A DNA stretch of 64,000 nucleotides, taken from NCBI GenBank assembly GCA_039985655.1, contig JBDWSF010000002.1, positions 54,047 through 118,046 on the forward strand, given 5' to 3'. A program made the position numbers and the translations under genes. This DNA comes from Algibacter sp. (GTDB lineage: Bacteria > Bacteroidota > Bacteroidia > Flavobacteriales > Flavobacteriaceae). The number at the start of each line of letters is the position of its first letter. Position 1 is the stretch's first letter. The notes beneath the pieces were generated by a model. That model saw only the letters and a list, made by a program, of their open reading frames with translations, was not told the origin of the DNA and searched no databases. Below are positions 1 through 64,000 of this stretch, piece by piece.

Positions 1-542
1 ACAGTAAATTCTTTGGTTATGCATTTCCTATCTCGTCAGAAGCCGACGTAAAACTCCAATTAGAAAAATTAAAAAAACAGCATCATTCTGCAAGGCATTG
101 GTGCTATGCGTATCAATTAGGCATAGAAACCATTGCTTTTAGAGCAAATGATGATGGCGAACCTAGCAACTCTGCAGGAATGCCTATTTACGGTCAAATT
201 CAATCTTTTAATGTGACAAACATTTTAATCGTAGTGGTTCGTTACTTTGGTGGTGTTAAATTAGGTGTTGGTGGTTTAATAAATGCCTACAGAACGTCTG
301 CTCAAATCACTTTAGAAGCCACAACTATTTTAGAAAAAACGATTAATATTGATTACAACATATCGTTTCAGTATAAAAATATGAATAAAGTGATGCGTAT
401 TATTAAAGAGAAAAAACTCAAAATAATAAATCAAAAATTAGAATTGGGTTGTGATATTCTTATTTCAGTAAGAAAAAAAGATGCTCATTCAATTTTTGAA
501 ATTTTCAATGCTTTATTCGAAATTAACATCAAAAAAAATTAA
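1..542 (+). CDS. YigZ/IMPACT-family protein (UPF0029), 5' end outside the window
   Basis: The frame-3 reading frame is open from base 3 with no stop before the listed ORF (SKFFGYAFP...HHSARHWCYAYQLG...NDDGEPSNSAGMPIY...VVRYFGGVKLGVGGL). These are typical YigZ/IMPACT N-terminal motifs. Confidence 0.75.
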   Translation, partial: SKFFGYAFPISSEADVKLQLEKLKKQHHSARHWCYAYQLGIETIAFRANDDGEPSNSAGMPIYGQIQSFNVTNILIVVVRYFGGVKLGVGGLINAYRTSAQITLEATTILEKTINIDYNISFQYKNMNKVMRIIKEKKLKIINQKLELGCDILISVRKKDAHSIFEIFNALFEINIKKN

Positions 543-943
543 TCTAAACCATCAATAGCATCCATAATATACTTTGGAGCTCTAACAGGTTTATTCGTTT
601 TTGTATCAATAAATACTAAAATCGTACTTGCAGTTGTTAAAATCGCACCGTTTTCGTTAGTAATTTCATATTCAAATTCAATCTTTGCAGATGGTCTATT
701 TTTTAGTTGAGTTTTTACATTAATTACATCATCATAACCCACTGATTTTTTATAGTTTATACTCAAAGAAACAACGGGAAGCATAATACCATTTTCTTCC
801 ATATCTTTATAAGAAATCCCTAATTTCCGCAACCACTCAATACGCCCCATTTCTAGATACAATGCATAATTACCATGATAAACGACGCCCATTTGGTCTG
901 TTTCACCATATCTCACTCTTATTTGTATTTCATCGAATTTCAT
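539..943 (-). CDS. acyl-CoA thioesterase, 4HBT/YbgC family
   Basis: 134 aa. The N-terminus RVRYGETDQMGVVYHGNY...YLEMGRIEWLR is the hot-dog-fold thioesterase signature. Confidence 0.8.
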   Translation of the reverse strand: MKFDEIQIRVRYGETDQMGVVYHGNYALYLEMGRIEWLRKLGISYKDMEENGIMLPVVSLSINYKKSVGYDDVINVKTQLKNRPSAKIEFEYEITNENGAILTTASTILVFIDTKTNKPVRAPKYIMDAIDGLD

Positions 944-1135
944 AGTAGTAATTAATTTATTTTTTGTAGTTTCGGCTAGAGCTTAAACATGAGGAAAAAA
1001 TTCTAGAAATTCAATAGTAAATGATTTTTTTTTTAAGATTTTTGTTCACATATTTGCATCAGTATTGAGGGGGGAATATAAATAAGCCCATTTATATTCA
1101 CAAAACTAACTAACAAACCATAAAAATAAGATTTA

Positions 1136-2563
1136 ATGAGTATAACTGCGCAATCGGTATGGAACAATTGTCTAGAATTCATAAAGGATAATATTCAACC
1201 GCAAGCATATAAAACTTGGTTTGAACCAATAAAAGCAGTTAAACTTACTGATAATGCTTTAAGCATTCAAGTCCCTAGTAAATTCTTTTACGAATGGCTC
1301 GAAGAGCATTATGTAAAAATCCTTAAAGTATCGTTAACTAAAGAACTTGGAGAAAAAGCCAAACTTGTTTACATTATTAAAATGGAAAACACGTATGGTA
1401 ACAAACAACCTTTTACGGAAAAAATTCCGAGTTCAAATAGATCTTCAGTAAAAGCTCAAGATGTTGATATTCCTTTTAACAATAGAAGCCCAGAATTACG
1501 AAATCCTTTTGTTATCCCTGGAATTAGAAATGTGAAAATTGAATCTCAATTAAACCCAAATTATAGTTTTGAAAACTTTTTAGAAGGTGATTCTAATCGT
1601 TTAGCAAGAAGTGCTGGTTTAGCAGTTGCTGCAAAACCAGGAGGAACGTCTTTTAATCCCTTATTAATTTTTGGCGGTGTTGGTTTAGGTAAAACACATT
1701 TAGCGCATGCTATTGGTGTCGATATTAAAGACAAGCATCCAGAAAAAACAGTTTTATATATTTCTGCGGAAAAATTTACACAGCAATATATAGATTCCGT
1801 AAAAAAGAATAACAGAAACGATTTTATTCATTTCTATCAAATTATTGATGTGCTTATCATTGATGATGTTCAATTCCTTTCAGGAAAATCAGGAACACAA
1901 GATGTATTCTTTCATATATTCAATCATTTACACCAAAACGGAAAACAAGTGATATTAACTAGTGATAAAGCACCAGTTGATATGCAAGATATCGAGCAAC
2001 GCTTACTGTCTCGTTTTAAATGGGGGCTTTCGGCAGAATTGCAGAATCCTGATTTTGAAACTCGTGTTTCTATTTTGAAAAACAAACTATATCGCGATGG
2101 TGTTGAAATGCCTGATGATATTATTGAATATGTTGCTAAAAACATCAAAACAAACGTAAGAGAGCTTGAAGGTGCTATTATATCTTTAATTGCTCAATCT
2201 TCTTTCAACAAAAAAGAAATCACGATTGAATTAGCAAAAACTATTGTAGAGAAATTTGTTAAAAACACAAAACGTGAAGTTTCTATAGATTATATACAAA
2301 AAATTGTGTCAGACTATTTCCAAATGGATGTAGACACTTTACAATCTAAAACACGTAAACGTCATATTGTACAAGCAAGGCAATTAGCTATGTTTTTTGC
2401 AAAAAAACTAACTAAAGCATCTTTAGCGAGTATTGGCTCTCAAATAGGGAAACGTGATCACGCTACTGTATTACATGCTTGTAAAACAGTCGACAATTTA
2501 TCTTCAACAGATAAACAATTCAGAAAATACGTTGAAGATATTACCAAAAAGCTTTCAGTATAA
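1136..2563 (+). CDS. dnaA: chromosomal replication initiator protein DnaA
   Basis: 475 aa. It has a Walker A motif (GGVGLGKTHL), the IIDDVQFL box, a sensor region and a C-terminal DNA-binding helix (GKRDHATVLHA). Confidence 0.97.
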   Translation: MSITAQSVWNNCLEFIKDNIQPQAYKTWFEPIKAVKLTDNALSIQVPSKFFYEWLEEHYVKILKVSLTKELGEKAKLVYIIKMENTYGNKQPFTEKIPSSNRSSVKAQDVDIPFNNRSPELRNPFVIPGIRNVKIESQLNPNYSFENFLEGDSNRLARSAGLAVAAKPGGTSFNPLLIFGGVGLGKTHLAHAIGVDIKDKHPEKTVLYISAEKFTQQYIDSVKKNNRNDFIHFYQIIDVLIIDDVQFLSGKSGTQDVFFHIFNHLHQNGKQVILTSDKAPVDMQDIEQRLLSRFKWGLSAELQNPDFETRVSILKNKLYRDGVEMPDDIIEYVAKNIKTNVRELEGAIISLIAQSSFNKKEITIELAKTIVEKFVKNTKREVSIDYIQKIVSDYFQMDVDTLQSKTRKRHIVQARQLAMFFAKKLTKASLASIGSQIGKRDHATVLHACKTVDNLSSTDKQFRKYVEDITKKLSV

Positions 2564-2575
2564 ACATATTCATTT

Positions 2576-3028
2576 ATGGTTAAAATTCTAATGGTTTGCC
2601 TAGGTAATATTTGCCGCTCTCCATTGGCCGAAGGTATTTTAAAATCGAAACTACCTGCACATCGTTTTTCAGTTGATTCTGCTGGAACAGCCAGCTATCA
2701 TATTGGGAATTCTCCAGACAAACGCTCTATTGCAGTGGCTAAAAAATATGGCTTAGACATCTCAAACTTAAAAGGACGTCAATTTATTGCTGATGATTTT
2801 AAAGTATTCGATCATATATTTGTTATGGATGCTTCAAACCATCAAAATGTTTTAGCATTAACAAGCAGTGAAACCGATAAATCTAAAGTTGAATTTATAT
2901 TAAACGAAGTATATCCAAATCAAAACTATGATGTTCCAGATCCATATTATGGAGGAGATCATGGTTTTGAAAACGTTTATAAAATGCTTGACGAAGCTTG
3001 CACTACAATATCCGAACGCTTAATCTAA
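2576..3028 (+). CDS. low-molecular-weight protein-tyrosine phosphatase
   Basis: 150 aa. It has the CLGNICRSP P-loop (CX5R-S) and the DPYYG motif. Confidence 0.9.
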   Translation: MVKILMVCLGNICRSPLAEGILKSKLPAHRFSVDSAGTASYHIGNSPDKRSIAVAKKYGLDISNLKGRQFIADDFKVFDHIFVMDASNHQNVLALTSSETDKSKVEFILNEVYPNQNYDVPDPYYGGDHGFENVYKMLDEACTTISERLI

Positions 3029-3087
3029 GACTAAATTAAACATATTTAGTACTTTTATTATGCAATCATTTCTTAGAAAATTGACTT

Positions 3088-3804
3088 ATGAATACTGAAA
3101 AAGGGAAACTTTATCTTATACCAACAACTTTAGGCGATAACGAGCCTTTAGAAGTTTTACCCATGTCTGTAAAAAAGATAATAGAGCTTACAGACACGTA
3201 TATTGTTGAAAATGAAAAAACAGCACGTCGTTTTATAAAACGAATCTGCTCAAGCAAAGCACAATCTACTTTAGAAATGTTTCATTTAAACAAGTTTACA
3301 AATAGTAGCATGTTACCGGAGTTTCTAGAACCCTGCTTAAGAGGTATTAATGTTGGTTTATTATCTGAAGCTGGATGCCCCGGTGTTGCCGATCCTGGTG
3401 CAGACATCGTGAAACTTGCTCACGAAAAAGATATTAAAGTGATACCTTTAGTTGGCCCATCTTCGATTTTAATGGCTATGATGAGTTCTGGAATGAACGG
3501 ACAAAGCTTTTCTTTTAATGGTTACTTACCGATAGATAAAGGCGAACGAAAGGCAGAGTTAAAACGACTTGAACGTTTATCTTTTGAGCATAATCAATCT
3601 CAGATTTTTATTGAAACCCCATACAGAAACAATAAAATGCTAGAGGATCTTTATAGCGTCTTAGGGAAAAACACCCATATTTGTGTGGCCTGCGATATTA
3701 CATTATCAACAGAATATATCAAAACCTACACCGCCAACGATTGGAGCAAAAAAAAAGTAGACCTCCACAAGAGGCCTACTATATTTATAATTCATAAAAC
3801 CTAA
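3088..3804 (+). CDS. SAM-dependent methyltransferase, tetrapyrrole-methylase (RsmI-like) fold
   Basis: 238 aa. The motifs GKLYLIPTTLGD, SEAGCPGVADPG and VGPSS are typical of the TP_methylase family. Confidence 0.7.
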   Translation: MNTEKGKLYLIPTTLGDNEPLEVLPMSVKKIIELTDTYIVENEKTARRFIKRICSSKAQSTLEMFHLNKFTNSSMLPEFLEPCLRGINVGLLSEAGCPGVADPGADIVKLAHEKDIKVIPLVGPSSILMAMMSSGMNGQSFSFNGYLPIDKGERKAELKRLERLSFEHNQSQIFIETPYRNNKMLEDLYSVLGKNTHICVACDITLSTEYIKTYTANDWSKKKVDLHKRPTIFIIHKT

Positions 3805-3811
3805 GACGATA

Positions 3812-4477
3812 CTATATTGTAGTTGCTTTAGCTTTTTTATTTGGTTTAAGAAAAGAGGTGTCATAACCAGAAAACCTTTTCATGTAATAACGCACTGTAG
3901 TTCCATAACCATCAGCGAAATTATCTAAACCATAACTTCTTAAATACTTCTTTACACTTCCTGGTCCTGCTAAATGTGCTGCAGCTAAAATACCAGACTC
4001 GGTAACAACAACGCCATTTATACGTTTTCCAACAAAATTCTTAATATCTCGACGCAAAATCCATTTGTTTCTTTGTGCGTTCGCAATAAAAGCTTTTTCT
4101 TGAAGCTTAGGATTCTTTAAAAACTGATCGGTATTATTAATACCTATTAATTTTAAAGTTCCTTTTCCAAACTGGTATTTCCCTAAATACCCATAAGTAT
4201 TAACGGTAAAATAATTACCACCAGATTCTTTAAAGGCTAACGCCTCTTTAAAACCAACAAAAGATTTCCCTAAATACGGAGAAAATGTTTTGTTTCCTTC
4301 TTTAGATGCCAAAGTATTATCTTTAATACCTCCATCAAGACTTACTGTATAATTTAATACTAAGCCTTCTGTTGAATACTTACCTAGGTCTATATCTTCA
4401 TTAGATGAAAACGAAACCATTAACAATACAATAATTGTTAATGTTAGACTTAAGATACTTGTAATATTCTTTGTCAT
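3812..4477 (-). CDS. secreted or membrane-anchored hypothetical protein with an SLT-like (lytic transglycosylase-like) motif
   Basis: 221 aa with an N-terminal hydrophobic anchor. FKESGGNY...GYLGKYQFG resembles the catalytic E-S ... G-L-M-Q block of SLT domains. Confidence 0.4.
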   Translation of the reverse strand: MTKNITSILSLTLTIIVLLMVSFSSNEDIDLGKYSTEGLVLNYTVSLDGGIKDNTLASKEGNKTFSPYLGKSFVGFKEALAFKESGGNYFTVNTYGYLGKYQFGKGTLKLIGINNTDQFLKNPKLQEKAFIANAQRNKWILRRDIKNFVGKRINGVVVTESGILAAAHLAGPGSVKKYLRSYGLDNFADGYGTTVRYYMKRFSGYDTSFLKPNKKAKATTI

Positions 4478-4587
4478 GTTTTCTAAATTTCTTCAGCGCT
4501 ATTAGTTTAAAAAGCACCTGAAAATTTGAGCGTGCAAAAGTAGCCTATTTTTTAGTATTATCAAAATTAATCGTTTATCAACCAAAA

Positions 4588-5499
4588 TCAGTTGTAGAAT
4601 AGATGAAATACACACCCATTTTTATTGATTTCTAATGTTGGAAACGGTATTTTTATCATATTAAAAAGGTCTAAAACAGTTCTTAAAAAGGGAGATTTTG
4701 TTTTAATACTATTCAAATTTACATCAAAACTTAAATAGTACTGCCTACACCTCGGAATAGTTGTTAACAACTGATTGTCAACATCTCTAGATCCCGTTAA
4801 CATACCGTCTGCACCATAGCCAAACGCTACATTTAACCACTTTGGCACTTTGCTTTCTTTAAAAAAAGCATGCACATTTGCACTTAGCCAATAGGTTTGT
4901 CCGTTATAATCTTTTAAGACCTCCTCTAAAAAACCCTCACCAAGCTTATCTGGGCGTATTTTAGCATATCGCGTTTGATGAAAAGAGTACTTTAGCGCTA
5001 CTCGCTGCTCTTTCCATAGTAATTCTTGTCCAATATACAAACCTGTTCCTGCTGCATTTGCTGCGATATCACCCCAAGAAAAACCCCATTCTGAAGAATA
5101 CCCATCTAACATTTCGACAGCTGTTAAAAAACCAAAACCTAAAGTTGCGCCATAAATTAATTGATTCTTTTCGCTTACACCACTCCAATTTAATAATTGA
5201 GCACCATGCTTTCCTAATTGATAGGATGTAAATACATGCCCCATTTTATCCATTTGAAGCCATTCTTGGTTATCATTCAAAGTATGGAAGTTAGAGCGCT
5301 CAAAATCGGCATACCAAAGTTGATCTAAAGCTAATAAAGTTAAGCCCGTAAAAGCGACTTCGGAAATTACAACTGTATTCCTGCGTTTGACGTCTAAGCT
5401 ATCACTTGGTGTTAAAAACGTATTGAAAGCTGATTGCGAAAATAAACAGGTAGATAATAAGACAAAGGTGATTGTATATACAGTCCTAGAAAATAGCAC
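4588..5499 (-). CDS. DUF2279-like (YfiM-like) exported protein
   Basis: 303 aa with a signal peptide. The WYADF...DKMGHVFTSYQLG pattern is recalled from DUF2279 proteins that often neighbour mltG in Flavobacteriia. Confidence 0.4.
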   Translation of the reverse strand: MLFSRTVYTITFVLLSTCLFSQSAFNTFLTPSDSLDVKRRNTVVISEVAFTGLTLLALDQLWYADFERSNFHTLNDNQEWLQMDKMGHVFTSYQLGKHGAQLLNWSGVSEKNQLIYGATLGFGFLTAVEMLDGYSSEWGFSWGDIAANAAGTGLYIGQELLWKEQRVALKYSFHQTRYAKIRPDKLGEGFLEEVLKDYNGQTYWLSANVHAFFKESKVPKWLNVAFGYGADGMLTGSRDVDNQLLTTIPRCRQYYLSFDVNLNSIKTKSPFLRTVLDLFNMIKIPFPTLEINKNGCVFHLFYN

Positions 5500-6542
5500 T
5501 ATTTAGTTATGCCTTGAGATGATAAATACCTTTGATATTCTCTAGCATTTACATTATGCTGAGACAGTGTTTTAGCAAATTTATGAAACCCGAAACGTTT
5601 GGCATTGGCCGCAAAATAAAGATATTTATGGGTTTCAAAATTTAATACGGCATCGATAGCCGAAATATCTGGCATAGCAATAAGCCCTGGCGGTAAACCT
5701 CTATTTTTATATGTATTATAAGGAGATTCAATGTCTTTATGCACATTTAAAACACGTTTTATAACCGTGTTTTTATATTTAGGAAGCTTATATGCTGCAA
5801 ATTTTAAGGTAGGGTCTGCTTGTAAAGGCATCCCTATTCGTAACCTATTCATATAAACACCTGCTATTCTAGGTTGCTCTGTTGCTTGTTTAGATTCTTC
5901 GTATACTATAGATGCCAATGCAATGACTTTATCCCTAGACAAACCAATAGCTTTGGCTTTTTTATTTCTAGCATCATTCCAAAAACGGTTATACTCAGCT
6001 AGCATACGATCTCTAAATTTTTCTGCAGACGTATTCCAAAAAAACTCGTAACTATTAGGTAAATACATTCCTAATCGCGTGGCTTCATTAAAACCTTGTT
6101 TCTTTAAAAAAGCATCATCTTTCATCGCTTTTAATATCGATACACTATCCGCTTCAATTTGAACACTAATTCTTCCTGCTAGCTTCTCAAGTGTTTCCTG
6201 GTTATTAAAAGACACTTTTACTGGTAAACTTTTAATTCGGATAGAATTAATAATATCATTATTATTCATTCCTTTTTTGATAGCAAATTTCCCCGCCTTA
6301 ATATTCGCAGTATACTTTTTTCTTTCTGCTAAAGCATCAAAGGCATCAATATCTAACAAAAGGGGTTCTAATTGTAATCGAACATCTTTATAACGATCTG
6401 TTGACTTCACATAAATAAAAGCGCTATCATTATTAAAGGCCGTATTGGGCGTAAACATGGTATTATACACAAAATACGCAAAAATTGCAGCGGCTACAAG
6501 TCCTAAAATCGCGATGGTAACAAGTATCTTTTTTATATACAT
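5499..6542 (-). CDS. mltG: endolytic peptidoglycan transglycosylase MltG (YceG family)
   Basis: 347 aa with an N-terminal TM helix. ASIVYEESKQATEQPRIAGVYMNRL...MPLQADPT and NTYKNRGLPPGLIAMP are YceG hallmark blocks. Confidence 0.85.
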   Translation of the reverse strand: MYIKKILVTIAILGLVAAAIFAYFVYNTMFTPNTAFNNDSAFIYVKSTDRYKDVRLQLEPLLLDIDAFDALAERKKYTANIKAGKFAIKKGMNNNDIINSIRIKSLPVKVSFNNQETLEKLAGRISVQIEADSVSILKAMKDDAFLKKQGFNEATRLGMYLPNSYEFFWNTSAEKFRDRMLAEYNRFWNDARNKKAKAIGLSRDKVIALASIVYEESKQATEQPRIAGVYMNRLRIGMPLQADPTLKFAAYKLPKYKNTVIKRVLNVHKDIESPYNTYKNRGLPPGLIAMPDISAIDAVLNFETHKYLYFAANAKRFGFHKFAKTLSQHNVNAREYQRYLSSQGITK

Positions 6543-7067
6543 TTAATTATTTATAAGCTGAAATAAATATTCGTTTTTATAAGAACTATTGACATAGTTC
6601 CAATCTTTTTTTAGTCCGATTTGCTGAAAACCTTTATTAGTAAATAACTTAATACTCGTTTTATTTTCTTCAGAAATATTACAATATAATTGATGCAATC
6701 TTAAATGCGAAAAACTATAGTTAATAAGTAATCGCAGTGCTTCTTGTCCGTAGCCTTTATTTCGATTAATTTCATCTTTAACCAAAATCCCTACACCTGC
6801 CCTTTTATTTTTAAAATCAAAATCAAACAAATCTATCAAACCCAAAACCACATGATCAGAACTCGAAATAACCAATCGTAATTGTTTGACTTCAAAAATA
6901 TCTTTATGTGCATTTTCTAAATATTGTTTAATTAAAAATCTAGAATACGGGGTTTGAGTGTTACTTATCTCCCAGATAGATTCATCATTTTCAATAGTGT
7001 GAATAAAGTCTAAATCTTCTGGCTCTAAGGCTCGTAAATAAATATGTTCTCCTTTAAGGGTTATCAT
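6543..7067 (-). CDS. GNAT-family N-acetyltransferase (RimJ/RimL-like)
   Basis: 174 aa. It has an LR.LE.EDLDF start and the acetyl-CoA-binding block RNKGYGQEALRLLINY. Confidence 0.8.
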   Translation of the reverse strand: MITLKGEHIYLRALEPEDLDFIHTIENDESIWEISNTQTPYSRFLIKQYLENAHKDIFEVKQLRLVISSSDHVVLGLIDLFDFDFKNKRAGVGILVKDEINRNKGYGQEALRLLINYSFSHLRLHQLYCNISEENKTSIKLFTNKGFQQIGLKKDWNYVNSSYKNEYLFQLINN

Positions 7068-7834
7068 ATATGTCCTTGAAAAACAAGTTTAGCTGGTCCT
7101 ATTAACCAAATATTAGAATATGCGCCTTCTTCAACATCAAAAGACACTTGTAATTTGCCGCCTTGTACGTTTAAATTTATCAAACTTTCAGTTGTTTTCT
7201 CTCTGGCATGCATGGCTAAAGCTACTGCAGTAACACCTGTACCACAAGACAAAGTTTCATCTTCTACACCACGCTCATAAGTACGCACTCTAAAAGTCTC
7301 ATTATTGATCTTTTTTACAAAATTAACGTTACTTCCTATTTCATTGTATGGTGCACCATATCTAATTTCCGCGCCAATAGATTTAATATCAAAATCTTCA
7401 ATATTATCTTCAAATTGCACATGATGCGGAGAACCTGTATCTAAAAACACATGGTTTTCATACTTTTCAACCGTATCAACATCTCCCATATGAAGTTTCA
7501 CAATACCATGAGAAATAGTTGCATTATGCACACCATCTATAGCTTCAAAAGTTGCACTATCATTTATTACGCCTAATTGTTTTGCAAAAGCAACGGCACA
7601 TCTAGCACCATTACCACAAAAACTCTTGCTCGCATCAGCATTATGGTAAATCATTTTAAAATCTAATTCATCATGATTTTCTAATAAAATAAGTCCATCT
7701 GCCCCTATTCCAAAACGTCTATCACATAAAAAAGTGATTCGTTCGGTGTTATTTTTATCGAATGTTTGCTGACGATTATCAATCATCACAAAGTCATTCC
7801 CTGTTCCTTGGTATTTATAAAAAGTCTGTTGCAT
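7064..7834 (-). CDS. dapF: diaminopimelate epimerase
   Basis: It has YQGTGNDFVMIDNR and both catalytic Cys blocks (FCGNGARC and SCGTG). I placed the start at the second ATG (MQQTFYKYQG); the listed ORF begins 12 nt upstream at 7846. Confidence 0.9.
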   Translation of the reverse strand: MQQTFYKYQGTGNDFVMIDNRQQTFDKNNTERITFLCDRRFGIGADGLILLENHDELDFKMIYHNADASKSFCGNGARCAVAFAKQLGVINDSATFEAIDGVHNATISHGIVKLHMGDVDTVEKYENHVFLDTGSPHHVQFEDNIEDFDIKSIGAEIRYGAPYNEIGSNVNFVKKINNETFRVRTYERGVEDETLSCGTGVTAVALAMHAREKTTESLINLNVQGGKLQVSFDVEEGAYSNIWLIGPAKLVFQGHI

Positions 7835-8026
7835 AATAAAGCACAAATATATAAAACTTAAATCGTTTTTTCGGTTGTTAAATAGGCGTTAAAGTTGACG
7901 TTAAAAAATCGTTAAAACGATATTTATGATTCAATAAATAATTAATTTTAATCGTTATTAAGACTCAAACCTTAATAATACAAATACAATAACTGATAAA
8001 AGAAAAAATTAAAACATTTGAAACAC

Positions 8027-9433
8027 ATGAAGAAGATTTTATCATTAGTACTGGTTTCTGCCTTAGGAGGCGCATTAACCCTCGGAACATATAAACTATT
8101 TTTAGAAGAAAAAAAGACTGTAGTTGTTAATACTACTGAAGCAAAACCTGCTTTTATACCAACTACAAATACAGGTAGTGTTTATAAAGCTTATGAAACT
8201 CCTGACCTGACAATAGCTGCTGAAAACACAGTAAATGCCGTGGTACACGTCAAAAATGTAACGCTAAGCTCTGGACAAATGAGTTTTGAAGATTTATTTT
8301 CTGGAAGACGCCCACAACAACGTGCGCAAATGGGAACAGGTTCTGGTGTTATAATTACACCAGATGGTTATATCATTACCAACAATCATGTTATTGATAA
8401 TTCTGAAGAGTTATCTGTAACCTTAAATAATAATAAAACGTATAAAGCTAAAGTTATAGGAACAGACCCTAAAACAGACATTGCGTTATTAAAAATTGAA
8501 ACTGACAAAGAATTACCTGCAATTGCCTTCGGGGATTCTGATGATGTAAAAATTGGAGAGTGGGTATTAGCTGTTGGGAATCCTTTTAACTTAACATCTA
8601 CAGTTACTGCTGGGATTATCAGTGCTAAAGCTCGTAATTTATCAGGCAGCAACACACAATCTTTTTTACAGACAGATGCCGCAGTAAACCCAGGGAATTC
8701 TGGTGGAGCTTTAGTAAATACTAATGGTGAATTGGTAGGCATAAACACTGCTATATCCTCACAAACAGGATCTTATGTCGGATATTCTTTTGCTGTACCT
8801 AGTAATATTGCTAAGAAAGTGATTGAAGACATTATGGAATATGGCAATGTGCAAAACGGTATACTTGGTATTCAAGGTGGCACATTAAATAGTAGTGCTG
8901 CCGAACAAATTGGAGTTGAAGATACACAAGGATTCTATATTGATAGTGTGGTTGAAGGTTCTGGAGCAGAAAAAGCAGGATTAGTAAAAGGTGATATTAT
9001 TAAAGAAATTGATAACGTAAAAATCTCTAAGTTCTCAGATTTGAGTGGTCATTTAGGTGCGAAACGCCCTGGAGATCTTGTTAATATTATGTATTCTAGA
9101 AATGGAGATTTAAAAACAATCCCTGTAGAATTAATAAAAAATGAAACATTTATACTTCCACTTATTGGTCAAGTTAAAAATGCGAAACCAAAAGAATTAG
9201 AGAAAAACAACACATCGCATGGTATTAAAATAGCAAAACTAAATGATAATTATGCCGAGTACTGGGGAAAAAACGGAGTAAAAGAAGGCACTATTATTAC
9301 CGCTATTAACGATCAAAAAATAAATTCTGTTGATGATCTTCAAAATATAATGAAAAATCATTCGTCGAATAAATCATTAAGAATAGAATTAATTAACAAA
9401 AATGGCGAAAAAGAACGCTATAATTTCAGATAA
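8027..9433 (+). CDS. HtrA/DegP-family periplasmic serine protease with PDZ domains
   Basis: The catalytic triad blocks are TNNHV, DIALLKI and GNSGGALVN, followed by two PDZ-like regions. The listed start at 8018 is a TTG, so I used the ATG at 8027 (MKKILSL signal peptide). Confidence 0.9.
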   Translation: MKKILSLVLVSALGGALTLGTYKLFLEEKKTVVVNTTEAKPAFIPTTNTGSVYKAYETPDLTIAAENTVNAVVHVKNVTLSSGQMSFEDLFSGRRPQQRAQMGTGSGVIITPDGYIITNNHVIDNSEELSVTLNNNKTYKAKVIGTDPKTDIALLKIETDKELPAIAFGDSDDVKIGEWVLAVGNPFNLTSTVTAGIISAKARNLSGSNTQSFLQTDAAVNPGNSGGALVNTNGELVGINTAISSQTGSYVGYSFAVPSNIAKKVIEDIMEYGNVQNGILGIQGGTLNSSAAEQIGVEDTQGFYIDSVVEGSGAEKAGLVKGDIIKEIDNVKISKFSDLSGHLGAKRPGDLVNIMYSRNGDLKTIPVELIKNETFILPLIGQVKNAKPKELEKNNTSHGIKIAKLNDNYAEYWGKNGVKEGTIITAINDQKINSVDDLQNIMKNHSSNKSLRIELINKNGEKERYNFR

Positions 9434-9460
9434 AATCAGCCCATTTTTAGGATTACAAAT

Positions 9461-9499
9461 AAACCTCTTTAAGCAAAATTAAGGAGGTTTATTTTTTTT
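9461..9499 (+). terminator. intrinsic terminator after the htrA-like gene
   Basis: AAACCTCTTTAA/TTAAGGAGGTTT forms a stem with one mismatch, followed by ATTTTTTTT. Confidence 0.7.
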
Positions 9500-9573
9500 G
9501 CTCAATAGCTTACGAAAACGTTTGAAATATAGTATTTTTGAAAAATAAACAACACAACTAAACTATTTAAACT

Positions 9574-11022
9574 ATGGGTTTTAATAAAACTTATGAGAAA
9601 GAATTAGCCTTTCAAGCAGATCGTCGAAGAGCTACTGTAGAGTTCATCAAAATTATAAGTGATCTTTGGTATGACAAGTCCATTGAACTTGTTCTTTTTA
9701 GAAATCAATTGATTGACAAAAACGTCAGTCAGATTCTAAATTTACACGAATATGCGGGTAAATTTGTTCAAAAACCCATTTCTATTTTTGATTCGGTAGA
9801 ATTAGCTCAAGCTATAAAAGCATTAGATTTTCCACCTGCAAAATTAGACATTGGAAAATTGACTTACGAGTTTCATTTAGAAGATAATACACATCATAAC
9901 GCCACCGCTTTTATAGCATCTAAATTAAGAGATGCAAATAAAAACGGTCATATAGAACCCAAAGATGTCATCCTTTATGGTTTTGGACGTATAGGTCGTT
10001 TAGTAGCCCGAGAATTGATGGCCAAAACGGGAAAAGGCAGTCAATTACGATTAAGAGCTATTGTAACTCGTGGGGAAATCACTGAGGAAATACTTGAAAA
10101 AAGAGCCTCATTATTACGTAACGACTCGGTACATGGCGATTTTTCGGGTACGGTCTCTATTAATCTTAAAAAGAGTGCGCTCATTATTAATGGCACAACA
10201 GTTAACATTATTTCGGCAAACGCTCCAGAAAATATCGATTATTCAAAATACGGCATTAATAAAGCTTTAGTAATAGATAATACTGGTGCTTTTCGAGATA
10301 AAAAAGCACTAAGTAGACATTTAAAAGCTAAAAGTGTACACAAAGTTTTATTAACGGCTCCAGGAAAAGAGATTCCTAATATTGTTTATGGTGTTAATCA
10401 TAAAGACAGCAATCCCGATAAAATCAGTGTTTTTTCGGCGGCATCCTGTACAACAAATGCCATTACACCTATTCTTAAAGCTATTGAAGATTCTTTTGGC
10501 GTAAAAAGCGGTCATTTAGAAACGATACATGCTTATACTAATGATCAGAATCTTGTTGACAATTTTCACGGTAAATATCGCCGTGGCAGAGCTGCAGGAT
10601 TGAATATGGTCATTACAGAAACTGGAGCAGGTAAGGCTGTTTCTAAAGCTTTACCAAGTTTAGAAGGTAAATTAACATCTAATGCCATTCGAGTTCCAGT
10701 TCCTAACGGATCTTTAGCCATTCTTAATTTGGAATTAGAAAAAGAAACATCACTTAACGGTATACATGCTATTATAAAAAAGTATGCCTTAGAAGGCGAT
10801 TTGGTCGAACAAATAAAATACGAATTAAGCGACGAGCTTGTTTCTAGCGATATTGTGGGTTGTTCTGCACCGTCTATATACGACAGCAAAGCTACTATAC
10901 TGCGCCCTGACAACAAGAATGTGGTACTATATATTTGGTATGATAACGAATACGGCTACAGCCATCAAGTTATACGATTAGCGAAATACATTGCGAAAGT
11001 TAGACGATATACCTATTATTAA
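9574..11022 (+). CDS. gap: glyceraldehyde-3-phosphate dehydrogenase, long (about 480 aa) form
   Basis: It has the NAD-binding GFGRIGR motif and the catalytic SCTTNA block, and the NEYGY block lies near the C-terminus. About 125 extra N-terminal residues precede the Rossmann fold. Confidence 0.85.
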   Translation: MGFNKTYEKELAFQADRRRATVEFIKIISDLWYDKSIELVLFRNQLIDKNVSQILNLHEYAGKFVQKPISIFDSVELAQAIKALDFPPAKLDIGKLTYEFHLEDNTHHNATAFIASKLRDANKNGHIEPKDVILYGFGRIGRLVARELMAKTGKGSQLRLRAIVTRGEITEEILEKRASLLRNDSVHGDFSGTVSINLKKSALIINGTTVNIISANAPENIDYSKYGINKALVIDNTGAFRDKKALSRHLKAKSVHKVLLTAPGKEIPNIVYGVNHKDSNPDKISVFSAASCTTNAITPILKAIEDSFGVKSGHLETIHAYTNDQNLVDNFHGKYRRGRAAGLNMVITETGAGKAVSKALPSLEGKLTSNAIRVPVPNGSLAILNLELEKETSLNGIHAIIKKYALEGDLVEQIKYELSDELVSSDIVGCSAPSIYDSKATILRPDNKNVVLYIWYDNEYGYSHQVIRLAKYIAKVRRYTYY

Positions 11023-11076
11023 TGGTTTATAATTTTAAGGTAACATCTAAAGTAATAAAACATTCGTATATAATTT

Positions 11077-11101
11077 AGCCTCATTTTTTTGAGGCTTTTT
11101 A
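11077..11101 (+). terminator. intrinsic terminator after gap
   Basis: AGCCTCA-loop-TGAGGCT followed by TTTTT. Confidence 0.7.
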
Positions 11102-11175
11102 TTAATTAGTCTTATTACTAAACAATATTTTATAAATTCGTAGCACCAAAACAACCAATTTTAAAAATAACCCAA

Positions 11176-11805
11176 ATGAATTCTATTAAATATACTACTA
11201 CCTTAATTGTTATTTTCCTATTCTCGTTTTCATCTTTTGCACAAACAGTACCTAAAGAAAAAACCGAAACACTTTCGCTAAATAGCGGAACCATAGATAG
11301 TCAGTTCGAATTTATTTTTAAAAAATCGGGAAACTTTAAAGGCACCAATGGAGCGGCTTACGAAGCTGTAAAACAATCGTGGTTATACACTTTAAAAGCA
11401 CATACTTTAGATTCTTTAAAAACAGTTCATAAAAATTTAAACGATACAAAGGCTATTGTTAAGTCTCAAGCTAAAGAGATTACCGATTTAAAATTAAATC
11501 TTTCAAATACGCAGAGCAGTTTAGATCAAACAAATGACGAAAAAAACAACATGGCTTTGTTTGGCATGCAGATGAGTAAAATAAATTACAATATGCTTAT
11601 GTGGAGCATTATTGGCAGTTTACTAGCATTACTTATTTTATTTATTTATAAATTTAAAAACAGTAATTCTACAACTAAAGATGCTAAACATGCACTCTCA
11701 GAAATAGAAGAAGAGTTTGATGAGCATAGAAAAACAGCTTTAGAACGCGAACAAAAAGTGAGACGTCAATTACAAGATGAAATAAATAAACAAAAAGGCG
11801 TATAA
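11176..11805 (+). CDS. hypothetical protein (signal peptide, coiled coil, one C-proximal TM helix)
   Basis: 209 aa with no recognisable catalytic motif. It has a signal-like N-terminus and the hydrophobic segment MLMWSIIGSLLALLILFIY. Confidence 0.5.
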   Translation: MNSIKYTTTLIVIFLFSFSSFAQTVPKEKTETLSLNSGTIDSQFEFIFKKSGNFKGTNGAAYEAVKQSWLYTLKAHTLDSLKTVHKNLNDTKAIVKSQAKEITDLKLNLSNTQSSLDQTNDEKNNMALFGMQMSKINYNMLMWSIIGSLLALLILFIYKFKNSNSTTKDAKHALSEIEEEFDEHRKTALEREQKVRRQLQDEINKQKGV

Positions 11806-11846
11806 CTGCAATCCTTTTTTATAATTTAAAAAGGCTGTTTAAAAAG

Positions 11847-12921
11847 TAAGTCATATTTGTCTAACTGAGCGCAGTCGAAGTTTTAATGTTTTGGAAACAA
11901 ATGCATTTCAGCTGCTCTACCATTGACGTTGTTTCATAGCTCTGCTAGTAATTGCATCCAATTATAATCTGTGATACTAGGTAATACGGTAACATCTTTT
12001 TCTTGTAATATCTCCAACAAATGCCTTCACATATTCTCTATATTTGGTTTGTGGTGTCGAATAGGTTTTCTAACTTTATTGTTTTTTGGTTGCCTAAATT
12101 CATCCTTATGCATCTCTTCTTTAAAACCTGCTCTAGTTTAATATCACAATTTGCAATCTGTTGTTGATAAAAACCGTAGCCATTTACAGCTTGTTCTAAG
12201 CTGAACAAACTAGATTCATTATAATGCTCCTTTAAGGATTTTATAACCCATTCTTTTTTTGTTTTAAGTATTCTTGAATCGCATAGCGAAGCTAGTTTCT
12301 CTGCACTTCTTTCTCCTGATAGTATGTCGTACAATACGCATACCACTTGCTCCGTGGATTTGACTAATAACTTCCTTTAAACGAATATTCATTAAAATCA
12401 ATGCCTTTTGTATATGGTTAATGTGCATAGCACTACTTCTAATATGGTCTTCTCGTAAGCGCTGATAAGTACGCAGTTCTTGTACCAAACTATCTGGTAT
12501 AAAACATTTGCTCAACAAACCATAACTGTGCAATTGTTGTATCCATTGGCTATCTTTCAGATCGGTCTTCCTATCTGGAACTTGCTTGGTACTCCTGCCA
12601 TCGACTAACCAAACATCAAAATTGTGAGATTCCAATATATCGTAGAGTATCACCCAATATACTCCCGTAGCCTCTCCATGGCAACGATTTCTATATTATG
12701 ACTTTTAAATAGTGTGGACAGCAGCTCTAAATCTTCAGTAAAAGTATCAAAGCTTTTTACGGGCTGGTTTTCAATACTCACGAAAAGCTTTTTTACTCCG
12801 ACATCGATCCCTGCTGAATGTAATCTGATTTTTTTCATGATTAATGAGTTAAACCAAATTGCTTTCAAAAAAGAAATTACGCTTGAAAGGCTACCATACG
12901 GACATCAAAGTTAAAAACCTG
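11847..12921 (-). pseudogene. IS110-family transposase relic (copy 1), frameshifted and deleted at the 3' end
   Basis: Three consecutive ORF fragments (12650-12868, 12264-12653, 12038-12346) together read MKKIRLHSAGIDVG...VAME(frameshift)...ILYDILESHNFDVWLVDGRSTKQVPDRKTDLKDSQWIQQLHSYGLL..., which is the IS110/DEDD N-terminal pattern. The element sits between the two arms of a hairpin (11833-11846 and 12922-12933). Confidence 0.8.
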
Positions 12922-12943
12922 CTTTTTAAACAGACGCTGTTCT

Positions 12944-14107
12944 TTATTTTGATGCAAACATTTTAACATCTGCTTCGTTAACCTCTTTTTCACCTAGAAT
13001 AATTAGGCGTTCTATGACATTACGGAGTTCTCTAATATTACCTGTCCAATCGTAATCTTGCAACAAACTTAAAGCTTTATCTGAAAAACTTTTTTGGACT
13101 GTACCTTGTTCGTCTGCTATTTTCTTAGTAAAATGCTTCACCAACATAGGTATATCTTCGCGTCTATCATTTAACGCTGGTACTTTTATCAAAATTACAG
13201 CAAGTCTATGGTATAAATCTTCACGAAATCTACCTTCTGCTATTTCCTTTTTTAGATCTTTATTTGTAGCGGCTACCACACGAACATTCACTTTAATATC
13301 CCTATCGCTACCAACACGCTGAATTCGACTTTCTTGCAATGCACGAAGTACTTTCGCTTGTGCCGATAAACTCATATCGCCTATTTCATCTAGAAAAATA
13401 GTTCCGCCATTAGCGGCTTCAAATTTACCTGCTCTATCTTTATTTGCGCTTGTAAAAGCACCTTTTACATGACCAAACAATTCACTTTCAATTAACTCGC
13501 TAGGTATCGCTGCGCAGTTTACTTCTATCATAGGCGCTTTTACACGATCACTCTTTTCGTGTAACCAATGTGCTACCAATTCTTTTCCTGTGCCATTTGG
13601 CCCAGTAATTAAAACCCTAGCATCTGTCGGCGCTACCTTATCTATAATGCCTTTAATTTGAGAGATAGAATCGCTCTCTCCTATCATTTCATACTTTTTA
13701 CTGACTTTCTTTTTAAGAATTTTATTTTCTATAACCAGCTCTTTTCTATCTAAAGCATTTCGAACGGTATTTAAAAGTCGATTTAAATCTGGTGGTTTAG
13801 ATATATAATCGAAAGCTCCTAAACGCATCGTGTTTACTGCGGTGTCTAGATCGCCATGACCAGAAATCATTACAATTGGCGTTTCTGGTTTTATTTTCCT
13901 AGTAGCTTCTAACACCTCAACACCATCCATTTTCGGCATTTTAATATCGCACAATACTAAATCGTAATCTTCCTTTTTAATTTTATCCATTCCAGTTAAA
14001 CCATCCTCCGCTTCTTCTACTTGGTAAGTATCATTTTCTTCAGATAAAATCTTAACCAACACGCGACGAATCGCTGCTTCATCTTCAATTATTAATATTT
14101 TCGGCAT
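12944..14107 (-). CDS. sigma-54-dependent response regulator (REC + AAA+ domain, no obvious C-terminal HTH)
   Basis: 387 aa. It has a REC domain (DLVLCDIKMPKMDG), Walker A (GPNGTGKE), the GAFTSA and ESELFGH motifs and the NIRELRN block. The protein ends about 25 aa after that block. Confidence 0.85.
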   Translation of the reverse strand: MPKILIIEDEAAIRRVLVKILSEENDTYQVEEAEDGLTGMDKIKKEDYDLVLCDIKMPKMDGVEVLEATRKIKPETPIVMISGHGDLDTAVNTMRLGAFDYISKPPDLNRLLNTVRNALDRKELVIENKILKKKVSKKYEMIGESDSISQIKGIIDKVAPTDARVLITGPNGTGKELVAHWLHEKSDRVKAPMIEVNCAAIPSELIESELFGHVKGAFTSANKDRAGKFEAANGGTIFLDEIGDMSLSAQAKVLRALQESRIQRVGSDRDIKVNVRVVAATNKDLKKEIAEGRFREDLYHRLAVILIKVPALNDRREDIPMLVKHFTKKIADEQGTVQKSFSDKALSLLQDYDWTGNIRELRNVIERLIILGEKEVNEADVKMFASK

Positions 14108-14111
14108 ATTC

Positions 14112-14939
14112 TTATTTATTTATAATATGTATATCTCTTTGTGGAAAAGGGATTTGAATATTATTTTCGTTAAAAACTTTATGTATTCTGTAACGTAAAT
14201 CACTTTTAATAACCAATACGTTAAAACTATCACTAATATAAAAATGCAATTTAAACTTTAGTGCGCTATCTCCAAAATCTTCAAAAAACACGGTAGGCCT
14301 CGGATCGTTTAAAATAGCATCTTCTTGCATTGCAATTCCCAACAGTAATGCTTTAACTAAATCAACATCTGTACCATAAGCTACACCAACATCAACAAAC
14401 TCTCTAGTCACTTCGTTATTCTGCGTCCAATTATACAAAATTTCACTTAAAAATTTATGATTGGGTATCACAAGCATCTTATCATCATTAGTAATCGCTT
14501 TGGTTGTTCTAAGTCCAACCTCTGTAATTTTACCTACTTTTTTATCTATTTCAATAATATCATTAACGGTTACTGTTCTATCAACCAGAATAAAAACCCC
14601 AGAAATAATATCTTGAAAGAGTTTTTGCATCCCTAAACCAATACCAACAAATAAAGCTGTAGAGGCTGCTAAAAGGGCTGTTATTTTAACTCCGGAAGCA
14701 TCTAATGCGCCTACAATAACTATCGAAAAAATAATGTACTTAATAAAGGTAAACACCGTTTTAAATCGATATTTATCTTCTTCATGAAGTTTTCTAGTTG
14801 CTAAACCTCTAACTAGTCGGAGTACAATATGCGTAATTAACAAAACGCCTATTAATATCGCTATAGTGCCTACAGTAATTCTAATATCTTTATCATTACT
14901 ATAAAGCACTTGATCAAAAAAATCTTGAAATGTCTCCAT
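14112..14939 (-). CDS. mechanosensitive ion channel (MscS family)
   Basis: 275 aa with three N-terminal TM helices. These are followed by the MscS beta-domain pattern (DIISGVFILVDRTVTVNDIIEI...GKITEVGLRTT). Confidence 0.8.
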   Translation of the reverse strand: METFQDFFDQVLYSNDKDIRITVGTIAILIGVLLITHIVLRLVRGLATRKLHEEDKYRFKTVFTFIKYIIFSIVIVGALDASGVKITALLAASTALFVGIGLGMQKLFQDIISGVFILVDRTVTVNDIIEIDKKVGKITEVGLRTTKAITNDDKMLVIPNHKFLSEILYNWTQNNEVTREFVDVGVAYGTDVDLVKALLLGIAMQEDAILNDPRPTVFFEDFGDSALKFKLHFYISDSFNVLVIKSDLRYRIHKVFNENNIQIPFPQRDIHIINK

Positions 14940-14943
14940 TATA

Positions 14944-16257
14944 TTAATACTTTATCCATTTAATAATTTCCTTAAAACTAGCCTTTTTACCATACATTAA
15001 AATACCTACTCTATAAATTTTTGCAGCAAACCAAACGGTTCCTATAAATGTACCAATTAATATTAATAAAGATACTAATTGTTGCCAAAGTGGAACTCCG
15101 AACGGGATACGCATTAACATAACAATAGGCGATGTGAATGGAATAAAAGAAAACACTGTAGAAACCGTACCGTGCGGATCTTCTATAACCGTAAAAACAC
15201 CAACATAGAATGCAAGCATTAAAGGCAGTATTACGACAGGCATAAATTGCTGTGTATCAGTTTCGTTATCTACGGCAGCGCCTATAGCAGCATATACTGA
15301 ACTATACAATAAATAGCCTGCTATAAAGAATAATAAAAAAGCGAAAATAAGATTTATTAGAGGCAGACTTTTAACGGCCCATATGATATTCTGAATTTCA
15401 AAATCACCACTAGAGTCCGCCATACCTTGTTCTAATAATTGCTGTTGTGGTGCTTCCATTTGAGACATATCAAAGCCAAAAATAAACGGAACGATAAATA
15501 ACAACACACTTAAAAGAATAGACCAAATTGTAAATTGAGTAACACCAGCTAAAGATGTTCCGATAATTTTACCCAACATTAACTGTATTGGCTTTACGGA
15601 TGATATAATGACTTCTATAATACGGCTTGTTTTTTCTTCGATAACACTTCGCATGATCATATTACCATAAATAACAATAAACATTAATAGCAAATAGCCC
15701 ATTAATACACCGAATGCTAAATTGACATAGCCTTCCATTTCTGAGGTTTTTTCGCCTTCAAAATTTTCTTGAAGAATAGTAACTTCTATTTCAGAACCTT
15801 TTAGTTTCTCGATATCAATACCACTATTTATTCTGTTTCTGTTTGTAAGCTCGGCTTGAATTTTATTTTTTAAATCTGAAATAACATTTACTGATGGCGA
15901 TGATTCAGAATAAAACCTAATATGCTTAGATACAGCATGTATATCGGTGGCTTTTTCTATATGCAATAGCCCATAACTTTCGGCTTCAACAACCAAAACT
16001 TGTGCTTCTTCCAAAGTCATATTTTGCAATTTATGATAGGTTATATTATCTGTGTTTTCAAACACATCTAATAACATTCCCGAATCATCTAAAACAGAAA
16101 TAGTTCTAACTTCATCGTTATTCATTTGCGACAGATACGCCACAACACACATAAGTGCAATCATTATAATCGGACTTAAAAAAGTCATAATAATGAACGA
16201 CTTATTTCTAACTTTCGTTAAATATTCGCGTTTTATTATAAGTGGTAAATGATTCAT
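14944..16257 (-). CDS. ABC-2 type transporter permease (NatB-like)
   Basis: 437 aa. It has one N-terminal TM helix, a large extracytoplasmic loop and five or six C-terminal TM helices. It is adjacent to an ABC ATPase. Confidence 0.8.
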   Translation of the reverse strand: MNHLPLIIKREYLTKVRNKSFIIMTFLSPIIMIALMCVVAYLSQMNNDEVRTISVLDDSGMLLDVFENTDNITYHKLQNMTLEEAQVLVVEAESYGLLHIEKATDIHAVSKHIRFYSESSPSVNVISDLKNKIQAELTNRNRINSGIDIEKLKGSEIEVTILQENFEGEKTSEMEGYVNLAFGVLMGYLLLMFIVIYGNMIMRSVIEEKTSRIIEVIISSVKPIQLMLGKIIGTSLAGVTQFTIWSILLSVLLFIVPFIFGFDMSQMEAPQQQLLEQGMADSSGDFEIQNIIWAVKSLPLINLIFAFLLFFIAGYLLYSSVYAAIGAAVDNETDTQQFMPVVILPLMLAFYVGVFTVIEDPHGTVSTVFSFIPFTSPIVMLMRIPFGVPLWQQLVSLLILIGTFIGTVWFAAKIYRVGILMYGKKASFKEIIKWIKY

Positions 16258-16294
16258 AAAATAAATAATTTTTAATTCTAAAATTCTGTATTTT

Positions 16295-16320
16295 AGATTC
16301 CCGCCTTCTCGGGAATGACA
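16295..16320. repeat. short palindromic intergenic repeat (AGATTCCnG...nGGAATGACA family), copy 1
   Basis: AGATTCCCGCCTTCTCGGGAATGACA. A closely related 26-mer with similar flanks occurs at 50655-50680. Confidence 0.6.
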
Positions 16321-16366
16321 ATTTCAACGGTAACTCGGAGACAAAATCTCAGAGAATTCTTTTCAA

Positions 16367-17293
16367 CTAATTATTCTTAACCGTTTGAATAAAAATATCG
16401 TTTACACTTGGTATTAATTCTACAAAGTGAGATACGTCTCCTTTTGATGTTAAATACTGAAGTAAATCGTTAGGTTTTTCGGATTCTGAAAGTTTAATAT
16501 TCAACTTTAATTCTCCGCCTAACGTTTTAAAATTAGCTGGGGATGTTTCAAATTTTTGAATGATATCCTGTTGAAGACTATCTATTTCATTTGATGAAAT
16601 ACCAACCTCGTAAATATTTGTTTTAAACTGACGTTTGATATCAATTAGTTTTCCATCAAGAATCTTATTCGATTTGTTGATTAAAGTGATATCATCACAT
16701 AATTCTTCAACAGATTCCATTCTATGCGTCGAAAAAATTACGGTAGCTCCATCTTCTCGCAAACGTAAAATTTCGTCTTTAATTAAATTCGCATTTATGG
16801 GATCGAAGCCAGAAAAAGGCTCATCAAAAATCAATAACTTAGGTTCATGTAATACGGTTACAACAAACTGTATTTTTTGCGCCATACCTTTGGATAGTTC
16901 TTGGATTTTCTTATTCCACCAATCCCCTATTTCCAATCGCTCAAACCAATATTTTAATCGCGTTTTCGCTTCGCTTTTACTTAAGCCTTTTAATTGTGCT
17001 AAATACAAAGCCTGTTCACCTACTTTCATCGACTTATATAAACCGCGCTCTTCGGGTAAATAACCAATATCTTTAATATGTTTTTCCTGAAGCGGTTCGC
17101 CATCTAAAAGTACAGAACCTGTATCGGGCATTGTTATTTGATTTACAACTCTTATAAGTGTGGTTTTCCCTGCACCGTTAGGTCCTAAAAGTCCGTATAT
17201 ACTTCCTTTTGGCACAGATAAAGACACATTATTAAGGGCTGTAAAGTCACCGAATTTCTTAGAAACCCCATTAACCTCTAGTAAGTTACTCAT
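16367..17293 (-). CDS. ABC transporter ATP-binding protein (NatA-like)
   Basis: 308 aa. It has Walker A (GPNGAGKTT), the signature motif LSKGMAQK and Walker B (LLIFDEP). Confidence 0.9.
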   Translation of the reverse strand: MSNLLEVNGVSKKFGDFTALNNVSLSVPKGSIYGLLGPNGAGKTTLIRVVNQITMPDTGSVLLDGEPLQEKHIKDIGYLPEERGLYKSMKVGEQALYLAQLKGLSKSEAKTRLKYWFERLEIGDWWNKKIQELSKGMAQKIQFVVTVLHEPKLLIFDEPFSGFDPINANLIKDEILRLREDGATVIFSTHRMESVEELCDDITLINKSNKILDGKLIDIKRQFKTNIYEVGISSNEIDSLQQDIIQKFETSPANFKTLGGELKLNIKLSESEKPNDLLQYLTSKGDVSHFVELIPSVNDIFIQTVKNN

Positions 17294-17587
17294 GCTTGTT
17301 TTTTAATGTACTAGTTTGCGTAAATATATTAAATGTGAACGATAGAAATTGAATGCTTTATGTATAATTTAAGAAATAAAATGAGATCTATTAATTCATC
17401 AGATTGTGTTAAACTAATCCATTTTAAATTAGAGTGTCACTAAAAACAAAACCCACCCTCAAAAAAATTAAGGATGGGAAAAAAATTGCTATGAAAAAGA
17501 AAAATTATCACTAAAATAAATTTAGTGATATCCAAATATAGTTTTTTTTTCTTAAATATTATAAAAACATCATAATAAGTTTTTAGC

Positions 17588-17612
17588 ATAAAAAATCCGT
17601 ATTTATACGGAT
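17588..17612 (-). terminator. intrinsic terminator of dnaJ
   Basis: The hairpin ATCCGTAT-TT-ATACGGAT (17595-17612) is followed on the minus strand by a T-run. It lies about 25 nt after the dnaJ stop. Confidence 0.75.
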
Positions 17613-17635
17613 TCTTTAATTTAAGACTGTTTTTA

Positions 17636-18763
17636 TTACGAAAACATATCTTTTACTTTTTCAAAAAACGATTTATCTGAGCTTTCTGGCTTAGGCTCAA
17701 AATGCTCGTCATCTCTCATATTTTCAAAAAACTCTTTCTGTTGTTTACTTAATGTTTTTGGTGTCCAAACATTTACATGTACTAGTAAATCGCCTCGTCC
17801 ATACCCATTAATGCTTGGTATTCCTTTTCCGCGTAAGCGTAAAATTTTACCTGACTGTACACCTGCTTCTACCTTAATACGTACTTTACCTGTTACGGTA
17901 TCTATTTCTTTAGATGTTCCAAGTACAGCGTCTGGTAAACTTACATACAAATCGTAATGTAAATTATCACCTTCGCGTTGTAATTTATCGTGTTCAATTT
18001 CTTCAATAGCGACTAAAAGATCTCCTGAAATACCATTTCCTGGTGCTTCGTTTCCTTTACCAGAAACTTTAAGTTGCATCCCATCAACAACACCCGCAGG
18101 TATTTTAATAGATACTGTTTCTTCTGCTACTTTTAAACCTTGAGCATCTGCATCACTTGGTTTTTTATCTATAGTTTGTCCTGCGCCTCCACACACATTA
18201 CATGGTGCAGCTGTTTGCATTCTACCTAAAATGGTATTTGCAATACGTGTTACTTGACCACTACCACCACATGTAGAACATGTTTTATATGTAGTACCTG
18301 GTGCTTGAACTTTACGTTTTACTTTTATTTTTTTCTCGACACCGTTAGCAATTTCTTCTAAAGTCAGTTTTACGCGAATACGTAAATTACTGCCTTTAAC
18401 ACGACGTTGGCCTCCGCCACCGCCAAAACCACCACCAAAGCCGCCACCGCCGCCACCAAAGATATCTCCAAACTGACTGAATATGTCATCCATATTCATT
18501 CCGCCACCTCCGAAACCACCGCCGCCTCCGCCGCCGTTTTCGAATGCTTGGTGACCATATTGGTCGTAACGCGCTTTTTTATTATCGTCGCTTAAAATTT
18601 CGTAAGCTTCTGCCGCTTCCTTAAATTTAGCTTCTGCTCCTTTATCATCTGGATTTTTATCTGGATGAAATTGAATTGCCTTTTTGCGGTAAGCTTTCTT
18701 TATTTCTGCTGCACCAGCACCTTTGCTAATACCTAATATGTCGTAAAAATCTCTTTTGGCCAT
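17636..18763 (-). CDS. dnaJ: molecular chaperone DnaJ
   Basis: It has a J domain with HPDKN, a G/F-rich region, four CxxCxGxG zinc-finger repeats and a C-terminal substrate-binding domain. Confidence 0.97.
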
Positions 18764-18772
18764 GTTTTTGGT

Positions 18773-19333
18773 TTATTGTCCGATTACTACTTTTGGAAAA
18801 CGAATTACTTTTTCTCCTAAAACGTAACCTTTTTCAACTATATCAATAATTTTTCCTTTCATATCTTCAGTAGGTGCAGATATTTGTGTAATAGCTTCAT
18901 GATCATCAGCATTAAACACGGCTCCTTTTTCAACTTTCATTACAGATAATCCTTTTTGCTCTAAAGTGGTAACCAATTTTTGGTAAATTAACAACACGCC
19001 TTTACGCAATTCTTCGGCTTCTTTATCATCTTCAATATGCGTTAAAGCACGCTCGAAATCATCAAGAACTGGTAACATGGATACCATGACGTCTTGACTT
19101 GCTGTTTTAAACAATTCTACACGCTCTCTAGATGTTCGCTTTTTATAATTTTCAAATTCAGCAAAAAGTCTTAAAAACTTATCTTTTTCTTGCTTTACTT
19201 CCTCTTGTAATTTTTCTTCGGCAGTAAGCGCTTCGACTTCTTCCTCTATTTGCTCTTCAACTTCTACAGTTTCAGTTTGTGCAGTATCTACCTGCTCACT
19301 TTCAATATCGTTATTTTTATCTTTTTTACTCAT
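18773..19333 (-). CDS. grpE: nucleotide exchange factor GrpE
   Basis: It has an acidic N-terminus and the FENYKKR and DDHEA blocks. The listed start at 19354 is a TTG, so I used the ATG at 19333 (MSKKDKN). Confidence 0.93.
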   Translation of the reverse strand: MSKKDKNNDIESEQVDTAQTETVEVEEQIEEEVEALTAEEKLQEEVKQEKDKFLRLFAEFENYKKRTSRERVELFKTASQDVMVSMLPVLDDFERALTHIEDDKEAEELRKGVLLIYQKLVTTLEQKGLSVMKVEKGAVFNADDHEAITQISAPTEDMKGKIIDIVEKGYVLGEKVIRFPKVVIGQ

Positions 19334-19492
19334 CGTAAATTTTAATTTATCCAAATACTAAAAATTAGTTGGCAAAAGTACTGCCATTATTATAAAAATG
19401 TCATAATGTCATTAAATAATTTTAATATTATTTTAAGTGAATACTAATAGTATTTATCTAAATTTATACGATAATAAACAAAACTCATAAAA

Positions 19493-20152
19493 ATGAAAAA
19501 ACACATTGCAACAATTTTCACTTTAGCGGCCTTAACACTAGTAACTGTTAGCTGTAAAGACAAAGCTAAAGAAGCCAATACGACAGAAGCTAAAGACCCC
19601 GTAGTTACACAAGCCACTTCGCAAAAATATATTGCCGATGCTACTGCATCTACAGTAGAATGGAAAGGTTACAAACCTACAGGATCTCATAACGGAACTA
19701 TAAATATTGAAAATGGCGTGTTTTCTGTTAATGGGGATAAAATAGAAAGTGGTTCTTTTTTAATAAATATGAATTCGATTGTTGTCGTTGATATTCCTTT
19801 AGAAGAAAAAGGTAACGGGAAACTTCTTGGGCATTTAAAGGGTCCTGATTTTTTTGATGTTGAAGCCCATGCAAATGCTGCTTTCGAAATTACAGGTTCT
19901 ACTGAAGTTGAAGGCAAAACGATGCTTTCTGGAAACTTATCTATAAAAGGTATTAAACAAAATATTACATTTCCTGTAACTGTAAGTAATCGTGTTGGTA
20001 ATGGTTTAACTATTTCTAGTGAAACCTTTACTATTGACAGAACAAAATGGGATATTAAATATAAATCTAAATCCGTTTTTGGAGATATAGGTGATAAATT
20101 TATTAATGATGATATTGAATTGAAATTTGTAGTGAAGGCTTCGAAGTCTTAA
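19493..20152 (+). CDS. YceI-family lipoprotein
   Basis: 219 aa. It has a lipoprotein signal (LVTVSC) and YceI-like blocks (VEWKGYKPTGSHNG, HLKGPDFFDV). Confidence 0.85.
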   Translation: MKKHIATIFTLAALTLVTVSCKDKAKEANTTEAKDPVVTQATSQKYIADATASTVEWKGYKPTGSHNGTINIENGVFSVNGDKIESGSFLINMNSIVVVDIPLEEKGNGKLLGHLKGPDFFDVEAHANAAFEITGSTEVEGKTMLSGNLSIKGIKQNITFPVTVSNRVGNGLTISSETFTIDRTKWDIKYKSKSVFGDIGDKFINDDIELKFVVKASKS

Positions 20153-20177
20153 TTATAAACACATACTTTTTTTATAA

Positions 20178-20207
20178 AACCACTTTGTGTATGCAAAGTG
20201 GTTTTTT
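20178..20207 (+). terminator. intrinsic terminator after the yceI-like gene
   Basis: AACCACTTTG-loop-CAAAGTGGTT followed by TTTT. Confidence 0.8.
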
Positions 20208-20298
20208 GTTGCACTAAAATAATATTTAGGAGTAAAAAACATATACTTTAATGTAAGAATGAAGATCTTTAATTTAAACTGTAGCGTAAAAACAAAAG

Positions 20299-20370
20299 CT
20301 TGACTTTGTAAAAATTTTCAGCTACCTTCGTTTAACGTCGGATATAAAACATTGAAACGATTTTATATCC
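20299..20370 (+). promoter_or_regulatory. 72-nt repeat, copy A: Bacteroidota-type promoter (TTG ... TACCTTCG) plus a leader hairpin
   Basis: Copy A matches 55687-55758 at 66 of 72 positions. It has TTG at 20300-20302, a TAnnTTTG-like box at 20323-20330 and the hairpin GGATATAAAA/TTTTATATCC at 20340-20370. It lies directly upstream of the ORF starting at 20396. Confidence 0.55.
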
Positions 20371-20395
20371 TAAATAGGTTAGGCGTTATTGAAGA

Positions 20396-22033
20396 ATGAA
20401 AAGCAATATTGATAGAAGAAATGAGATATTCAAAGATGTCATCCCAAGTAAAGGAGATGTTAACTATGAGCGTCTTATGTCTTCACACGAAAAGAGAATG
20501 CAAAGGCAAAGCCCCGCTGAAAAGAAATTTTTTAAGGATTGTTTAAAAAAAGCGGTTAATTCATTAGAAGCCCAATACTTATCTCATAGTGGTTTTATTA
20601 CAGAAACAACTCTTCGTCATTTTTTAATGGAATACAATAATAGAGCCAGGGAACACGGATTACGTTCAATGCCGTTATTATTTAATATTCTTGAATCCTT
20701 TTTCATATATCGTAAGCCACATATTTATTTTGAACTTATTGAAGAAGAAAATTATTTAATCTCATTCTTTGACTTTTTAGATTTTATAACTTCTAAAACT
20801 TTTGAAAATGATAAGAACTTAATTCTCGACAACCTTGTACCTGACATTGTTTATAATTTTAATATAGGAGTTGATTTAAAAGAAATTTCTTTTAAATCAG
20901 ATAATAATGCCGAATTTATCATTTCAGGGGTTTCAATTATAAGAAGGGAAAATGAAGTAACGGTTCTATTAATTACTGGATGTAATGAGTTTAAAACAAT
21001 TGAAATTACTGATTTAAAATTAGAAACAACCAATCCTGATAAAGCAGATTTACTAAATAAGTATAAAAAAGATGTAAAGGGGAAAGAGCAAAAGCCTCTT
21101 TTTATTGATGACAATAAAAATTATAGTAAAGTAATTGTTGCTTGTAGAATTGATTTAGAAAATGATTCTATTGACGCTCGGTATGTAGCGGAAGAATACG
21201 AAAACTTCTTTCAAATAAACACGGATGAGAGCGATGCATTTACAAATCAAAAAGGAGAATATACATCTGATAGTTATAAAGAATTGCACGAAAATGGAAT
21301 TAAACGTGTAGAATTATTTAATGCTATTTTTGAAGTAGCAAAGTCAGCATTATACCTTCCTTATTACCTAAATGAAAATGAAGAAAATTTAATAGAAGAA
21401 TCTCACGAAACAGAGTTTAGCAAAACAAAATCTAGTCCACTTAAAAGAAGAAAGTTTAAAGACACTTTTGGTTATAAAACTTCAAACAAACCCTTATACG
21501 TTATTAATTCAAATAATAAATTCTCACCAGATGTGATTAAATTAAGAGATGATTTGTTTAGAATTGAAACAAGTGGTCATTGGAAAAACTTAAGTATTGA
21601 TGAAGTAGGGTTAGATAAAAAAGGAAATTCAATACACGGAAAAACTTGGGTAAACCAAAAACTAAGTTGGTTTGAATCGAATACTAATGAGTTAATTGTA
21701 GAAAAAAATAAAAATCAATTTACAGGTAAAGATTCCGGATTTATATACATAATAAGGAATCCAACAATGGGTGCAAATATTTTTAAAATAGGTTTAACAA
21801 GAAATGAAGTTGAAGAAAGAATCAAACAACTTTCAAAGACAAGTGTACCTGATAAATTTTATAAAGCACAAGAATGGAATGTGAAAAATTGTGTCACGGC
21901 TGAAAAAGAAATTCACAACTTATTAGAAAAGTTTAGAATTGACCCAAGAAGGGAGTTTTTTGAGATTAATTATGAAGTTGCTGTTGAAACAATCACAAAA
22001 GTTTGTAATGAAATAAATAAAAACAATGCCTAA
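20396..22033 (+). CDS. hypothetical 545-aa protein with a C-terminal T5orf172 (MUG113, GIY-YIG-like) domain
   Basis: The last ~95 aa (GFIYIIRNPTMGANIFKIGLTRNEVEERIKQLSKTSVP...AEKEIHNLLEKFRI..REFFEI) fit the T5orf172 pattern G-x-[IV]-Y-[IV] ... KIG-x-T ... R ... L ... E ... H ... E-[FW]-F. I could not recognise the N-terminal ~440 aa. The gene looks more AT-rich than its neighbours. Confidence 0.7.
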   Translation: MKSNIDRRNEIFKDVIPSKGDVNYERLMSSHEKRMQRQSPAEKKFFKDCLKKAVNSLEAQYLSHSGFITETTLRHFLMEYNNRAREHGLRSMPLLFNILESFFIYRKPHIYFELIEEENYLISFFDFLDFITSKTFENDKNLILDNLVPDIVYNFNIGVDLKEISFKSDNNAEFIISGVSIIRRENEVTVLLITGCNEFKTIEITDLKLETTNPDKADLLNKYKKDVKGKEQKPLFIDDNKNYSKVIVACRIDLENDSIDARYVAEEYENFFQINTDESDAFTNQKGEYTSDSYKELHENGIKRVELFNAIFEVAKSALYLPYYLNENEENLIEESHETEFSKTKSSPLKRRKFKDTFGYKTSNKPLYVINSNNKFSPDVIKLRDDLFRIETSGHWKNLSIDEVGLDKKGNSIHGKTWVNQKLSWFESNTNELIVEKNKNQFTGKDSGFIYIIRNPTMGANIFKIGLTRNEVEERIKQLSKTSVPDKFYKAQEWNVKNCVTAEKEIHNLLEKFRIDPRREFFEINYEVAVETITKVCNEINKNNA

Positions 22034-22284
22034 CAATGGTGATCGTTACACAACCCAGAAATTTTAAAAATCGTGTGCTTTTAACTTTTATAAATTTATA
22101 AATCACTGATTATCAATGTTAATTATTTTAAAAAATTTATGGAGATAGTATAATTAACTTAAAAATTCAGTTGAACAACAGCCACAATGGCTATAACTAA
22201 TACGGATTTTGGTGCTTAACCGAAAGGACAGTTCCTTTTAATCCCGCACTAACCATAGCCTAGACGTTAAACGAATCTCCCAAA

Positions 22285-23190
22285 TCACCCCAACAAATCC
22301 TCCAAAGCAGGTTTTAAATGATGATATTCAAACACAAAACCTTTATCCTCAATTTTTTTCGAGCTTACTCGCTGACTATCAAATAACAATGCGTGCATAT
22401 CTCCTAAAATGATTTTCATTATGAATTTTGGAGTGTTAGGGAGTATCAAAGGCCTGCTCAATACTTTAGCGATTGTTTTTGTTAATTGTTTGTTCGTTTC
22501 GGGGTTTGGAGACACACCATTATAAACACCATATAATTCATGCTTTAATATAAACAGAAACATATGACTTAAATCGCTAATATGAATCCACGATTGCCAA
22601 TGTTTCCCATTACCAAAAGTTGCACCAGCACCAAATTTAATCGGCTTCATCATTTCGAGTAAAGCACCGCCTTTATTCGATAACACTAAACCTGTTCTAA
22701 TTTTAGAAACCTTAATATTTAATTTAGAGAAACCATCGACCGAGGCTTCCCATTTTTTAACAACATCACCTAAAAAAGAATTGTTTTCGCCTTTAAAAGA
22801 TTCCTCATAATAATTAATTAACGAATCTGGATAAATACCAATAGCACTTCCAGAAATGACATGCTTTATAGTATGCGATTTGTCTTTTAATGCATGTATT
22901 AAAAGCTGCGTACTATCTATTCTACTCGATATAATCTCTTTTTTATAACTGGTCGTCCAACGCTTAGAAATACTTGCTCCTGCTAAATGAATAATCGCAT
23001 CAACATTATCAAAACACGCAGCATCAATTTCTTTTAATTTCGGATTCCAATAAAAGCCTTTATAGTTTTCTAACTGTTCAATTTTTGACTTCCGAGTTGT
23101 TAAATAGCTTACATCAATATTTTGAAGATGATATGCTTTTACAATCTCTTTACCAATAAGTCCCGTAGCTCCAGTAATTAAAACGCGCAT
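22285..23190 (-). CDS. TIGR01777/YfcH-family NAD-dependent epimerase-like oxidoreductase
   Basis: 301 aa. It has the MRVLITGATGLIG Rossmann start and a C-terminal DUF1731-like tail (RVSSKKIEDKGFVFEY). Confidence 0.8.
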   Translation of the reverse strand: MRVLITGATGLIGKEIVKAYHLQNIDVSYLTTRKSKIEQLENYKGFYWNPKLKEIDAACFDNVDAIIHLAGASISKRWTTSYKKEIISSRIDSTQLLIHALKDKSHTIKHVISGSAIGIYPDSLINYYEESFKGENNSFLGDVVKKWEASVDGFSKLNIKVSKIRTGLVLSNKGGALLEMMKPIKFGAGATFGNGKHWQSWIHISDLSHMFLFILKHELYGVYNGVSPNPETNKQLTKTIAKVLSRPLILPNTPKFIMKIILGDMHALLFDSQRVSSKKIEDKGFVFEYHHLKPALEDLLG

Positions 23191-23259
23191 TTTTTATTTA
23201 AAGTTACAAAACGAAATAGCAATACGCTATAGGTTTATATTAGGTTTAACAAATTGAGT

Positions 23260-23280
23260 CTCTTGCCTCTTGCCTCTTGC
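23260..23280. repeat. perfect tandem heptamer (CTCTTGC) x3
   Basis: Read directly: CTCTTGC at 23260-23266, 23267-23273 and 23274-23280. Confidence 0.9.
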
Positions 23281-23332
23281 GAAAAAACAAAAAAATAGAT
23301 ACGTGAATTAAAAAACACCTTATAATTATAAA

Positions 23333-24016
23333 CTACTTATTCTTTGTAGCGCGAAGCATTTCTCTTTTCCCTGGAGGTCCAGGCAATCGTTCCACAATAA
23401 AACCAACAGCTTGCATGGCCCTACGGACACTACCTTTTGCGGAATAGGTTACTAAAACACCATCTGTTTGCAAAGCATCATACATTTTTTGAAATATAGA
23501 TTCTGTCCACAATTCAGGTTGCACTCTGGCTCCAAAAGCATCAAAGTAAATGAGGTTGTATTCGTTTACGTCTTTAATATTAGAAAAAAACAAATTCTTT
23601 TTAGTTAAAGAGAAATGGTCTGTTACAGCATGTTTTTCTTCCCAAGTTACTTCGTGTAATGTATTAAAAAGAGTTGTTTTGTTTTCAGTCTTTAATTCCG
23701 AAGTATAATTGAGTTGACTTATTTCATCTGGAGCAACTGGATAGCCTTCAACTCCGACATAATCTATATTTAGATTTAACTTTTCTGTTTCTAAAAGCGT
23801 TATAAACGCATTTAAACCTGTGCCAAAACCTATTTCTAAGATGGATATATTAGATGCTTTATGATGTTCTGAATGGCGTATATGATGCAATCCACTTTGA
23901 ATAAACACATGATAGGCTTCTTGAATAGCACCATGTTTAGAATGATATTGCTCGTCCCACTCGGGTAAATGTATGGTAGACGATCCGTCTCCTGTTATAA
24001 CAACTTCTCTAATCAA
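23333..24016 (-). CDS. mnmD: tRNA (mnm5s2U34) methyltransferase MnmD-like (DUF752 SAM-dependent methyltransferase)
   Basis: 227 aa. It has ILEIGFGTGLNAF (SAM motif I) and DAFGARVQPELW (characteristic of the MnmC methyltransferase domain). The apparent start codon is TTG. Confidence 0.7.
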   Translation of the reverse strand: MIREVVITGDGSSTIHLPEWDEQYHSKHGAIQEAYHVFIQSGLHHIRHSEHHKASNISILEIGFGTGLNAFITLLETEKLNLNIDYVGVEGYPVAPDEISQLNYTSELKTENKTTLFNTLHEVTWEEKHAVTDHFSLTKKNLFFSNIKDVNEYNLIYFDAFGARVQPELWTESIFQKMYDALQTDGVLVTYSAKGSVRRAMQAVGFIVERLPGPPGKREMLRATKNK

Positions 24017-24101
24017 AATATTTTTTTAAGCGATTTGTGTAAATATAGCATTTTTTAAAATCGATTTTACTTAAATTTGTTGCATATAAGAATCAAATAT
24101 T

Positions 24102-25166
24102 ATGAGTACAATACAGAACGATATTGAAATAACAAAAACCGAAACTTCGAGATTAAAAGATATAGATTTCGATAATTTAAAATTTGGTAGTGTCTTTTCA
24201 GATCATATGTTAGAATGTGATTATAAAGATGGTAAATGGCACACGCCTAAGGTAGTCCCTTACCAACCTATTACATTAGATCCTTCTGCTAAAATATTTC
24301 ATTACGGACAATCTGTTTTTGAAGGTATGAAGGCTTATAAAGACGCTAATGAAGATGTCTTTTTATTTAGACCATTAGATAACTTTAAACGTTTAAATAT
24401 TTCATCTAAACGTTTATCTATTCCTGAATTACCTGAAGGTTATTTTATGGGTGGATTAAAAACCTTATTAGGAGTCGATAACGATTGGATTCCTAAAAAT
24501 GAAGGCAGTTCGTTATATATTCGTCCGTTTGTTTTTGCTTCTGGACAAGGTTTTCATGCCTCGCCTGCCGATGCTTATAAATTTATAATTTGTACGGCGC
24601 CTTCTGGAGCCTATTTCTCTGGAAAAGTGAAAGTTTTAATTGAAGAGACTTACTCACGTTCTGCAAATGGCGGTGTAGGTTATGCTAAAGCTGGTGGAAA
24701 CTATGCAGGTCAATTTTACCCAACTCAACTGGCAATAGAAAAAGGATATCAACAAGTTATTTGGACCGACGATAATACGCATGAGTATATTGAAGAAGCT
24801 GGTGCCATGAATATTTTTGTTAGAATTAACGATACGTTAATTACTGGACCAACTAGCGATAGAATTTTAGATGGTATTACTAGAAAAAGTATTATTGCTA
24901 TTGCCGAAGAAAAAGGGATTCCTGTTGAAGTTAGAAAAATAACGGTAAAAGAAGTTGTTGAAGCTGCAAAAAACGGATCATTAAAAGAAATGTTTGGAGC
25001 AGGAACTGCTGCTGTAATTTCGCCAATTGCTGGTTTTGGATTTAAAAATGAAGATTTTGATTTACCTGAATTGGACGATACATATGCGAGTTACTTAAAG
25101 AAACGTATTACTGATATTCAAACTAATAAATCTGAAGATCCTTTTGGATGGCGATATAAGCTTTAA
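24102..25166 (+). CDS. ilvE: branched-chain amino acid aminotransferase
   Basis: 354 aa of class IV aminotransferase type. It has the blocks FEGMKAY, YIRP, GGNYA and the EEAGAMNIF region. Confidence 0.92.
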   Translation: MSTIQNDIEITKTETSRLKDIDFDNLKFGSVFSDHMLECDYKDGKWHTPKVVPYQPITLDPSAKIFHYGQSVFEGMKAYKDANEDVFLFRPLDNFKRLNISSKRLSIPELPEGYFMGGLKTLLGVDNDWIPKNEGSSLYIRPFVFASGQGFHASPADAYKFIICTAPSGAYFSGKVKVLIEETYSRSANGGVGYAKAGGNYAGQFYPTQLAIEKGYQQVIWTDDNTHEYIEEAGAMNIFVRINDTLITGPTSDRILDGITRKSIIAIAEEKGIPVEVRKITVKEVVEAAKNGSLKEMFGAGTAAVISPIAGFGFKNEDFDLPELDDTYASYLKKRITDIQTNKSEDPFGWRYKL

Positions 25167-25206
25167 TCGCTTTTATTCAAGGACATAAAATAACAAGTAC
25201 AAAAAA

Positions 25207-25338
25207 GAGGCTGTCTAAAAAGTCTAATTTTTGAGTTTGTCAGGTTGAGCTTGTCGAAACCTATTTATTGATTATCAGTAAATTGATATATTTCGACAAG
25301 CTCAATATGATTATTCATTTTACTTTTTAGACAGTCCC
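25207..25338. repeat. nested palindromic intergenic element (bidirectional terminator-like)
   Basis: The outer arms CTGTCTAAAAAGT (25211-25223) and ACTTTTTAGACAG (25322-25334) are perfect at 13 bp. The inner arms TTGAGCTTGTCGAAA (25245-25259) and TTTCGACAAGCTCAA (25291-25305) are perfect at 15 bp. The element is flanked by an A-run and a T-run and lies between convergent genes. Confidence 0.85.
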
Positions 25339-25393
25339 TTTTTTGTTTCAAAATTATGTAATTCTGAAATACCTTTTGAATGACGAGTATCTA

Positions 25394-25780
25394 TTATTTA
25401 TCTAAAATAGATTGAATATTGGGCTTAAAATAACTAGGTCCTTTTAATACTTTACCGTCTTCTCTGTAAATAGGCTGTCCGTCTTCACCTAATTTACTCA
25501 TATTACTACGTTGTATTTCTTCAAACACTTCTTCTATTTTGTGTTGCATACCGTGCTCAATAATAGTGCCGCATAAAATATAAAGCATATCGCCTAAAGC
25601 ATCAGCAACCTCAACTAAATCGTTGTTATTAGCAGCTTCAAGATACTCTTCGTTCTCTTCGTTCATTAAATTGAAACGCAATGTATTTTTATCAACGCCT
25701 AAATCAGCCTTTGGAGATTCTCTATGCCCAATTTTAAATGCGGTATGAAATGCTTTTACGGCTTCTATTTTGTTTTTCAT
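25394..25780 (-). CDS. MazG-like nucleoside triphosphate pyrophosphohydrolase family protein
   Basis: 128 aa and all-alpha. It has the acidic metal-binding pattern NEENEEYLEA ... EVADALGDMLY. Confidence 0.65.
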   Translation of the reverse strand: MKNKIEAVKAFHTAFKIGHRESPKADLGVDKNTLRFNLMNEENEEYLEAANNNDLVEVADALGDMLYILCGTIIEHGMQHKIEEVFEEIQRSNMSKLGEDGQPIYREDGKVLKGPSYFKPNIQSILDK

Positions 25781-25853
25781 AAATAAATATATTTATTATT
25801 TCCACTAGAGGTGGAAGTCTAAGTTTTCATTAAATTTGCATAAAAATAACCAT

Positions 25854-26036
25854 ATGTTTAGTAAAGGTCAAATGATTTTCGGAGTTTTATTTTTTATTGT
25901 CTTTGCAATAATTATAGGCTTTATGTACAGAAAAGATTTAAAACTTCACAAACGCTTTTATTCTGGTAGCATATGGGTGCTTTTAGCTTTTATTGGTTTT
26001 ATTCTTTTTATTGTAGGCATTAAGTTTTTTCTTTAA
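25854..26036 (+). CDS. small hypothetical membrane protein (two TM helices)
   Basis: 60 aa from the first ATG (the listed start is a TTG). It has two hydrophobic stretches and no recognisable similarity. Confidence 0.35.
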   Translation: MFSKGQMIFGVLFFIVFAIIIGFMYRKDLKLHKRFYSGSIWVLLAFIGFILFIVGIKFFL

Positions 26037-26196
26037 GTAATTCCTTACTTCGCTTTTTTTTGCTTTTTATCTAGTTTTTAGGTTGTTATATATTATGTTT
26101 TTCTAATTTGAGTGAGAAATATACCTAGTATTAGGTATGTTTTTGTAGCCTTATTTTTTTGAGGTTTACAACTATAAAAATCAAAAATTAATAAAT

Positions 26197-26634
26197 ATGT
26201 CTGAAAAAACAAAGAAAGATTTTAATGCCGAAATACTTGATATTGGCAATACAAAAAGGGAATATACTTTTATAAACACGGTAGACACATTAATTACTGT
26301 AGCGTTTACAAAATGGAAAAAAGATACTATAAAAGAAGCCAAATTTATGGTTTATAGGTCTAAAGACCTCAGGTTATTATACCGAGCTACAAAATGTGAT
26401 GAATCAGATAATGGTAACGAAAACAAGTTAGTACTTCATACTTTGTATGTAAATCAAAATCAACCAATAGAACCAATTAGTAAAAAATTAAAAATAAAAA
26501 ATTTAACTGTCCCAGCAACGGATTCTATTAATTTTTATCATATTGAATATGAAATTGGCGAGGTTTACAAAGCCCCTGGTCGTTGCGATGAGAAGCCTGA
26601 TACACATCGCGGTGGAGCTGTAATGAAGCCATAA
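26197..26634 (+). CDS. hypothetical protein (145 aa), directly abutting the downstream histidine kinase
   Basis: It is an intact ORF with an ATG start, and its stop is immediately followed by the kinase GTG start. I recognised no motifs and no signal peptide. Confidence 0.5.
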   Translation: MSEKTKKDFNAEILDIGNTKREYTFINTVDTLITVAFTKWKKDTIKEAKFMVYRSKDLRLLYRATKCDESDNGNENKLVLHTLYVNQNQPIEPISKKLKIKNLTVPATDSINFYHIEYEIGEVYKAPGRCDEKPDTHRGGAVMKP

Positions 26635-28404
26635 GTGACATTAATAAACTTAAAATTAATAATACAAATACCAGCTATATTTTTTATAGCTGGTATTTGT
26701 ATTGCTCAAGAAACGTCTATTGACAAAATTAAATATGCTGTAAAATTAAAAAAATGGCATATAGTTGATTCACTTAGTAAAAATATCAATTCAAAAACAC
26801 TTAATGAAGATGATAACGCTAAGCTTTTATTTTTTTTAGGGGAAGCAAATTTTAAAACAGGGAACTTCGATAACGCTTTTAATAAACTTGAAAAAGCAAG
26901 AGTTTATTATATTAAAATAAATAACAAAAGGCTTCAGGCGAGGACAGAAAACATAATGATAGAATGCATTGGTAATTTAAATGATGCTTTAGTAAACGCT
27001 GATAACCTTATTGTATCATTTTGCAAACTCTCTTACGAGTTAAATGACTATTTGCTAATATGCGACTGTCATTACCATAAAGCCAATCAGGCACTTGATA
27101 GGTTTAATAATTCCGAAGGTATTTTTCATTTTAAGAAAATAAGCAAATTAGCATTAAAAAATAAGGATTCAATAAAATATTATAACAATCAGTTAAACAT
27201 AGGAACACTATTAGGTTATTACGAAAAGAATCCCAAAGCATCAATACAAATTTATAATGAGGTTATTCCCTATTTCAAAGAAAGAAAAGATTATGACCGA
27301 GAATTTTTAGCTAAATACAATCTATCCATTCAACATAAAGAAACTGAGAATTACAAAGCCGCTATAAACACTCTAATTAGTGCAGATTCTATCCCTATAA
27401 CAGAGCAGATTTTAGAAAACAAAAAAATACTTTATAAAGCCTTATCAGAATACTATGAAAAAATTGTAGACTATAAAAAGAGTCATTTATACCTTCAAAA
27501 GAGCAATCAAATAAAAGATAGTATTGACTCTAATACTAAAATCAAAGAAATATCAGAAATTCAAACAAAGTATCAAACCGCCGAAAAAGAAAAACAACTT
27601 TTAATTGAAAAACAAAAACGAAAACAAAATTTCAACTTATTAATTGGTGCACTAGTAATCATCCTCTTTGGAGGAATTACTGCTTTTCTCCTCCAAAAAA
27701 ACACAAGAAAGAAACAAAAACTTGCCGAACAAGAAAAAGCTTTAGAAACCCAAAAACTAGCTACGATTTTAAAAGAGCAAGAACTAGTGAGTATTGATGC
27801 TATGATTGAAGGCCAAGAAAAAGAACGTCAACGTATTGCTAACGATTTACATGACGATTTAGGCGGACTTATGGCTACAGTGAAACTTCATTTTAATGTA
27901 TTAAAAGATAAACAAACACCAGAATTATTTGATAAAACAAATAGCTTACTAGACGAAGCTTATAATAAAATACGCGGCATTGCACATGCTAAAAACTCTG
28001 GTGTTATTGCCAAACAAGGCTTATTAATTGCGGTACAAAATATGGCTGATAAAATTTCGGTTGCCAACAAAATAAAAGTACATGTCATTGATCATGGTTT
28101 AGAAAACCGATTAGAAAACAGTTTAGAACTTACGCTTTTTAGAATTATTCAAGAATTAATAGCCAATGTTATTAAACATGCCGAAGCGACAGAAACGACT
28201 ATACATTTAACAAATCATAAAGAAACTTTAAACCTTATGATAGAAGATAATGGTAAAGGCTTTAATCCAAAACAAATTACTACTAAAACTAGTGGTATGG
28301 GCATTCACAGTATAGATAAACGTGTAGAACACCTAAATGGCTCTATGACTATAGAATCTGAAATAAACAAAGGAACTTCTGTTATAATAGACATCCCAAT
28401 ATGA
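26635..28404 (+). CDS. sensor histidine kinase (TPR-like N-terminal region, one TM helix, HisKA_3 + HATPase_c)
   Basis: It has the H-box ERQRIANDLHDDLGG, an N-box (LIANVIKHA) and G-boxes (EDNGKGF, GMGIHS). The start codon is GTG. Confidence 0.85.
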   Translation: MTLINLKLIIQIPAIFFIAGICIAQETSIDKIKYAVKLKKWHIVDSLSKNINSKTLNEDDNAKLLFFLGEANFKTGNFDNAFNKLEKARVYYIKINNKRLQARTENIMIECIGNLNDALVNADNLIVSFCKLSYELNDYLLICDCHYHKANQALDRFNNSEGIFHFKKISKLALKNKDSIKYYNNQLNIGTLLGYYEKNPKASIQIYNEVIPYFKERKDYDREFLAKYNLSIQHKETENYKAAINTLISADSIPITEQILENKKILYKALSEYYEKIVDYKKSHLYLQKSNQIKDSIDSNTKIKEISEIQTKYQTAEKEKQLLIEKQKRKQNFNLLIGALVIILFGGITAFLLQKNTRKKQKLAEQEKALETQKLATILKEQELVSIDAMIEGQEKERQRIANDLHDDLGGLMATVKLHFNVLKDKQTPELFDKTNSLLDEAYNKIRGIAHAKNSGVIAKQGLLIAVQNMADKISVANKIKVHVIDHGLENRLENSLELTLFRIIQELIANVIKHAEATETTIHLTNHKETLNLMIEDNGKGFNPKQITTKTSGMGIHSIDKRVEHLNGSMTIESEINKGTSVIIDIPI

Positions 28405-29024
28405 TTAGACTTGCTATAGCCGAAGATCATCAATCGCTTGTTGATGGCATAAAACTACTATTAGAATATGAAGATGGTATTACTATTGTTGGTACTGCTA
28501 ATGATGGTGAAGCGCTTCTTGAGGTTGTAGAGAAAAAGAATCCTAATGTTGTACTCACCGATATTAGAATGCCAAAAATGGATGGTATAGAAGCTACCAA
28601 GCGCATCAAAAAAAAGCATCCAAAAATTCATGTGCTTGCTTTTACGATGTTCGAGCAAATTGAAGCAATACAGCAAATGATTGATGCAGGTGCTTCTGGT
28701 TATATCTTAAAAAATTCATCTTTAAAAGAAGTCCACAAAGCCATAATAACAGTATTCAAAGGCGAAACGTATTTTGATGCTAATATTAATACCAATGCTT
28801 TAAATTCGGAATCTAAAAACAAAACAAAAGGCATTTTAACCAAACGCCAAATCGAAATTTTAGAACTTATTGCACTAGGTAAAACCTCTCGAGAAATTGC
28901 AGATTTACTTTTTATAGGAATCCATACTGTAGATACCCATCGAAAAAATATGGTTCGGATTTTAGGACTTCAAGGTAAAGGTGAACTTCTTCGTTATGCG
29001 TTAGAGAAGAAATATAAGTTTTAA
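28401..29024 (+). CDS. LuxR/NarL-family response regulator
   Basis: It has a REC domain (VVLTDIRMPKMDG) and a C-terminal LuxR HTH (LTKRQIEILELIALGKTSREIADLLFIGIHTVDTHRKN). It overlaps the kinase stop by 4 nt. Confidence 0.92.
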   Translation: MIRLAIAEDHQSLVDGIKLLLEYEDGITIVGTANDGEALLEVVEKKNPNVVLTDIRMPKMDGIEATKRIKKKHPKIHVLAFTMFEQIEAIQQMIDAGASGYILKNSSLKEVHKAIITVFKGETYFDANINTNALNSESKNKTKGILTKRQIEILELIALGKTSREIADLLFIGIHTVDTHRKNMVRILGLQGKGELLRYALEKKYKF

Positions 29025-29099
29025 ATTACCCAGAACTGGGTATTTTATAACATGGTTTTTTTAGTGATTTTTGGAAAAAACAACCAAAAACATGTAATC

Positions 29100-29918
29100 A
29101 TGAAAAAATTTTTTATTCTATTTACCTTAATTTATTCAAGTACAATTCTATCGCAAAGTATTAACACCACACATCAATTTCTTGGTCCAATTTATAATGA
29201 TAATAAAACGATTCAATTTAAAAAAGGACATAAAGTTTATATCTCTGAAATAAACACTGATAGTATAACTTTTGTTTACTATAATTTTATAAAAGGAAAA
29301 GATTCAATACGACAAAGTAAGCTAAATAACACATATGTTTTTGACATAAATAAAAAACTATCTGGGTATAACTCCGAAAGCACTTCCAATAATGATGGCA
29401 ATGATGTATTAAAAATAATTAAAACTCATAAATTATCGCTAGAAGATTTTAAAAACTACACAACGGAGTTATACCCTATATTTAAAGGTGTTTCCGCAGG
29501 TATTTTCACCGTCCCTTTTAAAATTCGATTAAATGATTTTGATTTCGAACAAAATGTAAATATTGGAATGAATCTAAGTTTCCCTTTTAGGTTAAATCGT
29601 TTAAAAGAAGATAAAGATTTACTAACTCCAACTATAGGCCTCGGGTTAGCCACAATAAATTTAAATCCAAAAAACAGTAATTTAGAAGTTACAGATGACG
29701 AAGATACTAATAGAACGGCAAGTGCCTTTAGTATGTCTTGGGGTTTAATGTATCAATTTACAAATAGTATAAACATAGGGTTTCAATATGGTTTCGATTT
29801 CTTAGGAAATAATGATAAAGAAGTCAAATGGAAATACGACAAAAAGCCATGGTTAGGTATTGGTATTAACATAGGCTTATCCCTATCTGATAACAAAAAT
29901 TCAAATGCTAATAATTAA
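29100..29918 (+). CDS. hypothetical exported protein, possibly an outer-membrane beta-barrel
   Basis: It has a signal peptide (MKKFFILFTLIYSSTILSQS) at the second in-frame ATG. The C-terminal half shows an alternating hydrophobic pattern, with aromatic residues near the end. Confidence 0.45.
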   Translation: MKKFFILFTLIYSSTILSQSINTTHQFLGPIYNDNKTIQFKKGHKVYISEINTDSITFVYYNFIKGKDSIRQSKLNNTYVFDINKKLSGYNSESTSNNDGNDVLKIIKTHKLSLEDFKNYTTELYPIFKGVSAGIFTVPFKIRLNDFDFEQNVNIGMNLSFPFRLNRLKEDKDLLTPTIGLGLATINLNPKNSNLEVTDDEDTNRTASAFSMSWGLMYQFTNSINIGFQYGFDFLGNNDKEVKWKYDKKPWLGIGINIGLSLSDNKNSNANN

Positions 29919-30127
29919 CTTTTAAGTTTATTCCTAAAAAAAGAGGTTGCCTAAAAAGTAAAATGAGTCGTCATATTGAGACCATAGGGGAAAAATTTCT
30001 CAAGCGCCTGGAATGAAGTAACTTACAAACTAAACTATCGAATTGCAAAATAACCGTTTCTAGAATAGTGTTTCATTACCTGTAATTGAGTATGGTTTTC
30101 AAAAATAGAGCTAGCGAATTTGGTACT

Positions 30128-30966
30128 CAAGTTTTTAATTTTGATGTCCATATGGTAGCCTTTCAAGCGTAATTTCTTTTTTGAAAGCAATTTGGTTTAA
30201 ACCATTAATCATGAAAAAAATCAGATTACATTCAGCAGAGATCGATATCGGAGCAAAAAAGCTTTTCTTGAGTATTGAAAACCAGCCCATATGGATGAAT
30301 TTAGGCAACCAAAAAACAATAAAGTTAGAAAACCTATTCAGCACCACAAACCAAATATAGAGAATATGGGAAAGCATTTGTTGGAGATATTCCAAGAAAA
30401 AGATGCCACGTACTACTAGGTATCACAGATTATAATTGGATGCAATTACTAGCAGATCTGGGGACCGATTTAAAGAAATGGAAATCAGAGAAACATTTTA
30501 CTTCGTAGTTGGGACTGGCAACCAAAACAGAATAATTAAGGAAAAAGAAATAGCAACTACAAAGCTAAAGGAACACCAAAAACAGGATTGATATTTAAGC
30601 AAGGCTACTCAACAGTAAACATATTGCATTAGGTGCATTTGGTAGAAAAATACGATCCAAAAAAGGAGGTTTGATTGCAATAAAGGCAGTAGCAAGAAAA
30701 TTGGCTGAATTATATTGAAAACTATTTGTAAAAGGGTTGGAATATCTAGAAAATGGAATACAGAAATATCAAAAAAAAATAGTATTAAACAAACAACATT
30801 CTGTTAAAAGAATGGCTAAAGAATTAGGTTTAGAGATTGTTTCCTCAAAAATATAAACAAATGATTTTAAACTCATTATAAAACAACGTCAATGGTAGAG
30901 CAGTCGAAATGTTTTGGTTATAAAAACTAAAACGTCAATTGCACTTAGTTAACAAGTATAAATTAC
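30128..30966 (+). pseudogene. IS110-family transposase relic (copy 2), internally deleted and frameshifted
   Basis: The 5' end (TTTTAATTTTGATGTCCATATGGTAGCC...ATGAAAAAAATCAGATTACATTCAGCAGAGATCGATATCGG) is nearly identical to the reverse complement of copy 1. About 0.65 kb corresponding to 12106-12762 is missing. It retains a decayed 3' part (…ITDYNWMQLLADLGTDLKKWKSEKHFTSWLGLA… …IAIKAVARKLAELY…) that copy 1 lacks. Confidence 0.75.
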
Positions 30967-31204
30967 TATCTAATACCAATTATCATTTTGAGTGATAATT
31001 GGTATTAACCAGAGTTCGATTAAAATTTACAATGCAATATGTTGATTTTCAATGAAAATCATCTGTTTTTTATATCCTGCAAGTTTTATTTTAACCTTGT
31101 AGGTATGGGGTTTGAGTAAAATAGAACTACAAGAGGTTTTCAAAACCTTGCAGAAAGATTATGGATAACTAATAATCAATGGGTTATCAATAAAACACAG
31201 GTTA

Positions 31205-31720
31205 TTAGATAGTCTCTTTTATAGTTTCAATAAAAGCATCAATATTTTCTTTTACATCATTTGGTATAATAGCATTATCAACCCACGTATGTAAACCTCC
31301 CAAATAATTCATTCCTAAATATTCTGCAGATAGTTTAAAAGGTTCTGCAAATCCATCATTTACATCATCAGAATTACTACAACTAAACATAATCATATTT
31401 TTACCGCGTAGTTTTCGGCCTATGTCTTTATGTGTTCTTATTAAATCAGAAATACGGTCAAAGAAAACTTTTAAAATACCACTCATACTATACCAATATA
31501 CTGGAGTAGCAAAAATGATCGTATCATAATTCTCGATAATTTCTATTGCTAAGTCAATAAAGTCATCATCAGCATTTTTATAATTGTAATCATAATGTCC
31601 AATGTTTTTTTTATGTAAATCAATAACATCAAAATTGCCATTACGCGCGATGTAATTAACAACCTTATTGGTATCGCCTTCGCTTCTTGAACTTCCTTGT
31701 ATAATAATAGTCCTATTCAT
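31205..31720 (-). CDS. flavodoxin-like NAD(P)H-dependent FMN reductase family protein
   Basis: 171 aa. MNRTIIIQGSSRSEGDT ... ATPVYWYSMSGILKVFFDR matches the FMN_red/flavodoxin_2 pattern. Confidence 0.7.
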   Translation of the reverse strand: MNRTIIIQGSSRSEGDTNKVVNYIARNGNFDVIDLHKKNIGHYDYNYKNADDDFIDLAIEIIENYDTIIFATPVYWYSMSGILKVFFDRISDLIRTHKDIGRKLRGKNMIMFSCSNSDDVNDGFAEPFKLSAEYLGMNYLGGLHTWVDNAIIPNDVKENIDAFIETIKETI

Positions 31721-31830
31721 ATAGCAAAGGAATAGCTTAAAATCAATATAAATGAAGGTTGAAGATAGAAAGTTTTAATGCGAGGTATGATAAAATCAAT
31801 AGCATTTCACTTGATTATTCAGGAATTTTA

Positions 31831-32574
31831 CTATGGATGGCATTGATTTAATTGAATGGTATAATTTGCAGCCAGTGTTTTTAAATAACTAATATAGTGC
31901 GTTTTGAGATCTTTAGTAGCATTATAGCCTTCTTCGAAAGATTTGATTGGGCTTATAAGTTCATATTGACATCCCGTAGAATTTAAAGTTTCATTGTAAG
32001 TTTTAATAGTTGTTGCTATTGAACTTTTAAAAGAGAGCAATAGTGTTTCTTTTTTCTGCTGTAATTCTTTTTTTTGTTGAAGCGTGAGCTTTGCTTTAAT
32101 TTCTGCTTCTTTTTGTTTTAAAATTTTCTGTTGCTGTATTAATTTTAGCTGTTTGTTTTGTAACTCGGCAAGAACGTTGCTTTCAGTAGCATCATCATCA
32201 TTCTTTATTGTGCTTACAGAGCATTTATCAATTTCAATAACACTTTCTTTACTTAGGTCTCTGGCACGTTTTACATAAAAACGACCATCTTCCCAAGTAC
32301 CAGCACCTTTTACTTTAACCAAAAGATCAACAGCTTTATCAGCAAGATTTATAGCCGCTTCACAATCGCAATGACCTAATGTGTTTTTAAAAAGTTTAAT
32401 AGCCTCTAAAGATCTATTCGAATAATATTTTAAATGACTTACGTTGTGAGAATCATAAGCGTCCTTAACATGAGAATATGCGCTAACAAGGTAATAATTT
32501 GCATCATCACAATCTGTTTGAGCATTAATAAATAGAGAAAAGGAAGAGAGTAGTAATAGATAGTATTTTTTCAT
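31831..32574 (-). CDS. hypothetical secreted protein with a coiled-coil middle region
   Basis: 247 aa with a signal peptide. It has several conserved-looking Cys residues and a Q/K/E-rich repeat (QQKILKQKEAEIKAKLTLQQKKELQQKKE). Confidence 0.5.
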   Translation of the reverse strand: MKKYYLLLLSSFSLFINAQTDCDDANYYLVSAYSHVKDAYDSHNVSHLKYYSNRSLEAIKLFKNTLGHCDCEAAINLADKAVDLLVKVKGAGTWEDGRFYVKRARDLSKESVIEIDKCSVSTIKNDDDATESNVLAELQNKQLKLIQQQKILKQKEAEIKAKLTLQQKKELQQKKETLLLSFKSSIATTIKTYNETLNSTGCQYELISPIKSFEEGYNATKDLKTHYISYLKTLAANYTIQLNQCHP

Positions 32575-32708
32575 GAGGTTGGTTTATAATATAAAGAGGT
32601 GCGACGAATGTATTAAAAACAATAAACATTAAGATGTCGTTTGTCGAAATTATGTATTTACTATATTTATAGAATATTATTCAAAATTTTAAGCATAGAC
32701 AATTTCAG

Positions 32709-33587
32709 ATGAAAAAAATACAAATTGACAATTTTAAAGTAACTACACGTATTAATTTAAAAGATAATTTAACAAAATACGATTTAGAAGCACCAGAAGA
32801 GGATGTTGAGGATGCTTTAAAAAAAGTAAGTAAGAAGTTGGGGAAATTACAAAACACCATGTATGCTCATGGCAAATATGCCGTTTTGGTTTGTTTACAA
32901 GGTATGGATACGTCTGGGAAAGATAGTTTAATACGGGAAGTGTTTAAAGAATTTAATGTTCAGGGCATTGGCGTGCATAGTTTTAAAGTGCCAACGGAAT
33001 TAGAGTTAAATCACGATTACCTTTGGCGCCATTATATTGTACTACCAGAGCGTGGTAAATTTGGAGTTTTTAATAGAACGCATTACGAAAACGTATTGGT
33101 AACCAGAGTGCATCCTAATTATATTTTAGGTGAAAATATTCCAACGGTAAACTCAGCTGAAGATATAGACGATGCTTTTTGGGATAAACGTTTTGAACAA
33201 ATAAATAATTTTGAAAAACATATTGCAGATAGCGGAACCATCATTTTTAAATTCTTCTTAAACCTCTCTAAAGGAGAGCAAAAAAACAGATTGTTACGAC
33301 GTTTAGATAAACAAGAAAAAAACTGGAAGTTTTCTCCAAGCGATTTAAAAGAACGCAAACTTTGGGCTAGCTATCAAGAGTGTTATGAAGATGCTATAAA
33401 TAGAACCTCTAAACCACACGCACCGTGGTATAATATTCCTGCCGATGATAAACCAACAGCACGCTATATTGTTGCTAAAATAATGTATGACACTTTAAAA
33501 CAATACACAGATATTAAAGAGCCAGAATTAGATGATGCTATTAAAGCTAATATTGAGTTGTATAAGGAGCAATTAGCTAAAGAATAG
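32709..33587 (+). CDS. polyphosphate kinase 2 family protein (polyphosphate:nucleotide phosphotransferase)
   Basis: 292 aa. It has a Walker-A-like motif (QGMDTSGKDS) and the lid region, and DYLWRHY, FNRTHYE and KFFLNLSKGEQKNRLLRR are PPK2 blocks. Confidence 0.85.
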   Translation: MKKIQIDNFKVTTRINLKDNLTKYDLEAPEEDVEDALKKVSKKLGKLQNTMYAHGKYAVLVCLQGMDTSGKDSLIREVFKEFNVQGIGVHSFKVPTELELNHDYLWRHYIVLPERGKFGVFNRTHYENVLVTRVHPNYILGENIPTVNSAEDIDDAFWDKRFEQINNFEKHIADSGTIIFKFFLNLSKGEQKNRLLRRLDKQEKNWKFSPSDLKERKLWASYQECYEDAINRTSKPHAPWYNIPADDKPTARYIVAKIMYDTLKQYTDIKEPELDDAIKANIELYKEQLAKE

Positions 33588-33696
33588 AGTTATATATGAT
33601 TTGTTCATTTGTAATAATATTTCTTAACATAATTTTATGTGCTTGATTAATTATCGAGGTTAAAGAAAGAGTATATTTAAATTCTAAATACATATT

Positions 33697-35109
33697 ATGT
33701 TTAAATTAAGGTCTGCACTTTTTTTATTTTCAATTTTAACAAGTCTATTAGCATCATCGCAAACAGACGAAGATATGTTGAAAAAGATATATAAAACCTC
33801 GTTGCAAAATGGAAAAAGTTACGAATGGCTAGATTATTTGTCCAATCAAATAGGTGGCCGACTATCAGGGTCTTTAAGTGCGGAGAAAGCTGTTAAATGG
33901 ACTAAAGAAGAATTAGATCAGTTAGGATTAGATAAAGTTTGGTTACAACCAGTAATGGTTCCAAAATGGATTCGTGGCATCAAAGAACATGCCTATATAG
34001 AAACATCATCAGGTAAAACAACAACCGTTGATATTTGTGCTTTAGGAGGTTCTATGCCAACACCTGTATCAGGTTTAAAAGCGAATATTGTTGAGGTTAA
34101 AAGTTTTGAAGAATTAGAAAAGTTGGGTAAAGCTGCTGTTGAAGGCAAAATCGTATTTTATAATAGACCCATGCAAAATGATTTGATTAACACTTTTGAA
34201 GCTTATAGTGGTTGTGTTAATCAAAGATATAAAGGAGCAGTAGAAGCTACAAAATATGGTGCAGTTGGAGTTATTGTCCGTTCTATGAACCTGCGATTAG
34301 ACGATTTTCCACATACAGGTAGTATGACTTATGATGATTTACCAGTATCAAAACGTATTCCATCAGCAGCAATAAGTACAAATGATGCTGAATTACTCAG
34401 TACCATGATAAAATTAGAAGCATCAACTAAATTCTATTTTAAACAAAGTTGTAGACAACTTAAAGATGTACTGTCTCATAACGTCATTGGAGAAATAACG
34501 GGGAGCGAATTTCCAAATCAGTATATGCTTGTTGGTGGACACCTTGATTCTTGGGATTTAGGTGATGGATCGCACGATGATGGAGCAGGTGTTGTACAAT
34601 CTATGGATGTATTACGATTGTTAAAAGAAACTGGAATTAAGCCAAAACGTAGCATACGAGTTGTTTTATTTATGAATGAAGAAAATGGTTTACGAGGCGG
34701 AAAGAAATATGCAGCAGTCGCTAAACAAAAAAATGAAAATCATGTCTTTGCTTTAGAAAGTGATTCGGGTGGTTTTTCACCTCGAGGTTTTGCTTTTGAT
34801 TGTAGCGATGCTAGTTTTAATCAAGTATTAGGTTGGAAACCTTTATTTAAACCCTATTTAATTCATTATTTTGAAAAAGGATATGGAGGTGCAGACATTG
34901 GGCCTTTAAAAAGTGATGCCTTGGTATTGGCTGGTTTACGACCAGATTCACAACGTTATTTCGATCATCATCATGCGAGTACAGATACTTTTGATGCCGT
35001 TAATAAACGCGAGCTAGAACTAGGAGCAGCTACCATGACAGCCTTGGTATATCTCTTTGATAAATACGGTGTAAATGCCTTACCACAATCTTCTAAAATT
35101 AAGAATTAA
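33697..35109 (+). CDS. M28-family aminopeptidase with a PA domain
   Basis: 470 aa with a signal peptide. The metal ligand blocks are GGHLDSWDLG.GSHDDGAG, FMNEENGLRG and HHHASTDTFD. Confidence 0.85.
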   Translation: MFKLRSALFLFSILTSLLASSQTDEDMLKKIYKTSLQNGKSYEWLDYLSNQIGGRLSGSLSAEKAVKWTKEELDQLGLDKVWLQPVMVPKWIRGIKEHAYIETSSGKTTTVDICALGGSMPTPVSGLKANIVEVKSFEELEKLGKAAVEGKIVFYNRPMQNDLINTFEAYSGCVNQRYKGAVEATKYGAVGVIVRSMNLRLDDFPHTGSMTYDDLPVSKRIPSAAISTNDAELLSTMIKLEASTKFYFKQSCRQLKDVLSHNVIGEITGSEFPNQYMLVGGHLDSWDLGDGSHDDGAGVVQSMDVLRLLKETGIKPKRSIRVVLFMNEENGLRGGKKYAAVAKQKNENHVFALESDSGGFSPRGFAFDCSDASFNQVLGWKPLFKPYLIHYFEKGYGGADIGPLKSDALVLAGLRPDSQRYFDHHHASTDTFDAVNKRELELGAATMTALVYLFDKYGVNALPQSSKIKN

Positions 35110-35523
35110 TTAAGTTTTTAAGATGTATGTTATTTGAGAAATGCCCCGTGATAAATTAGCAAGATTGTGTTCTGTGTAAAAAAAACACATAAGTTAGGTC
35201 TTCAAAAAGATACTTTCTCAAAGTGTTTTTAAAAACTCGATGTTTTTCGAATATCTCAACTAAATTTCTTGAAGAAGGGGCATTTAATTCTTTATGGTGA
35301 CAAAAAACTAATCCAGAAGTTGTTTATTATATATAATTCTCTTATTATCAGTTTTTTGCGTGTGATATCAAATAAAATATTAATAATTAACAAAGTTTAA
35401 ATAAAGTTTTAGTTAAGTTTGTGCTCGAGAACACTTCTTTGTTTTATTGAAATTAAATAAAATATTCTCCAATAATTAGAGCCTTTAAGCCATAATGTTT
35501 GAAGTATTAAACTTAAATAAAAA

Positions 35524-37197
35524 ATGAAAAATATTTTACCAATAATTATAATAAGTTTGATCTCGTTACTGGGAGTAGCTCAAACCAATTATTATGTATC
35601 TACTAGTGGTAATAATTCAAATAATGGTAGTATAACTACGCCATTTTTAAGCATACAAACAGCATTGGATTTAGCCTCAGCAGGAGATATTATTTATGTG
35701 CGTTCAGGTAGTTATGCCGAGAAATTATGGTGGACAAATTCTGGAACATCAGGCAACCCCATTACAATAACCAATTATAACGACGAGTCTGTAATACTTT
35801 CGGGAACTAGTGCCAGCAATGCTTCACAAGGTGCGCTCATATTAATTAGTAGTAAAAGCCATATTAGAATCAACGGTATTATTTTTGCCGATAATATTAT
35901 GAACTATGCCGATGGTATTTATGCTACGGGCTCTGGGACTGATATTGAAATTACGAATTGTGAATTTAGAAATATTGGGTGGACTTTAAGTAAAACCACT
36001 ATGCCATCATCAAGTAATAGTGCACATGCTATTATTTTTGTTGGCACAACAACCAATTCATATAACACGATCCTAATTAGCGAAAATTATATTCATGATT
36101 GTATAACGGGTTATAGTGAAAGTGTTACTATGGCTGGTAATATTGATTCCTTTATTATAGAAAATAATACCATTAATTTTAATACAAATATTGGTATAGA
36201 TGCTGCTGGTCATTTTTCATGGACTGGCGCACCAGATAATGTAAATTACGCTCGTAATGGGAGTATTAAAAATAATGTAGTAAGCGATTTTGATGGCCCC
36301 ACTGCCTTAGATGCTGCTGGAGGTATTTATATTGATGGAGGGAGTTTTATAACTGTTGAGAATAATACTGTTTTTAATTACAGTGTTGGATTCTCTATAG
36401 GGTGTGAAGTCGCAGGGAAATCTAATGAAGGGAATCTTATTCAAAACAATTTAGCGTATAACTGTAGTCTTTCAGGTTTATTTCTAGGCTCCAATACCAC
36501 AAGTGTGGTTAATGATACTGAAGTTTATAACAATACATTTTATAAATGTGGAACAGGTACTTATGATAATGGGCAGATAGCACTATTAAATAATTCAGGA
36601 AGTGATATAAAAAATAATATTATGTATCCAACTGATGGAAGATATGCTATAGTTCAGTTTGATGGAACCGTTTCTACTAATCCAGTAATAACATATAATC
36701 TGTTTTGGAGAGATAATTCAATCACAACGAATTTCTTTTATGGAATTACGGGAGCGCAAAACACTGTGTTATCTAATCCATTATTTGAAAACGTCTCGAC
36801 TTATGATTTTCATTTAACAGGGTCTTCTCCAGCAATTAATGCCGGAGACCCAAGCTATAGTCCCGAAGCCTATGTATATGATATTGATGGTCAATCAAGA
36901 CTTAATGGCGGAAGCGTTGATATTGGTGTTGACGAATATAATTCGACATTAGATACAAACAGCTTTCATAAAAGTGAAATATCTTTGTATCCAAATCCAA
37001 CACATGGTATTATAAATATTAATGATATTTCAAATTACAGCTGTGAAATTTATAATTTAAATGGTCAAGCCATTAAAATTAAAGAATACGGATTTGATGT
37101 TATCGATATCAGTAGTCAACAAGATGGCATGTATATTCTTAAATTGACAAACAACAATACATTAAAGGAATCTTATATTAAATTAATTAAGCAATAA
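35524..37197 (+). CDS. right-handed parallel beta-helix protein with a C-terminal T9SS sorting domain
   Basis: It has a signal peptide and repeated N-x-I/V beta-helix turns (ENNTI.., KNNV.., ENNTV.., QNNLA..). The C-terminus (SLYPNPTHGIININ ... YILKLTNNNTLKESYIKLIKQ) is typical of type A Por/T9SS tails. Confidence 0.75.
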   Translation: MKNILPIIIISLISLLGVAQTNYYVSTSGNNSNNGSITTPFLSIQTALDLASAGDIIYVRSGSYAEKLWWTNSGTSGNPITITNYNDESVILSGTSASNASQGALILISSKSHIRINGIIFADNIMNYADGIYATGSGTDIEITNCEFRNIGWTLSKTTMPSSSNSAHAIIFVGTTTNSYNTILISENYIHDCITGYSESVTMAGNIDSFIIENNTINFNTNIGIDAAGHFSWTGAPDNVNYARNGSIKNNVVSDFDGPTALDAAGGIYIDGGSFITVENNTVFNYSVGFSIGCEVAGKSNEGNLIQNNLAYNCSLSGLFLGSNTTSVVNDTEVYNNTFYKCGTGTYDNGQIALLNNSGSDIKNNIMYPTDGRYAIVQFDGTVSTNPVITYNLFWRDNSITTNFFYGITGAQNTVLSNPLFENVSTYDFHLTGSSPAINAGDPSYSPEAYVYDIDGQSRLNGGSVDIGVDEYNSTLDTNSFHKSEISLYPNPTHGIININDISNYSCEIYNLNGQAIKIKEYGFDVIDISSQQDGMYILKLTNNNTLKESYIKLIKQ

Positions 37198-37199
37198 TC

Positions 37200-38696
37200 A
37201 TGAAAAAAAATCTTATATATCTAGGCTGTCTTCTTATGACATTTTTGTCATGTTCTGAATACGAACAACCATCAATGGAAGTTTTTTATGAAACGGATAT
37301 GGACGAGTTTATAAATCCAGAACGCGGATTTTACAGACCATTCGGAACTATGGCAAGTCATTTTACACCATTAGACGCAGAAACATTACTTAATTTACGA
37401 AAACCAAATCCTGCCGCTGGCGGTTTTGAAGTTGCTAGCTCACTTACTTATAGGTCATATCAATTGGATATTTTTAGAGACCAATCTATATCTAATGAAA
37501 TGTTGATTGGTATTCAAAAGGATATGGATATTATTCGTGAAGTCGGTAACAAAATAGTTTTAAGATTTTCATATAGCAACACCTGTTGCACTCCGCCATT
37601 TAATGATGCCCCAAAAGCAATCATTTTAGAACATTTAGATCAACTAAAACCCGTTTTAGAAAAAAATAAAGATGTTATAGCAGTCGTTCAAATGGGATTA
37701 ATTGGACCTTGGGGAGAACAGTTTTATTCTGACTTTTTTGGAGATTTAGAACATGGTCCTGTTACCAATGAAAATTGGTTAGACAGAGCTTCCGTTATAG
37801 ATAAATTACTTGAAGTTGTTCCTGTATCTAGAATGATACAAGTACGTGCGCCATATTATAAACTACGTAGTTTAGATGGTGTTAATGCACATCCTGAAAA
37901 GGCAAAACCTTTAACTATTGATAATGCTTATAAAGGAACTCCAATTGCAAGAATTGGACATCATAATGACTGTATTTTGGCAAATTATGATGATTATTGG
38001 ACCTATAATTCGTTTCATAAATGGCCAGCAGTTAGCGACACATTAAATTTAAAAAAATATGTTGCAGCAGAAACCAAATTTCTTGTTTTTGGAGGTGAAA
38101 CTTGCCCTGGAGGAGATAAAGGTGAAGACGTATACAGTCCTTACAACGATTGTAATTCTGAAGGCGGTGGCGCACAGACTTATTTAAAACGTTTTCATAC
38201 CTCTTTTTTAAATACAGCATGGTCTGGAGCAGTAAATGGAGACTGGGCAAATAAATGTATTGATGAAATAAAACGAAATTTGGGATATCGATTTGTGTTA
38301 AAACGAGGTTTGTTTCCAACAGAAATAAGGAACGATAAAGCAGTTACTTTAGAATTCGATATTCTTAACGAAGGTTATGCATCAACTTATAATTACAGAT
38401 TTGTAGAATTGATTTTAAGACATAAAGGCGATCAAAAAATATTTAAAACTAAAATTGATTGTGACCCTCGGTATTGGTTTACAGATGAATTACAAACCAT
38501 TAAGCTTAATATAAAATGGACAGAAACATTACCAAAAGGTGATTATGAACTATTTTTAAATTTACCAGCCCCTGAACCAACGATTTATAATCGTCCAGAA
38601 TATGCCATTCGATTAGCAAGTAAATTAAACTCTAAATCTATATGGGATGAGACAACGGGCTGGAACTTGTTATTTTCTGACATAAAAGTTGAATAA
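37200..38696 (+). CDS. DUF4874/DUF4832-type lipoprotein (putative glycoside-hydrolase-like)
   Basis: It has a lipoprotein signal (LMTFLSCSE). FINPERGFYRP and MGLIGPWGEQ resemble the DUF4874/DUF4832 pair, called from memory. It starts 3 nt after the beta-helix gene. Confidence 0.55.
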   Translation: MKKNLIYLGCLLMTFLSCSEYEQPSMEVFYETDMDEFINPERGFYRPFGTMASHFTPLDAETLLNLRKPNPAAGGFEVASSLTYRSYQLDIFRDQSISNEMLIGIQKDMDIIREVGNKIVLRFSYSNTCCTPPFNDAPKAIILEHLDQLKPVLEKNKDVIAVVQMGLIGPWGEQFYSDFFGDLEHGPVTNENWLDRASVIDKLLEVVPVSRMIQVRAPYYKLRSLDGVNAHPEKAKPLTIDNAYKGTPIARIGHHNDCILANYDDYWTYNSFHKWPAVSDTLNLKKYVAAETKFLVFGGETCPGGDKGEDVYSPYNDCNSEGGGAQTYLKRFHTSFLNTAWSGAVNGDWANKCIDEIKRNLGYRFVLKRGLFPTEIRNDKAVTLEFDILNEGYASTYNYRFVELILRHKGDQKIFKTKIDCDPRYWFTDELQTIKLNIKWTETLPKGDYELFLNLPAPEPTIYNRPEYAIRLASKLNSKSIWDETTGWNLLFSDIKVE

Positions 38697-39015
38697 ATCA
38701 AGATACTTAAACCTTGTTAGCTAAAGAGGAATGTATGCTGTTTTTATAAATAATCTGGCATTATAAAAATAGAGATGCTAAAAAATATAAGAACAGTACA
38801 CAACAATTTGTAAAAAAATAACACTAAATTTGAGTCTTAATCAAAGCGTTGTGTGTGTCATATTATTTTCTTTAAAAAAAGTCTCCCCAATATCTTATAC
38901 AACTGCTAGCAGTTATATAGTAATACTCGAACTTATTTCTTAGAAAATTTTAAAAACGTAACAAAATATTTAAATAAAAGTTACGGTGACGTCATAACCT
39001 TAGCCCCTCAATACT

Positions 39016-39564
39016 ATGAAAAAAAATATTTGCATTATAGCATTATTAATATCATCATTTATGATAGCACAAGAAAAATTACCTTACCATGAAATTCCAG
39101 AACATGCTGAAAATTATACTGCTGGCACAGTAGCATCAAGAATGGTAGATGGATTAGGTTTTAGGTATTATTGGGCTACCGAGGGTTTACGACAAGAAGA
39201 TTTAGAGCATAAAGCAAGTGAATCTGGTAGAAGTAGTGAAGAGACTATAGATCATCTTTTAGGGCTATCTTATTTCATTCTTAATTCTATATCAGAAAAA
39301 GGAATTAAAGAAGATAAATCAGAACAATCCTTTGAGCAAAAACGTAAACAAACCTTAATCAATTTTAAAAAGGCTTCGGACATTTTAAGGCATTCAAAAG
39401 ATATTTCTAAATACGATAATAAAAAATTCCCTTTTTGGAATATTATTAATGGACCAATAGCCGATGCACTTTGGCATTGCGGACAAGTAGTTATGTTGAG
39501 ACGTGCTTCAGGAAATCCTTTTAATTCTAAAGTCAGTGTATTTACAGGTACAGTAAGAGATTAA
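39016..39564 (+). CDS. hypothetical exported protein (possibly a DinB-like fold)
   Basis: 182 aa with a signal peptide. The His-containing helices (IDHLLGL, ALWHCGQVVMLRR) are only suggestive. Confidence 0.4.
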   Translation: MKKNICIIALLISSFMIAQEKLPYHEIPEHAENYTAGTVASRMVDGLGFRYYWATEGLRQEDLEHKASESGRSSEETIDHLLGLSYFILNSISEKGIKEDKSEQSFEQKRKQTLINFKKASDILRHSKDISKYDNKKFPFWNIINGPIADALWHCGQVVMLRRASGNPFNSKVSVFTGTVRD

Positions 39565-40749
39565 TTATAAATAACTCAGCCACCACTTATCTTTATTATT
39601 GGCTTTATAAATCATGTATTTTTTACATGGAAAGTAGAGTAAGGTGATAACTCCAATCCAAACCATGTAAACGACAAACAATGAATAGCCATAGTTTATA
39701 AGCGTTGCACTAGAGAAGGCATTTTTCGTTAAAATCATATCTTGCCAATTTCCACCAAAAATCAGTAGTCCTATTATTGCAAAAACATGAATAACTAATA
39801 TATGCAAGAAGTAGTAAAATAAAGGCACACGACCAAAGATTAAAAAAAAGTCGATTACTTTGTTTTTAACAGATTCAAAAGCGTATAAAAATAACAAAGC
39901 AGGGCCAATAGTGATTAAAACATAAGCCAACGAAGGCGGGTATTTACTAACTTTAAAAAAAGACATGATCGTTTTTGAAGTTGTATCTTGAATAGTCCAC
40001 GGTACCAAATCACCATAAATGTTTGCGCCTCTTAATATAAAAAATAATACGATTGCACCCATACCAATTCGCAGTAACCATTTTTTTCTTAGAACAGGAT
40101 TAAATTCTTTTAGATATAAATAGCCTAAAGAGTAGCCTAATAACATAACTCCAATCCATGGTAATATCGGGTAAAAGATACCAACATCTGAAGTATCACT
40201 TATGGGCACTACATTTGCTTGATGTAAAACATACCAAACTATAGATTGTAAACTATTGCCTTGCATAACAATGCCGTCTAATAAATTATGACCAGCAACA
40301 ATAATGATTCCAATGATTAACACTAATTTTCTTGATAGAAAAATTAATACCGATAATGCCATCATACTTAATCCAATGGCCCAAATAACTTGTAAAATAA
40401 TTCGACTAAAAGTAATATCGAATTTCCATAATAAATTGTTTAGCGTTATTTCTAGAAAAACAAGCCACAAACCTCGCGTAAATAAAAACTTAAAGAGCTC
40501 TGGTTTTGTTTTTTTACTTCCATACAAAAAAGCCGAAGTGCCTGCCAAAAACACAAAAACTGGAGCGCAATAGTGCGTTATAAATCTAGTAAAAAATAAA
40601 AATGGAGTCGTTGTTTCTAAATTTGTTGGGTTGGTGAAAAAGGAACCGTAGTGAAAAAAGTCTCTAGTATGATCTAAAGCCATAATGACCATAACTAAAC
40701 CTCTTAAAACATCTATAGATTCTATTCGTGTTGATTTTATGTTCGGCAT
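39565..40749 (-). CDS. DUF1624 (heparan-alpha-glucosaminide N-acetyltransferase-like) membrane protein
   Basis: 394 aa and polytopic. The N-terminal RIESIDVLRGLVMVIMALDHTRDF is the DUF1624 hallmark. Confidence 0.7.
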   Translation of the reverse strand: MPNIKSTRIESIDVLRGLVMVIMALDHTRDFFHYGSFFTNPTNLETTTPFLFFTRFITHYCAPVFVFLAGTSAFLYGSKKTKPELFKFLFTRGLWLVFLEITLNNLLWKFDITFSRIILQVIWAIGLSMMALSVLIFLSRKLVLIIGIIIVAGHNLLDGIVMQGNSLQSIVWYVLHQANVVPISDTSDVGIFYPILPWIGVMLLGYSLGYLYLKEFNPVLRKKWLLRIGMGAIVLFFILRGANIYGDLVPWTIQDTTSKTIMSFFKVSKYPPSLAYVLITIGPALLFLYAFESVKNKVIDFFLIFGRVPLFYYFLHILVIHVFAIIGLLIFGGNWQDMILTKNAFSSATLINYGYSLFVVYMVWIGVITLLYFPCKKYMIYKANNKDKWWLSYL

Positions 40750-41039
40750 GATTATGTATTTTGATTGGTTGTTTAGACTGTCTATTTCCTCATGGTATTA
40801 GCAATCCCTTTTGGTGTCTATTAATTATTGGAGATTAACCATTTTTGATTTTATAAAAAGTTTGCACATAATAATGATATTAAAGTATTTTGTAAGTCGT
40901 TCTCTTTTTATGTGACTTATAACTGCATTTAATGCGGGAAACAATGGTGTATTTAATCTAAATAATTGAAACATACTCGTCTTTTTATTAGAGTTAAATG
41001 GATTAAAAAAATCTAGGGAGTAAAGTTTAAAGATATAAA

Positions 41040-41082
41040 AAAAACCGTTACTATAAATTTATCTATAGTAACGGTTTAAAAT
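41040..41082 (-). terminator. intrinsic (bidirectional) terminator after the desaturase-like gene
   Basis: CCGTTACTATA ... TATAGTAACGG forms an 11-bp stem flanked by an A-run and a T-run. Confidence 0.8.
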
Positions 41083-41102
41083 GAGTTTATTTACGGCTAA
41101 GC

Positions 41103-42044
41103 TTAACTCGTTTGTTGTTGCTTTTTCATAAGATTTTGTTGTTGCTTAATTGTAAGTGTACTACCATCATGACTCCAACCAGGAGGCGCAAAAGCATACA
41201 TAAACTTATGATACCAATTTTTAGATTTTTTCATATCCATCCAAATATCTTTGTATTCATGTGTTAGTATAACTAAAGGGTTGTATGAATTCGGTGCATG
41301 GGTTACGCCATACTTTATATCAATATTATCATCTAATTCTTTCCAAGTACCAAATATTTTGTCAAAAATATTTAAAAACCCTCCATGGTTTTTATCCATA
41401 TACTCTAAATTTTGAGCGTGATGTACTTGGTGCATAGTATGTGTATTCATAAACTTTTCTATAATTCCCATTTTAGGAATATAAACCGAATGTAACTGAA
41501 ATTGCCAAAGCGCTTCAATACCTAAACAGACCACCAACATTTCTGGAGGGAAACCTACAGCTGGTATCCACATATAAAAGAAAGGTTTATAGAAAATAGT
41601 AAACCAGCCGTTTCTTACGGCAGTTCCTAGATTGAAATTATCAGAAGAATGGTGTACTATATGTGCGGCCCATAAAAAACGGACATTATGGTTTTGACGA
41701 TGAAACCAATAATATGTAAAATCGTCAGCTAATTGGCATAGTAGCCAAATGTACCAAACATATCCAAAAGACTCATACCCCATGATGTTGGTTCGAACAC
41801 CTTCTACTAAAGGATTAAAAACTTCATATACAAAATTAAAAAGAACAATGGCGGCAATCGTTTTTGTAAGTGGTGCTATAATTGCAGAACCAACGCCCAT
41901 ACTAAGACTTGCTCCTAAATCTTTCCATTTATATAAGTCTTTTTTAGTCTTATCTTTTTTATCATGTTTACTATATGCTAATTCAAGAAGGATGAAACCT
42001 ATAAAAGCAGGAGCACCGTATACTAGGGGGTTTGTGAAATCCAT
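41103..42044 (-). CDS. sterol desaturase / fatty acid hydroxylase family membrane protein
   Basis: The histidine boxes HRQNH, HIVHH and HQVHHA lie in a polytopic membrane protein. Confidence 0.8.
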   Translation of the reverse strand: MDFTNPLVYGAPAFIGFILLELAYSKHDKKDKTKKDLYKWKDLGASLSMGVGSAIIAPLTKTIAAIVLFNFVYEVFNPLVEGVRTNIMGYESFGYVWYIWLLCQLADDFTYYWFHRQNHNVRFLWAAHIVHHSSDNFNLGTAVRNGWFTIFYKPFFYMWIPAVGFPPEMLVVCLGIEALWQFQLHSVYIPKMGIIEKFMNTHTMHQVHHAQNLEYMDKNHGGFLNIFDKIFGTWKELDDNIDIKYGVTHAPNSYNPLVILTHEYKDIWMDMKKSKNWYHKFMYAFAPPGWSHDGSTLTIKQQQNLMKKQQQTS

Positions 42045-42120
42045 TTAAAAAATTGAGTTATTTTTCAAAAATACCCCGATTTTCCTATTTAAACAACTGG
42101 ATTTGTGGTTTTATTAAATA

Positions 42121-42160
42121 AAAAATGGCTTTAACAGTTTGTTGTTAAAGCCATTTTGCT
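42121..42160 (-). terminator. intrinsic (bidirectional) terminator after lysA
   Basis: ATGGCTTTAACA (42125-42136) and TGTTAAAGCCAT (42143-42154) form a perfect 12-bp stem flanked by an A-run and a T-run. Confidence 0.8.
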
Positions 42161-42178
42161 TTTTATGTGTAAGAATAA

Positions 42179-43414
42179 TTATTTAACTAAAACTTTTTCT
42201 TTCTTAGTTGAAAAATCTACTTCTATTTGATTCTTTATAATATCATCAAAAGTTTCTCTTTTTCTAATTAAATGAGCTTTACCCTTAAGCCATAAAACTT
42301 CTGCAGGTCTAAACCTTGAGTTGTAATTACTAGCCATAGAGAAGCAGTAAGCACCAGCATTTTTAAAACGCAATACATCACCTTCATTTATTTCGGTAAT
42401 ACGTCTGTTACTTCCAAAAGTATCGGTTTCGCAAATATATCCAACAACCGAGTAAAAACGCTCACGTCCTTTTGGGTTTGATATATTATCTATATCATGG
42501 TGTGAACCATAAAACATGGGACGTATTAAGTGATTAAAACCAGAATCTACCTGTGCAAATACAGTAGATGTTGTTTGTTTAACAGCATTTACTTTTGTTA
42601 AAAAGTTTCCAGAGTCACTCACCAAAAATTTACCTGGTTCGAAAGCTAAAGTTAATTCCTTTCCGTAATCTTTACAGAACTCGTTGAATTTTGCTGTCAA
42701 TTTTTGTCCTAATTCTTCAATATTAGTTTCAATATCACCAGCTCTATATGGCACTTTAAATCCAGAACCAAAATCGATAAACTCTAAATTTTTGAATTTT
42801 TTAGCAGTATCGAATAAAATTTCGCTAGCATATAAAAACACATCAATATCTAAAATATCACTTCCAGTATGCATGTGTATACCGTTAATATTCATTTTCG
42901 TATTCTCTATAATACGTAGTAAATGTGGTATTTGATGAATAGAAATACCGAATTTAGAATCGATATGTCCAACAGAAATATTACTATTTCCACCTGCCAT
43001 AACATGTGGGTTTATACGAATACAAACCGGTGTTTTTGGGTGTTTTGTTCCAAATTGCTCTAATACCGAAAGGTTATCAATATTAATTTGAATTCCCAAT
43101 TTAGCAGCCTCTTCAATTTCACCTAAAGACACACCGTTTGGAGTGAAAATAATTTGTTCTGCCGAAAAACCTGCAGCCAAACCTAACTGTACTTCTTGTA
43201 TAGAAACAGTATCTATTCCTGCACCAAGCGTTTTTAAATACTTTAATATAGATATGTTAGATAACGCTTTTACTGCGTAATTTACTTTAAGTGTTTTAAC
43301 GCCTTTAAACGCATTTGTTAAGCGTTTGTATTGCGATCCGATTTTTTCGGCATCATAAACATATACGGGACTTCCGTATTCCTCTACTATTTTTAATAAT
43401 TGACCTTCATTCAT
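42179..43414 (-). CDS. lysA: diaminopimelate decarboxylase
   Basis: 411 aa of the fold-III PLP decarboxylase type. It has the YAVKA (PLP Lys) block, HMHTGS, the EPGKFLV-type block and CETDTF. Confidence 0.92.
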   Translation of the reverse strand: MNEGQLLKIVEEYGSPVYVYDAEKIGSQYKRLTNAFKGVKTLKVNYAVKALSNISILKYLKTLGAGIDTVSIQEVQLGLAAGFSAEQIIFTPNGVSLGEIEEAAKLGIQINIDNLSVLEQFGTKHPKTPVCIRINPHVMAGGNSNISVGHIDSKFGISIHQIPHLLRIIENTKMNINGIHMHTGSDILDIDVFLYASEILFDTAKKFKNLEFIDFGSGFKVPYRAGDIETNIEELGQKLTAKFNEFCKDYGKELTLAFEPGKFLVSDSGNFLTKVNAVKQTTSTVFAQVDSGFNHLIRPMFYGSHHDIDNISNPKGRERFYSVVGYICETDTFGSNRRITEINEGDVLRFKNAGAYCFSMASNYNSRFRPAEVLWLKGKAHLIRKRETFDDIIKNQIEVDFSTKKEKVLVK

Positions 43415-43620
43415 AGTCTTTATAAATTTTGAACAAAGATATTTTATTCCTTCTTATAAAAAATAAATAAATAAAAAATAATACAAATTAAACATTTTGT
43501 TAATTATTTAACATTTTTAAGTTTTAACTTGTAATTATTTTGCTAATGATTAAATAAAATATTAGTGTAATTAAACCCTATTATTTACATTTGCTTTTCT
43601 TAAAAACTATTAAGCGAGTT

Positions 43621-44817
43621 ATGAATTTACACGAATATCAAGGTAAAGAGATTTTAAACAGTTTTGGAGTACGCATACAACGTGGTATAGTGGCTCAAAA
43701 TGCTAAAGAAGCAGTAGCAGCTGCAAAACAATTAACTACAGAAACAGGTACGAGCTGGTATGTTATTAAGGCGCAAGTTCATGCAGGTGGACGTGGAAAA
43801 GGAGGCGGTGTAAAACTGGCTAAGAATCTTGGTGAAGTAGAGCAAGTTGCTGGACAAATTATAGGAATGGATTTGGTAACGCCCCAAACTTCAGCAGAAG
43901 GAAAGCGTGTACACCAAGTTTTAGTTGCAGAAGATGTTTATTATCCAACAGAAGGCGGTGAAACTAGTGAGTTTTATGTGTCAGTTTTATTAAATAGAGG
44001 TACAGGAAGAAATATGATTGTGTATTCGACAGAAGGTGGAATGGACATTGAAACTGTAGCTGAGGAAACACCTGAATTAATACATAATGAAGAAGTAGAC
44101 CCTGCGGCTGGTTTATTACCTTTTCAAGCTAGAAAAATAGCTTTTAATTTAGGTCTGTCTGGTTTGGCATTTAAAGAAATGACAAAATTTGTTACCTGTC
44201 TTTATAAAGCTTATGTTGAGTCTGATGCTTCTTTATTTGAAATCAATCCAGTTTTAAAAACGAGTGATGATAAAATAATGGCAGTTGATGCTAAAGTTAC
44301 AATTGACGATAATGCATTATACAGACATAAAAGTTATGTTGATTTACGTGATATACGTGAAGAAAGCGCTATTGAAGTTGAAGCAGGAGAACTAGGCTTA
44401 AACTATGTAGATTTAGACGGTAATGTTGGGTGTATGGTTAACGGCGCTGGTTTAGCAATGGCAACTATGGATTTAATTAAGCAAGCCGGTGGTGAGCCAG
44501 CTAACTTTTTAGATGTTGGTGGTACTGCAGATGCTGCACGTGTAGAAGCAGCTTTTAGAATTATATTAAAAGATCCTGCTGTAAAAGCGATTCTTATTAA
44601 TATTTTTGGTGGAATTGTACGTTGCGATAGAGTAGCACAAGGTATTGTGGATGCTTATAAAAATATGGGTGATGCTATTAAAGTGCCAATTATTGTACGT
44701 TTACAAGGAACCAATGCAGATATTGCTAAAAAATTAATCGATACTTCAGGATTAGATGTACTTAGTGCAACAGAATTCCAAGAAGCTGCTGATAAAGTTC
44801 AAGCGGTATTAGCTTAA
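43621..44817 (+). CDS. sucC: succinate--CoA ligase (ADP-forming) beta subunit
   Basis: It starts MNLHEYQGKEIL and has AQVHAGGRGKGGGVK and NGAGLAMATMD. The listed start at 43591 is a TTG, so I used the ATG at 43621. Confidence 0.95.
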   Translation: MNLHEYQGKEILNSFGVRIQRGIVAQNAKEAVAAAKQLTTETGTSWYVIKAQVHAGGRGKGGGVKLAKNLGEVEQVAGQIIGMDLVTPQTSAEGKRVHQVLVAEDVYYPTEGGETSEFYVSVLLNRGTGRNMIVYSTEGGMDIETVAEETPELIHNEEVDPAAGLLPFQARKIAFNLGLSGLAFKEMTKFVTCLYKAYVESDASLFEINPVLKTSDDKIMAVDAKVTIDDNALYRHKSYVDLRDIREESAIEVEAGELGLNYVDLDGNVGCMVNGAGLAMATMDLIKQAGGEPANFLDVGGTADAARVEAAFRIILKDPAVKAILINIFGGIVRCDRVAQGIVDAYKNMGDAIKVPIIVRLQGTNADIAKKLIDTSGLDVLSATEFQEAADKVQAVLA

Positions 44818-44874
44818 ATTATAGAAATAATATAACGTTTTAATAAAACAAACGTTACGATATATAATAATCAA

Positions 44875-44900
44875 GCCACTCATAAAACGGTGGCTTTTTT
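44875..44900 (+). terminator. intrinsic terminator after sucC
   Basis: AGCCAC-loop-GTGGCT followed by TTTTTT. Confidence 0.7.
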
Positions 44901-45132
44901 ATGTTTAAGAGGTTCGTTGTTTTTTGGCGCGTTTTATGATTTGTAATTAAAAGGAGACTATCTTAACAGACTGTGTCGTAATCTAAAAACATACTCATTA
45001 AGTTTTGATTAAGAAATTTTTATTAGCATATTTTTAAATTTTCACCAATTATTTTTAAACCGCATTAAAATCATCTATGATGATGCTCTTTATCTTGTTG
45101 TTTTTTTGACAACATCTGTGTTCTCCATTATT

Positions 45133-45460
45133 TTATTTTATATGCTCTAATATTGACATTAATTGATACACGCCTCCTGATATGGTAATCATTCTAGTGA
45201 TATTAAAACATATACCTAAAATACCAAGTTCTGTATTAATCTCATCAATACCTCGTAATATAAAAGCTCCAGTTCCAAGGTTTCTTTTCAAATGCCCAAA
45301 TTGTAGCTCTGCTCTAGTTTTCCTTTTTTCATAAACTGCTTGGCCTTCTTCGCTGTTATAAATCCTAACTATTTTCTCCTTTATTGCTTCATGTACCGAC
45401 CGTCTGATTGTTCTTCCTTGTTTAGATTTTATGCATTGGTTAAAATATTCACATGTAATA
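45133..45460 (-). pseudogene. 3' fragment of an IS1182/IS5-like DDE transposase gene, interrupted by the IS630 element
   Basis: The minus-strand translation is ...ITCEYFNQCIKSKQGRTIRRSVHEAIKEKIVRIYNSEEGQAVYEKRKTRAELQFGHLKRNLGTGAFILRGIDEINTELGILGICFNITRM...*, which is the typical C-terminus of IS1182-type transposases. Decayed continuation is visible beyond 46594. Confidence 0.6.
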
Positions 45461-46591
45461 CCAATTAAATTTCAAAACATTGATTAAAAGTGTTATTAAA
45501 GAAATAGTTATGAGTAATCCCCTTAATTATTGATCGATTTAATTGATTTTTAATAAATTGATGCAACCATAGCTTGAGATTATCTAGATTTTCAAAGACT
45601 TTATTTTTATAAAATTGCTTTATATAAGTCCATATTTTTTCAGAAGCATTTAATTCAGGCGAATATGGGGGTATTCTAATGAGTTTTATATTATCTGGTA
45701 TTTTGTGGTTTTTCATAGAATGAAACCCTGCGTTGTCAATAATTATGATTTTAAATTCTTCGGGTTTGTATTTCGAAAATTCACAGAGATATTGATAGAA
45801 AGTTTCACTAGTTGTTCCTTCTATTTCATAGACAAATGAATCTCTATTTATAGGAGAAAAACTGCCATACAAATAGGTGTTTTTAAAAGCATGTTGATAC
45901 TTGACAATAGGTTTAATACCTTTGGCTGTTAGACATCTTCCAATATGAGTCATTAATCCAAATCTAGATTCATCTTGATAATAAAGATTTACCGAAGTGT
46001 ACTTATCTTTATTAAGATTAATTCTAAGCTTATTTAGTTTCAAATGGAAGGTTTTTTAAAAACGGCAATGGCTTGCTCGTCTTTTCTATAATGAGATTTT
46101 CTGGGCCTCTTTAGTTTTGAACCAAAGTGTCGTTTCATATAAGTTCGAAGTGTATTATATTTTATATCTATATCAAATTCTTTCTTAGCTCAATTTACCG
46201 CATCATTATAGCCCAATAATGGACAGGTTGGATCATTGAGCTTTAATTCTAATGCTTTGTGAAATGTCTCTGTGATTTTAGTATGATTTGCTCCTCCAGA
46301 AGAAATTTTTAACAGCGCATCTAATCCTGATTTCATATAAAGTTTGGATCATACGCGAAGAGTAGCTTCACTAAGGGATAAATATTCAGCAAGATTTTCT
46401 CTTGTTTTGAATTTCGAATCATTCTTTAAAATCAAAAATAATAAATGCTTTTCAAGACGGTTGTTGTTTACTTGTTTACGAAGTGATTGTAACTCTAAAA
46501 CACTTTCTTTTATTTCAAAATCTATTTTTTTACTCATGTATAAATACATGAAAAATACTCGATTATTTGAATTTATTTGGTATAACGTCCA
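45461..46591 (-). mobile_element. IS630-family insertion sequence (1131 bp) with a TA target duplication; the transposase is inactivated by two in-frame TGA codons
   Basis: The imperfect terminal inverted repeats are CCAATTAAATTTCAAAACATTGA (left end) and CCAAATAAATTCAAATAATCGA (reverse complement of the right end), flanked by TA at 45459-45460 and 46592-46593. The transposase spans 46537 to 45465 and has the DESRF ... DNAGFH ... PPYSPELNASEKIW DDE blocks. In-frame TGA codons occur at RV*SKLY and AVN*AKKEF. The two ORFs overlap at an A6 run (46052-46057). Confidence 0.8.
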
Positions 46592-46648
46592 ACTTTTCGA
46601 TACGATCACCATAAAAAATCGTAATCTCTCGAAGTGACAATATTGTAT

Positions 46649-46686
46649 AAAAAAAGCCTGTCAAAATAAATTGACAGGCTTTTTTA
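46649..46686 (-). terminator. intrinsic (bidirectional) terminator after secDF
   Basis: AGCCTGTCAA (46655-46664) and TTGACAGGCT (46671-46680) form the stem, flanked by an A-run and a T-run. Confidence 0.85.
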
Positions 46687-46703
46687 TAAAGAATTTATTC
46701 TAA

Positions 46704-49700
46704 TTAGCTTTTCTTTTCGTCATTTAACTTCTTAACACTATCATACATGATTGGTGTTGCGATAAATAATGAAGAGTATGTACCTACTATAACACCTACA
46801 ATTAATGCAAACATGAATCCTCTAATTGAATCTCCACCAAAAATGAAGATCGCTAACAACACAACTAATGTTGTTAAAGAGGTATTTAATGTTCTACTTA
46901 ATGTACTGCTCAATGAAGCATCTACTACTTTATCGAAATTCCAGTTGGTGTGATCGTTGAAGAATTCACGAATTCTATCGAATACAACCACAGTATCATT
47001 TAATGAGTAACCAATTACGGTAAGTATTGCTGCGATGAACGCTTGGTCTATTTCCATGTTAAATGGCATAAACTTGTACGTTAAAGAGAAGATCCCTAAT
47101 ACGATTAATACATCGTGGAATACCGCTGCTACTGCACCAAGTGAATATTGCCATTTCTTAAAACGAATTAAGATATAAAGGAATACTACGATTAATGACC
47201 CTAAGATCGCCCAGAATGATGCCTTCTTAATATCATCAGCAATGGTTGGACTTACTTTGTCGTTACGCATTAAACCAATAGTTTTGCTATCAGAATCACT
47301 AATAAAGTCTTCGTAAGTTACACCTTCAAAATAAGGCTGTAATGCTTTAAATAAAGATGATCTTATCTCTTCATCTACCTCAGCTCCTGTTTCGTTAACT
47401 TTATACTTTGTTGCTATTTTTAATTGATTAGCATCTCCAAATGTTTTAGCGTTCGCACTACCAAAAACAGCAGGATCTGATAATACATCAGTAATTTCAG
47501 AAGCATTTACATCTTGTGCAAAACGCACTTGATATGTTCTACCTCCAACAAAATCAACACCTTGATCTAAACTATTTGTAAATAAAGATCCTAAACTTAA
47601 AAGGATAAATATCCCAGAAATAACATAAGCAATCTTACGTTTTTTCAAGAATTCTATACTAATATTTCTGAATAAGTTTTTAGTTATTGCTGTAGAGAAT
47701 TGCAACTGACCGCCTTTATTAGCATACCAATCGATTAATAATCTTGTAATAAAGATTGCCGTAAATAATGACGTTGCAATACCTATTAATAAGGTTGTTG
47801 CAAATCCTTTAATTGGACCAGTACCAAATATGAATAAGATTAAAGCTGTTAAACCTGTTGTAATATTCGCATCTAAAATAGATGATAATGCATTACTAAA
47901 TCCGTCTTTAATAGCTTCGCCTTGACTTTTACCTTTCGCTAATTCTTCTCGAATACGCTCAAAGATAAGTACGTTTGCATCGACCGACATACCAATGGTA
48001 AGTACGATACCCGCAATACCAGGTAATGTTAATACAGCTCCTAATCCTGATAATACACCAAAGATTAATAAGATGTTTAATAACATAGCGATATCTGCAA
48101 ACCCACCTGCTTTTCCGTAATAGAAAATCATCCATACTAATACTAACGCTAATGCGATTAGGAATGACATAGAACCACTATCAATCGCTTCTTGACCTAA
48201 TGATGGACCAACAACTTCCGATTGAATAATATCTGCTGACGCTGGTAATTTACCTGCACGTAATACGTTCGCTAAATCGATTGCTTCGTTTAATGTGAAA
48301 TTCCCTGAGATAGAAGAACTACCACCTGCAATAGGTCCCGTAGTTACACCTGGCGCAGAATACACAACGTCATCTAAAACAATAGCTATTTGACCTTGTG
48401 TGTTAAATGCTCTTCCTGTCATTTCTTCCCAAATCTTAGCCCCTTTTGCATTCATTTGCATAGATACTTCAGATTTTCCTGTAGGACCAAATTGGTTACG
48501 AGCATCTACAACAACAGAACCACTTAATTCTGGTTGATTATCTCTATTACCTTTTAAAGCATATAAATCTACAACTTCAGATCCTTTTTCAGCTTTACCA
48601 AAAGCAAACTTAGCATAACGTAACTCTGCTGGTAATAAGGCTCTAACTTCTTTAGAGTTTAAATACCCTAAAATGGTAGCTTTATCTTTAATTTCGAACT
48701 GAGCAACAACTGGTCCACCTCTATAACCTTGGCCTCTTATCAAGCTTATTATTGGACTTACATCCGCTACTGCCGTAGAATCTGTAGTAGCATCTCCTAA
48801 AAGCGCGTTAATTTTATCTTCGGCTGCATTGGTTGCATTCTCTTCATCAGCAGGTTCAGTTTCAGCAACTTCTTCTTTGACATCAATAGTTTGTTTTACT
48901 ACCCCATCAGCTTGGTATAAGAATGGTAAAAATTGCTCACCTTTATAAGCATCCCAAAATTCTAATTGCGCCGTACTTTGTAATAATCCTGTAGCACGCT
49001 CTACATCTTTAACACCTGGCAATTCTACTAAAATACGCCCAGAAGTTCCTAAACGTTGAATGTTAGGAGATGTTACTCCAAATTCATCAATACGCTTACG
49101 TAATACTTCGAAAGCAGAAACTATAGATTCATCAATTTTAGTTCTAACGATTTCTTTAGTTTCATCATCAGTCATCTTTCCGTTAATCTCACCATCTAAT
49201 GCTTTTGTATAAAAAATATCTGGAGATGCTAACTTTACATCGCCTTTAATCGCATCAAATGCTATGAAGAAATCATCTACATAGTTATTTTGACTATCTT
49301 TTTGAAGCTCTGATGCATCATCTAAAGCTTGATTAAAAAGAGGATCTTTACTGTAATTCGCTAATCCTTTAATGATATCCTTTACAGACACTTGCAAAAT
49401 AACATTGATACCACCTTTTAAATCAAGACCAAGGTTCATCGCTTTTTGCTTTACATCATTGTATGTGTATTTTGCAATGCCAATGTTATAAACCGTATCT
49501 GTAGCAATCGATTCTAAATAACTTGCCTCTTCGCTACTTCTTTTTGAACGGTAATCAGTTTCTGTATCCGCTATTTTACTAATCGCCTGTTCTTGTGCTT
49601 CTTTTGTAATTTGGCTGCCTTTAAATGTAAAAGACAATTGGTAGATACTTACCAATCCAAACAAAAGCGCAAATAATTTTACTAATCCTTTATTTTGCAT
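46704..49700 (-). CDS. secDF: protein translocase subunit SecDF (fused SecD-SecF)
   Basis: 998 aa with 12 TM segments in two blocks. It has the LGLDLKGG start of the SecD P1 domain and the SecF-type C-terminal half (GVDFVGGR...). Confidence 0.95.
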   Translation of the reverse strand: MQNKGLVKLFALLFGLVSIYQLSFTFKGSQITKEAQEQAISKIADTETDYRSKRSSEEASYLESIATDTVYNIGIAKYTYNDVKQKAMNLGLDLKGGINVILQVSVKDIIKGLANYSKDPLFNQALDDASELQKDSQNNYVDDFFIAFDAIKGDVKLASPDIFYTKALDGEINGKMTDDETKEIVRTKIDESIVSAFEVLRKRIDEFGVTSPNIQRLGTSGRILVELPGVKDVERATGLLQSTAQLEFWDAYKGEQFLPFLYQADGVVKQTIDVKEEVAETEPADEENATNAAEDKINALLGDATTDSTAVADVSPIISLIRGQGYRGGPVVAQFEIKDKATILGYLNSKEVRALLPAELRYAKFAFGKAEKGSEVVDLYALKGNRDNQPELSGSVVVDARNQFGPTGKSEVSMQMNAKGAKIWEEMTGRAFNTQGQIAIVLDDVVYSAPGVTTGPIAGGSSSISGNFTLNEAIDLANVLRAGKLPASADIIQSEVVGPSLGQEAIDSGSMSFLIALALVLVWMIFYYGKAGGFADIAMLLNILLIFGVLSGLGAVLTLPGIAGIVLTIGMSVDANVLIFERIREELAKGKSQGEAIKDGFSNALSSILDANITTGLTALILFIFGTGPIKGFATTLLIGIATSLFTAIFITRLLIDWYANKGGQLQFSTAITKNLFRNISIEFLKKRKIAYVISGIFILLSLGSLFTNSLDQGVDFVGGRTYQVRFAQDVNASEITDVLSDPAVFGSANAKTFGDANQLKIATKYKVNETGAEVDEEIRSSLFKALQPYFEGVTYEDFISDSDSKTIGLMRNDKVSPTIADDIKKASFWAILGSLIVVFLYILIRFKKWQYSLGAVAAVFHDVLIVLGIFSLTYKFMPFNMEIDQAFIAAILTVIGYSLNDTVVVFDRIREFFNDHTNWNFDKVVDASLSSTLSRTLNTSLTTLVVLLAIFIFGGDSIRGFMFALIVGVIVGTYSSLFIATPIMYDSVKKLNDEKKS

Positions 49701-49880
49701 GTTTTAATTTTTAATTATCGTCAAAATTTTACGACGAGCAAATATAAAATTTACCATATCATTTTGACATTTTTTTATGTTGAAATGTAGTTTTTACAGC
49801 TTCATAAATTTATTATGATAGCCTGTATTAAATTTGAGCATTAAATTATAAGCTCGAAATTTAAATAATTTGGGATATTT

Positions 49881-50528
49881 TTAGCAAATGGGTCCTGCCC
49901 TTACCTCTGGAATACTATGTAAAGCCTCTTCTATTTCAAATGAAATCTGTTGAGCTATTTTATAGGCTACTTTTACTAGATTTTCTTTTTCGCTTACGCG
50001 AATATCGTTAGAAGAAACATCGAAAGTAGGATTGTATATTCTATCGTTTTTAGGCTTAGGCTCTAAAACAACTTTACCGTCTTCACCTGAATAGGTATCA
50101 TTAACCTTCTGAATTTCGAAAACATCTAGATTGTAACTAACGTCATACTCTTCATGAGGAAGATTAGAACTATCTTGATTTAAATCTGAATAATCAAGCG
50201 TTAGATTATTTTCTCTAGAAAGCGTTTTTTGGATACTCGCTACATCAGCATCACTATAATAGGTAATTTTTAATTGCCCATTTTCACCTTCTAGCACTTG
50301 TAAATTATCAACTCCAATGGCTTGTAATTGACCTTTAACTCTTGCAATTGTATTTTTTGCAGCGTCAGATGATAACTGAACATCTGTAAACTGTAATACA
50401 ATTTCTTGATTAGGTAAAGCAATTTGCTGCTGATTAACAACACCAAATAGGGTAAGTATAAAAATTATAGCACTAATGCACCATCTTGCTTTCATGTGGT
50501 AGTAATTATTGCTTTTTAAAGGTGACAT
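49881..50528 (-). CDS. hypothetical membrane-anchored protein
   Basis: 215 aa with no recognisable motifs. A hydrophobic anchor follows the internal Met (MKARWCISAIIFILTLFG), so the true start may be 50495. Confidence 0.45.
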   Translation of the reverse strand: MSPLKSNNYYHMKARWCISAIIFILTLFGVVNQQQIALPNQEIVLQFTDVQLSSDAAKNTIARVKGQLQAIGVDNLQVLEGENGQLKITYYSDADVASIQKTLSRENNLTLDYSDLNQDSSNLPHEEYDVSYNLDVFEIQKVNDTYSGEDGKVVLEPKPKNDRIYNPTFDVSSNDIRVSEKENLVKVAYKIAQQISFEIEEALHSIPEVRAGPIC

Positions 50529-50654
50529 CTATCATCCAATTAACAACTGCTGTAAATATTAAACATTTAGTTACCGGATGTTTCATACGTCAAATATAAA
50601 AAAATAAAGACTGTATCGCTACAGTCTTTATATAAATATGTATTTAAAATGTTT

Positions 50655-50680
50655 AGATTCCTGTTTTCACTGGAATGACA
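50655..50680. repeat. short palindromic intergenic repeat (AGATTCCnG...nGGAATGACA family), copy 2
   Basis: AGATTCCTGTTTTCACTGGAATGACA. Its flanks (TTTAG upstream, ...TTCAA downstream) are shared with 16295-16320. Confidence 0.6.
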
Positions 50681-50727
50681 GCTTCAAATGACACATCGAA
50701 AATGAATTTCAATGCCTTATTTCTCAA

Positions 50728-51654
50728 CTATAACTCTAACAATCCGTTAGTCTTTTTAACACCCTCTGCAGATTCAGCTAATTTTGCTTTTTCAGCATCA
50801 GATAAGCTAATTTCTACTATTTTTTCGATTCCATTAGCACCTAAAACACAAGGTACACCAATTGATAAATCGCTTAACCCAAATTCACCTTCTAATAAAG
50901 CTGAGCAAGGGAATATCTTTTTAGTATCGCAAGCAATGGCTTGAACCATTCCAGATACAGCAGCTCCCGGTGCATACCAAGCAGAAGTTCCTAATAATCC
51001 AGTTAATGTCGCTCCACCAACTTTAGTATCTTGTACCACTTGATCCATTCTTTCTTCTGATAAAAACTCAGAAACAACAACACTGTTTCTTACAGCTTTT
51101 CCAATTAATGGCACCATACCTTTATCGCTATGCCCACCAATTACCATACCGTCTACATCGCTAATAGGCGCTCCTAAAGCTTCTGCTAATCTGTATTTAA
51201 AACGAGCAGAATCTAAAGCGCCACCCATACCAATAATTCTATTTTTAGGTAAATCGGTCGTTTTATGAACTAAATAAGTCATCGTATCCATAGGATTACT
51301 AACAACAATAATAATTGTATTTGGAGAATGCTCAATTAAGCTAGAAGATACAGACTTAACAATACCTGCATTAATACCAATTAATTCTTCGCGAGTCATT
51401 CCTGGTTTACGAGGAATACCTGAAGTAATTACACAAACATCACTACCTGCTGTTTGACTGTAATCGTTAGTAATTCCTGTAATTTTTGTATCGAATCCAT
51501 TTAAAGATGCTGTTTGCATTAAATCCATCGCTTTCCCTTCTGCAAAACCTTCTTTAATGTCTAATAATACAACTTCTGCTGCAAAATCTTTAATTGCAAT
51601 ATACTCTGCACAACTTGCACCAACTGCTCCTGCTCCAACTACTGTAACTTTCAT
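50728..51654 (-). CDS. mdh: malate dehydrogenase (LDH-like type)
   Basis: 308 aa. It has MKVTVVGAGAVG, GIPRKPGMTREEL and the IGGHSD block. Confidence 0.95.
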   Translation of the reverse strand: MKVTVVGAGAVGASCAEYIAIKDFAAEVVLLDIKEGFAEGKAMDLMQTASLNGFDTKITGITNDYSQTAGSDVCVITSGIPRKPGMTREELIGINAGIVKSVSSSLIEHSPNTIIIVVSNPMDTMTYLVHKTTDLPKNRIIGMGGALDSARFKYRLAEALGAPISDVDGMVIGGHSDKGMVPLIGKAVRNSVVVSEFLSEERMDQVVQDTKVGGATLTGLLGTSAWYAPGAAVSGMVQAIACDTKKIFPCSALLEGEFGLSDLSIGVPCVLGANGIEKIVEISLSDAEKAKLAESAEGVKKTNGLLEL

Positions 51655-51874
51655 AAGATAATATTTAAAATTGTTTTTGTTTTTTTACATCATTCTTATT
51701 AATAACCTCATTTTTTATGAAATTATCAATAACCAAAATTCGTGACATATATGACTGAATTTTATGATTTTAGTCATACAAAATTACAAATTTTAATGCT
51801 CTAAACGAAGAAAGTGCAAGATTTAATCTTGCACTTTCTTAAAACTAATAACTAACTAAAACTATATATAAAAA

Positions 51875-52921
51875 TTATCTAAAACTCAATGCTATTCCTG
51901 CCGAAACAGTATTATATTCTTGTAATGTATAATCGCCAAATATTTTAAAAGGGCCTAAGTTTAATCGCGCTCCAATTGTACTTCTCATACCATTAGCATC
52001 GAAATCTAAATTAATAGGATCTGAAATGGATTCATCAACCGTTCCTACTGGTGTTCCATTATTATCTTCGACCTCATAAGTTAATTCGTAATCACCTTTC
52101 ATTTTTATAGAAGAACTACCATTATTATAACCAAGGCTAGCATATAGGGTTACTATTTTAAAATCTAAAGACCCTAAAGCTTGAACCGTCCATGTATTCA
52201 TTTTAAATTCTGCGGCACCATCTGTTATAGCGATATCATCAGATGAATCTTCATCCTCGATAGCATAAGTAACATCCATTTTTGTGAAGGCAGCTAATAC
52301 AGATACACTTAAAGGTAATTTATCTAAAGGCCCGAAATACTGCATTAAATCATGTTGTAAACCAAGTCCAATTAAACTCGCCTCTACACTATCGTCAAAA
52401 TTTAAAGTAGGAACATATCTTACTTTTATATCTGTTTTTGATGGCAAACCAAATCCAATCTGTACCATAGGCGCAGGAACAGCGTTTATTGGTAAATCTT
52501 CTGTAATACCTCCTGGCATTTGAAAACTTGTTACTTTATATGAATTGCCTTGGTATGGCACTCTAATATCTACTGTAGTTTCAGAATCATCGCTTCCCAT
52601 AACTGTAGGAACAGATGTTTCTCCATTTGGAAGACTTGCGAATTGATAATCACTAGGAATAAATTGAAAAACCTCATCGGCTGTTGGCACCATAGATGCA
52701 TTTACACTAATTGTTAAATCGAATCCAAACTTTTTATGTGTTTTTGCTGTGGTCGCCCAACCGCCATTCATACTATACATCAATCCATTCATAACTGGAC
52801 GAATATAATTTTCGGTTAGTTTACTAGCATCATCTGCTGCTAATAGAATACTTTCTAATTCTTGCGCTTTAGAAAATTGTGTTACAAAAAATAGTAACAT
52901 CATTAAGGTCAATTTTTTCAT
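51875..52921 (-). CDS. hypothetical outer-membrane beta-barrel-like protein
   Basis: It has a signal peptide at the internal Met (MKKLTLMMLLFFVTQFSKAQ) and a C-terminal aromatic residue (…GIALSFR). The longer listed ORF (to 53017) would run into the gyrB terminator, so I chose the shorter start. Confidence 0.5.
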   Translation of the reverse strand: MKKLTLMMLLFFVTQFSKAQELESILLAADDASKLTENYIRPVMNGLMYSMNGGWATTAKTHKKFGFDLTISVNASMVPTADEVFQFIPSDYQFASLPNGETSVPTVMGSDDSETTVDIRVPYQGNSYKVTSFQMPGGITEDLPINAVPAPMVQIGFGLPSKTDIKVRYVPTLNFDDSVEASLIGLGLQHDLMQYFGPLDKLPLSVSVLAAFTKMDVTYAIEDEDSSDDIAITDGAAEFKMNTWTVQALGSLDFKIVTLYASLGYNNGSSSIKMKGDYELTYEVEDNNGTPVGTVDESISDPINLDFDANGMRSTIGARLNLGPFKIFGDYTLQEYNTVSAGIALSFR

Positions 52922-53012
52922 TTTTTCATTAATTTGGTTACAACAAAAATATAAAAAAAACCACACAAAACAACTTTTTATCGTTAAAAAATGTATTTTA
53001 TCGATATTATAA

Positions 53013-53049
53013 AACAAAAAAGAACCCTGACATCAAATAATATCAGGGT
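53013..53049 (-). terminator. intrinsic terminator after gyrB
   Basis: The hairpin ACCCTGA (53024-53030) / TCAGGGT (53043-53049) is followed on the minus strand by a T-run. Confidence 0.75.
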
Positions 53050-53074
53050 CATACAAGAAAATTTATTTCCTTAT

Positions 53075-55039
<1,965 letters not shown>

Positions 55040-55686
55040 CTATAATTTAAGTTTCGTTTTATTTCATAAAAAAATGACACTACTGCATCATTTTTTATTA
55101 CTATCAAATATACGAATTATAAAAACGCTTAAAAAGACTCTTAACGAGTTTATTCAATAATTATTAACAATTGTTAGTTTCTTTAAAAACGGCTTAAATC
55201 ATCTAAAAACAACTTTAAATCAAATTTCAAGTTTTATAATTCATCTTCAAAAAACAAAAAAATTTAAAAAACGCTTAGAGTTCATTATTCAGTTATACCG
55301 AATATCATTTTTATCAAAAAAGAAGAATTTATTTAAACAAAAGCAATCGATTAATAGTCAACATATTCTATTTTAAAAATTAATTGATCTCACGTTTGTT
55401 CTTGTTTTTTGTTATTGAATATTTTAGTTTGTTTGTACTTTAACCCTCCTAATTTCGATTGAAATCGAAATTGTCCTCCCTTTTAAAACAAAAAGGGAAG
55501 AGTTGGTTTTGTTGATATTTTTTTTTGTGAAATACGAACTCGACAAGGACAAATGAACATTGTTTATTTGACATGGATTACACAGATTATCGCGGATTAT
55601 TTACTGTTGTGGCTTCTTTTTTGTTCTCCGAGTAAACATTCTTCTTTTTTATCAATTATTTTAATCTTTTACAGATTAAATATCAA

Positions 55687-55758
55687 CTTGACTTTGTAAA
55701 AAATTTCAGCTACCTTCGTTTAACGTTGGATATAAAATATTAAAACGATTTCATATTC
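55687..55758 (+). promoter_or_regulatory. 72-nt repeat, copy B (promoter-like TTG ... TACCTTCG plus hairpin)
   Basis: Copy B matches 20299-20370 at 66 of 72 positions. It lies 65 nt upstream of the tautomerase-like ORF. Confidence 0.55.
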
Positions 55759-55823
55759 GACAAATACATTAGCTGTCAGACGAAAACGTAACTCAATTCT
55801 GACAAATAAAAACATTAAAAAAC

Positions 55824-56219
55824 ATGCCATTAGTAAGAATAAGTTTACCAAATAAATTCACAAAGAAAACAAAGGATGATATCTCGATTTCTGTTCATAA
55901 ATCATTGATTAAAGAATTTAATATTCCTGAAAATGATTATTTCCATATTATTGAAGAATTAGAGTCTGAGCAAATTAAATACCCAGAAAAGTATTTAGAA
56001 ATTCAACATACCTCAGATATTATTTATGTTCAAATTATTGCTGGACAAGGACGGACATTAGAACAAAAAAAGAAACTGTATCATGAAATTGCCACTCAAG
56101 TAAGTTCTTCAAGCTCAATCACCAAAAATAATGTAATAATTACACTCCTTGAAAATAACGGAAGAGAAGACTGGTCCTTTGGTAACGGAGAAATTCAAGA
56201 ACCTAAACACTTGAAATAA
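55824..56219 (+). CDS. tautomerase-superfamily protein (4-oxalocrotonate tautomerase-like, long form)
   Basis: 131 aa. It begins MPLVRISLP (an N-terminal Pro after Met removal is the catalytic hallmark) and has a beta-alpha-beta-like duplicated layout. Confidence 0.6.
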   Translation: MPLVRISLPNKFTKKTKDDISISVHKSLIKEFNIPENDYFHIIEELESEQIKYPEKYLEIQHTSDIIYVQIIAGQGRTLEQKKKLYHEIATQVSSSSSITKNNVIITLLENNGREDWSFGNGEIQEPKHLK

Positions 56220-56431
56220 ATGAAAATATCGAATATTGACAAAACATTAAACAACGTAGTGCAAGATAAAAAGTAGGCGTAAAACTTGCTTTTTTAACAG
56301 GAGATGAGGACATGTCCGTTTTTGCAATTGAGTTAAAAAGAGGTCAATTTATTCCTGCTCATTATCATAAAATAGGAATTGAAGCCTACTTTATCTTGTT
56401 TGGTGAAGGAATTGTATCAATAGGAAAATAA
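56220..56431 (+). pseudogene. cupin-domain gene relic (frameshifted and truncated)
   Basis: MKISNIDKTLNNVVQDKK* continues after a 1-nt shift as VGVKLAFLTGDEDMSVFAIELKRGQFIPAHYHKIGIEAYFILFGEGIVSIGK*. The H-x-H...E cupin motif 1 is present, but the second half of the barrel is missing. Confidence 0.5.
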
Positions 56432-56822
56432 ATAGAGAGCAATTAGTTTGAGAATACTGGGAAACACAAAAACAATTACAGTTAAAACTATAAGCTAGTA
56501 AACAGATGCGTTAAGGATTGCAGTGGAAAGCCCACAGCTCGACGAAGGAGATGCGAGGACTTGAAATGAAAAGCCTGACCCGCAGGGGAACGTCCAAATT
56601 ATTTTTACGCTCATTTTAAAACTCAAAGCATTTAAAATTCGTGGCTAAATGTTTTTCTGCACAACCAAATCAATACACATAAAAACGCTATTCTCGACAA
56701 TACCTTATAAACTTTCAAATTAATATTAGCTTTTTTAATAATATGATAATATAGAATAGGTTATATCAAAAAATGATGTGTAGTCTATTTATTCTATTTA
56801 TATTTGGGCAGATAAAAAAACA

Positions 56823-56870
56823 ATGATAAATAATAACAACACTAATAATTTCAATAATCCTAATTGCTAG
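56823..56870 (+). CDS. candidate leader peptide MINNNNTNNFNNPNC (15 codons, 9 Asn)
   Basis: The ORF runs from ATG 56823 to TAG 56868-56870, read codon by codon. It lies between a TATATTTG box (56799-56806) and the antiterminator/terminator segments upstream of the gatC-like gene. Confidence 0.45.
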   Translation: MINNNNTNNFNNPNC

Positions 56871-56935
56871 GGTTGGAAGGTTGTTGTTTAAACATATATA
56901 AATAAAGCCTTCCAAATTTTGGAAGGTTTTTTTTT
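56871..56935 (+). promoter_or_regulatory. candidate attenuator: antiterminator segment, shared middle segment and terminator
   Basis: TTGGAAGGTT occurs twice (56873-56882 and 56919-56928). Both copies are complementary to CCTTCCAA (56908-56915), so the two helices are mutually exclusive. Confidence 0.5.
56905..56935 (+). terminator. intrinsic terminator 43 nt upstream of the gatC-like start codon
   Basis: CCTTCCAA (56908-56915) pairs with TTGGAAGG (56919-56926) around a 3-nt loop. Nine consecutive T follow (56927-56935). Confidence 0.75.
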
Positions 56936-56977
56936 GAGATTGTTTTAAAGTAATCTCGCTAATCAAAAATTGAAGAC

Positions 56978-57247
56978 ATGAGTAAAATTATGACAGTCGA
57001 CATCTTGTCGAGTATTAAAGGAGCACAGCCCTCTGAGGCCGTTAGCAAATTATTTGATGTGATTAAAAATGCGCATCCAACAACTAATAATTCTTTTAAT
57101 AACGCGAATAATAATGCGGTGTCTTTATCAGATTTAAGAGATGATGTTGTTATTGAAAGTTCGGCAATAGAAAAACAAATTATTAAAGAAAACTTTCCGA
57201 ACGAAAAAAACGGATTTCTAGTCGTATCTAAAGTTATAGAAGAATAA
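56978..57247 (+). CDS. gatC: GatC-like small subunit (divergent)
   Basis: 89 aa. The C-terminal LRDDVV...NFPNEKNGFLVVSKVIEE matches the GatC tail (LREDxV ... NAP ... F-x-VP-x-VIE), but the N-terminal half is divergent. The stop lies 1 nt before the gatA ATG. Confidence 0.55.
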   Translation: MSKIMTVDILSSIKGAQPSEAVSKLFDVIKNAHPTTNNSFNNANNNAVSLSDLRDDVVIESSAIEKQIIKENFPNEKNGFLVVSKVIEE

Positions 57248-57248
57248 T

Positions 57249-58649
57249 ATGGATTCTCAAATAAAACACATACACCAGCAGTTGGTGGATAAAAAAATAA
57301 CGTGTACCGCTTTAGTACAAGGTCGATTGGATTTACTAAAACAAAATACACATAATACGGTTAATTCGCTTTTAGATACTACAGCATTAAAATTGGCTGC
57401 AAAAGTAGATGCTAAAATAGCTCATGGCGAAACTATTGGTTTGCTTGAAGGTATTCCGTTTGGAATAAAAGATGTGTATATGGTTCAAGGCACCTACACA
57501 ACAGCGAGCTCAGATTTATTAAAAAATTATAAATCGGCTTACACAGCAACGGCTATTCAAAAATTATTGGATGCTGGCGCCATTCCTTTGGTAAAAGAAA
57601 ACTGTGATAGTTTTGGTCATGGATCATCTAGTGAAAACACCATTTTTGGAGCGGTTAAAAATGCTATCAACCCCCATTTAGTTGGTGGTGGTTCTAGCGG
57701 CGGTTCTGCTGTAAACGTTGCTAAAGATTACACCGTGTTTTCTATTGGTGGCGATACTGGTGGTTCTGTGCGTCAACCCGCAGGTTACAATAATATCTAT
57801 GGTTTAAAACCGACTTACGGACGTATTTCACGTTTCGGATTAATGGCATACGCATCGTCTACAGATTGTGTTGGTCCTTTAGCAAAATCTATCGAAGATA
57901 TTAGAATTGTGCTGAATGTGATGAGTGGTAAAGATGTTAAAGATCAAACGACTTACGCTTCCGCGGAAATAAAAGATGACAGTATTTCAAATTCCGAAGG
58001 CATTAAAACAATCGGGTATTTTAAAAACTTTATTGAAAGTGACGCTATTGATGCTCAAGTTAAATCTGATTTTTTAGATGCTATTGAAAAAATAAAAGCC
58101 AAAGGCATTGAAGTGAAAGCACTCGATTTCTTAGAAGCTAATACGTTAGTTTCTACTTATTATACTTTGGCTATGGCAGAAACGGCCTCTAACCTATCGC
58201 GTTTAGATGGTACAAATTATGGTGAACGTATTGAATCTGGAACTTTAAAAGAAACTTATTCAGTAACCCGTTCTGAAAATTTCTCTGAAGAATCAAAACG
58301 CAGAATTGTTGGTGGAAACCAAGTATTATCTCAAGGTTTTTCTGATGAAATTTACCTAAAAGGATTAGCGCTTAGAGATCAAATTTCTGAGAATTTCGAA
58401 AAAGATTTTAATGAAGTTGATATTATCCTTTCGCCAGTTACACCAAGCACTCCTCCAAAAATTGGAGACAGTTTAAAAGACCCACATGCCATGTACTTAT
58501 CTGATGCCTACACGGTTGGTTTTAGCTTAGGGCAATTACCAACACTTACGGTACCACAAGGCACAGCAACTGGTTTACAAATTAGTGCTGCAAAAAATAA
58601 TGATGAACTTGTTTTGAAGTTTGCTAACTTCCTAAAAGACACGATATAA
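57249..58649 (+). CDS. gatA: amidase-signature protein, GatA-like subunit of Asp-tRNA(Asn)/Glu-tRNA(Gln) amidotransferase
   Basis: 466 aa. It has GIPFGIKD, the GGSSGGSA amidase signature, GGDTGGSVRQPA and a GatA-like N-terminal helix. Its stop overlaps the next start (TAATG). Confidence 0.85.
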   Translation: MDSQIKHIHQQLVDKKITCTALVQGRLDLLKQNTHNTVNSLLDTTALKLAAKVDAKIAHGETIGLLEGIPFGIKDVYMVQGTYTTASSDLLKNYKSAYTATAIQKLLDAGAIPLVKENCDSFGHGSSSENTIFGAVKNAINPHLVGGGSSGGSAVNVAKDYTVFSIGGDTGGSVRQPAGYNNIYGLKPTYGRISRFGLMAYASSTDCVGPLAKSIEDIRIVLNVMSGKDVKDQTTYASAEIKDDSISNSEGIKTIGYFKNFIESDAIDAQVKSDFLDAIEKIKAKGIEVKALDFLEANTLVSTYYTLAMAETASNLSRLDGTNYGERIESGTLKETYSVTRSENFSEESKRRIVGGNQVLSQGFSDEIYLKGLALRDQISENFEKDFNEVDIILSPVTPSTPPKIGDSLKDPHAMYLSDAYTVGFSLGQLPTLTVPQGTATGLQISAAKNNDELVLKFANFLKDTI

Positions 58650-61600
58650 TGGATTTAGAACAATTAAACGAAGCGCTTAAAGCTCACGAATTAGAATTGG
58701 TAATCGGAATTGAAACTCATGTCCGTTTAAATACCAAAACCAAATTATTTTGTTCTTGTCCAAATCAAGAAATTGATACACCTAACGAAAATATCTGTTC
58801 GGTGTGTACGGGACAAATGGGTGTTTTACCGTCTATTAATAAAGAAGCGATTACAAAGGCGATTTATTTTGGTAAAGCTGTTAAATCGACTTTTGAAAAC
58901 GAGACTATTTCTTGGGATCGTAAACATTACGAATATCCAGACAATCCGAAAAACATACAAATTACGCAGTTTCATAATCCTGTGATTCCTGACGGACAAG
59001 TCTCTTGTTACCGTAATGATGGGTCTCAGTTTACTGTAAACCTAACGCAGGTTCATATCGAAGAAGATGCTGCTAAATTAATGCACGAAAAGAAAACCTC
59101 TTTAGTCGATTTTAATAAAGCAGGCGTACCGCTTATTGAAATCGTTACAGAACCTTGTATTCGTCATATCGAAGATGCATCAACCTATGCACAATACATT
59201 CAGCGTATAGTCCAAAATTTAAAAATATCTGAGGCTAACCTTGAAAAAGGAGAGTTTAAATCGGATGTTTCTGTATCGCTTCGTAAAAAGCATACTTACG
59301 AATTAAATCCACGTACCGAAATTAAAAACTTAAACTCGTTTAAGTTTATGGTGGATGCTTTAAAAGAAGAAATTGAGAAACAATTAAACTACTTTTTAGA
59401 GCACAAAGAATTTAGACAAGACCAAACCACGGTTTTATGGGATGCTGAATTGAAGCAAACCAAAACCATGCGTAAAAAAGAATTTGAAGCGGATTACCGT
59501 TTTATTTCTGAACCAGATTTGCCTTTCGTAAATATTAAAGATGTTGTGGAGTCTATTGATGTCGATTTAAGCACGCTGCCTTACGCCGTTGAATCTATTT
59601 TAATTAAAGGAGGTGTATTACCGCAAGATGCTAAATTCTTTACTGCAGATTCGTTACGTTCGGAAACTTTTGTAGCTATAAATAACGAAATTAGAGATCC
59701 ATCTTTTGTTGCTAAAACATTAGTAAATAATATTGGTGCTGATGATTATGCCGATATACATAGAATAGAACATCTTATTGAAATATTCCAACTTTTTAAA
59801 GATGAAAAAATAACATCGGTTTTAGTTCAAAACGCCATTACTTCATATTTAAAAGATAGAAGTTTTGATTACAATAAATATTTTGAAGACAACACCATTT
59901 CTGAATCTCAGATTGGAGATGCTATTCAAAAAGTAATTTCAGAAAATGAAGCCGTTGCTAATGACATCAAAGGCGGCAACCAAGGAAAAGCAGGTATTCT
60001 TGTTGGGAAAGTGATTGCTATTATTGGTAAAGGTGCTTCAGGAAAAGTGATTCGTCAAGGGATTTTGGATGCGCTTGCCGGAAAAGAAGTTGGAAGCACG
60101 AAAAACGAAGCGAGCAACAGTGGCGAGCAAAAAGCAAAAGGCCAAGAGCCAAGAGCCAATGAAGAAGAAATACTTCCAGAGATTCCATTAATCATTAAAG
60201 AAGAATATCGAACACATAAAATATCCGATTTATCGGAAAGCTCAATTTCAGAAACAGTAACGCTTGCCGGTTGGGTATCTAGTGTACGTGATCATGGTGA
60301 ATTGATGTTTATTGATTTACGAGATTCTAGTAACGAGATTTTTCAAGTCCGATTAAGTAGAGAGTCTTTTGCTAATCTAGACGATCTTGTAAAGTTAAAA
60401 CCAGAATCGGTAATTACCGTTACAGGAACCGTTGTACAGCGTAAAGAAGACGATTATAATGCATCGCTTCGCGCAGGAACGATAGAATTAGAAACCTCTG
60501 ATTTAGATATCTTAAACCTATCTAAAACCTTGCCTTTCGAAATTAAAAGAGCAACAAAAACAAATGAATCTGTACGTTTTCAATATAAATATCTAGATCA
60601 TAGAAATGATGATGTTCGTAGAGCCATGATCAATCGTCACAAAGTGATTAAATTGATGCGTGATATTTTAGACGATCAAGAATTTATAGAAGTAGAAACA
60701 CCAATATTAACTGCTGGTACTGATGAAGGTGCTAGAGAATTTATTGTACCTACGCGTAAAAAAGCGGGATCTTTCTATACATTACCACAAGCACCTCAAC
60801 AATTCAAACAAATTTTGATGGTGTCTGGGTATGAGAAATATTTCCAAATAGCGCGTTGTTTTAGAGATGAAGATTCTCGTGGCGATCGTCAACCAGAATT
60901 CACACAATTAGATATTGAAATGGCGTACGCCAGTATGCAACAAATTATAGATTTGAACACCACCATGTTCAATGACATTGTTAAGAAAATATACGGCAAA
61001 AAATGGATTTTACATCCGTTTGAAGTCATTACCTATAAAGATGCGATGGATAAATATGGTTGTGATAGACCAGATTTACGTTTCGGATTACAAATGCAAG
61101 ACATTACTGAAATTGTAAAAGAAACAACCTTCCAAGTATTTAGTAAACCTATAGACGATGGTGGAATTGTAAAATGCATCAAAGTATCCAAAGAGGAACA
61201 AGGTAAAAAGCGTTTATCTAAAGGTCAGATTGAAAAATTGACAGCTACGGCACAACAACATGGCTTAGGTGGTTTAGCTTATATTATTGTTAATGAAAAC
61301 GATTTACAATCACCAATCATTAAATTTTTAGGTGAAGACATTGCTTCTGGAATTATTACTGCAACAAACGCGCAAGTTGGAGATATTGTATTCTTTTCTG
61401 CTGCCGATTATGACACAGCTAATAAAGCGTTAGATGCTGTTAGACAAGAATTAGGTGCGATGCTTAGATTAATTAATCCAAAGGAGTTAAGACCTGCTTG
61501 GGTTGTAGATTTCCCAATGTTTGAAAAAACAGACGAAGGCCGTTGGACATTTACTCATAATCCGTTCTCTATGCCTGCAACATATGATATTGATAAACAT

Positions 61601-61987
61601 ATGAATGGTAAAGAAGACGAAATAGGAAGTATAATCGCGCAACAATACGATTTAATATTAAACGGTTTCGAAATTGGTGGAGGTTCTGTCCGTGCTCACA
61701 AACCTGAAATTCTTGAAGCGACCTATAAGAATATGGGTTACAATAAAGCGGAGATGCTTAGAAGTGTTGGTACCATGTACGAAGCATTCCATTACGGCGC
61801 ACCACCACACGGGGGTATTGCTTGGGGTGTAGATCGATTAATGATGATTTTAGAGAAAAAAGCATCTATTAGAGAAGTGATGGCTTTCCCAAAAACTGGA
61901 ACTAGTGAAGATTTATTATTTGGCTCTCCTTCACCGCTCTCAGATAAAAAAATTGAAGAAATGAATGTTAGAGTGATTAGAAAATAG
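58649..61987 (+). CDS. fusion protein: GatB-like amidotransferase subunit (about aa 1-475) + linker + complete bacterial-type aspartyl-tRNA synthetase (about aa 520-1112)
   Basis: The GatB blocks are VIGIETHVRLNT.TKLFC, DRKHYEYPDNPKNIQITQ, HIEEDAAK, GVPLIEIVTEP, EIKNLNSF, ADYRFISEPDLP and a YqeY-like tail. A low-complexity linker follows (GSTKNEASNSGEQKAKGQEPRANEEE). The AspRS blocks are the OB-fold (LAGWVSSVRDHGELMFIDLRD), QAPQQFKQ, motif 2 (FQIARCFRDEDSRGDRQPEFTQLDIEM), a GAD insertion and motif 3 (GGGSVRAH ... GIAWGVDRL). It is one uninterrupted 1112-codon frame. Confidence 0.9.
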   Translation: MDLEQLNEALKAHELELVIGIETHVRLNTKTKLFCSCPNQEIDTPNENICSVCTGQMGVLPSINKEAITKAIYFGKAVKSTFENETISWDRKHYEYPDNPKNIQITQFHNPVIPDGQVSCYRNDGSQFTVNLTQVHIEEDAAKLMHEKKTSLVDFNKAGVPLIEIVTEPCIRHIEDASTYAQYIQRIVQNLKISEANLEKGEFKSDVSVSLRKKHTYELNPRTEIKNLNSFKFMVDALKEEIEKQLNYFLEHKEFRQDQTTVLWDAELKQTKTMRKKEFEADYRFISEPDLPFVNIKDVVESIDVDLSTLPYAVESILIKGGVLPQDAKFFTADSLRSETFVAINNEIRDPSFVAKTLVNNIGADDYADIHRIEHLIEIFQLFKDEKITSVLVQNAITSYLKDRSFDYNKYFEDNTISESQIGDAIQKVISENEAVANDIKGGNQGKAGILVGKVIAIIGKGASGKVIRQGILDALAGKEVGSTKNEASNSGEQKAKGQEPRANEEEILPEIPLIIKEEYRTHKISDLSESSISETVTLAGWVSSVRDHGELMFIDLRDSSNEIFQVRLSRESFANLDDLVKLKPESVITVTGTVVQRKEDDYNASLRAGTIELETSDLDILNLSKTLPFEIKRATKTNESVRFQYKYLDHRNDDVRRAMINRHKVIKLMRDILDDQEFIEVETPILTAGTDEGAREFIVPTRKKAGSFYTLPQAPQQFKQILMVSGYEKYFQIARCFRDEDSRGDRQPEFTQLDIEMAYASMQQIIDLNTTMFNDIVKKIYGKKWILHPFEVITYKDAMDKYGCDRPDLRFGLQMQDITEIVKETTFQVFSKPIDDGGIVKCIKVSKEEQGKKRLSKGQIEKLTATAQQHGLGGLAYIIVNENDLQSPIIKFLGEDIASGIITATNAQVGDIVFFSAADYDTANKALDAVRQELGAMLRLINPKELRPAWVVDFPMFEKTDEGRWTFTHNPFSMPATYDIDKHMNGKEDEIGSIIAQQYDLILNGFEIGGGSVRAHKPEILEATYKNMGYNKAEMLRSVGTMYEAFHYGAPPHGGIAWGVDRLMMILEKKASIREVMAFPKTGTSEDLLFGSPSPLSDKKIEEMNVRVIRK

Positions 61988-62012
61988 ATATATTTCTCTT
62001 ATAAAAAACAAA

Positions 62013-62041
62013 AGCTTCAGATCACTCTGGAGTTTTTTGTT
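62013..62041 (+). terminator. probable intrinsic terminator after the gatB-aspS fusion gene
   Basis: AGCTTCAG-loop-CTGGAGTT forms a stem with one G-U pair, followed by a T-run (TTTTTTGTTTT). Confidence 0.55.
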
Positions 62042-62094
62042 TTATAAATATAATTAAATACATAAAGCTAGAGGTTAATCTATACCTTCTCAGT

Positions 62095-62451
62095 TCACTT
62101 TTCCTTACTTGTTTCTTCTTCTTCCGACATATAATACAAACGCTTCAAACTTTTTTTAAGTAGCGTAAACCGATATAATCCAATAACAAAAAATACCACA
62201 CAAAATATTAGGGATACTAATGCTAAATATTTAAAATTTGGAAAATCTTTAAGTTGAAAAAAACCAATACTCCCTAATAATAAATATAAAGACGAACGAA
62301 TATAGGATAGTAATGTACGCTCGTTAGCCAAACGTGTTCGTTCTATAGCTAAGTAATCTCTTAAAATAATTTGTTTATCTGGCTTAAAATCTCGTCCAAA
62401 AGGCAAAAGCTTCATCTTCTTCATTTTTAATTCATTATAAAAATACATCAT
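62095..62451 (-). CDS. DUF202 (YidH-like) membrane protein
   Basis: It has RDYLAIERTRLANERTLLSYIR followed by two TM helices. The true start is probably an internal Met (MKKMKLL). Confidence 0.7.
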   Translation of the reverse strand: MMYFYNELKMKKMKLLPFGRDFKPDKQIILRDYLAIERTRLANERTLLSYIRSSLYLLLGSIGFFQLKDFPNFKYLALVSLIFCVVFFVIGLYRFTLLKKSLKRLYYMSEEEETSKEK

Positions 62452-62603
62452 TTATTTTGAAGCTTGAATCATTTTAAGGTTTACTAGGTTTAAAAATATT
62501 TCAAATTAAAAATGTAAACTTTAACAGTCTACTCCGACTTTTATAAAAACTTTAAGACTATTTCAGCTTAAATTTAAACAATCAAAAACATTAAAACTTA
62601 AAC

Positions 62604-63131
62604 ATGAAAAAATCAACACTTATTTCAACAATCGCTTTTGCATTTATTATGCTTTTAACTTTAAACGTAAATGCACAGAAATTTGCAAAAATGGACAAAA
62701 GCCCGCTGGATGCAGCTATCTACAGAACATCTAGAGAAACGCCTGCCATCGCTAAAGTTATTTATAGCAGACCACAACTTAAAGACAGAGCAGTTAGTAA
62801 ATTAGCTCCTAATGCAGAAGTTTGGAGAACTGGCGCGAATGAAGCACCAACTATCACTTTATATAATGATATGAAAATTGGAGGAAAGTCTGTTAGTGCA
62901 GGTGAGTATTCCCTTTTCACTATTCCTGGTGAAAAAGAATGGACAATTATTTTAAACAAAGATGTTAATGTTTGGGGTGCATATTCTTATAAGGAGGCTA
63001 ATGATGTTATTAGAGTTAATGCTCCTGTTAGTTCTGGAGATGCTTTAGAAGCATTTTCTATCGCTTTTACAGAAGGTAATATGCATTTAGGTTGGGGAAC
63101 TGTAAGAGTTACAGTGCCTTTTACTAAATAG
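62604..63131 (+). CDS. DUF2911-like exported protein
   Basis: 175 aa with a signal peptide. The VWRTGANEAPTITL ... YSLFTIPGEKEWTIILNK pattern is recalled from DUF2911 proteins. Confidence 0.6.
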   Translation: MKKSTLISTIAFAFIMLLTLNVNAQKFAKMDKSPLDAAIYRTSRETPAIAKVIYSRPQLKDRAVSKLAPNAEVWRTGANEAPTITLYNDMKIGGKSVSAGEYSLFTIPGEKEWTIILNKDVNVWGAYSYKEANDVIRVNAPVSSGDALEAFSIAFTEGNMHLGWGTVRVTVPFTK

Positions 63132-63155
63132 TCATTTATAACACGAAACACTTTA

Positions 63156-63200
63156 AAAAAGACCATCTAAAACTTAAGTTTTAGATGGTCTTTTTTTTTT
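63156..63200 (+). terminator. strong intrinsic (bidirectional) terminator
   Basis: GACCATCTAAAAC (63161-63173) and GTTTTAGATGGTC (63178-63190) form a perfect 13-bp stem. Six A lie upstream and ten T lie downstream. Confidence 0.9.
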
Positions 63201-63375
63201 AAAATTCCTCTGTAATAATTCAATATTTTTTTACGTAACAAGTATTTGTACTTAGCTTGATTTAAATTGAGTTGAGCCGTATCCATATTATTTTTACTTG
63301 TGATATAATCTATAATATTTGAAACGCCATTATTAAATCGGACTTCATTAATACGATAAGATTCTTGAAAGGCAT
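63196..63375 (-). pseudogene. 3' fragment of a TolC-family outer-membrane efflux protein gene
   Basis: The minus-strand translation is DAFQESYRINEVRFNNGVSNIIDYITSKNNMDTAQLNLNQAKYKYLLRKKILNYYRGI, which fits the last helical repeat of TolC-like proteins. No upstream part is present. Confidence 0.5.
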
Positions 63376-63734
63376 CTACTTATTCAGTCCGAAATATGGA
63401 GTTGACGAATCGGGGTTAATATCAATATCTATCACAAATTGGATTCGAGTATCTAGATTATTTTTTTCTTTAGTCGGTTTATAACGCCTATTTTAAGTTC
63501 AAAAAATTCAATTATATTTTTTAAATATTTTTCCAAATCAATTTCATCACCTGCATCTATTCGATATATTCAAGCAGTTGATTTTGGTACAGGTTCTTTC
63601 TTTATCATAACAGAAGTTGGTTGAATATTTAACTCCTCCGTTATCTTTTCAGTATCGAAATATTCTCCATCGAATGAGAAATACAAGTAGTTATTACATT
63701 TACTTCCGCTACATGTTAACTTTTCGTAAGTCAT
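63376..63734 (-). pseudogene. DUF4279-like gene with an internal TGA stop
   Basis: The translation is MTYEKLTCSGSKCNNYLYFSFDGEYFDTEKITEELNIQPTSVMIKKEPVPKSTA*IYRIDAGDEIDLEKYLKNIIEFFELK... The ITEELNIQPT... pattern resembles DUF4279, and the stop falls where a Trp is expected. Confidence 0.45.
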
Positions 63735-63754
63735 TTTGTTTTAATTGTACACTA

Positions 63755-64000
63755 CTAAGGAATATTCAAATATTTATGAGTCTGTAGTGAAATTTTCCAT
63801 TTCGGGTTCGCCATCACATAATCTACAATTTCGGGCACCACTTTATCACGCTTGCTCCACTCGGGTTGCAAGTATAAAATACAATCTTTATTAACTTTTG
63901 CAGCTTGTTCTTCCGCGAAGCGAAAATCGTCTTTATTATAAACAATCACTTTAAGCTCATGGGCATTTTCATAAACCGCTTGAGTAGGAAGCTTCAATTT
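63755..64000 (-). CDS. queE: 7-carboxy-7-deazaguanine synthase QueE, C-terminal part (5' end outside the window)
   Basis: The frame is open to the window edge, and the listed start is only a TTG. The C-terminus ...LYLQPEWS...ANPKWKISLQTHKYLNIP matches the QueE tail. Confidence 0.8.
   Translation of the reverse strand, partial: KLKLPTQAVYENAHELKVIVYNKDDFRFAEEQAAKVNKDCILYLQPEWSKRDKVVPEIVDYVMANPKWKISLQTHKYLNIP

Follow-up and report, generated by a model that had tools for sequence, protein, structure and literature searches.

Upstream of the gatC-gatA-gatB::aspS operon of an Algibacter sp. lies a very short open reading frame (ORF) in which nine of 15 codons specify asparagine (Asn), which raises the question of whether this operon is controlled by the supply of Asn-tRNA(Asn). 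The locus is part of a 64,000-nucleotide stretch (hereafter, the window) of an Algibacter metagenome-assembled genome, and all features described below are located on its forward (+) strand. The initial annotation of the window proposed a geometry of the kind known from trp and his attenuation, and our comparative tests upheld this proposal for the promoter box, the Asn-rich ORF, the terminator, the antiterminator and the placement of the stop codon. Judging from sequence comparisons, we consider it probable (roughly 85%) that the region constitutes a ribosome-mediated leader-peptide transcription attenuator through which gatC-gatA-gatB::aspS responds to the supply of Asn-tRNA(Asn).

The assignment of the operon was right, as the domains of GatA, GatB and AspRS are clear and GatC is weakly recognisable. 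The first structural gene (56978-57247) encodes a divergent GatC-like subunit of 89 amino acids, annotated by NCBI as a hypothetical protein, whose C-terminal half shows weak matches to TIGR00135 (E = 0.002) and to GatC in PDB entry 3h0l_C (E = 0.61), and whose gene immediately precedes gatA in 78 of 80 loci. A PDB profile search also matched the GatC-like proteins to TALE repeats (E = 3.7e-12); this candidate was rejected, as no single repeat passes (best i-E = 250) and the E-value is inflated by repeats. The amidase subunit gene gatA (57249-58649) matches Pfam Amidase (E = 1.4e-110) and scores 425.6 bits against TIGR00132, under the cut-off of 481.1 bits. It is followed by a gatB::aspS fusion (58649-61987) encoding a protein of 1112 amino acids, in which GatB_N and GatB_Yqey domains are covalently joined to the OB, class II core and GAD domains of a bacterial-type AspRS, and which is 100% identical to the NCBI protein 'bifunctional amidotransferase subunit GatB/aspartate--tRNA ligase AspS [Algibacter sp.]'. 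A terminator-like hairpin (62010-62037) marks the end of the operon, for which no second promoter was found.

Published gene counts for Polaribacter sp. MED152 list no asnA or asnB and one copy each of gatCAB, aspS, asnS and glnS, and Flavobacteriaceae with asnB lack gatCAB (PMC4206432, including Table S1). As Polaribacter possesses gatCAB without asnA or asnB, the operon is likely the only route of Asn synthesis in genomes of this kind. If the fused AspRS is also the only AspRS (aspS = 1 in Polaribacter sp. MED152), any control by Asn alone must leak enough to supply Asp-tRNA(Asp).

The putative leader is preceded by a predicted promoter. The sequence TATATTTG at 56799-56806, previously noted as a possible -7 element, conforms to the Bacteroidetes sigma-A box TAnnTTTG, which is present in all 44 leader loci; at 42 of these it precedes the ATG by 10-19 nt, and the modal distance is 17 nt. 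In the map of transcription start sites of F. psychrophilum, the same motif is placed at -12 to -5, and the same study also describes leader-peptide attenuation signals upstream of amino-acid operons (PMC9723704). Transcription is thus predicted to start near 56811, leaving a 5' untranslated region of about 12 nt. When the 44 loci were aligned on the -7 box, an upstream element with the consensus aAAAAatagTg emerged, which corresponds in the window to an A-run followed by TRGTG (56768-56780, about -43 to -31) and, judging by its position, may represent the -33 region of the promoter.

The leader ORF extends from ATG at 56823-56825 to TAG at 56868-56870 and reads ATG ATA AAT AAT AAC AAC ACT AAT AAT TTC AAT AAT CCT AAT TGC TAG, encoding MINNNNTNNFNNPNC; rechecking confirmed the annotated coordinates and the count of nine Asn codons among 15. 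No other ATG-initiated ORF of at most 30 codons on the two strands of the window contains five or more Asn codons. Homologous leader ORFs, represented by 77 distinct sequences, contain 14-17 codons with 6-11 Asn codons and end with TAG in 76 cases. Asn accounts for 670 of their 1144 residues (59%), and Asp and Glu are absent and Gln codons occur once. The peptides of the 44 loci follow the pattern M-x-(N)n-FNNP-N-x-TAG with a run of five to eight Asn, and in 73 of the 77 sequences 2-5 nt separate the stop codon from the following GGRAGG, the two elements overlapping in the other four. Longer versions of the leader peptides initiated at upstream ATG codons were absent from the protein collection; the leader peptides themselves are too short for such a look-up.

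Could this ORF be a low-complexity AAT microsatellite that came to lie beside an ordinary terminator by chance? The region has a G+C content of only 30% and the Asn run differs between species by whole codons; slippage of AAT repeats alone preserves the frame, which makes frame conservation weaker evidence of translation than it appears. However, the suggested chance check, conducted with Markov-1 sequence of intergenic composition, yielded 0.01 ORFs with at least nine Asn codons per 64 kb, and 97 homologous copies keep the start, the stop, the spacing and three complementary segments. A freely varying microsatellite is refuted by these comparative data, including the retained ATG, TAG and stop-to-GGAAGG gap, and we assign this explanation virtually no probability.

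Four RNA segments with alternative pairing partners span the ORF and the region downstream of it. Segment 1 (56827-56862) lies within the ORF, covering its 3' two-thirds, and was seen in the minimum free energy structure of the window leader; it comprises Asn codons at 56827-56837, UUUC at 56849-56852 and UAAUCCUA at 56855-56862, each of which pairs with segment 2. Segment 2 (56868-56890) consists of the UAG stop codon with GGUU, GGAAGGUU and GUUGUUU and has either segment 1 or segment 3 as its partner, its pairing with segment 3 running through 56873-56882 and 56884-56890. Segment 3 (56899-56915; AAAUAAAGCCUUCCAA, also given as AGCCUUCC) is the strand common to antiterminator and terminator, and segment 4 (56919-56935), comprising UUGGAAGG with its GGAAGG and a tract of nine U, provides the 3' arm and the tail of an intrinsic terminator. 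The component sequences are located where they had been reported, with GGTTGGAAGGTT directly after the stop codon at 56871-56882, a second copy, TTGGAAGGTT, at 56919-56928, the complementary CCTTCCAA at 56908-56915, nine T at 56927-56935 and the gatC-like ATG at 56978. A small extra hairpin between terminator and gatC (56935-56958; GAGAUUGU...AUAAUCUC-like) occurs in a few relatives only.

Both proposed structures of the window leader are more stable than expected. The terminator, which a scan of the window located at 56904-56930 as a stem of 12 pairs ahead of the T-run, folds with -14.0 kcal/mol (z = -3.95), and the antiterminator formed by 56873-56882 and 56906-56915 together with an inner helix with -16.7 kcal/mol (z = -3.43). 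None of 200 shuffled sequences equalled the -28.3 kcal/mol of the whole leader. Across 44 leaders, mean folding energies are -12.7, -12.3 and -16.3 kcal/mol for the 1:2, 2:3 and 3:4 hairpins, respectively, and the U-tract contains 6-9 U at the 44 genome loci. The anatomy first described for this attenuator is therefore confirmed in its three pairing segments, which are real and conserved, and is incomplete in having overlooked the 1:2 anti-antiterminator, formed by the 3' half of the ORF on one side and by the stop codon, GGAA and GUURUUGUU on the other. With this additional pairing, the unit corresponds to a full four-segment attenuator of the trp type.

The complete unit consists of a TAnnTTTG -7 box, an ORF encoding M-x-(Asn)5-8-F-N-N-P-N-x-UAG, and GGAAGG, CCUUCC and GGAAGG followed by a U-tract. 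Both the Asn-rich short ORF and the three pairing segments are conserved at 44 genome loci, from a set of loci of 11 kb each, and on 53 metagenome contigs. In the metagenomes, gatC is located 62-263 nt downstream of 51 of the 53 copies; of the remaining two, one lies on a contig that stops after 43 nt and the other (L115) looks chimeric. The metagenome pattern scan detected no leader away from gatC, although a scan with a pattern tailored to this sequence family would overlook divergent Asn leaders at other places. At the genome loci, the pattern GGRAGG...CCTTCC...GGRRRG-T(4+) occurs once per leader locus (44) and is absent from both strands of the other 36 loci, and a covariance model recovered all 97 copies with at least 71 bits, the best other match scoring 42 bits. 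The expectation that relatives with the same operon carry the leader held for 43 of 78 related genome loci, distributed over about 15 genera including many marine Flavobacteriaceae, and failed for the other 35 (about 45%), in which the operon carries another conserved promoter region. A class of loci is distinguished by an IR-box of the form AAACTTT-N19-AAAGTTT, a candidate binding site for a transcription factor. Among the leader-bearing strains, Mariniflexile fucanivorans DSM 18792, Polaribacter aquimarinus and Algibacter sp. R77976 can be cultivated.

For statistics of pairing, a covariance model was built and the sequences were realigned with it; a MAFFT alignment had misplaced the 3' arm of the terminator, and RNAalifold applied to it recovered no structures other than the antiterminator and the hairpin at the stop codon. 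In the realigned sequences, the 1:2 and 3:4 helices are paired in 95.4% of cells, compared with 43-62% in slid controls, and ten pairs have changed on both sides, compared with 3.2 +/- 1.0 in shuffles, none of 500 of which reached ten. Helices 1 and 2 of the 1:2 hairpin are paired in 96.3% and 89.3% of cells with covariation, and terminator helix 3 in 98.2%, with both-side changes in seven of 11 pairs. Covariation extends into the codons themselves: synonymous AAU/AAC swaps covary with A/G in GUURUUGUU, the pair at the third base of an Asn codon being U-A in 27, C-G in ten and U-G in seven of the per-sequence folds of the 44 loci. The mutual exclusivity of antiterminator and terminator is borne out by complementarity and invariance and finds no backing in compensatory changes. 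The 8-bp 2:3 helix is paired in 99.2% of cells, compared with 30-75% in slid controls, and shows no both-side change, GGRAGGUU of segment 2 being kept and CCUUCC of segment 3 being invariant in 96 of 96 intact copies. Joint change of segment 3 with segments 2 and 4 was sought among the copies and not found, because CCUUCC is invariant.

These patterns also bear on the role of the ORF. One alternative is that it encodes a functional Asn-rich peptide, as a small gene in its own right that has a separate terminator, and that the upstream GGAAGG plays no part in any switch. The strongly conserved C-terminus F-N-N-P-N-[FLC] would suit such a function, as would the existence of trans-acting leader peptides such as the one described as peTrpL (PMC7298713). 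Yet the 3' half of the ORF hardly varies even at synonymous positions (the codons after TTC are AAT AAT in all 44 loci, and TTC itself is kept in 42), which points to constraint on the RNA rather than on the peptide, and bases of this half pair with segment 2, with covariation. As segment 2 is moreover invariant though outside both ORF and terminator, and the element was not found apart from gatC, there is very little chance that the ORF is such a gene. The conserved stop codon could instead suggest a sensor of translation termination or general translation capacity, for example of RF1 at UAG, given that UAG and the antiterminator arm are separated by 2-5 nt. Its invariance is, however, explained by pairing with CCUA, which at one locus (L013) has been replaced by a compensatory change from CCUA:UAGG to UCUA:UAGA, and a sensor of this kind, which we regard as most improbable, leaves the 6-11 Asn codons per ORF unexplained.

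No family reached its gathering score in an Rfam search of the window. At permissive settings, Phe_leader (RF01859) and Thr_leader (RF00506) scored 28.3 and 26.2 bits against a gathering score of 55, and these and sub-threshold sRNA matches reflect the generic shape of a hairpin followed by a U-tract; the likeness lies in architecture, without a sequence relationship to either leader. The T-box covariance model gave no match in 56200-57100 even at E <= 10. These results argue against direct switching of the hairpins by a ligand, a protein or a tRNA with only incidental translation of the ORF, a possibility otherwise favored by the lack of covariation in the antiterminator and by the analogous aspS2-gatCAB (ND-AspRS/GatCAB) operon of Clostridium acetobutylicum, which is described as being under the control of an upstream tRNA(Asn)-binding T-box (NT-box; Saad et al., 2012, J Biol Chem 287:20382, via PMC4206432 and PMC4574755). 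Structure in the leader is limited to simple A/U-rich helices that form no conserved multi-helix pocket, and a conserved ATG, an in-frame Asn run, TAG and a fixed gap between stop and GGAAGG would be required only by a ribosomal sensor, which renders direct binding very unlikely.

We thus propose that translation of the leader ORF governs the choice between the hairpins. Transcription would begin about 12 nt before the ORF and yield the four segments. If Asn-tRNA(Asn) is ample, the ribosome would reach UAG and cover the 5' arm of the antiterminator, whose GGAAGG, counted from the first base of the stop codon, lies at a distance of 8-13 nt and would hence fall within the stretch of mRNA covered by a ribosome. 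With GGAAGG covered, segment 3 would pair with segment 4 and RNA polymerase would terminate. Termination would also ensue if the leader is not translated, in this case via sequestration of segment 2 by the 1:2 hairpin. If Asn-tRNA(Asn) is short, a ribosome stalled on the Asn codons would melt the 1:2 hairpin and leave GGAAGGUU free, and the free segment 2 would form the 2:3 antiterminator with segment 3, allowing read-through into the operon. As the decoding ribosome would be the sensor, the leader would read amidated, EF-Tu-deliverable Asn-tRNA(Asn), responding only to what is usable in decoding and not to charging as such.

Control of an aminoacyl-tRNA synthetase operon by leader-peptide attenuation is known from pheST of E. 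coli, in which the codons of the pheM leader correspond to Phe, the synthetase's own amino acid, whereas AspRS would here be controlled by codons for Asn, the final product of a two-step pathway. The closest class of known systems comprises the trpL, hisL, thrL, leuL and pheL leaders of Proteobacteria (Rfam Trp_leader, His_leader, Thr_leader, Leu_leader and Phe_leader) and the Bacteroid-trp motif of Bacteroidetes (Weinberg, 2010; PMC2864571). Like the classical leaders, the putative Asn leader combines an ORF rich in codons for the end product with overlapping 1:2, 2:3 and 3:4 hairpins and with an intrinsic terminator just before the first structural gene; in each case, a ribosome terminating at the stop codon would be positioned over segment 2. 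The putative Asn leader differs from the classical ones in that Asn would be sensed and that the target is tRNA-dependent transamidation plus an aminoacyl-tRNA synthetase, rather than a pathway for a free amino acid. The clostridial T-box has the same regulatory logic and target but, as far as these sources describe it, belongs to Firmicutes and binds uncharged tRNA directly, without ribosome or ORF; it would not tell amidated, deliverable Asn-tRNA(Asn) from tRNA that is merely charged. The regulated genes, rather than the leader, resemble the transamidosome of Thermus and Helicobacter (ND-AspRS:GatCAB:tRNA(Asn); PMC3367201) and the AspRS/GatC fusion of NCBIfam NF009460, in which AspRS is, according to these entries, also joined to an amidotransferase subunit; the link here differs in being a covalent fusion of GatB and AspRS. 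The remark in the initial annotation that neither an Asn-specific leader attenuator nor one acting on gatCAB or aspS is known agrees with our searches: Rfam 15 and the searched literature contain no Asn leader, and the latter also yielded no attenuator for either gatCAB or aspS.

If the proposed mechanism is correct, Asn joins the short list of amino acids sensed by leader-peptide attenuation. We found no described case of such attenuation acting on tRNA-dependent amino-acid synthesis by an amidotransferase and a non-cognate aminoacyl-tRNA synthetase. The compact unit of about 115 nt is also a candidate Asn-responsive switch for Bacteroidota, for which few regulatory parts are known. Beyond this, and with somewhat less than even confidence, we suggest that in the many Flavobacteriaceae in which a fused transamidosome (GatCA plus GatB::AspRS) replaced asparagine synthetase, the only route to Asn and the only AspRS may both have this leader, with its reading of Asn-tRNA(Asn), as their sole feedback control, and that this module may have been swapped repeatedly in evolution with an unrelated, operator-like promoter cassette. 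The sister species, about half of which carry a different promoter cassette on the same operon, represent a natural experiment. As the leaders contain no Glu and a single Gln codon, they suggest that this GatCAB serves the synthesis of Asn and not of Gln, which lends support to the view that bacteria possessing AsnRS as well as GlnRS retain GatCAB for asparagine synthesis.

The leader ORF extends on the forward strand from ATG 56823 to TAG 56870 and encodes MINNNNTNNFNNPNC, with seven AAT and two AAC codons among its 15. Its stop codon is directly followed by GGTTGGAAGGTT (56871-56882). Further downstream on the same strand, CCTTCCAA (56908-56915) lies between the two GGAAGG copies and is followed by TTGGAAGGTT (56919-56928), the second copy of the repeated segment, by a run of nine T (56927-56935) forming the tail of a terminator stem, and by the next ATG at 56978, which is the start of the gatC-like gene. 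A direct reading of positions 56400-57400 agreed with all coordinates of the initial annotation. This is the only ORF of at most 30 codons with an ATG start and at least five Asn codons on either strand of the window; the chance frequency of such an ORF, which the initial annotation had proposed to estimate, amounts to 0.01 ORFs with at least nine Asn codons per 64 kb in simulated sequence of local composition. Upstream of the leader ATG, TATATTTG (56799-56806, forward strand), previously regarded as a possible -7 promoter element, is a TAnnTTTG box of the kind found upstream of the ATG in all 44 leader loci, most often 17 nt away. The sigma-A TAnnTTTG box of Flavobacterium psychrophilum is located at -12 to -5 (PMC9723704), a placement that predicts a transcription start near 56811 and a 5' UTR of ~12 nt. 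A sub-threshold match to Flavo-1 RNA (RF01705; 26.8 bits, gathering score 42; E = 6e-4 over 201 nt) lies at 56489-56584 on the forward strand, some 210 nt before the leader promoter; it covers the whole model and occurs once in the window.

The downstream operon is encoded on the forward strand and comprises a GatC-like first gene (56978-57247, 89 aa), GatA (57249-58649) and a GatB::AspRS fusion of 1112 aa (58649-61987), and ends in a terminator-like hairpin (62010-62037). The proposed gatC-gatA-gatB::aspS order is clear for GatA and for the fusion, which were assigned by Pfam and NCBIfam, and its gatC member shows weak likeness. In the fusion, GatB_N and GatB_Yqey domains precede an AspRS of the bacterial type (OB fold, class II core and GAD domain). 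The fusion is in effect a covalent transamidosome. It is 100% identical to an Algibacter MAG protein named by NCBI as 'bifunctional amidotransferase subunit GatB/aspartate--tRNA ligase AspS', and a literature search found no paper discussing the fusion. The first gene, labelled 'hypothetical protein' by NCBI, has no Pfam match; the C-terminal 36-44 residues of its product weakly match TIGR00135 (E = 0.002) and Aquifex GatC (3h0l_C, E = 0.61), and its conservation across 78 loci amounts to 67-94% identity. A profile of the GatC-like proteins, searched against the PDB, linked residues 6-40 (56993-57097) to TALE repeat proteins (3ugm_A, summed E = 3.7e-12); this likeness was rejected, as the best single repeat has an i-E of 250 and the target's 20-odd repeats probably inflate the sum. 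Residues 35-47 (57080-57120) contain a conserved Asn-rich TNNNSFNNxxNN, which resembles the leader peptide NNNNFNNPN; the likeness may be a low-complexity coincidence, mark another Asn-sensitive site or show where the leader evolved from. The surrounding genes (sucC-like, secDF, mdh, gyrB and a tautomerase) represent ordinary chromosome.

Folding of the window sequence recovered both structures of the initial annotation. The intrinsic terminator (3:4) was identified by a terminator scan as a 12-pair stem at 56904-56930 followed by the T-run (-14.0 kcal/mol, z = -3.95), and the antiterminator (2:3) pairs 56873-56882 with 56906-56915 and contains an additional inner helix, 56884-56890 with 56899-56905 (-16.7 kcal/mol, z = -3.43). 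The whole leader folds at -28.3 kcal/mol (z = -3.36), which none of 200 shuffles matched. The full fold also contains a pairing absent from the initial annotation, between the 3' two-thirds of the ORF and the sequence that surrounds and follows the stop codon: 56855-56862 (UAAUCCUA) with 56868-56875 (UAGGGUUG), 56849-56852 (UUUC) with 56876-56879 (GAAG of the segment-2 GGAAGG), and the Asn codons at 56827-56837 with 56880-56890 (GUUGUUGUUUA). With this 1:2 anti-antiterminator, all four segments of the trp attenuator layout are in place. An additional 8-bp hairpin (56935-56958, GAGAUUGU...AUAAUCUC-like) separates the U-tract from gatC; it is common to the window and two other loci (L008 and L012), occurs as variants in L004 and L018, and is lacking in most leaders.

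A scan of one genome per species yielded 80 loci from at least 15 genera, among them Algibacter, Flavivirga, Tamlana, Mariniflexile, Polaribacter, Confluentibacter, Aestuariibaculum, Flavobacterium and Lutibacter; each locus encodes the fusion in full length, with 82-94% identity. Gene gatC and its upstream region are present in 78 of these, and 43 of the 78, as well as the window, encode an ORF of the form M-x(1-3)-(N)n-F-N-N-P/S-x-x-TAG located 71-191 nt upstream of gatC. Each of these 44 leader sequences contains a single occurrence of the pattern GGRAGG-N(10-45)-CCTTCC-N(3-12)-GGRRRG-T(4+), which is absent from both strands of the other 36 loci (~11 kb each). An exact-pattern scan of metagenomes added 53 leader copies, 51 of which have gatC 62-263 nt downstream; of the two exceptions, one contig ends after 43 nt and the other, low-coverage L115, looks chimeric. 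The short ORF, its Asn enrichment and the pairing segments, whose presence in relatives had been left to be established, are retained in 43/78 loci and 53 metagenome copies. A covariance model built on the terminator-state structure recognized 97/97 copies at 71-127 bits, with the best other match in 0.9 Mb at 42 bits. In the 77 distinct leaders, 670 of 1144 residues are Asn, one is Gln and none is Asp or Glu, a codon content specific to Asn. In two leader-bearing loci (L013 ~2200-2290 and L128 ~4100-4170), the terminator is separated from gatC by an insertion containing GCCCCACCCGRAATT...AATTYCGACCTCCCC, which resembles a small mobile element or repeat.

Mean energies over the 44 leaders are -12.7 (1:2), -12.3 (2:3) and -16.3 kcal/mol (3:4). 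In the model-guided alignment (78 distinct rows), which was fitted to the structure and is therefore biased towards it, 96.3% and 89.3% of cells are paired in the two 1:2 helices, 99.2% in 2:3 (30-75% when slid) and 98.2% in 3:4; independent per-sequence folds agree with these figures. For 1:2 and 3:4 combined, 95.4% of cells in this alignment are paired compared with 43-62% in slid controls, and 10 pairs changed on both sides compared with 3.2 +/- 1.0 in shuffles, none of 500 reaching 10. The innermost terminator pair is A-U in 46, G-C in 18 and a wobble in 2, and the G-C pair adjoining CCUUCC is replaced by A-U in six distinct sequences. Per-sequence folds of the 44 loci show one Asn third codon position covarying with the R in GUURUUGUU (U-A 27, C-G 10, U-G 7). 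In L013, UCUA:UAGA replaces the stop-codon hairpin CCUA:UAGG, and L057 has U-G in this hairpin. Involvement of the stop codon in 1:2 explains the use of TAG in 76/77 distinct leaders, and the same pairing explains the near-invariant synonymous sites of TTC AAT AAT CCT, the codons that follow the Asn run. No both-sided change was found in the 2:3 helix in the 78 rows. Segment 3 (CCUUCC) is invariant in 96/96 copies and its two partners change independently, only from A to G, so that G-U pairs are kept, as expected for one strand with two alternative partners, which is not proof of covariation.

The gap between stop codon and GGRAGG is 2-5 nt, mostly 4, in 73/77 distinct leaders, and the two overlap in four 17-codon variants. 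This gap places GGAAGG at about +8 to +13, counted from the stop codon's first base, which falls within the mRNA covered by a bacterial ribosome whose A site holds the stop codon. Stalling at any Asn codon in the run would place the ribosome over segment 1 and leave GGAAGGUU free, and scarce Asn-tRNA(Asn) would therefore lead to 2:3 formation and read-through. When Asn-tRNA(Asn) is plentiful, or when the leader is not translated, 3:4 would form and terminate transcription. The leader is real and conserved, and we consider it about 85% probable that it is a ribosome-mediated attenuator as initially proposed; this model best explains the data, having gained a fourth pairing segment (1:2) and lost nothing essential.

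The leader is missing from 35/78 loci. In 32 of these, and in the near-variant L037, a conserved AAAACTTTyGTAATTTTGCCnnCTTAAAAGTTT is located ~45 nt upstream of the gatC ATG, comprising a 7-bp inverted repeat (AAACTTT/AAAGTTT) around a TAnnTTTG -7 box. This IR-box, which looks like a promoter with an operator, is found in L003, L005, L017, L025, L031 and L072-L080, among others, and is lacking in the window. On the GatA tree, leader and IR-box loci are interleaved within Polaribacter, Tamlana, Mariniflexile and Algibacter, so there has been repeated exchange of the 5' control region.

Leader-peptide attenuators are textbook systems, and attenuation of an aminoacyl-tRNA synthetase operon is known from E. 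coli pheST. For Bacteroidetes, a Trp leader motif has been described (PMC2864571), and the ND-AspRS/GatCAB operon of Clostridium acetobutylicum is controlled by a tRNA(Asn)-responsive T-box (Saad 2012, as cited in PMC4206432 and PMC4574755). Neither an Asn-specific leader peptide nor leader-peptide control of gatCAB or aspS was found in Rfam 15 or in a literature search mostly confined to journals without subscription. The mechanism matches that of classical attenuators, but with a new sensed amino acid and a new target pathway.

According to Table S1 of PMC4206432, which gives gene counts for seven loci, Polaribacter sp. MED152 lacks asnA and asnB and has one copy each of gatCAB, aspS, asnS and glnS. 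F. branchiophilum, Cellulophaga, Zobellia, Gramella, Lacinutrix, Maribacter and Krokinobacter have no asnA, at least one asnB, no gatCAB and one copy each of aspS, asnS and glnS (PMC4206432 Table S1). As the fused operon is present in every Polaribacter locus recovered, we infer, together with the MED152 gene counts, that it replaces asparagine synthetase as the route of Asn synthesis; a Gln role of GatCAB would be unnecessary given GlnRS, and the fusion may supply the only AspRS. With the operon serving as the Asn route, a leader of Asn codons would be the exact analogue of a biosynthetic-operon attenuator, and if the fused AspRS is the sole AspRS, control by Asn only would need basal read-through sufficient for Asp-tRNA(Asp).

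Follow-up and report, generated by a model that had tools for sequence, protein, structure and literature searches.

Does a frame that joins an amidotransferase subunit to an aspartyl-tRNA synthetase encode a genuine fusion protein and, if so, is this protein a spare route to asparagine or the only route that its hosts possess? The question is raised by a locus of an Algibacter species within a stretch of 64,000 nucleotides, which was analysed as a whole and is referred to here as the window. The ORF list gives three coupled ORFs on the + strand: 56978–57247 (89 aa), 57249–58649 (466 aa), and 58649–61987 (1112 aa). Direct reading of the junctions agrees with the translational coupling and the coordinates given by the first-pass annotation: the TAA of the gatC-like gene ends 1 nt 5' of the gatA ATG (junction GAATAATATGG), and the gatA TAA overlaps the next ATG as TAATG at 58647–58651 (junction ATATAATGGAT). 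The GatB-AspRS fusion encoded by the third ORF is genuine and lies in one translationally coupled operon with GatC and GatA; of the three parts proposed for its single 1112-codon frame, GatB and AspRS are placed by Pfam and NCBIfam domains, with the linker between them.

The GatB moiety (aa 1–477; 58649–60079, + strand) comprises the cradle, the helical domain, and the YqeY tail. It contains GatB_N at aa 17–298 (E 1.6e-91) and GatB_Yqey at aa 371–474, scores 347 bits against TIGR00133 gatB (cut-off 315) and 253 bits against 3h0l_B, and superposes on GatB chains with TM values of 0.71–0.78 in Foldseek. The divergent motifs that had been remarked upon (DRKHYEYPDNPKNIQITQ and HIEEDAAK) are indeed found in the sequence, which retains G-I-E-T-H, RKHYEYPD, and IEIVTEP and has K-S-D-V-S-V-S in place of R-C-D-x-N-x-S, with Ser where canonical GatB has Asn. 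The same replacement occurs in the nearest standalone GatB, and by sequence comparison the divergence is a subfamily trait common to standalone GatB P0183, not decay.

The AspRS moiety (aa ~513–1112; 60185–61987, + strand, with its stop codon at 61985–61987) is of the bacterial type, with an OB fold (aa 537–607), a class II core containing motifs 2 and 3 (aa 639–1083, E 6.7e-106), and a GAD insertion (aa 831–928). It reaches 712 bits against the AspS equivalog NF001750 (cut-off 443), 449 bits against Thermus thermophilus AspRS, and 446 bits against the non-discriminating (ND) AspRS of Pseudomonas aeruginosa, with TM values of 0.80–0.84 in Foldseek.

The two smaller subunits are more divergent from their profiles. 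The 89-aa product of 56978–57247 (+ strand) falls below curated cut-offs when taken alone (Pfam E 0.005, TIGR00135 E 0.002), and its recognisable GatC likeness is confined to the C-terminal ~38 aa. As a family, all 16 members match Pfam GatC (best E 9e-6), and profile-profile comparison with the GatCs of related operons gives a probability of 90.6% (E 1.3e-6). The gene lies directly 5' of gatA in 16/16 Bacteroidota loci, and both profile searches and operon position identify it as a divergent gatC. The glutaminase subunit GatA (57249–58649, + strand) belongs to the amidase-signature family (Pfam Amidase, E 1.4e-110) and has the catalytic motifs IPFGIKD, GGSSGGS, and DTGGSVRQP all present; its top NCBIfam match is TIGR00132 gatA, at 425.6 bits against a cut-off of 481. 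Since both subunits score below the NCBIfam equivalog cut-offs and the GatB moiety has the Asn-to-Ser difference noted above, an altered activity is conceivable.

Whether the fused AspRS would accept both tRNA(Asn) and tRNA(Asp) can be approached through its signature residues. Its VRDHGE motif contains the His found in four solved Asp/Asn enzymes, that of P. aeruginosa and three mycobacterial ones, and this His is invariant across the fused family; the position is Leu in the discriminating T. thermophilus AspRS and Lys in Elizabethkingia. In this respect, the fused AspRS looks non-discriminating-like, and aspartylation of tRNA(Asn) may be expected of it. At the second signature position, the P. 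aeruginosa and mycobacterial enzymes have the Gly of PEG; the window fusion has Asp there, and this counts against a non-discriminating reading.

The reading that we prefer, and to which we would give a probability of about 0.7, is that the operon encodes a covalently tethered Asn-transamidosome, regulated by an attenuator where a leader is present and probably the sole asparagine route of its hosts. The AspRS moiety would charge both tRNA(Asn) and tRNA(Asp) with aspartate; GatA would hydrolyse glutamine; and the GatB moiety, held to AspRS by a tether of ~35 residues, would phosphorylate and amidate the Asp on the same tRNA, so that Asp-tRNA(Asn) would be converted ahead of any contact with the ribosome. 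The divergent GatC would clamp GatA onto GatB. Given that AspRS dimerises, one would expect the hard-wired Asn-transamidosome to be a (GatC-GatA-GatB~AspRS)2 particle, with AsnRS presumably kept for charging free or salvaged Asn.

The closest known systems are the non-covalent Asn-transamidosomes of T. thermophilus (3KFU), P. aeruginosa (4WJ3), and Helicobacter pylori (PMC3367201), which likewise combine a bacterial or ND AspRS, GatC, GatA, GatB, and tRNA(Asn) for what is presumably the same chemistry; in sequence and fold, the halves of the fusion match 4wj3_M (AspRS) and 4wj3_B/E (GatB). The window set differs from them in that GatB and AspRS form one polypeptide, GatC is strongly divergent, and AsnRS and GlnRS are present in the host too. 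In H. pylori the complex is dynamic (PMC3367201), whereas the tether would make the GatB-AspRS association independent of tRNA or of weak, dynamic contacts. AspRS is also joined covalently to a subunit of GatCAB in the catalogued family NF009460 (PRK12820), but there GatC is at the AspRS C-terminus, whereas here GatB is at the N-terminus; of the window protein, the AspRS part alone matches that model, at 462 bits (cut-off 1379). In the GlnRS-YqeY chimera of Deinococcus radiodurans (PMC1865053), a synthetase is also tied covalently to a GatB-derived tRNA-binding module, but the YqeY tail alone is fused and there is no amidotransferase activity, whereas the window fusion contains the entire catalytic GatB. 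As far as it is described in PMC4206432, which cites Saad et al. 2012 (J Biol Chem 287:20382), the aspS-gatCAB operon of Clostridium acetobutylicum sets a precedent for such an operon responding to Asn and resembles the window in that an ND-AspRS and GatCAB are co-transcribed, are induced at low charged tRNA(Asn), and serve tRNA-dependent Asn synthesis; its genes are unfused, and its Asn-responsive T-box reads uncharged tRNA, whereas the window has a translated Asn-codon leader with a terminator and an anti-terminator.

This leader (56823–56870, + strand, stop TAG at 56868–56870) is the mini-ORF MINNNNTNNFNNPNC, with 9 Asn in 15 codons. It is the sole ORF of ≤20 codons with ≥7 Asn in the 64-kb window, where 0.015 would be expected from first-order Markov simulations. 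Of 16 Bacteroidota genome loci, 8 have a homologous leader rich in Asn (7–14 Asn), as do 71 metagenome loci; half of the lineages have a plain promoter region before the operon and no attenuator. Just 5' of the leader ORF lies TATATTTG (56799–56806, + strand), a candidate Bacteroidota-type -7 box that fits TAnnTTTG, the Bacteroidetes -7 promoter consensus; the same box (TATCTTTG / TATATTTG) aligns in 8/8 genome leaders, and from this consensus it may act as a promoter.

A small hairpin (ATCCTAA / TAGGGT; 56857–56873, + strand) spans the end of the leader ORF, including its final codons and stop codon; its core pairs are invariant or compensated among 58 distinct leaders (C-G 50, U-A 4, U-G 4), and it may be a pause or ribosome-sensing hairpin. 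The anti-terminator arm GGAAGGTT (56875–56882, + strand), 4 nt past the leader stop, can pair with CCTTCC at 56908–56913 in an alternative fold of -15.1 kcal/mol, the terminator fold being at -14.0. All leaders conserve this arm, but the metagenome search pattern fixed both arms, and their pairing is therefore without independent covariation support. The intrinsic terminator, AAAGCCTTCCAAATTTTGGAAGG followed by T9 (56904–56935, + strand), has a 12-pair stem and ends 42 nt 5' of the gatC-like ATG; in its helix 97.6% of cells are paired, with a closing pair of A-U in 37 cases and G-C in 13. Pairing over the attenuator is 92.6%, versus ≤67% when slid, and doubly changed cells number 20, versus 5.9 in shuffles. 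In the sample, the leader is linked exclusively to the fused operon: 70 of 80 pattern matches lie directly before gatC-like/gatA, 2 have too little sequence around them for a decision, and the other 8 are chance matches.

The layout resembles the Thr_leader, Phe_leader, and pheST-type attenuators (the Escherichia coli pheST leader is a leader-peptide attenuator), with a short ORF rich in regulatory codons and mutually exclusive anti-terminator and terminator hairpins; it differs in its Asn codons, its Bacteroidota hosts, its simpler arrangement, and an anti-terminator arm so close to the stop. Against Rfam, 56821–56935 scores 28.3 bits for Phe_leader and 26.2 for Thr_leader, far under the gathering threshold of 55, so the leader is not in those families. 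Searches of Rfam 15 and of the searchable literature yielded no Asn-leader family, and no T-box was found in the window or at related loci. An Asn-tRNA-sensing leader-peptide attenuator that has not been described before appears to control the fused operon in about half of the lineages, and this conservation supports the conditional expression proposed earlier. With plentiful Asn-tRNA(Asn), a ribosome at the leader stop would cover GGAAGG, the CCTTCC/GGAAGG terminator would form, and transcription would stop; when it is scarce, the ribosome would stall at the Asn codons, GGAAGG would pair with CCTTCC, and RNA polymerase would enter gatC-gatA-gatB::aspS.

An attenuator of this kind would suit an accessory pathway, with a discriminating housekeeping aspS, and perhaps asnB, elsewhere and the fused operon as a conditional extra route whose AspRS might be dedicated to tRNA(Asn). 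It would be odd for the one essential AspRS of a cell to be under the control of an Asn attenuator, though basal read-through would suffice. Further points in favour are the identity of the AspRS half, 63% to Peregrinibacteria AspRS P0361 versus 38% to the Flavobacteriales AspRS of Elizabethkingia, which fits acquisition of a module; a separate aspS beside the fusion in a Bacillota relative (L020); and a distribution that is patchy within Flavobacteriaceae, even inside Flavobacterium. However, half of the lineages lack the attenuator, and from genus to genus no part of the operon is more conserved than the AspRS half (82–97%), as expected for an essential enzyme. The premise that Flavobacteriia normally have dispersed gatA, gatB, and gatC with a standalone aspS does not hold either: Table S1 of PMC4206432 gives gatCAB = 0 in 11 of the 12 Flavobacteriaceae genomes looked up (Flavobacterium, Gramella, Zobellia, Cellulophaga, Croceibacter, Aequorivita, Lacinutrix, Krokinobacter, Maribacter, Nonlabens, and Zunongwangia), all with asnB ≥1, so the fused set is not a second GatCAB.

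The second-pathway proposal also fits poorly with Polaribacter sp. MED152, which carries the fusion (P0532) and is scored in the same table as asnA 0, asnB 0, gatCAB 1, aspS 1, asnS 1, glnS 1, and tRNA(Asn) U1-A72 = Y; no Bacteroidetes, MED152 included, are among the genomes with ≥2 AspRS (PMC4206432). These counts are annotation-based and BLAST-validated, the sole-AspRS status comes from this one genome, and its aspS could be a native one if the fusion was filed solely as gatB. Because gatCAB is 0 in the other 11 Flavobacteriaceae genomes looked up, because of the MED152 scores, and because no Bacteroidetes are listed with an extra AspRS, the fused operon is probably the sole GatCAB, the sole AspRS, and the sole asparagine route of its hosts, and we regard an accessory role as unlikely.

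Another possibility is that the fusion is without mechanistic meaning: neighbouring gatB and aspS were joined in a Rosetta-stone event, and the halves act like those of ordinary non-covalent or dynamic transamidosomes, or the linker is proteolysed, with no special channelling. In favour of this are unfused aspS-gatC-gatA-gatB operons of Clostridia (L051, L078) and the aspS-gatB adjacency of a Patescibacteria MAG (L035), and AspRS has been fused to operon neighbours in other cases, e.g., HisRS-AspRS P0130. The linker (aa ~478–512; nt about 60080–60184, + strand) is long, disordered, and poorly conserved: in 15 fused proteins it is the sole 40-residue bin of low conservation (0.46, all others being ≥0.70 and most ≥0.8), and in the AlphaFold model no long stretch between domains other than residues 478–509 has a pLDDT <50 (31–40 in the linker), which bears out the linker described at first reading. 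A single copy, on a metagenome contig (L168), is frameshifted and split in the linker region. Nevertheless, although the linker varies in sequence and length, its reading frame is always kept in those 15 proteins and, more widely, in hundreds of sequences from at least two phyla; it closes with a conserved EE-x-LPEIP motif; the split copy has no start codon from which a complete AspRS could be translated, and in the window fusion residues 440 to M553 enclose no in-frame ATG at which a separate AspRS could begin. The recurrence of full-length fusions, the frame kept through a drifting linker, the shared gene order, and the missing internal start speak for selection on the fusion. Moreover, joining the GatB tail to the AspRS anticodon domain unites both tRNA-binding modules. 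A fusion devoid of mechanistic meaning is consequently improbable, to about the same degree as an accessory role.

A role in making Gln-tRNA(Gln), alone or together with the Asn product, which is what GatCAB has in most bacteria, would be compatible with the general dual specificity of GatCAB in vitro (PMC4206432, introduction) but is very improbable, since glnS = 1 in all the Flavobacteriaceae rows looked up, no bacterium is known with both routes to Gln-tRNA(Gln) (PMC4206432), GatB is fused to AspRS and not to GluRS, and the Asn-rich leader has no Gln codons. Least probable, to the point of being negligible, is that a sequencing or assembly error erased a stop codon that separates gatB from aspS, for although the ±1 frameshift of L168 in its repetitive linker tract marks the region as indel-prone, full-length fusions recur in >240 independent clusters at 90% identity among those listed, many from complete isolate genomes, with distant lineages sharing the architecture at 34–68% identity.

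The phylogenetic survey suggested by the first-pass annotation finds this architecture in Algibacter, Polaribacter, Flavivirga, Mariniflexile, Flavobacterium restrictum, Cytophagales, Bacteroidales, and some Bacillota; Aminipila and 16 Bacteroidota loci share the gatC-gatA-gatB::aspS order with its stop/start overlap. The fusion is, then, the ordinary arrangement inside the genera that carry it, as had been allowed for. Its novelty is lower than was assumed in that RefSeq/NCBI already assigns it a bifunctional product name, but no paper describing a GatB-AspRS fusion was found in the literature: it is a real, catalogued, and uncharacterised covalent variant of the transamidosome. Past the AspRS stop codon, the operon ends with a terminator-like hairpin and T-run (62010–62045, + strand), in which a 12-pair stem, AAAAGCTTCAGATCACTCTGGAGTTTTT, is followed by TGTTTT.

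The operon consists of three open reading frames on the + strand, which the mechanical ORF list places at 56978-57247 (89 aa), 57249-58649 (466 aa) and 58649-61987 (1112 aa). The gatC-like/gatA junction reads TAA-T-ATG and the gatA/fusion junction reads TAATG, which bears out the coordinates and the coupling of the three frames given in the first-pass annotation. The same annotation had described the third frame as GatB, a linker and AspRS, and this agrees with Pfam/NCBIfam, AlphaFold and Foldseek. Along the fusion, all in the + orientation, lie a GatB_N domain (aa 17-298), a GatB_Yqey domain (aa 371-474), an OB anticodon domain (aa 537-607) and a class II core (aa 639-1083) with a GAD insertion (aa 831-928). 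The AlphaFold model has a mean pLDDT of 77, and both halves, which profile and structure searches recognise as GatB and AspRS, have confident cores; residues 478-509 are unstructured. In an alignment of 15 fused proteins scored in 40-residue bins, conservation is lowest in the linker (residues ~478-512; 0.46, with all other bins at 0.70 or above and most at 0.8 or above). Its length varies, the reading frame is always kept, and its C-terminal end is closed by a conserved EE-x-LPEIP motif. No in-frame ATG that could start a separate, intact AspRS was found in the fusion ORF.

Only one contig shows a break in the fusion. In a metagenome contig (L168:5740-6060), gatB and aspS are split by a ±1 frameshift in the repetitive ACAACCAAC tract of the linker. 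This split is most likely a sequencing error or a lesion, since no start codon remains for the AspRS part. The low-complexity DNA of the linker is, as this case illustrates, prone to indels.

The GatB moiety scores above the curated cut-offs of both of its families (TIGR00133, 346.7 bits against 314.8; NF004012, 398 against 338), matches PF02934 (E 1.6e-91) and PF02637 (E 2.2e-9), and superposes on solved GatB chains with Foldseek TM values of 0.71-0.78; it is a GatB with the GatB_N cradle and the YqeY tail. Five blocks (E-x-H, RK-Y-YPD-PK, H-EED, E-IVT-P and R-x-D-x-N-x-S) are presumably the catalytic and metal-binding motifs of GatB. The blocks E-x-H, RKHY-YPD-PK, H-EED and EIVT-P are all kept here, and the R-C-D-x-N-x-S block reads K-S-D-V-S-V-S, an Asn-to-Ser change present in all Bacteroidota fusions. 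Because the change is common to the nearest standalone GatB (P0183) and to a fused cluster of 41% identity, it is to be read as a feature of the subfamily and not as decay after fusion. The middle ORF encodes an amidase-signature protein, for which gatA is by far the best model, at 425.6 bits, which is below the TIGR00132 equivalog cut-off of 481.1. Its motifs IKD, GGSSGGS and DTGGSVRQP (Lys, cis-Ser and Ser) are intact, and its identity is supported by its operon position beside GatC and GatB.

The 89-aa ORF is marginal as a single sequence (17.6 bits against a cut-off of 23). However, PF02686 is matched by 16 of the 16 members of its family (best E 9e-6), and an hhalign comparison of this family with the GatCs of related operons gave 90.6% probability (E 1.3e-6) over the C-terminal 38 aa. 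The ORF is therefore a recognisable, small GatC (PF02686/TIGR00135) encoded with gatA. Its residues 1-36 (56978-57085, LSSIKGAQPSEAVNKLFDVIKNA) are invariant across genera but do not resemble canonical GatC, and this N-terminal half may provide a contact peculiar to the fused complex. A likeness of the family to TALE and designed helical repeats, returned by a PDB profile search, was judged spurious, as the matches were sums of weak repeats with no significant single domain.

The AspRS moiety exceeds the cut-offs of NF001750 (712 bits against 443) and TIGR00459 (650 bits against 374), matches PF01336, PF00152 and PF02938, contains the motifs FRDEDSRGDRQPEF and GGIAWGVDR, and superposes in the AlphaFold model on bacterial AspRS structures with TM values of 0.80-0.84. 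It is a bacterial-type AspRS, with an OB domain, a class II core carrying motifs 2 and 3, and a GAD insertion. Its identity is 38% to the AspRS of Elizabethkingia (6wom), 37-40% to the enzymes of Thermus, Pseudomonas, E. coli and mycobacteria, and 63% to the housekeeping AspRS of a Peregrinibacteria MAG (P0361), whose gene has hisS, argS and tsf as neighbours and no gatB close by. Both proteins have QAPQ in place of QSPQ; their motifs 2 are the same and their motifs 3 almost so. Judged by these likenesses, the AspRS half is not of the native Flavobacteriales type. The QSPQ motif, which binds Asp, reads QAPQ in all fused proteins (in the window at 60782-60793, LPQAPQ, residues 712-717). Among the matches listed, QAPQ also occurs in standalone AspRS of Saccharibacteria, Verrucomicrobia/Akkermansia, Chlorobium, Rickettsiales and Lachnospiraceae, lineages that mostly rely on GatCAB.

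The specificity of this AspRS was considered by comparing the H31/G82 signature of non-discriminating enzymes empirically against PDB sequences. The anticodon domain has a His in "RDHG" (VRDHGE), as do all four solved enzymes labelled Asp/Asn (that of P. aeruginosa and three mycobacterial ones); the position is Leu in the discriminating T. thermophilus AspRS and Lys in that of Elizabethkingia, and the His is invariant across the fused family. The Gly in "PEG" of the four solved non-discriminating enzymes, which we take to be the second typical position, corresponds to Asp here (KEDD). The signature is only half present, with the His but not the Gly, and is therefore treated as suggestive. A non-discriminating AspRS is always accompanied by an amidotransferase (PMC6523644), and here GatB is part of the same polypeptide as the AspRS half, with GatC and GatA encoded on the same transcript.

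Transamidosomes keep the toxic intermediate Asp-tRNA(Asn) off the ribosome. Those described so far are non-covalent assemblies, transient in many cases, and this has made channelling hard to study. In the present operon, the physical association of AspRS with GatCAB is a covalent link to GatB, read from the sequence and conserved, and this link, with the genes for GatC and GatA alongside, supports the earlier proposal of a single-chain transamidosome. In such a particle, the AspRS moiety would aspartylate both tRNA(Asn) and tRNA(Asp), and the tethered GatB, with GatA and GatC, would amidate Asp-tRNA(Asn) prior to its release. Dimerisation of AspRS would give a (GatC-GatA-GatB~AspRS)2 particle, in which the tether would connect the GatB tail with the AspRS anticodon domain, that is, two modules that bind the body of the tRNA. 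The mode of working would be like that of the transamidosomes of Thermus, Pseudomonas and Helicobacter, but with a covalent association, known here from sequence. The fusion operon is an uncharacterised variant of the transamidosome. It is distinct from the AspRS-GatC fusion (NF009460/PRK12820), in which GatC is C-terminal to AspRS: the window protein reaches 462.5 bits against a cut-off of 1379, over the AspRS region only, and was rejected as a member of that family on its score.

A further-reaching reading, to which we give a probability of about 0.45, is that in a large block of marine Bacteroidota (Polaribacter, Algibacter, Flavivirga, Mariniflexile, Tamlana and others) the native discriminating AspRS and asparagine synthetase may both have been replaced by one horizontally acquired, obligate single-chain GatB~AspRS transamidosome. 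This would be their only AspRS and only asparagine-synthesising enzyme, controlled by an Asn-codon leader-peptide attenuator of a new class; both the covalent transamidosome and the Asn attenuator would be the first natural examples of their kind. The first-pass annotation had instead supposed a spare second pathway, on the premise that Flavobacteriia normally have dispersed gatCAB genes and a separate aspS. This premise is contradicted by a survey of 547 genera (PMC4206432), the gene counts of which come from UniProt/KEGG annotation validated by BLAST. There, 11 of the 12 Flavobacteriaceae genomes looked up (Flavobacterium, Gramella, Zobellia, Cellulophaga, Croceibacter, Aequorivita, Lacinutrix, Krokinobacter, Maribacter, Nonlabens and Zunongwangia) are scored gatCAB 0, aspS 1, asnS 1, glnS 1 and asnB at least 1. 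The exception among the twelve is Polaribacter sp. MED152, scored asnA 0, asnB 0, gatCAB 1, aspS 1, asnS 1 and glnS 1, with a U1-A72 tRNA(Asn) present, although the aspS counted could be a native gene, had the fusion been entered as gatB alone. The fusion is encoded on the MED152 chromosome (P0532), and the table of genomes with at least two AspRS contains no Bacteroidetes (PMC4206432). With these scores, the spare pathway is probably not the role of the operon. Read most simply, MED152 at least has no GatCAB other than this operon, no AspRS other than the fusion, and no route to asparagine other than tRNA-dependent transamidation; that the copy is the sole one, we infer as somewhat better than an even bet. 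The best standalone match (P0124) was rejected as a native Flavobacteriaceae aspS, its nearest named standalone relatives being candidate-phyla bacteria. Among the matches listed, the genome scan returned only AspRS genes of the QAPQ type, owing to the peptide patterns chosen.

A far weaker alternative, that sequencing or assembly had removed a stop codon, was rejected since the fusion recurs across independent clusters. The window protein is 100% identical to that of an Algibacter sp. MAG, and full-length fusions make up at least 120 clusters at 87-100% identity. Their hosts include Algibacter, Flavivirga, Tamlana, Thalassobellus, Pseudotamlana and Mariniflexile, and many of the genes lie on contigs of megabase size. 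A second search gave at least 120 further fusion clusters, all from Polaribacter, and an all-against-all search of representatives reached more distant fused clusters, with identities of 58%, 41% and 37%; the 37% cluster is from Aminipila (Clostridia). The species-genome scan added, among the matches listed, Flavobacterium restrictum, Wenyingzhuangia, Gaetbulibacter, Aestuariibaculum and Seonamhaeicola, as well as MAGs of Arcticibacterium (Cytophagales), Bacteroidales, Bacilli and Bacillota. The phylogenetic survey that the first reading had called for thus finds full-length fusions in both Bacteroidota and Bacillota. The order gatC-like, gatA, fusion is kept in 16 of 16 Bacteroidota loci, and the Aminipila operon agrees with them in gene order and in the stop/start overlap. 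Near the latter are a lysine riboswitch (L004:13154-13324, - strand) before dapA/dapB/DAPDH genes and a glycine riboswitch (L004:15793-15889, + strand) before a Na/Ala symporter gene; neither is unusual or connected with the fusion.

An origin by fusion of operon neighbours is plausible, since related Bacillota show unfused aspS-gatCAB, the fused form, and a free aspS together with the fusion. In a Bacillota MAG (L020:1266-8240), a full-length separate aspS lies directly upstream of gatC-gatA-gatB::aspS, so that a single cluster has two AspRS domains; two other loci (L051 and L078) have an unfused aspS-gatA-gatB, and a Patescibacteria locus (L035) has aspS followed by gatB. No compositional sign of recent transfer was found (GC of 35.5% for the operon, 36.8% for gyrB and 32.2% for the window). 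A 1029-aa protein of Bacillota MAGs (P0130) was rejected as a diverged GatB-AspRS fusion; it is a HisRS-AspRS fusion, in which a complete HisRS (tRNA-synt_His and HGTP_anticodon) is joined to a complete bacterial AspRS.

The control of the operon appears to lie in its leader. A strong intrinsic terminator (56904-56935) is located 42 nt upstream of the gatC-like ATG, and is itself preceded by a mini-ORF of 15 codons (56823-56870), 9 of them Asn, the product of which is MINNNNTNNFNNPNC; this is the only Asn-rich mini-ORF in the window, where 0.015 would be expected. Upstream of the leader is a TAnnTTTG box. Four nt past the leader stop, a GGAAGG can pair with the CCTTCC of the 5' arm of the terminator, and the alternative, anti-terminator fold is predicted at -15.1 kcal/mol against -14.0 for the terminator. 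An Asn-codon-rich short ORF, a terminator before the first gene and a competing fold are what a predicted attenuator should have. We conclude that the leader is a putative ribosome-mediated attenuator sensing Asn-tRNA(Asn), as would be expected since the product of the operon is Asn-tRNA(Asn). An Asn T-box before the aspS-gatCAB operon of C. acetobutylicum parallels this leader (Saad et al. 2012, as cited in PMC4206432). Upstream of the operon, in the window and in six related loci, no T-box or known riboswitch reached the Rfam gathering level, and within the window no Rfam family reached it at any position; Phe_leader (28.3 bits) and Thr_leader (26.2 bits) fall below their threshold of 55, which places the leader outside both families.

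The leader, the anti-terminator arm and the terminator are found in 8 of 16 Bacteroidota genome loci (Algibacter, Flavivirga, two Mariniflexile, two Polaribacter, Aestuariibaculum and Seonamhaeicola), with 7-14 Asn and the consensus M-x-x-N-N-N-N-(R/N)-N-F-N-N-P-N-x. Conditional expression via the attenuator, proposed at first for the operon as such, is hence supported for these eight and not for the eight that lack the leader. Six of the leaderless loci (L001:8250-8300 and L009-L013; Thalassobellus, two uncultured Flavobacteriaceae, F. restrictum, Wenyingzhuangia and Gaetbulibacter) share the box (A/C)TTT(C/T)GTAATTT(T/C)(A/G)C about 40 nt upstream of the gatC-like ATG, and the Arcticibacterium and Bacteroidales MAGs have neither leader nor box. 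The box, which takes the position of the attenuator, is probably a plain Bacteroidota promoter, so that two versions of the control region of this operon exist in a single family. In Mariniflexile aquimaris (L007:3205-3330), an extra G+C-rich palindromic element of ~110 nt (GCCCCACCCGGAATTATAAAAATAATTCCGACCTCCCCGAAGGG...) separates the attenuator terminator from gatC.

The RNA signature was also sought in metagenomes, where 80 loci matched it, 71 of them with the Asn leader. The gatC-like gene and gatA are directly downstream in 70 (69 that bear the leader and L122, the leader of which is cut by the contig end); two loci are too short downstream to tell, and eight are chance matches without leader or terminator. 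Among these 80 matches there is no case of the attenuator before another gene such as asnS or asnB, in a scan whose pattern was derived from the operon family and would therefore miss diverged attenuators. Across 58 distinct leaders, the terminator is 97.6% paired, its closing pair being A-U in 37 and G-C in 13, and a small hairpin spanning the leader stop codon has C-G to U-A changes. Cells changed on both sides number 20 as against 5.9 in shuffles, none of 500 shuffles reaching 20, and pairing collapses once the partners are slid. The anti-terminator is without independent evidence of this kind because its arms were fixed by the search pattern.

The fusion gene itself is no discovery, because NCBI has already named it and its architecture is registered in RefSeq, UniProt and Pfam; that annotation pipelines already recognise it tempers the case. 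No paper on a GatB-AspRS fusion or its RefSeq product name, and none on Asn leader attenuation in Bacteroidetes, was found in the searchable literature. What appears to be new is the recognition of the operon as probably the sole AspRS and the sole route of Asn synthesis of a large marine Bacteroidota group; the non-native lineage of its AspRS and its dedicated Asn leader attenuator also appear to be new. If the sole-enzyme reading is true of abundant marine Flavobacteriaceae such as Polaribacter, models of their amino-acid metabolism and auxotrophy change, and an aminoacyl-tRNA synthetase will have been replaced by a foreign fused module. A conserved, mesophilic GatB-AspRS fusion, in which stoichiometry and proximity are fixed, is a ready object for cryo-EM and kinetics. 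To our knowledge, few leader-peptide attenuators have been described in Bacteroidota; the Asn leader would enlarge this small set and offer a direct read-out of Asn-tRNA(Asn) status.

Two minor observations concern the 760-nt gap upstream of the operon. A G+C-rich, structured-looking stretch (56489-56584, + strand) matches the Flavo-1 RNA (RF01705) over the full model length at 26.8 bits (gathering score 42; E 0.0024) and may be a diverged Flavo-1 sRNA. Just past the tautomerase gene (55824-56219), a 39-aa ORF (56312-56431, + strand) with a weak Cupin_2 match (E 0.007) looks like the remnant of a cupin gene, which suggests that this long intergenic region may hold decayed genes.
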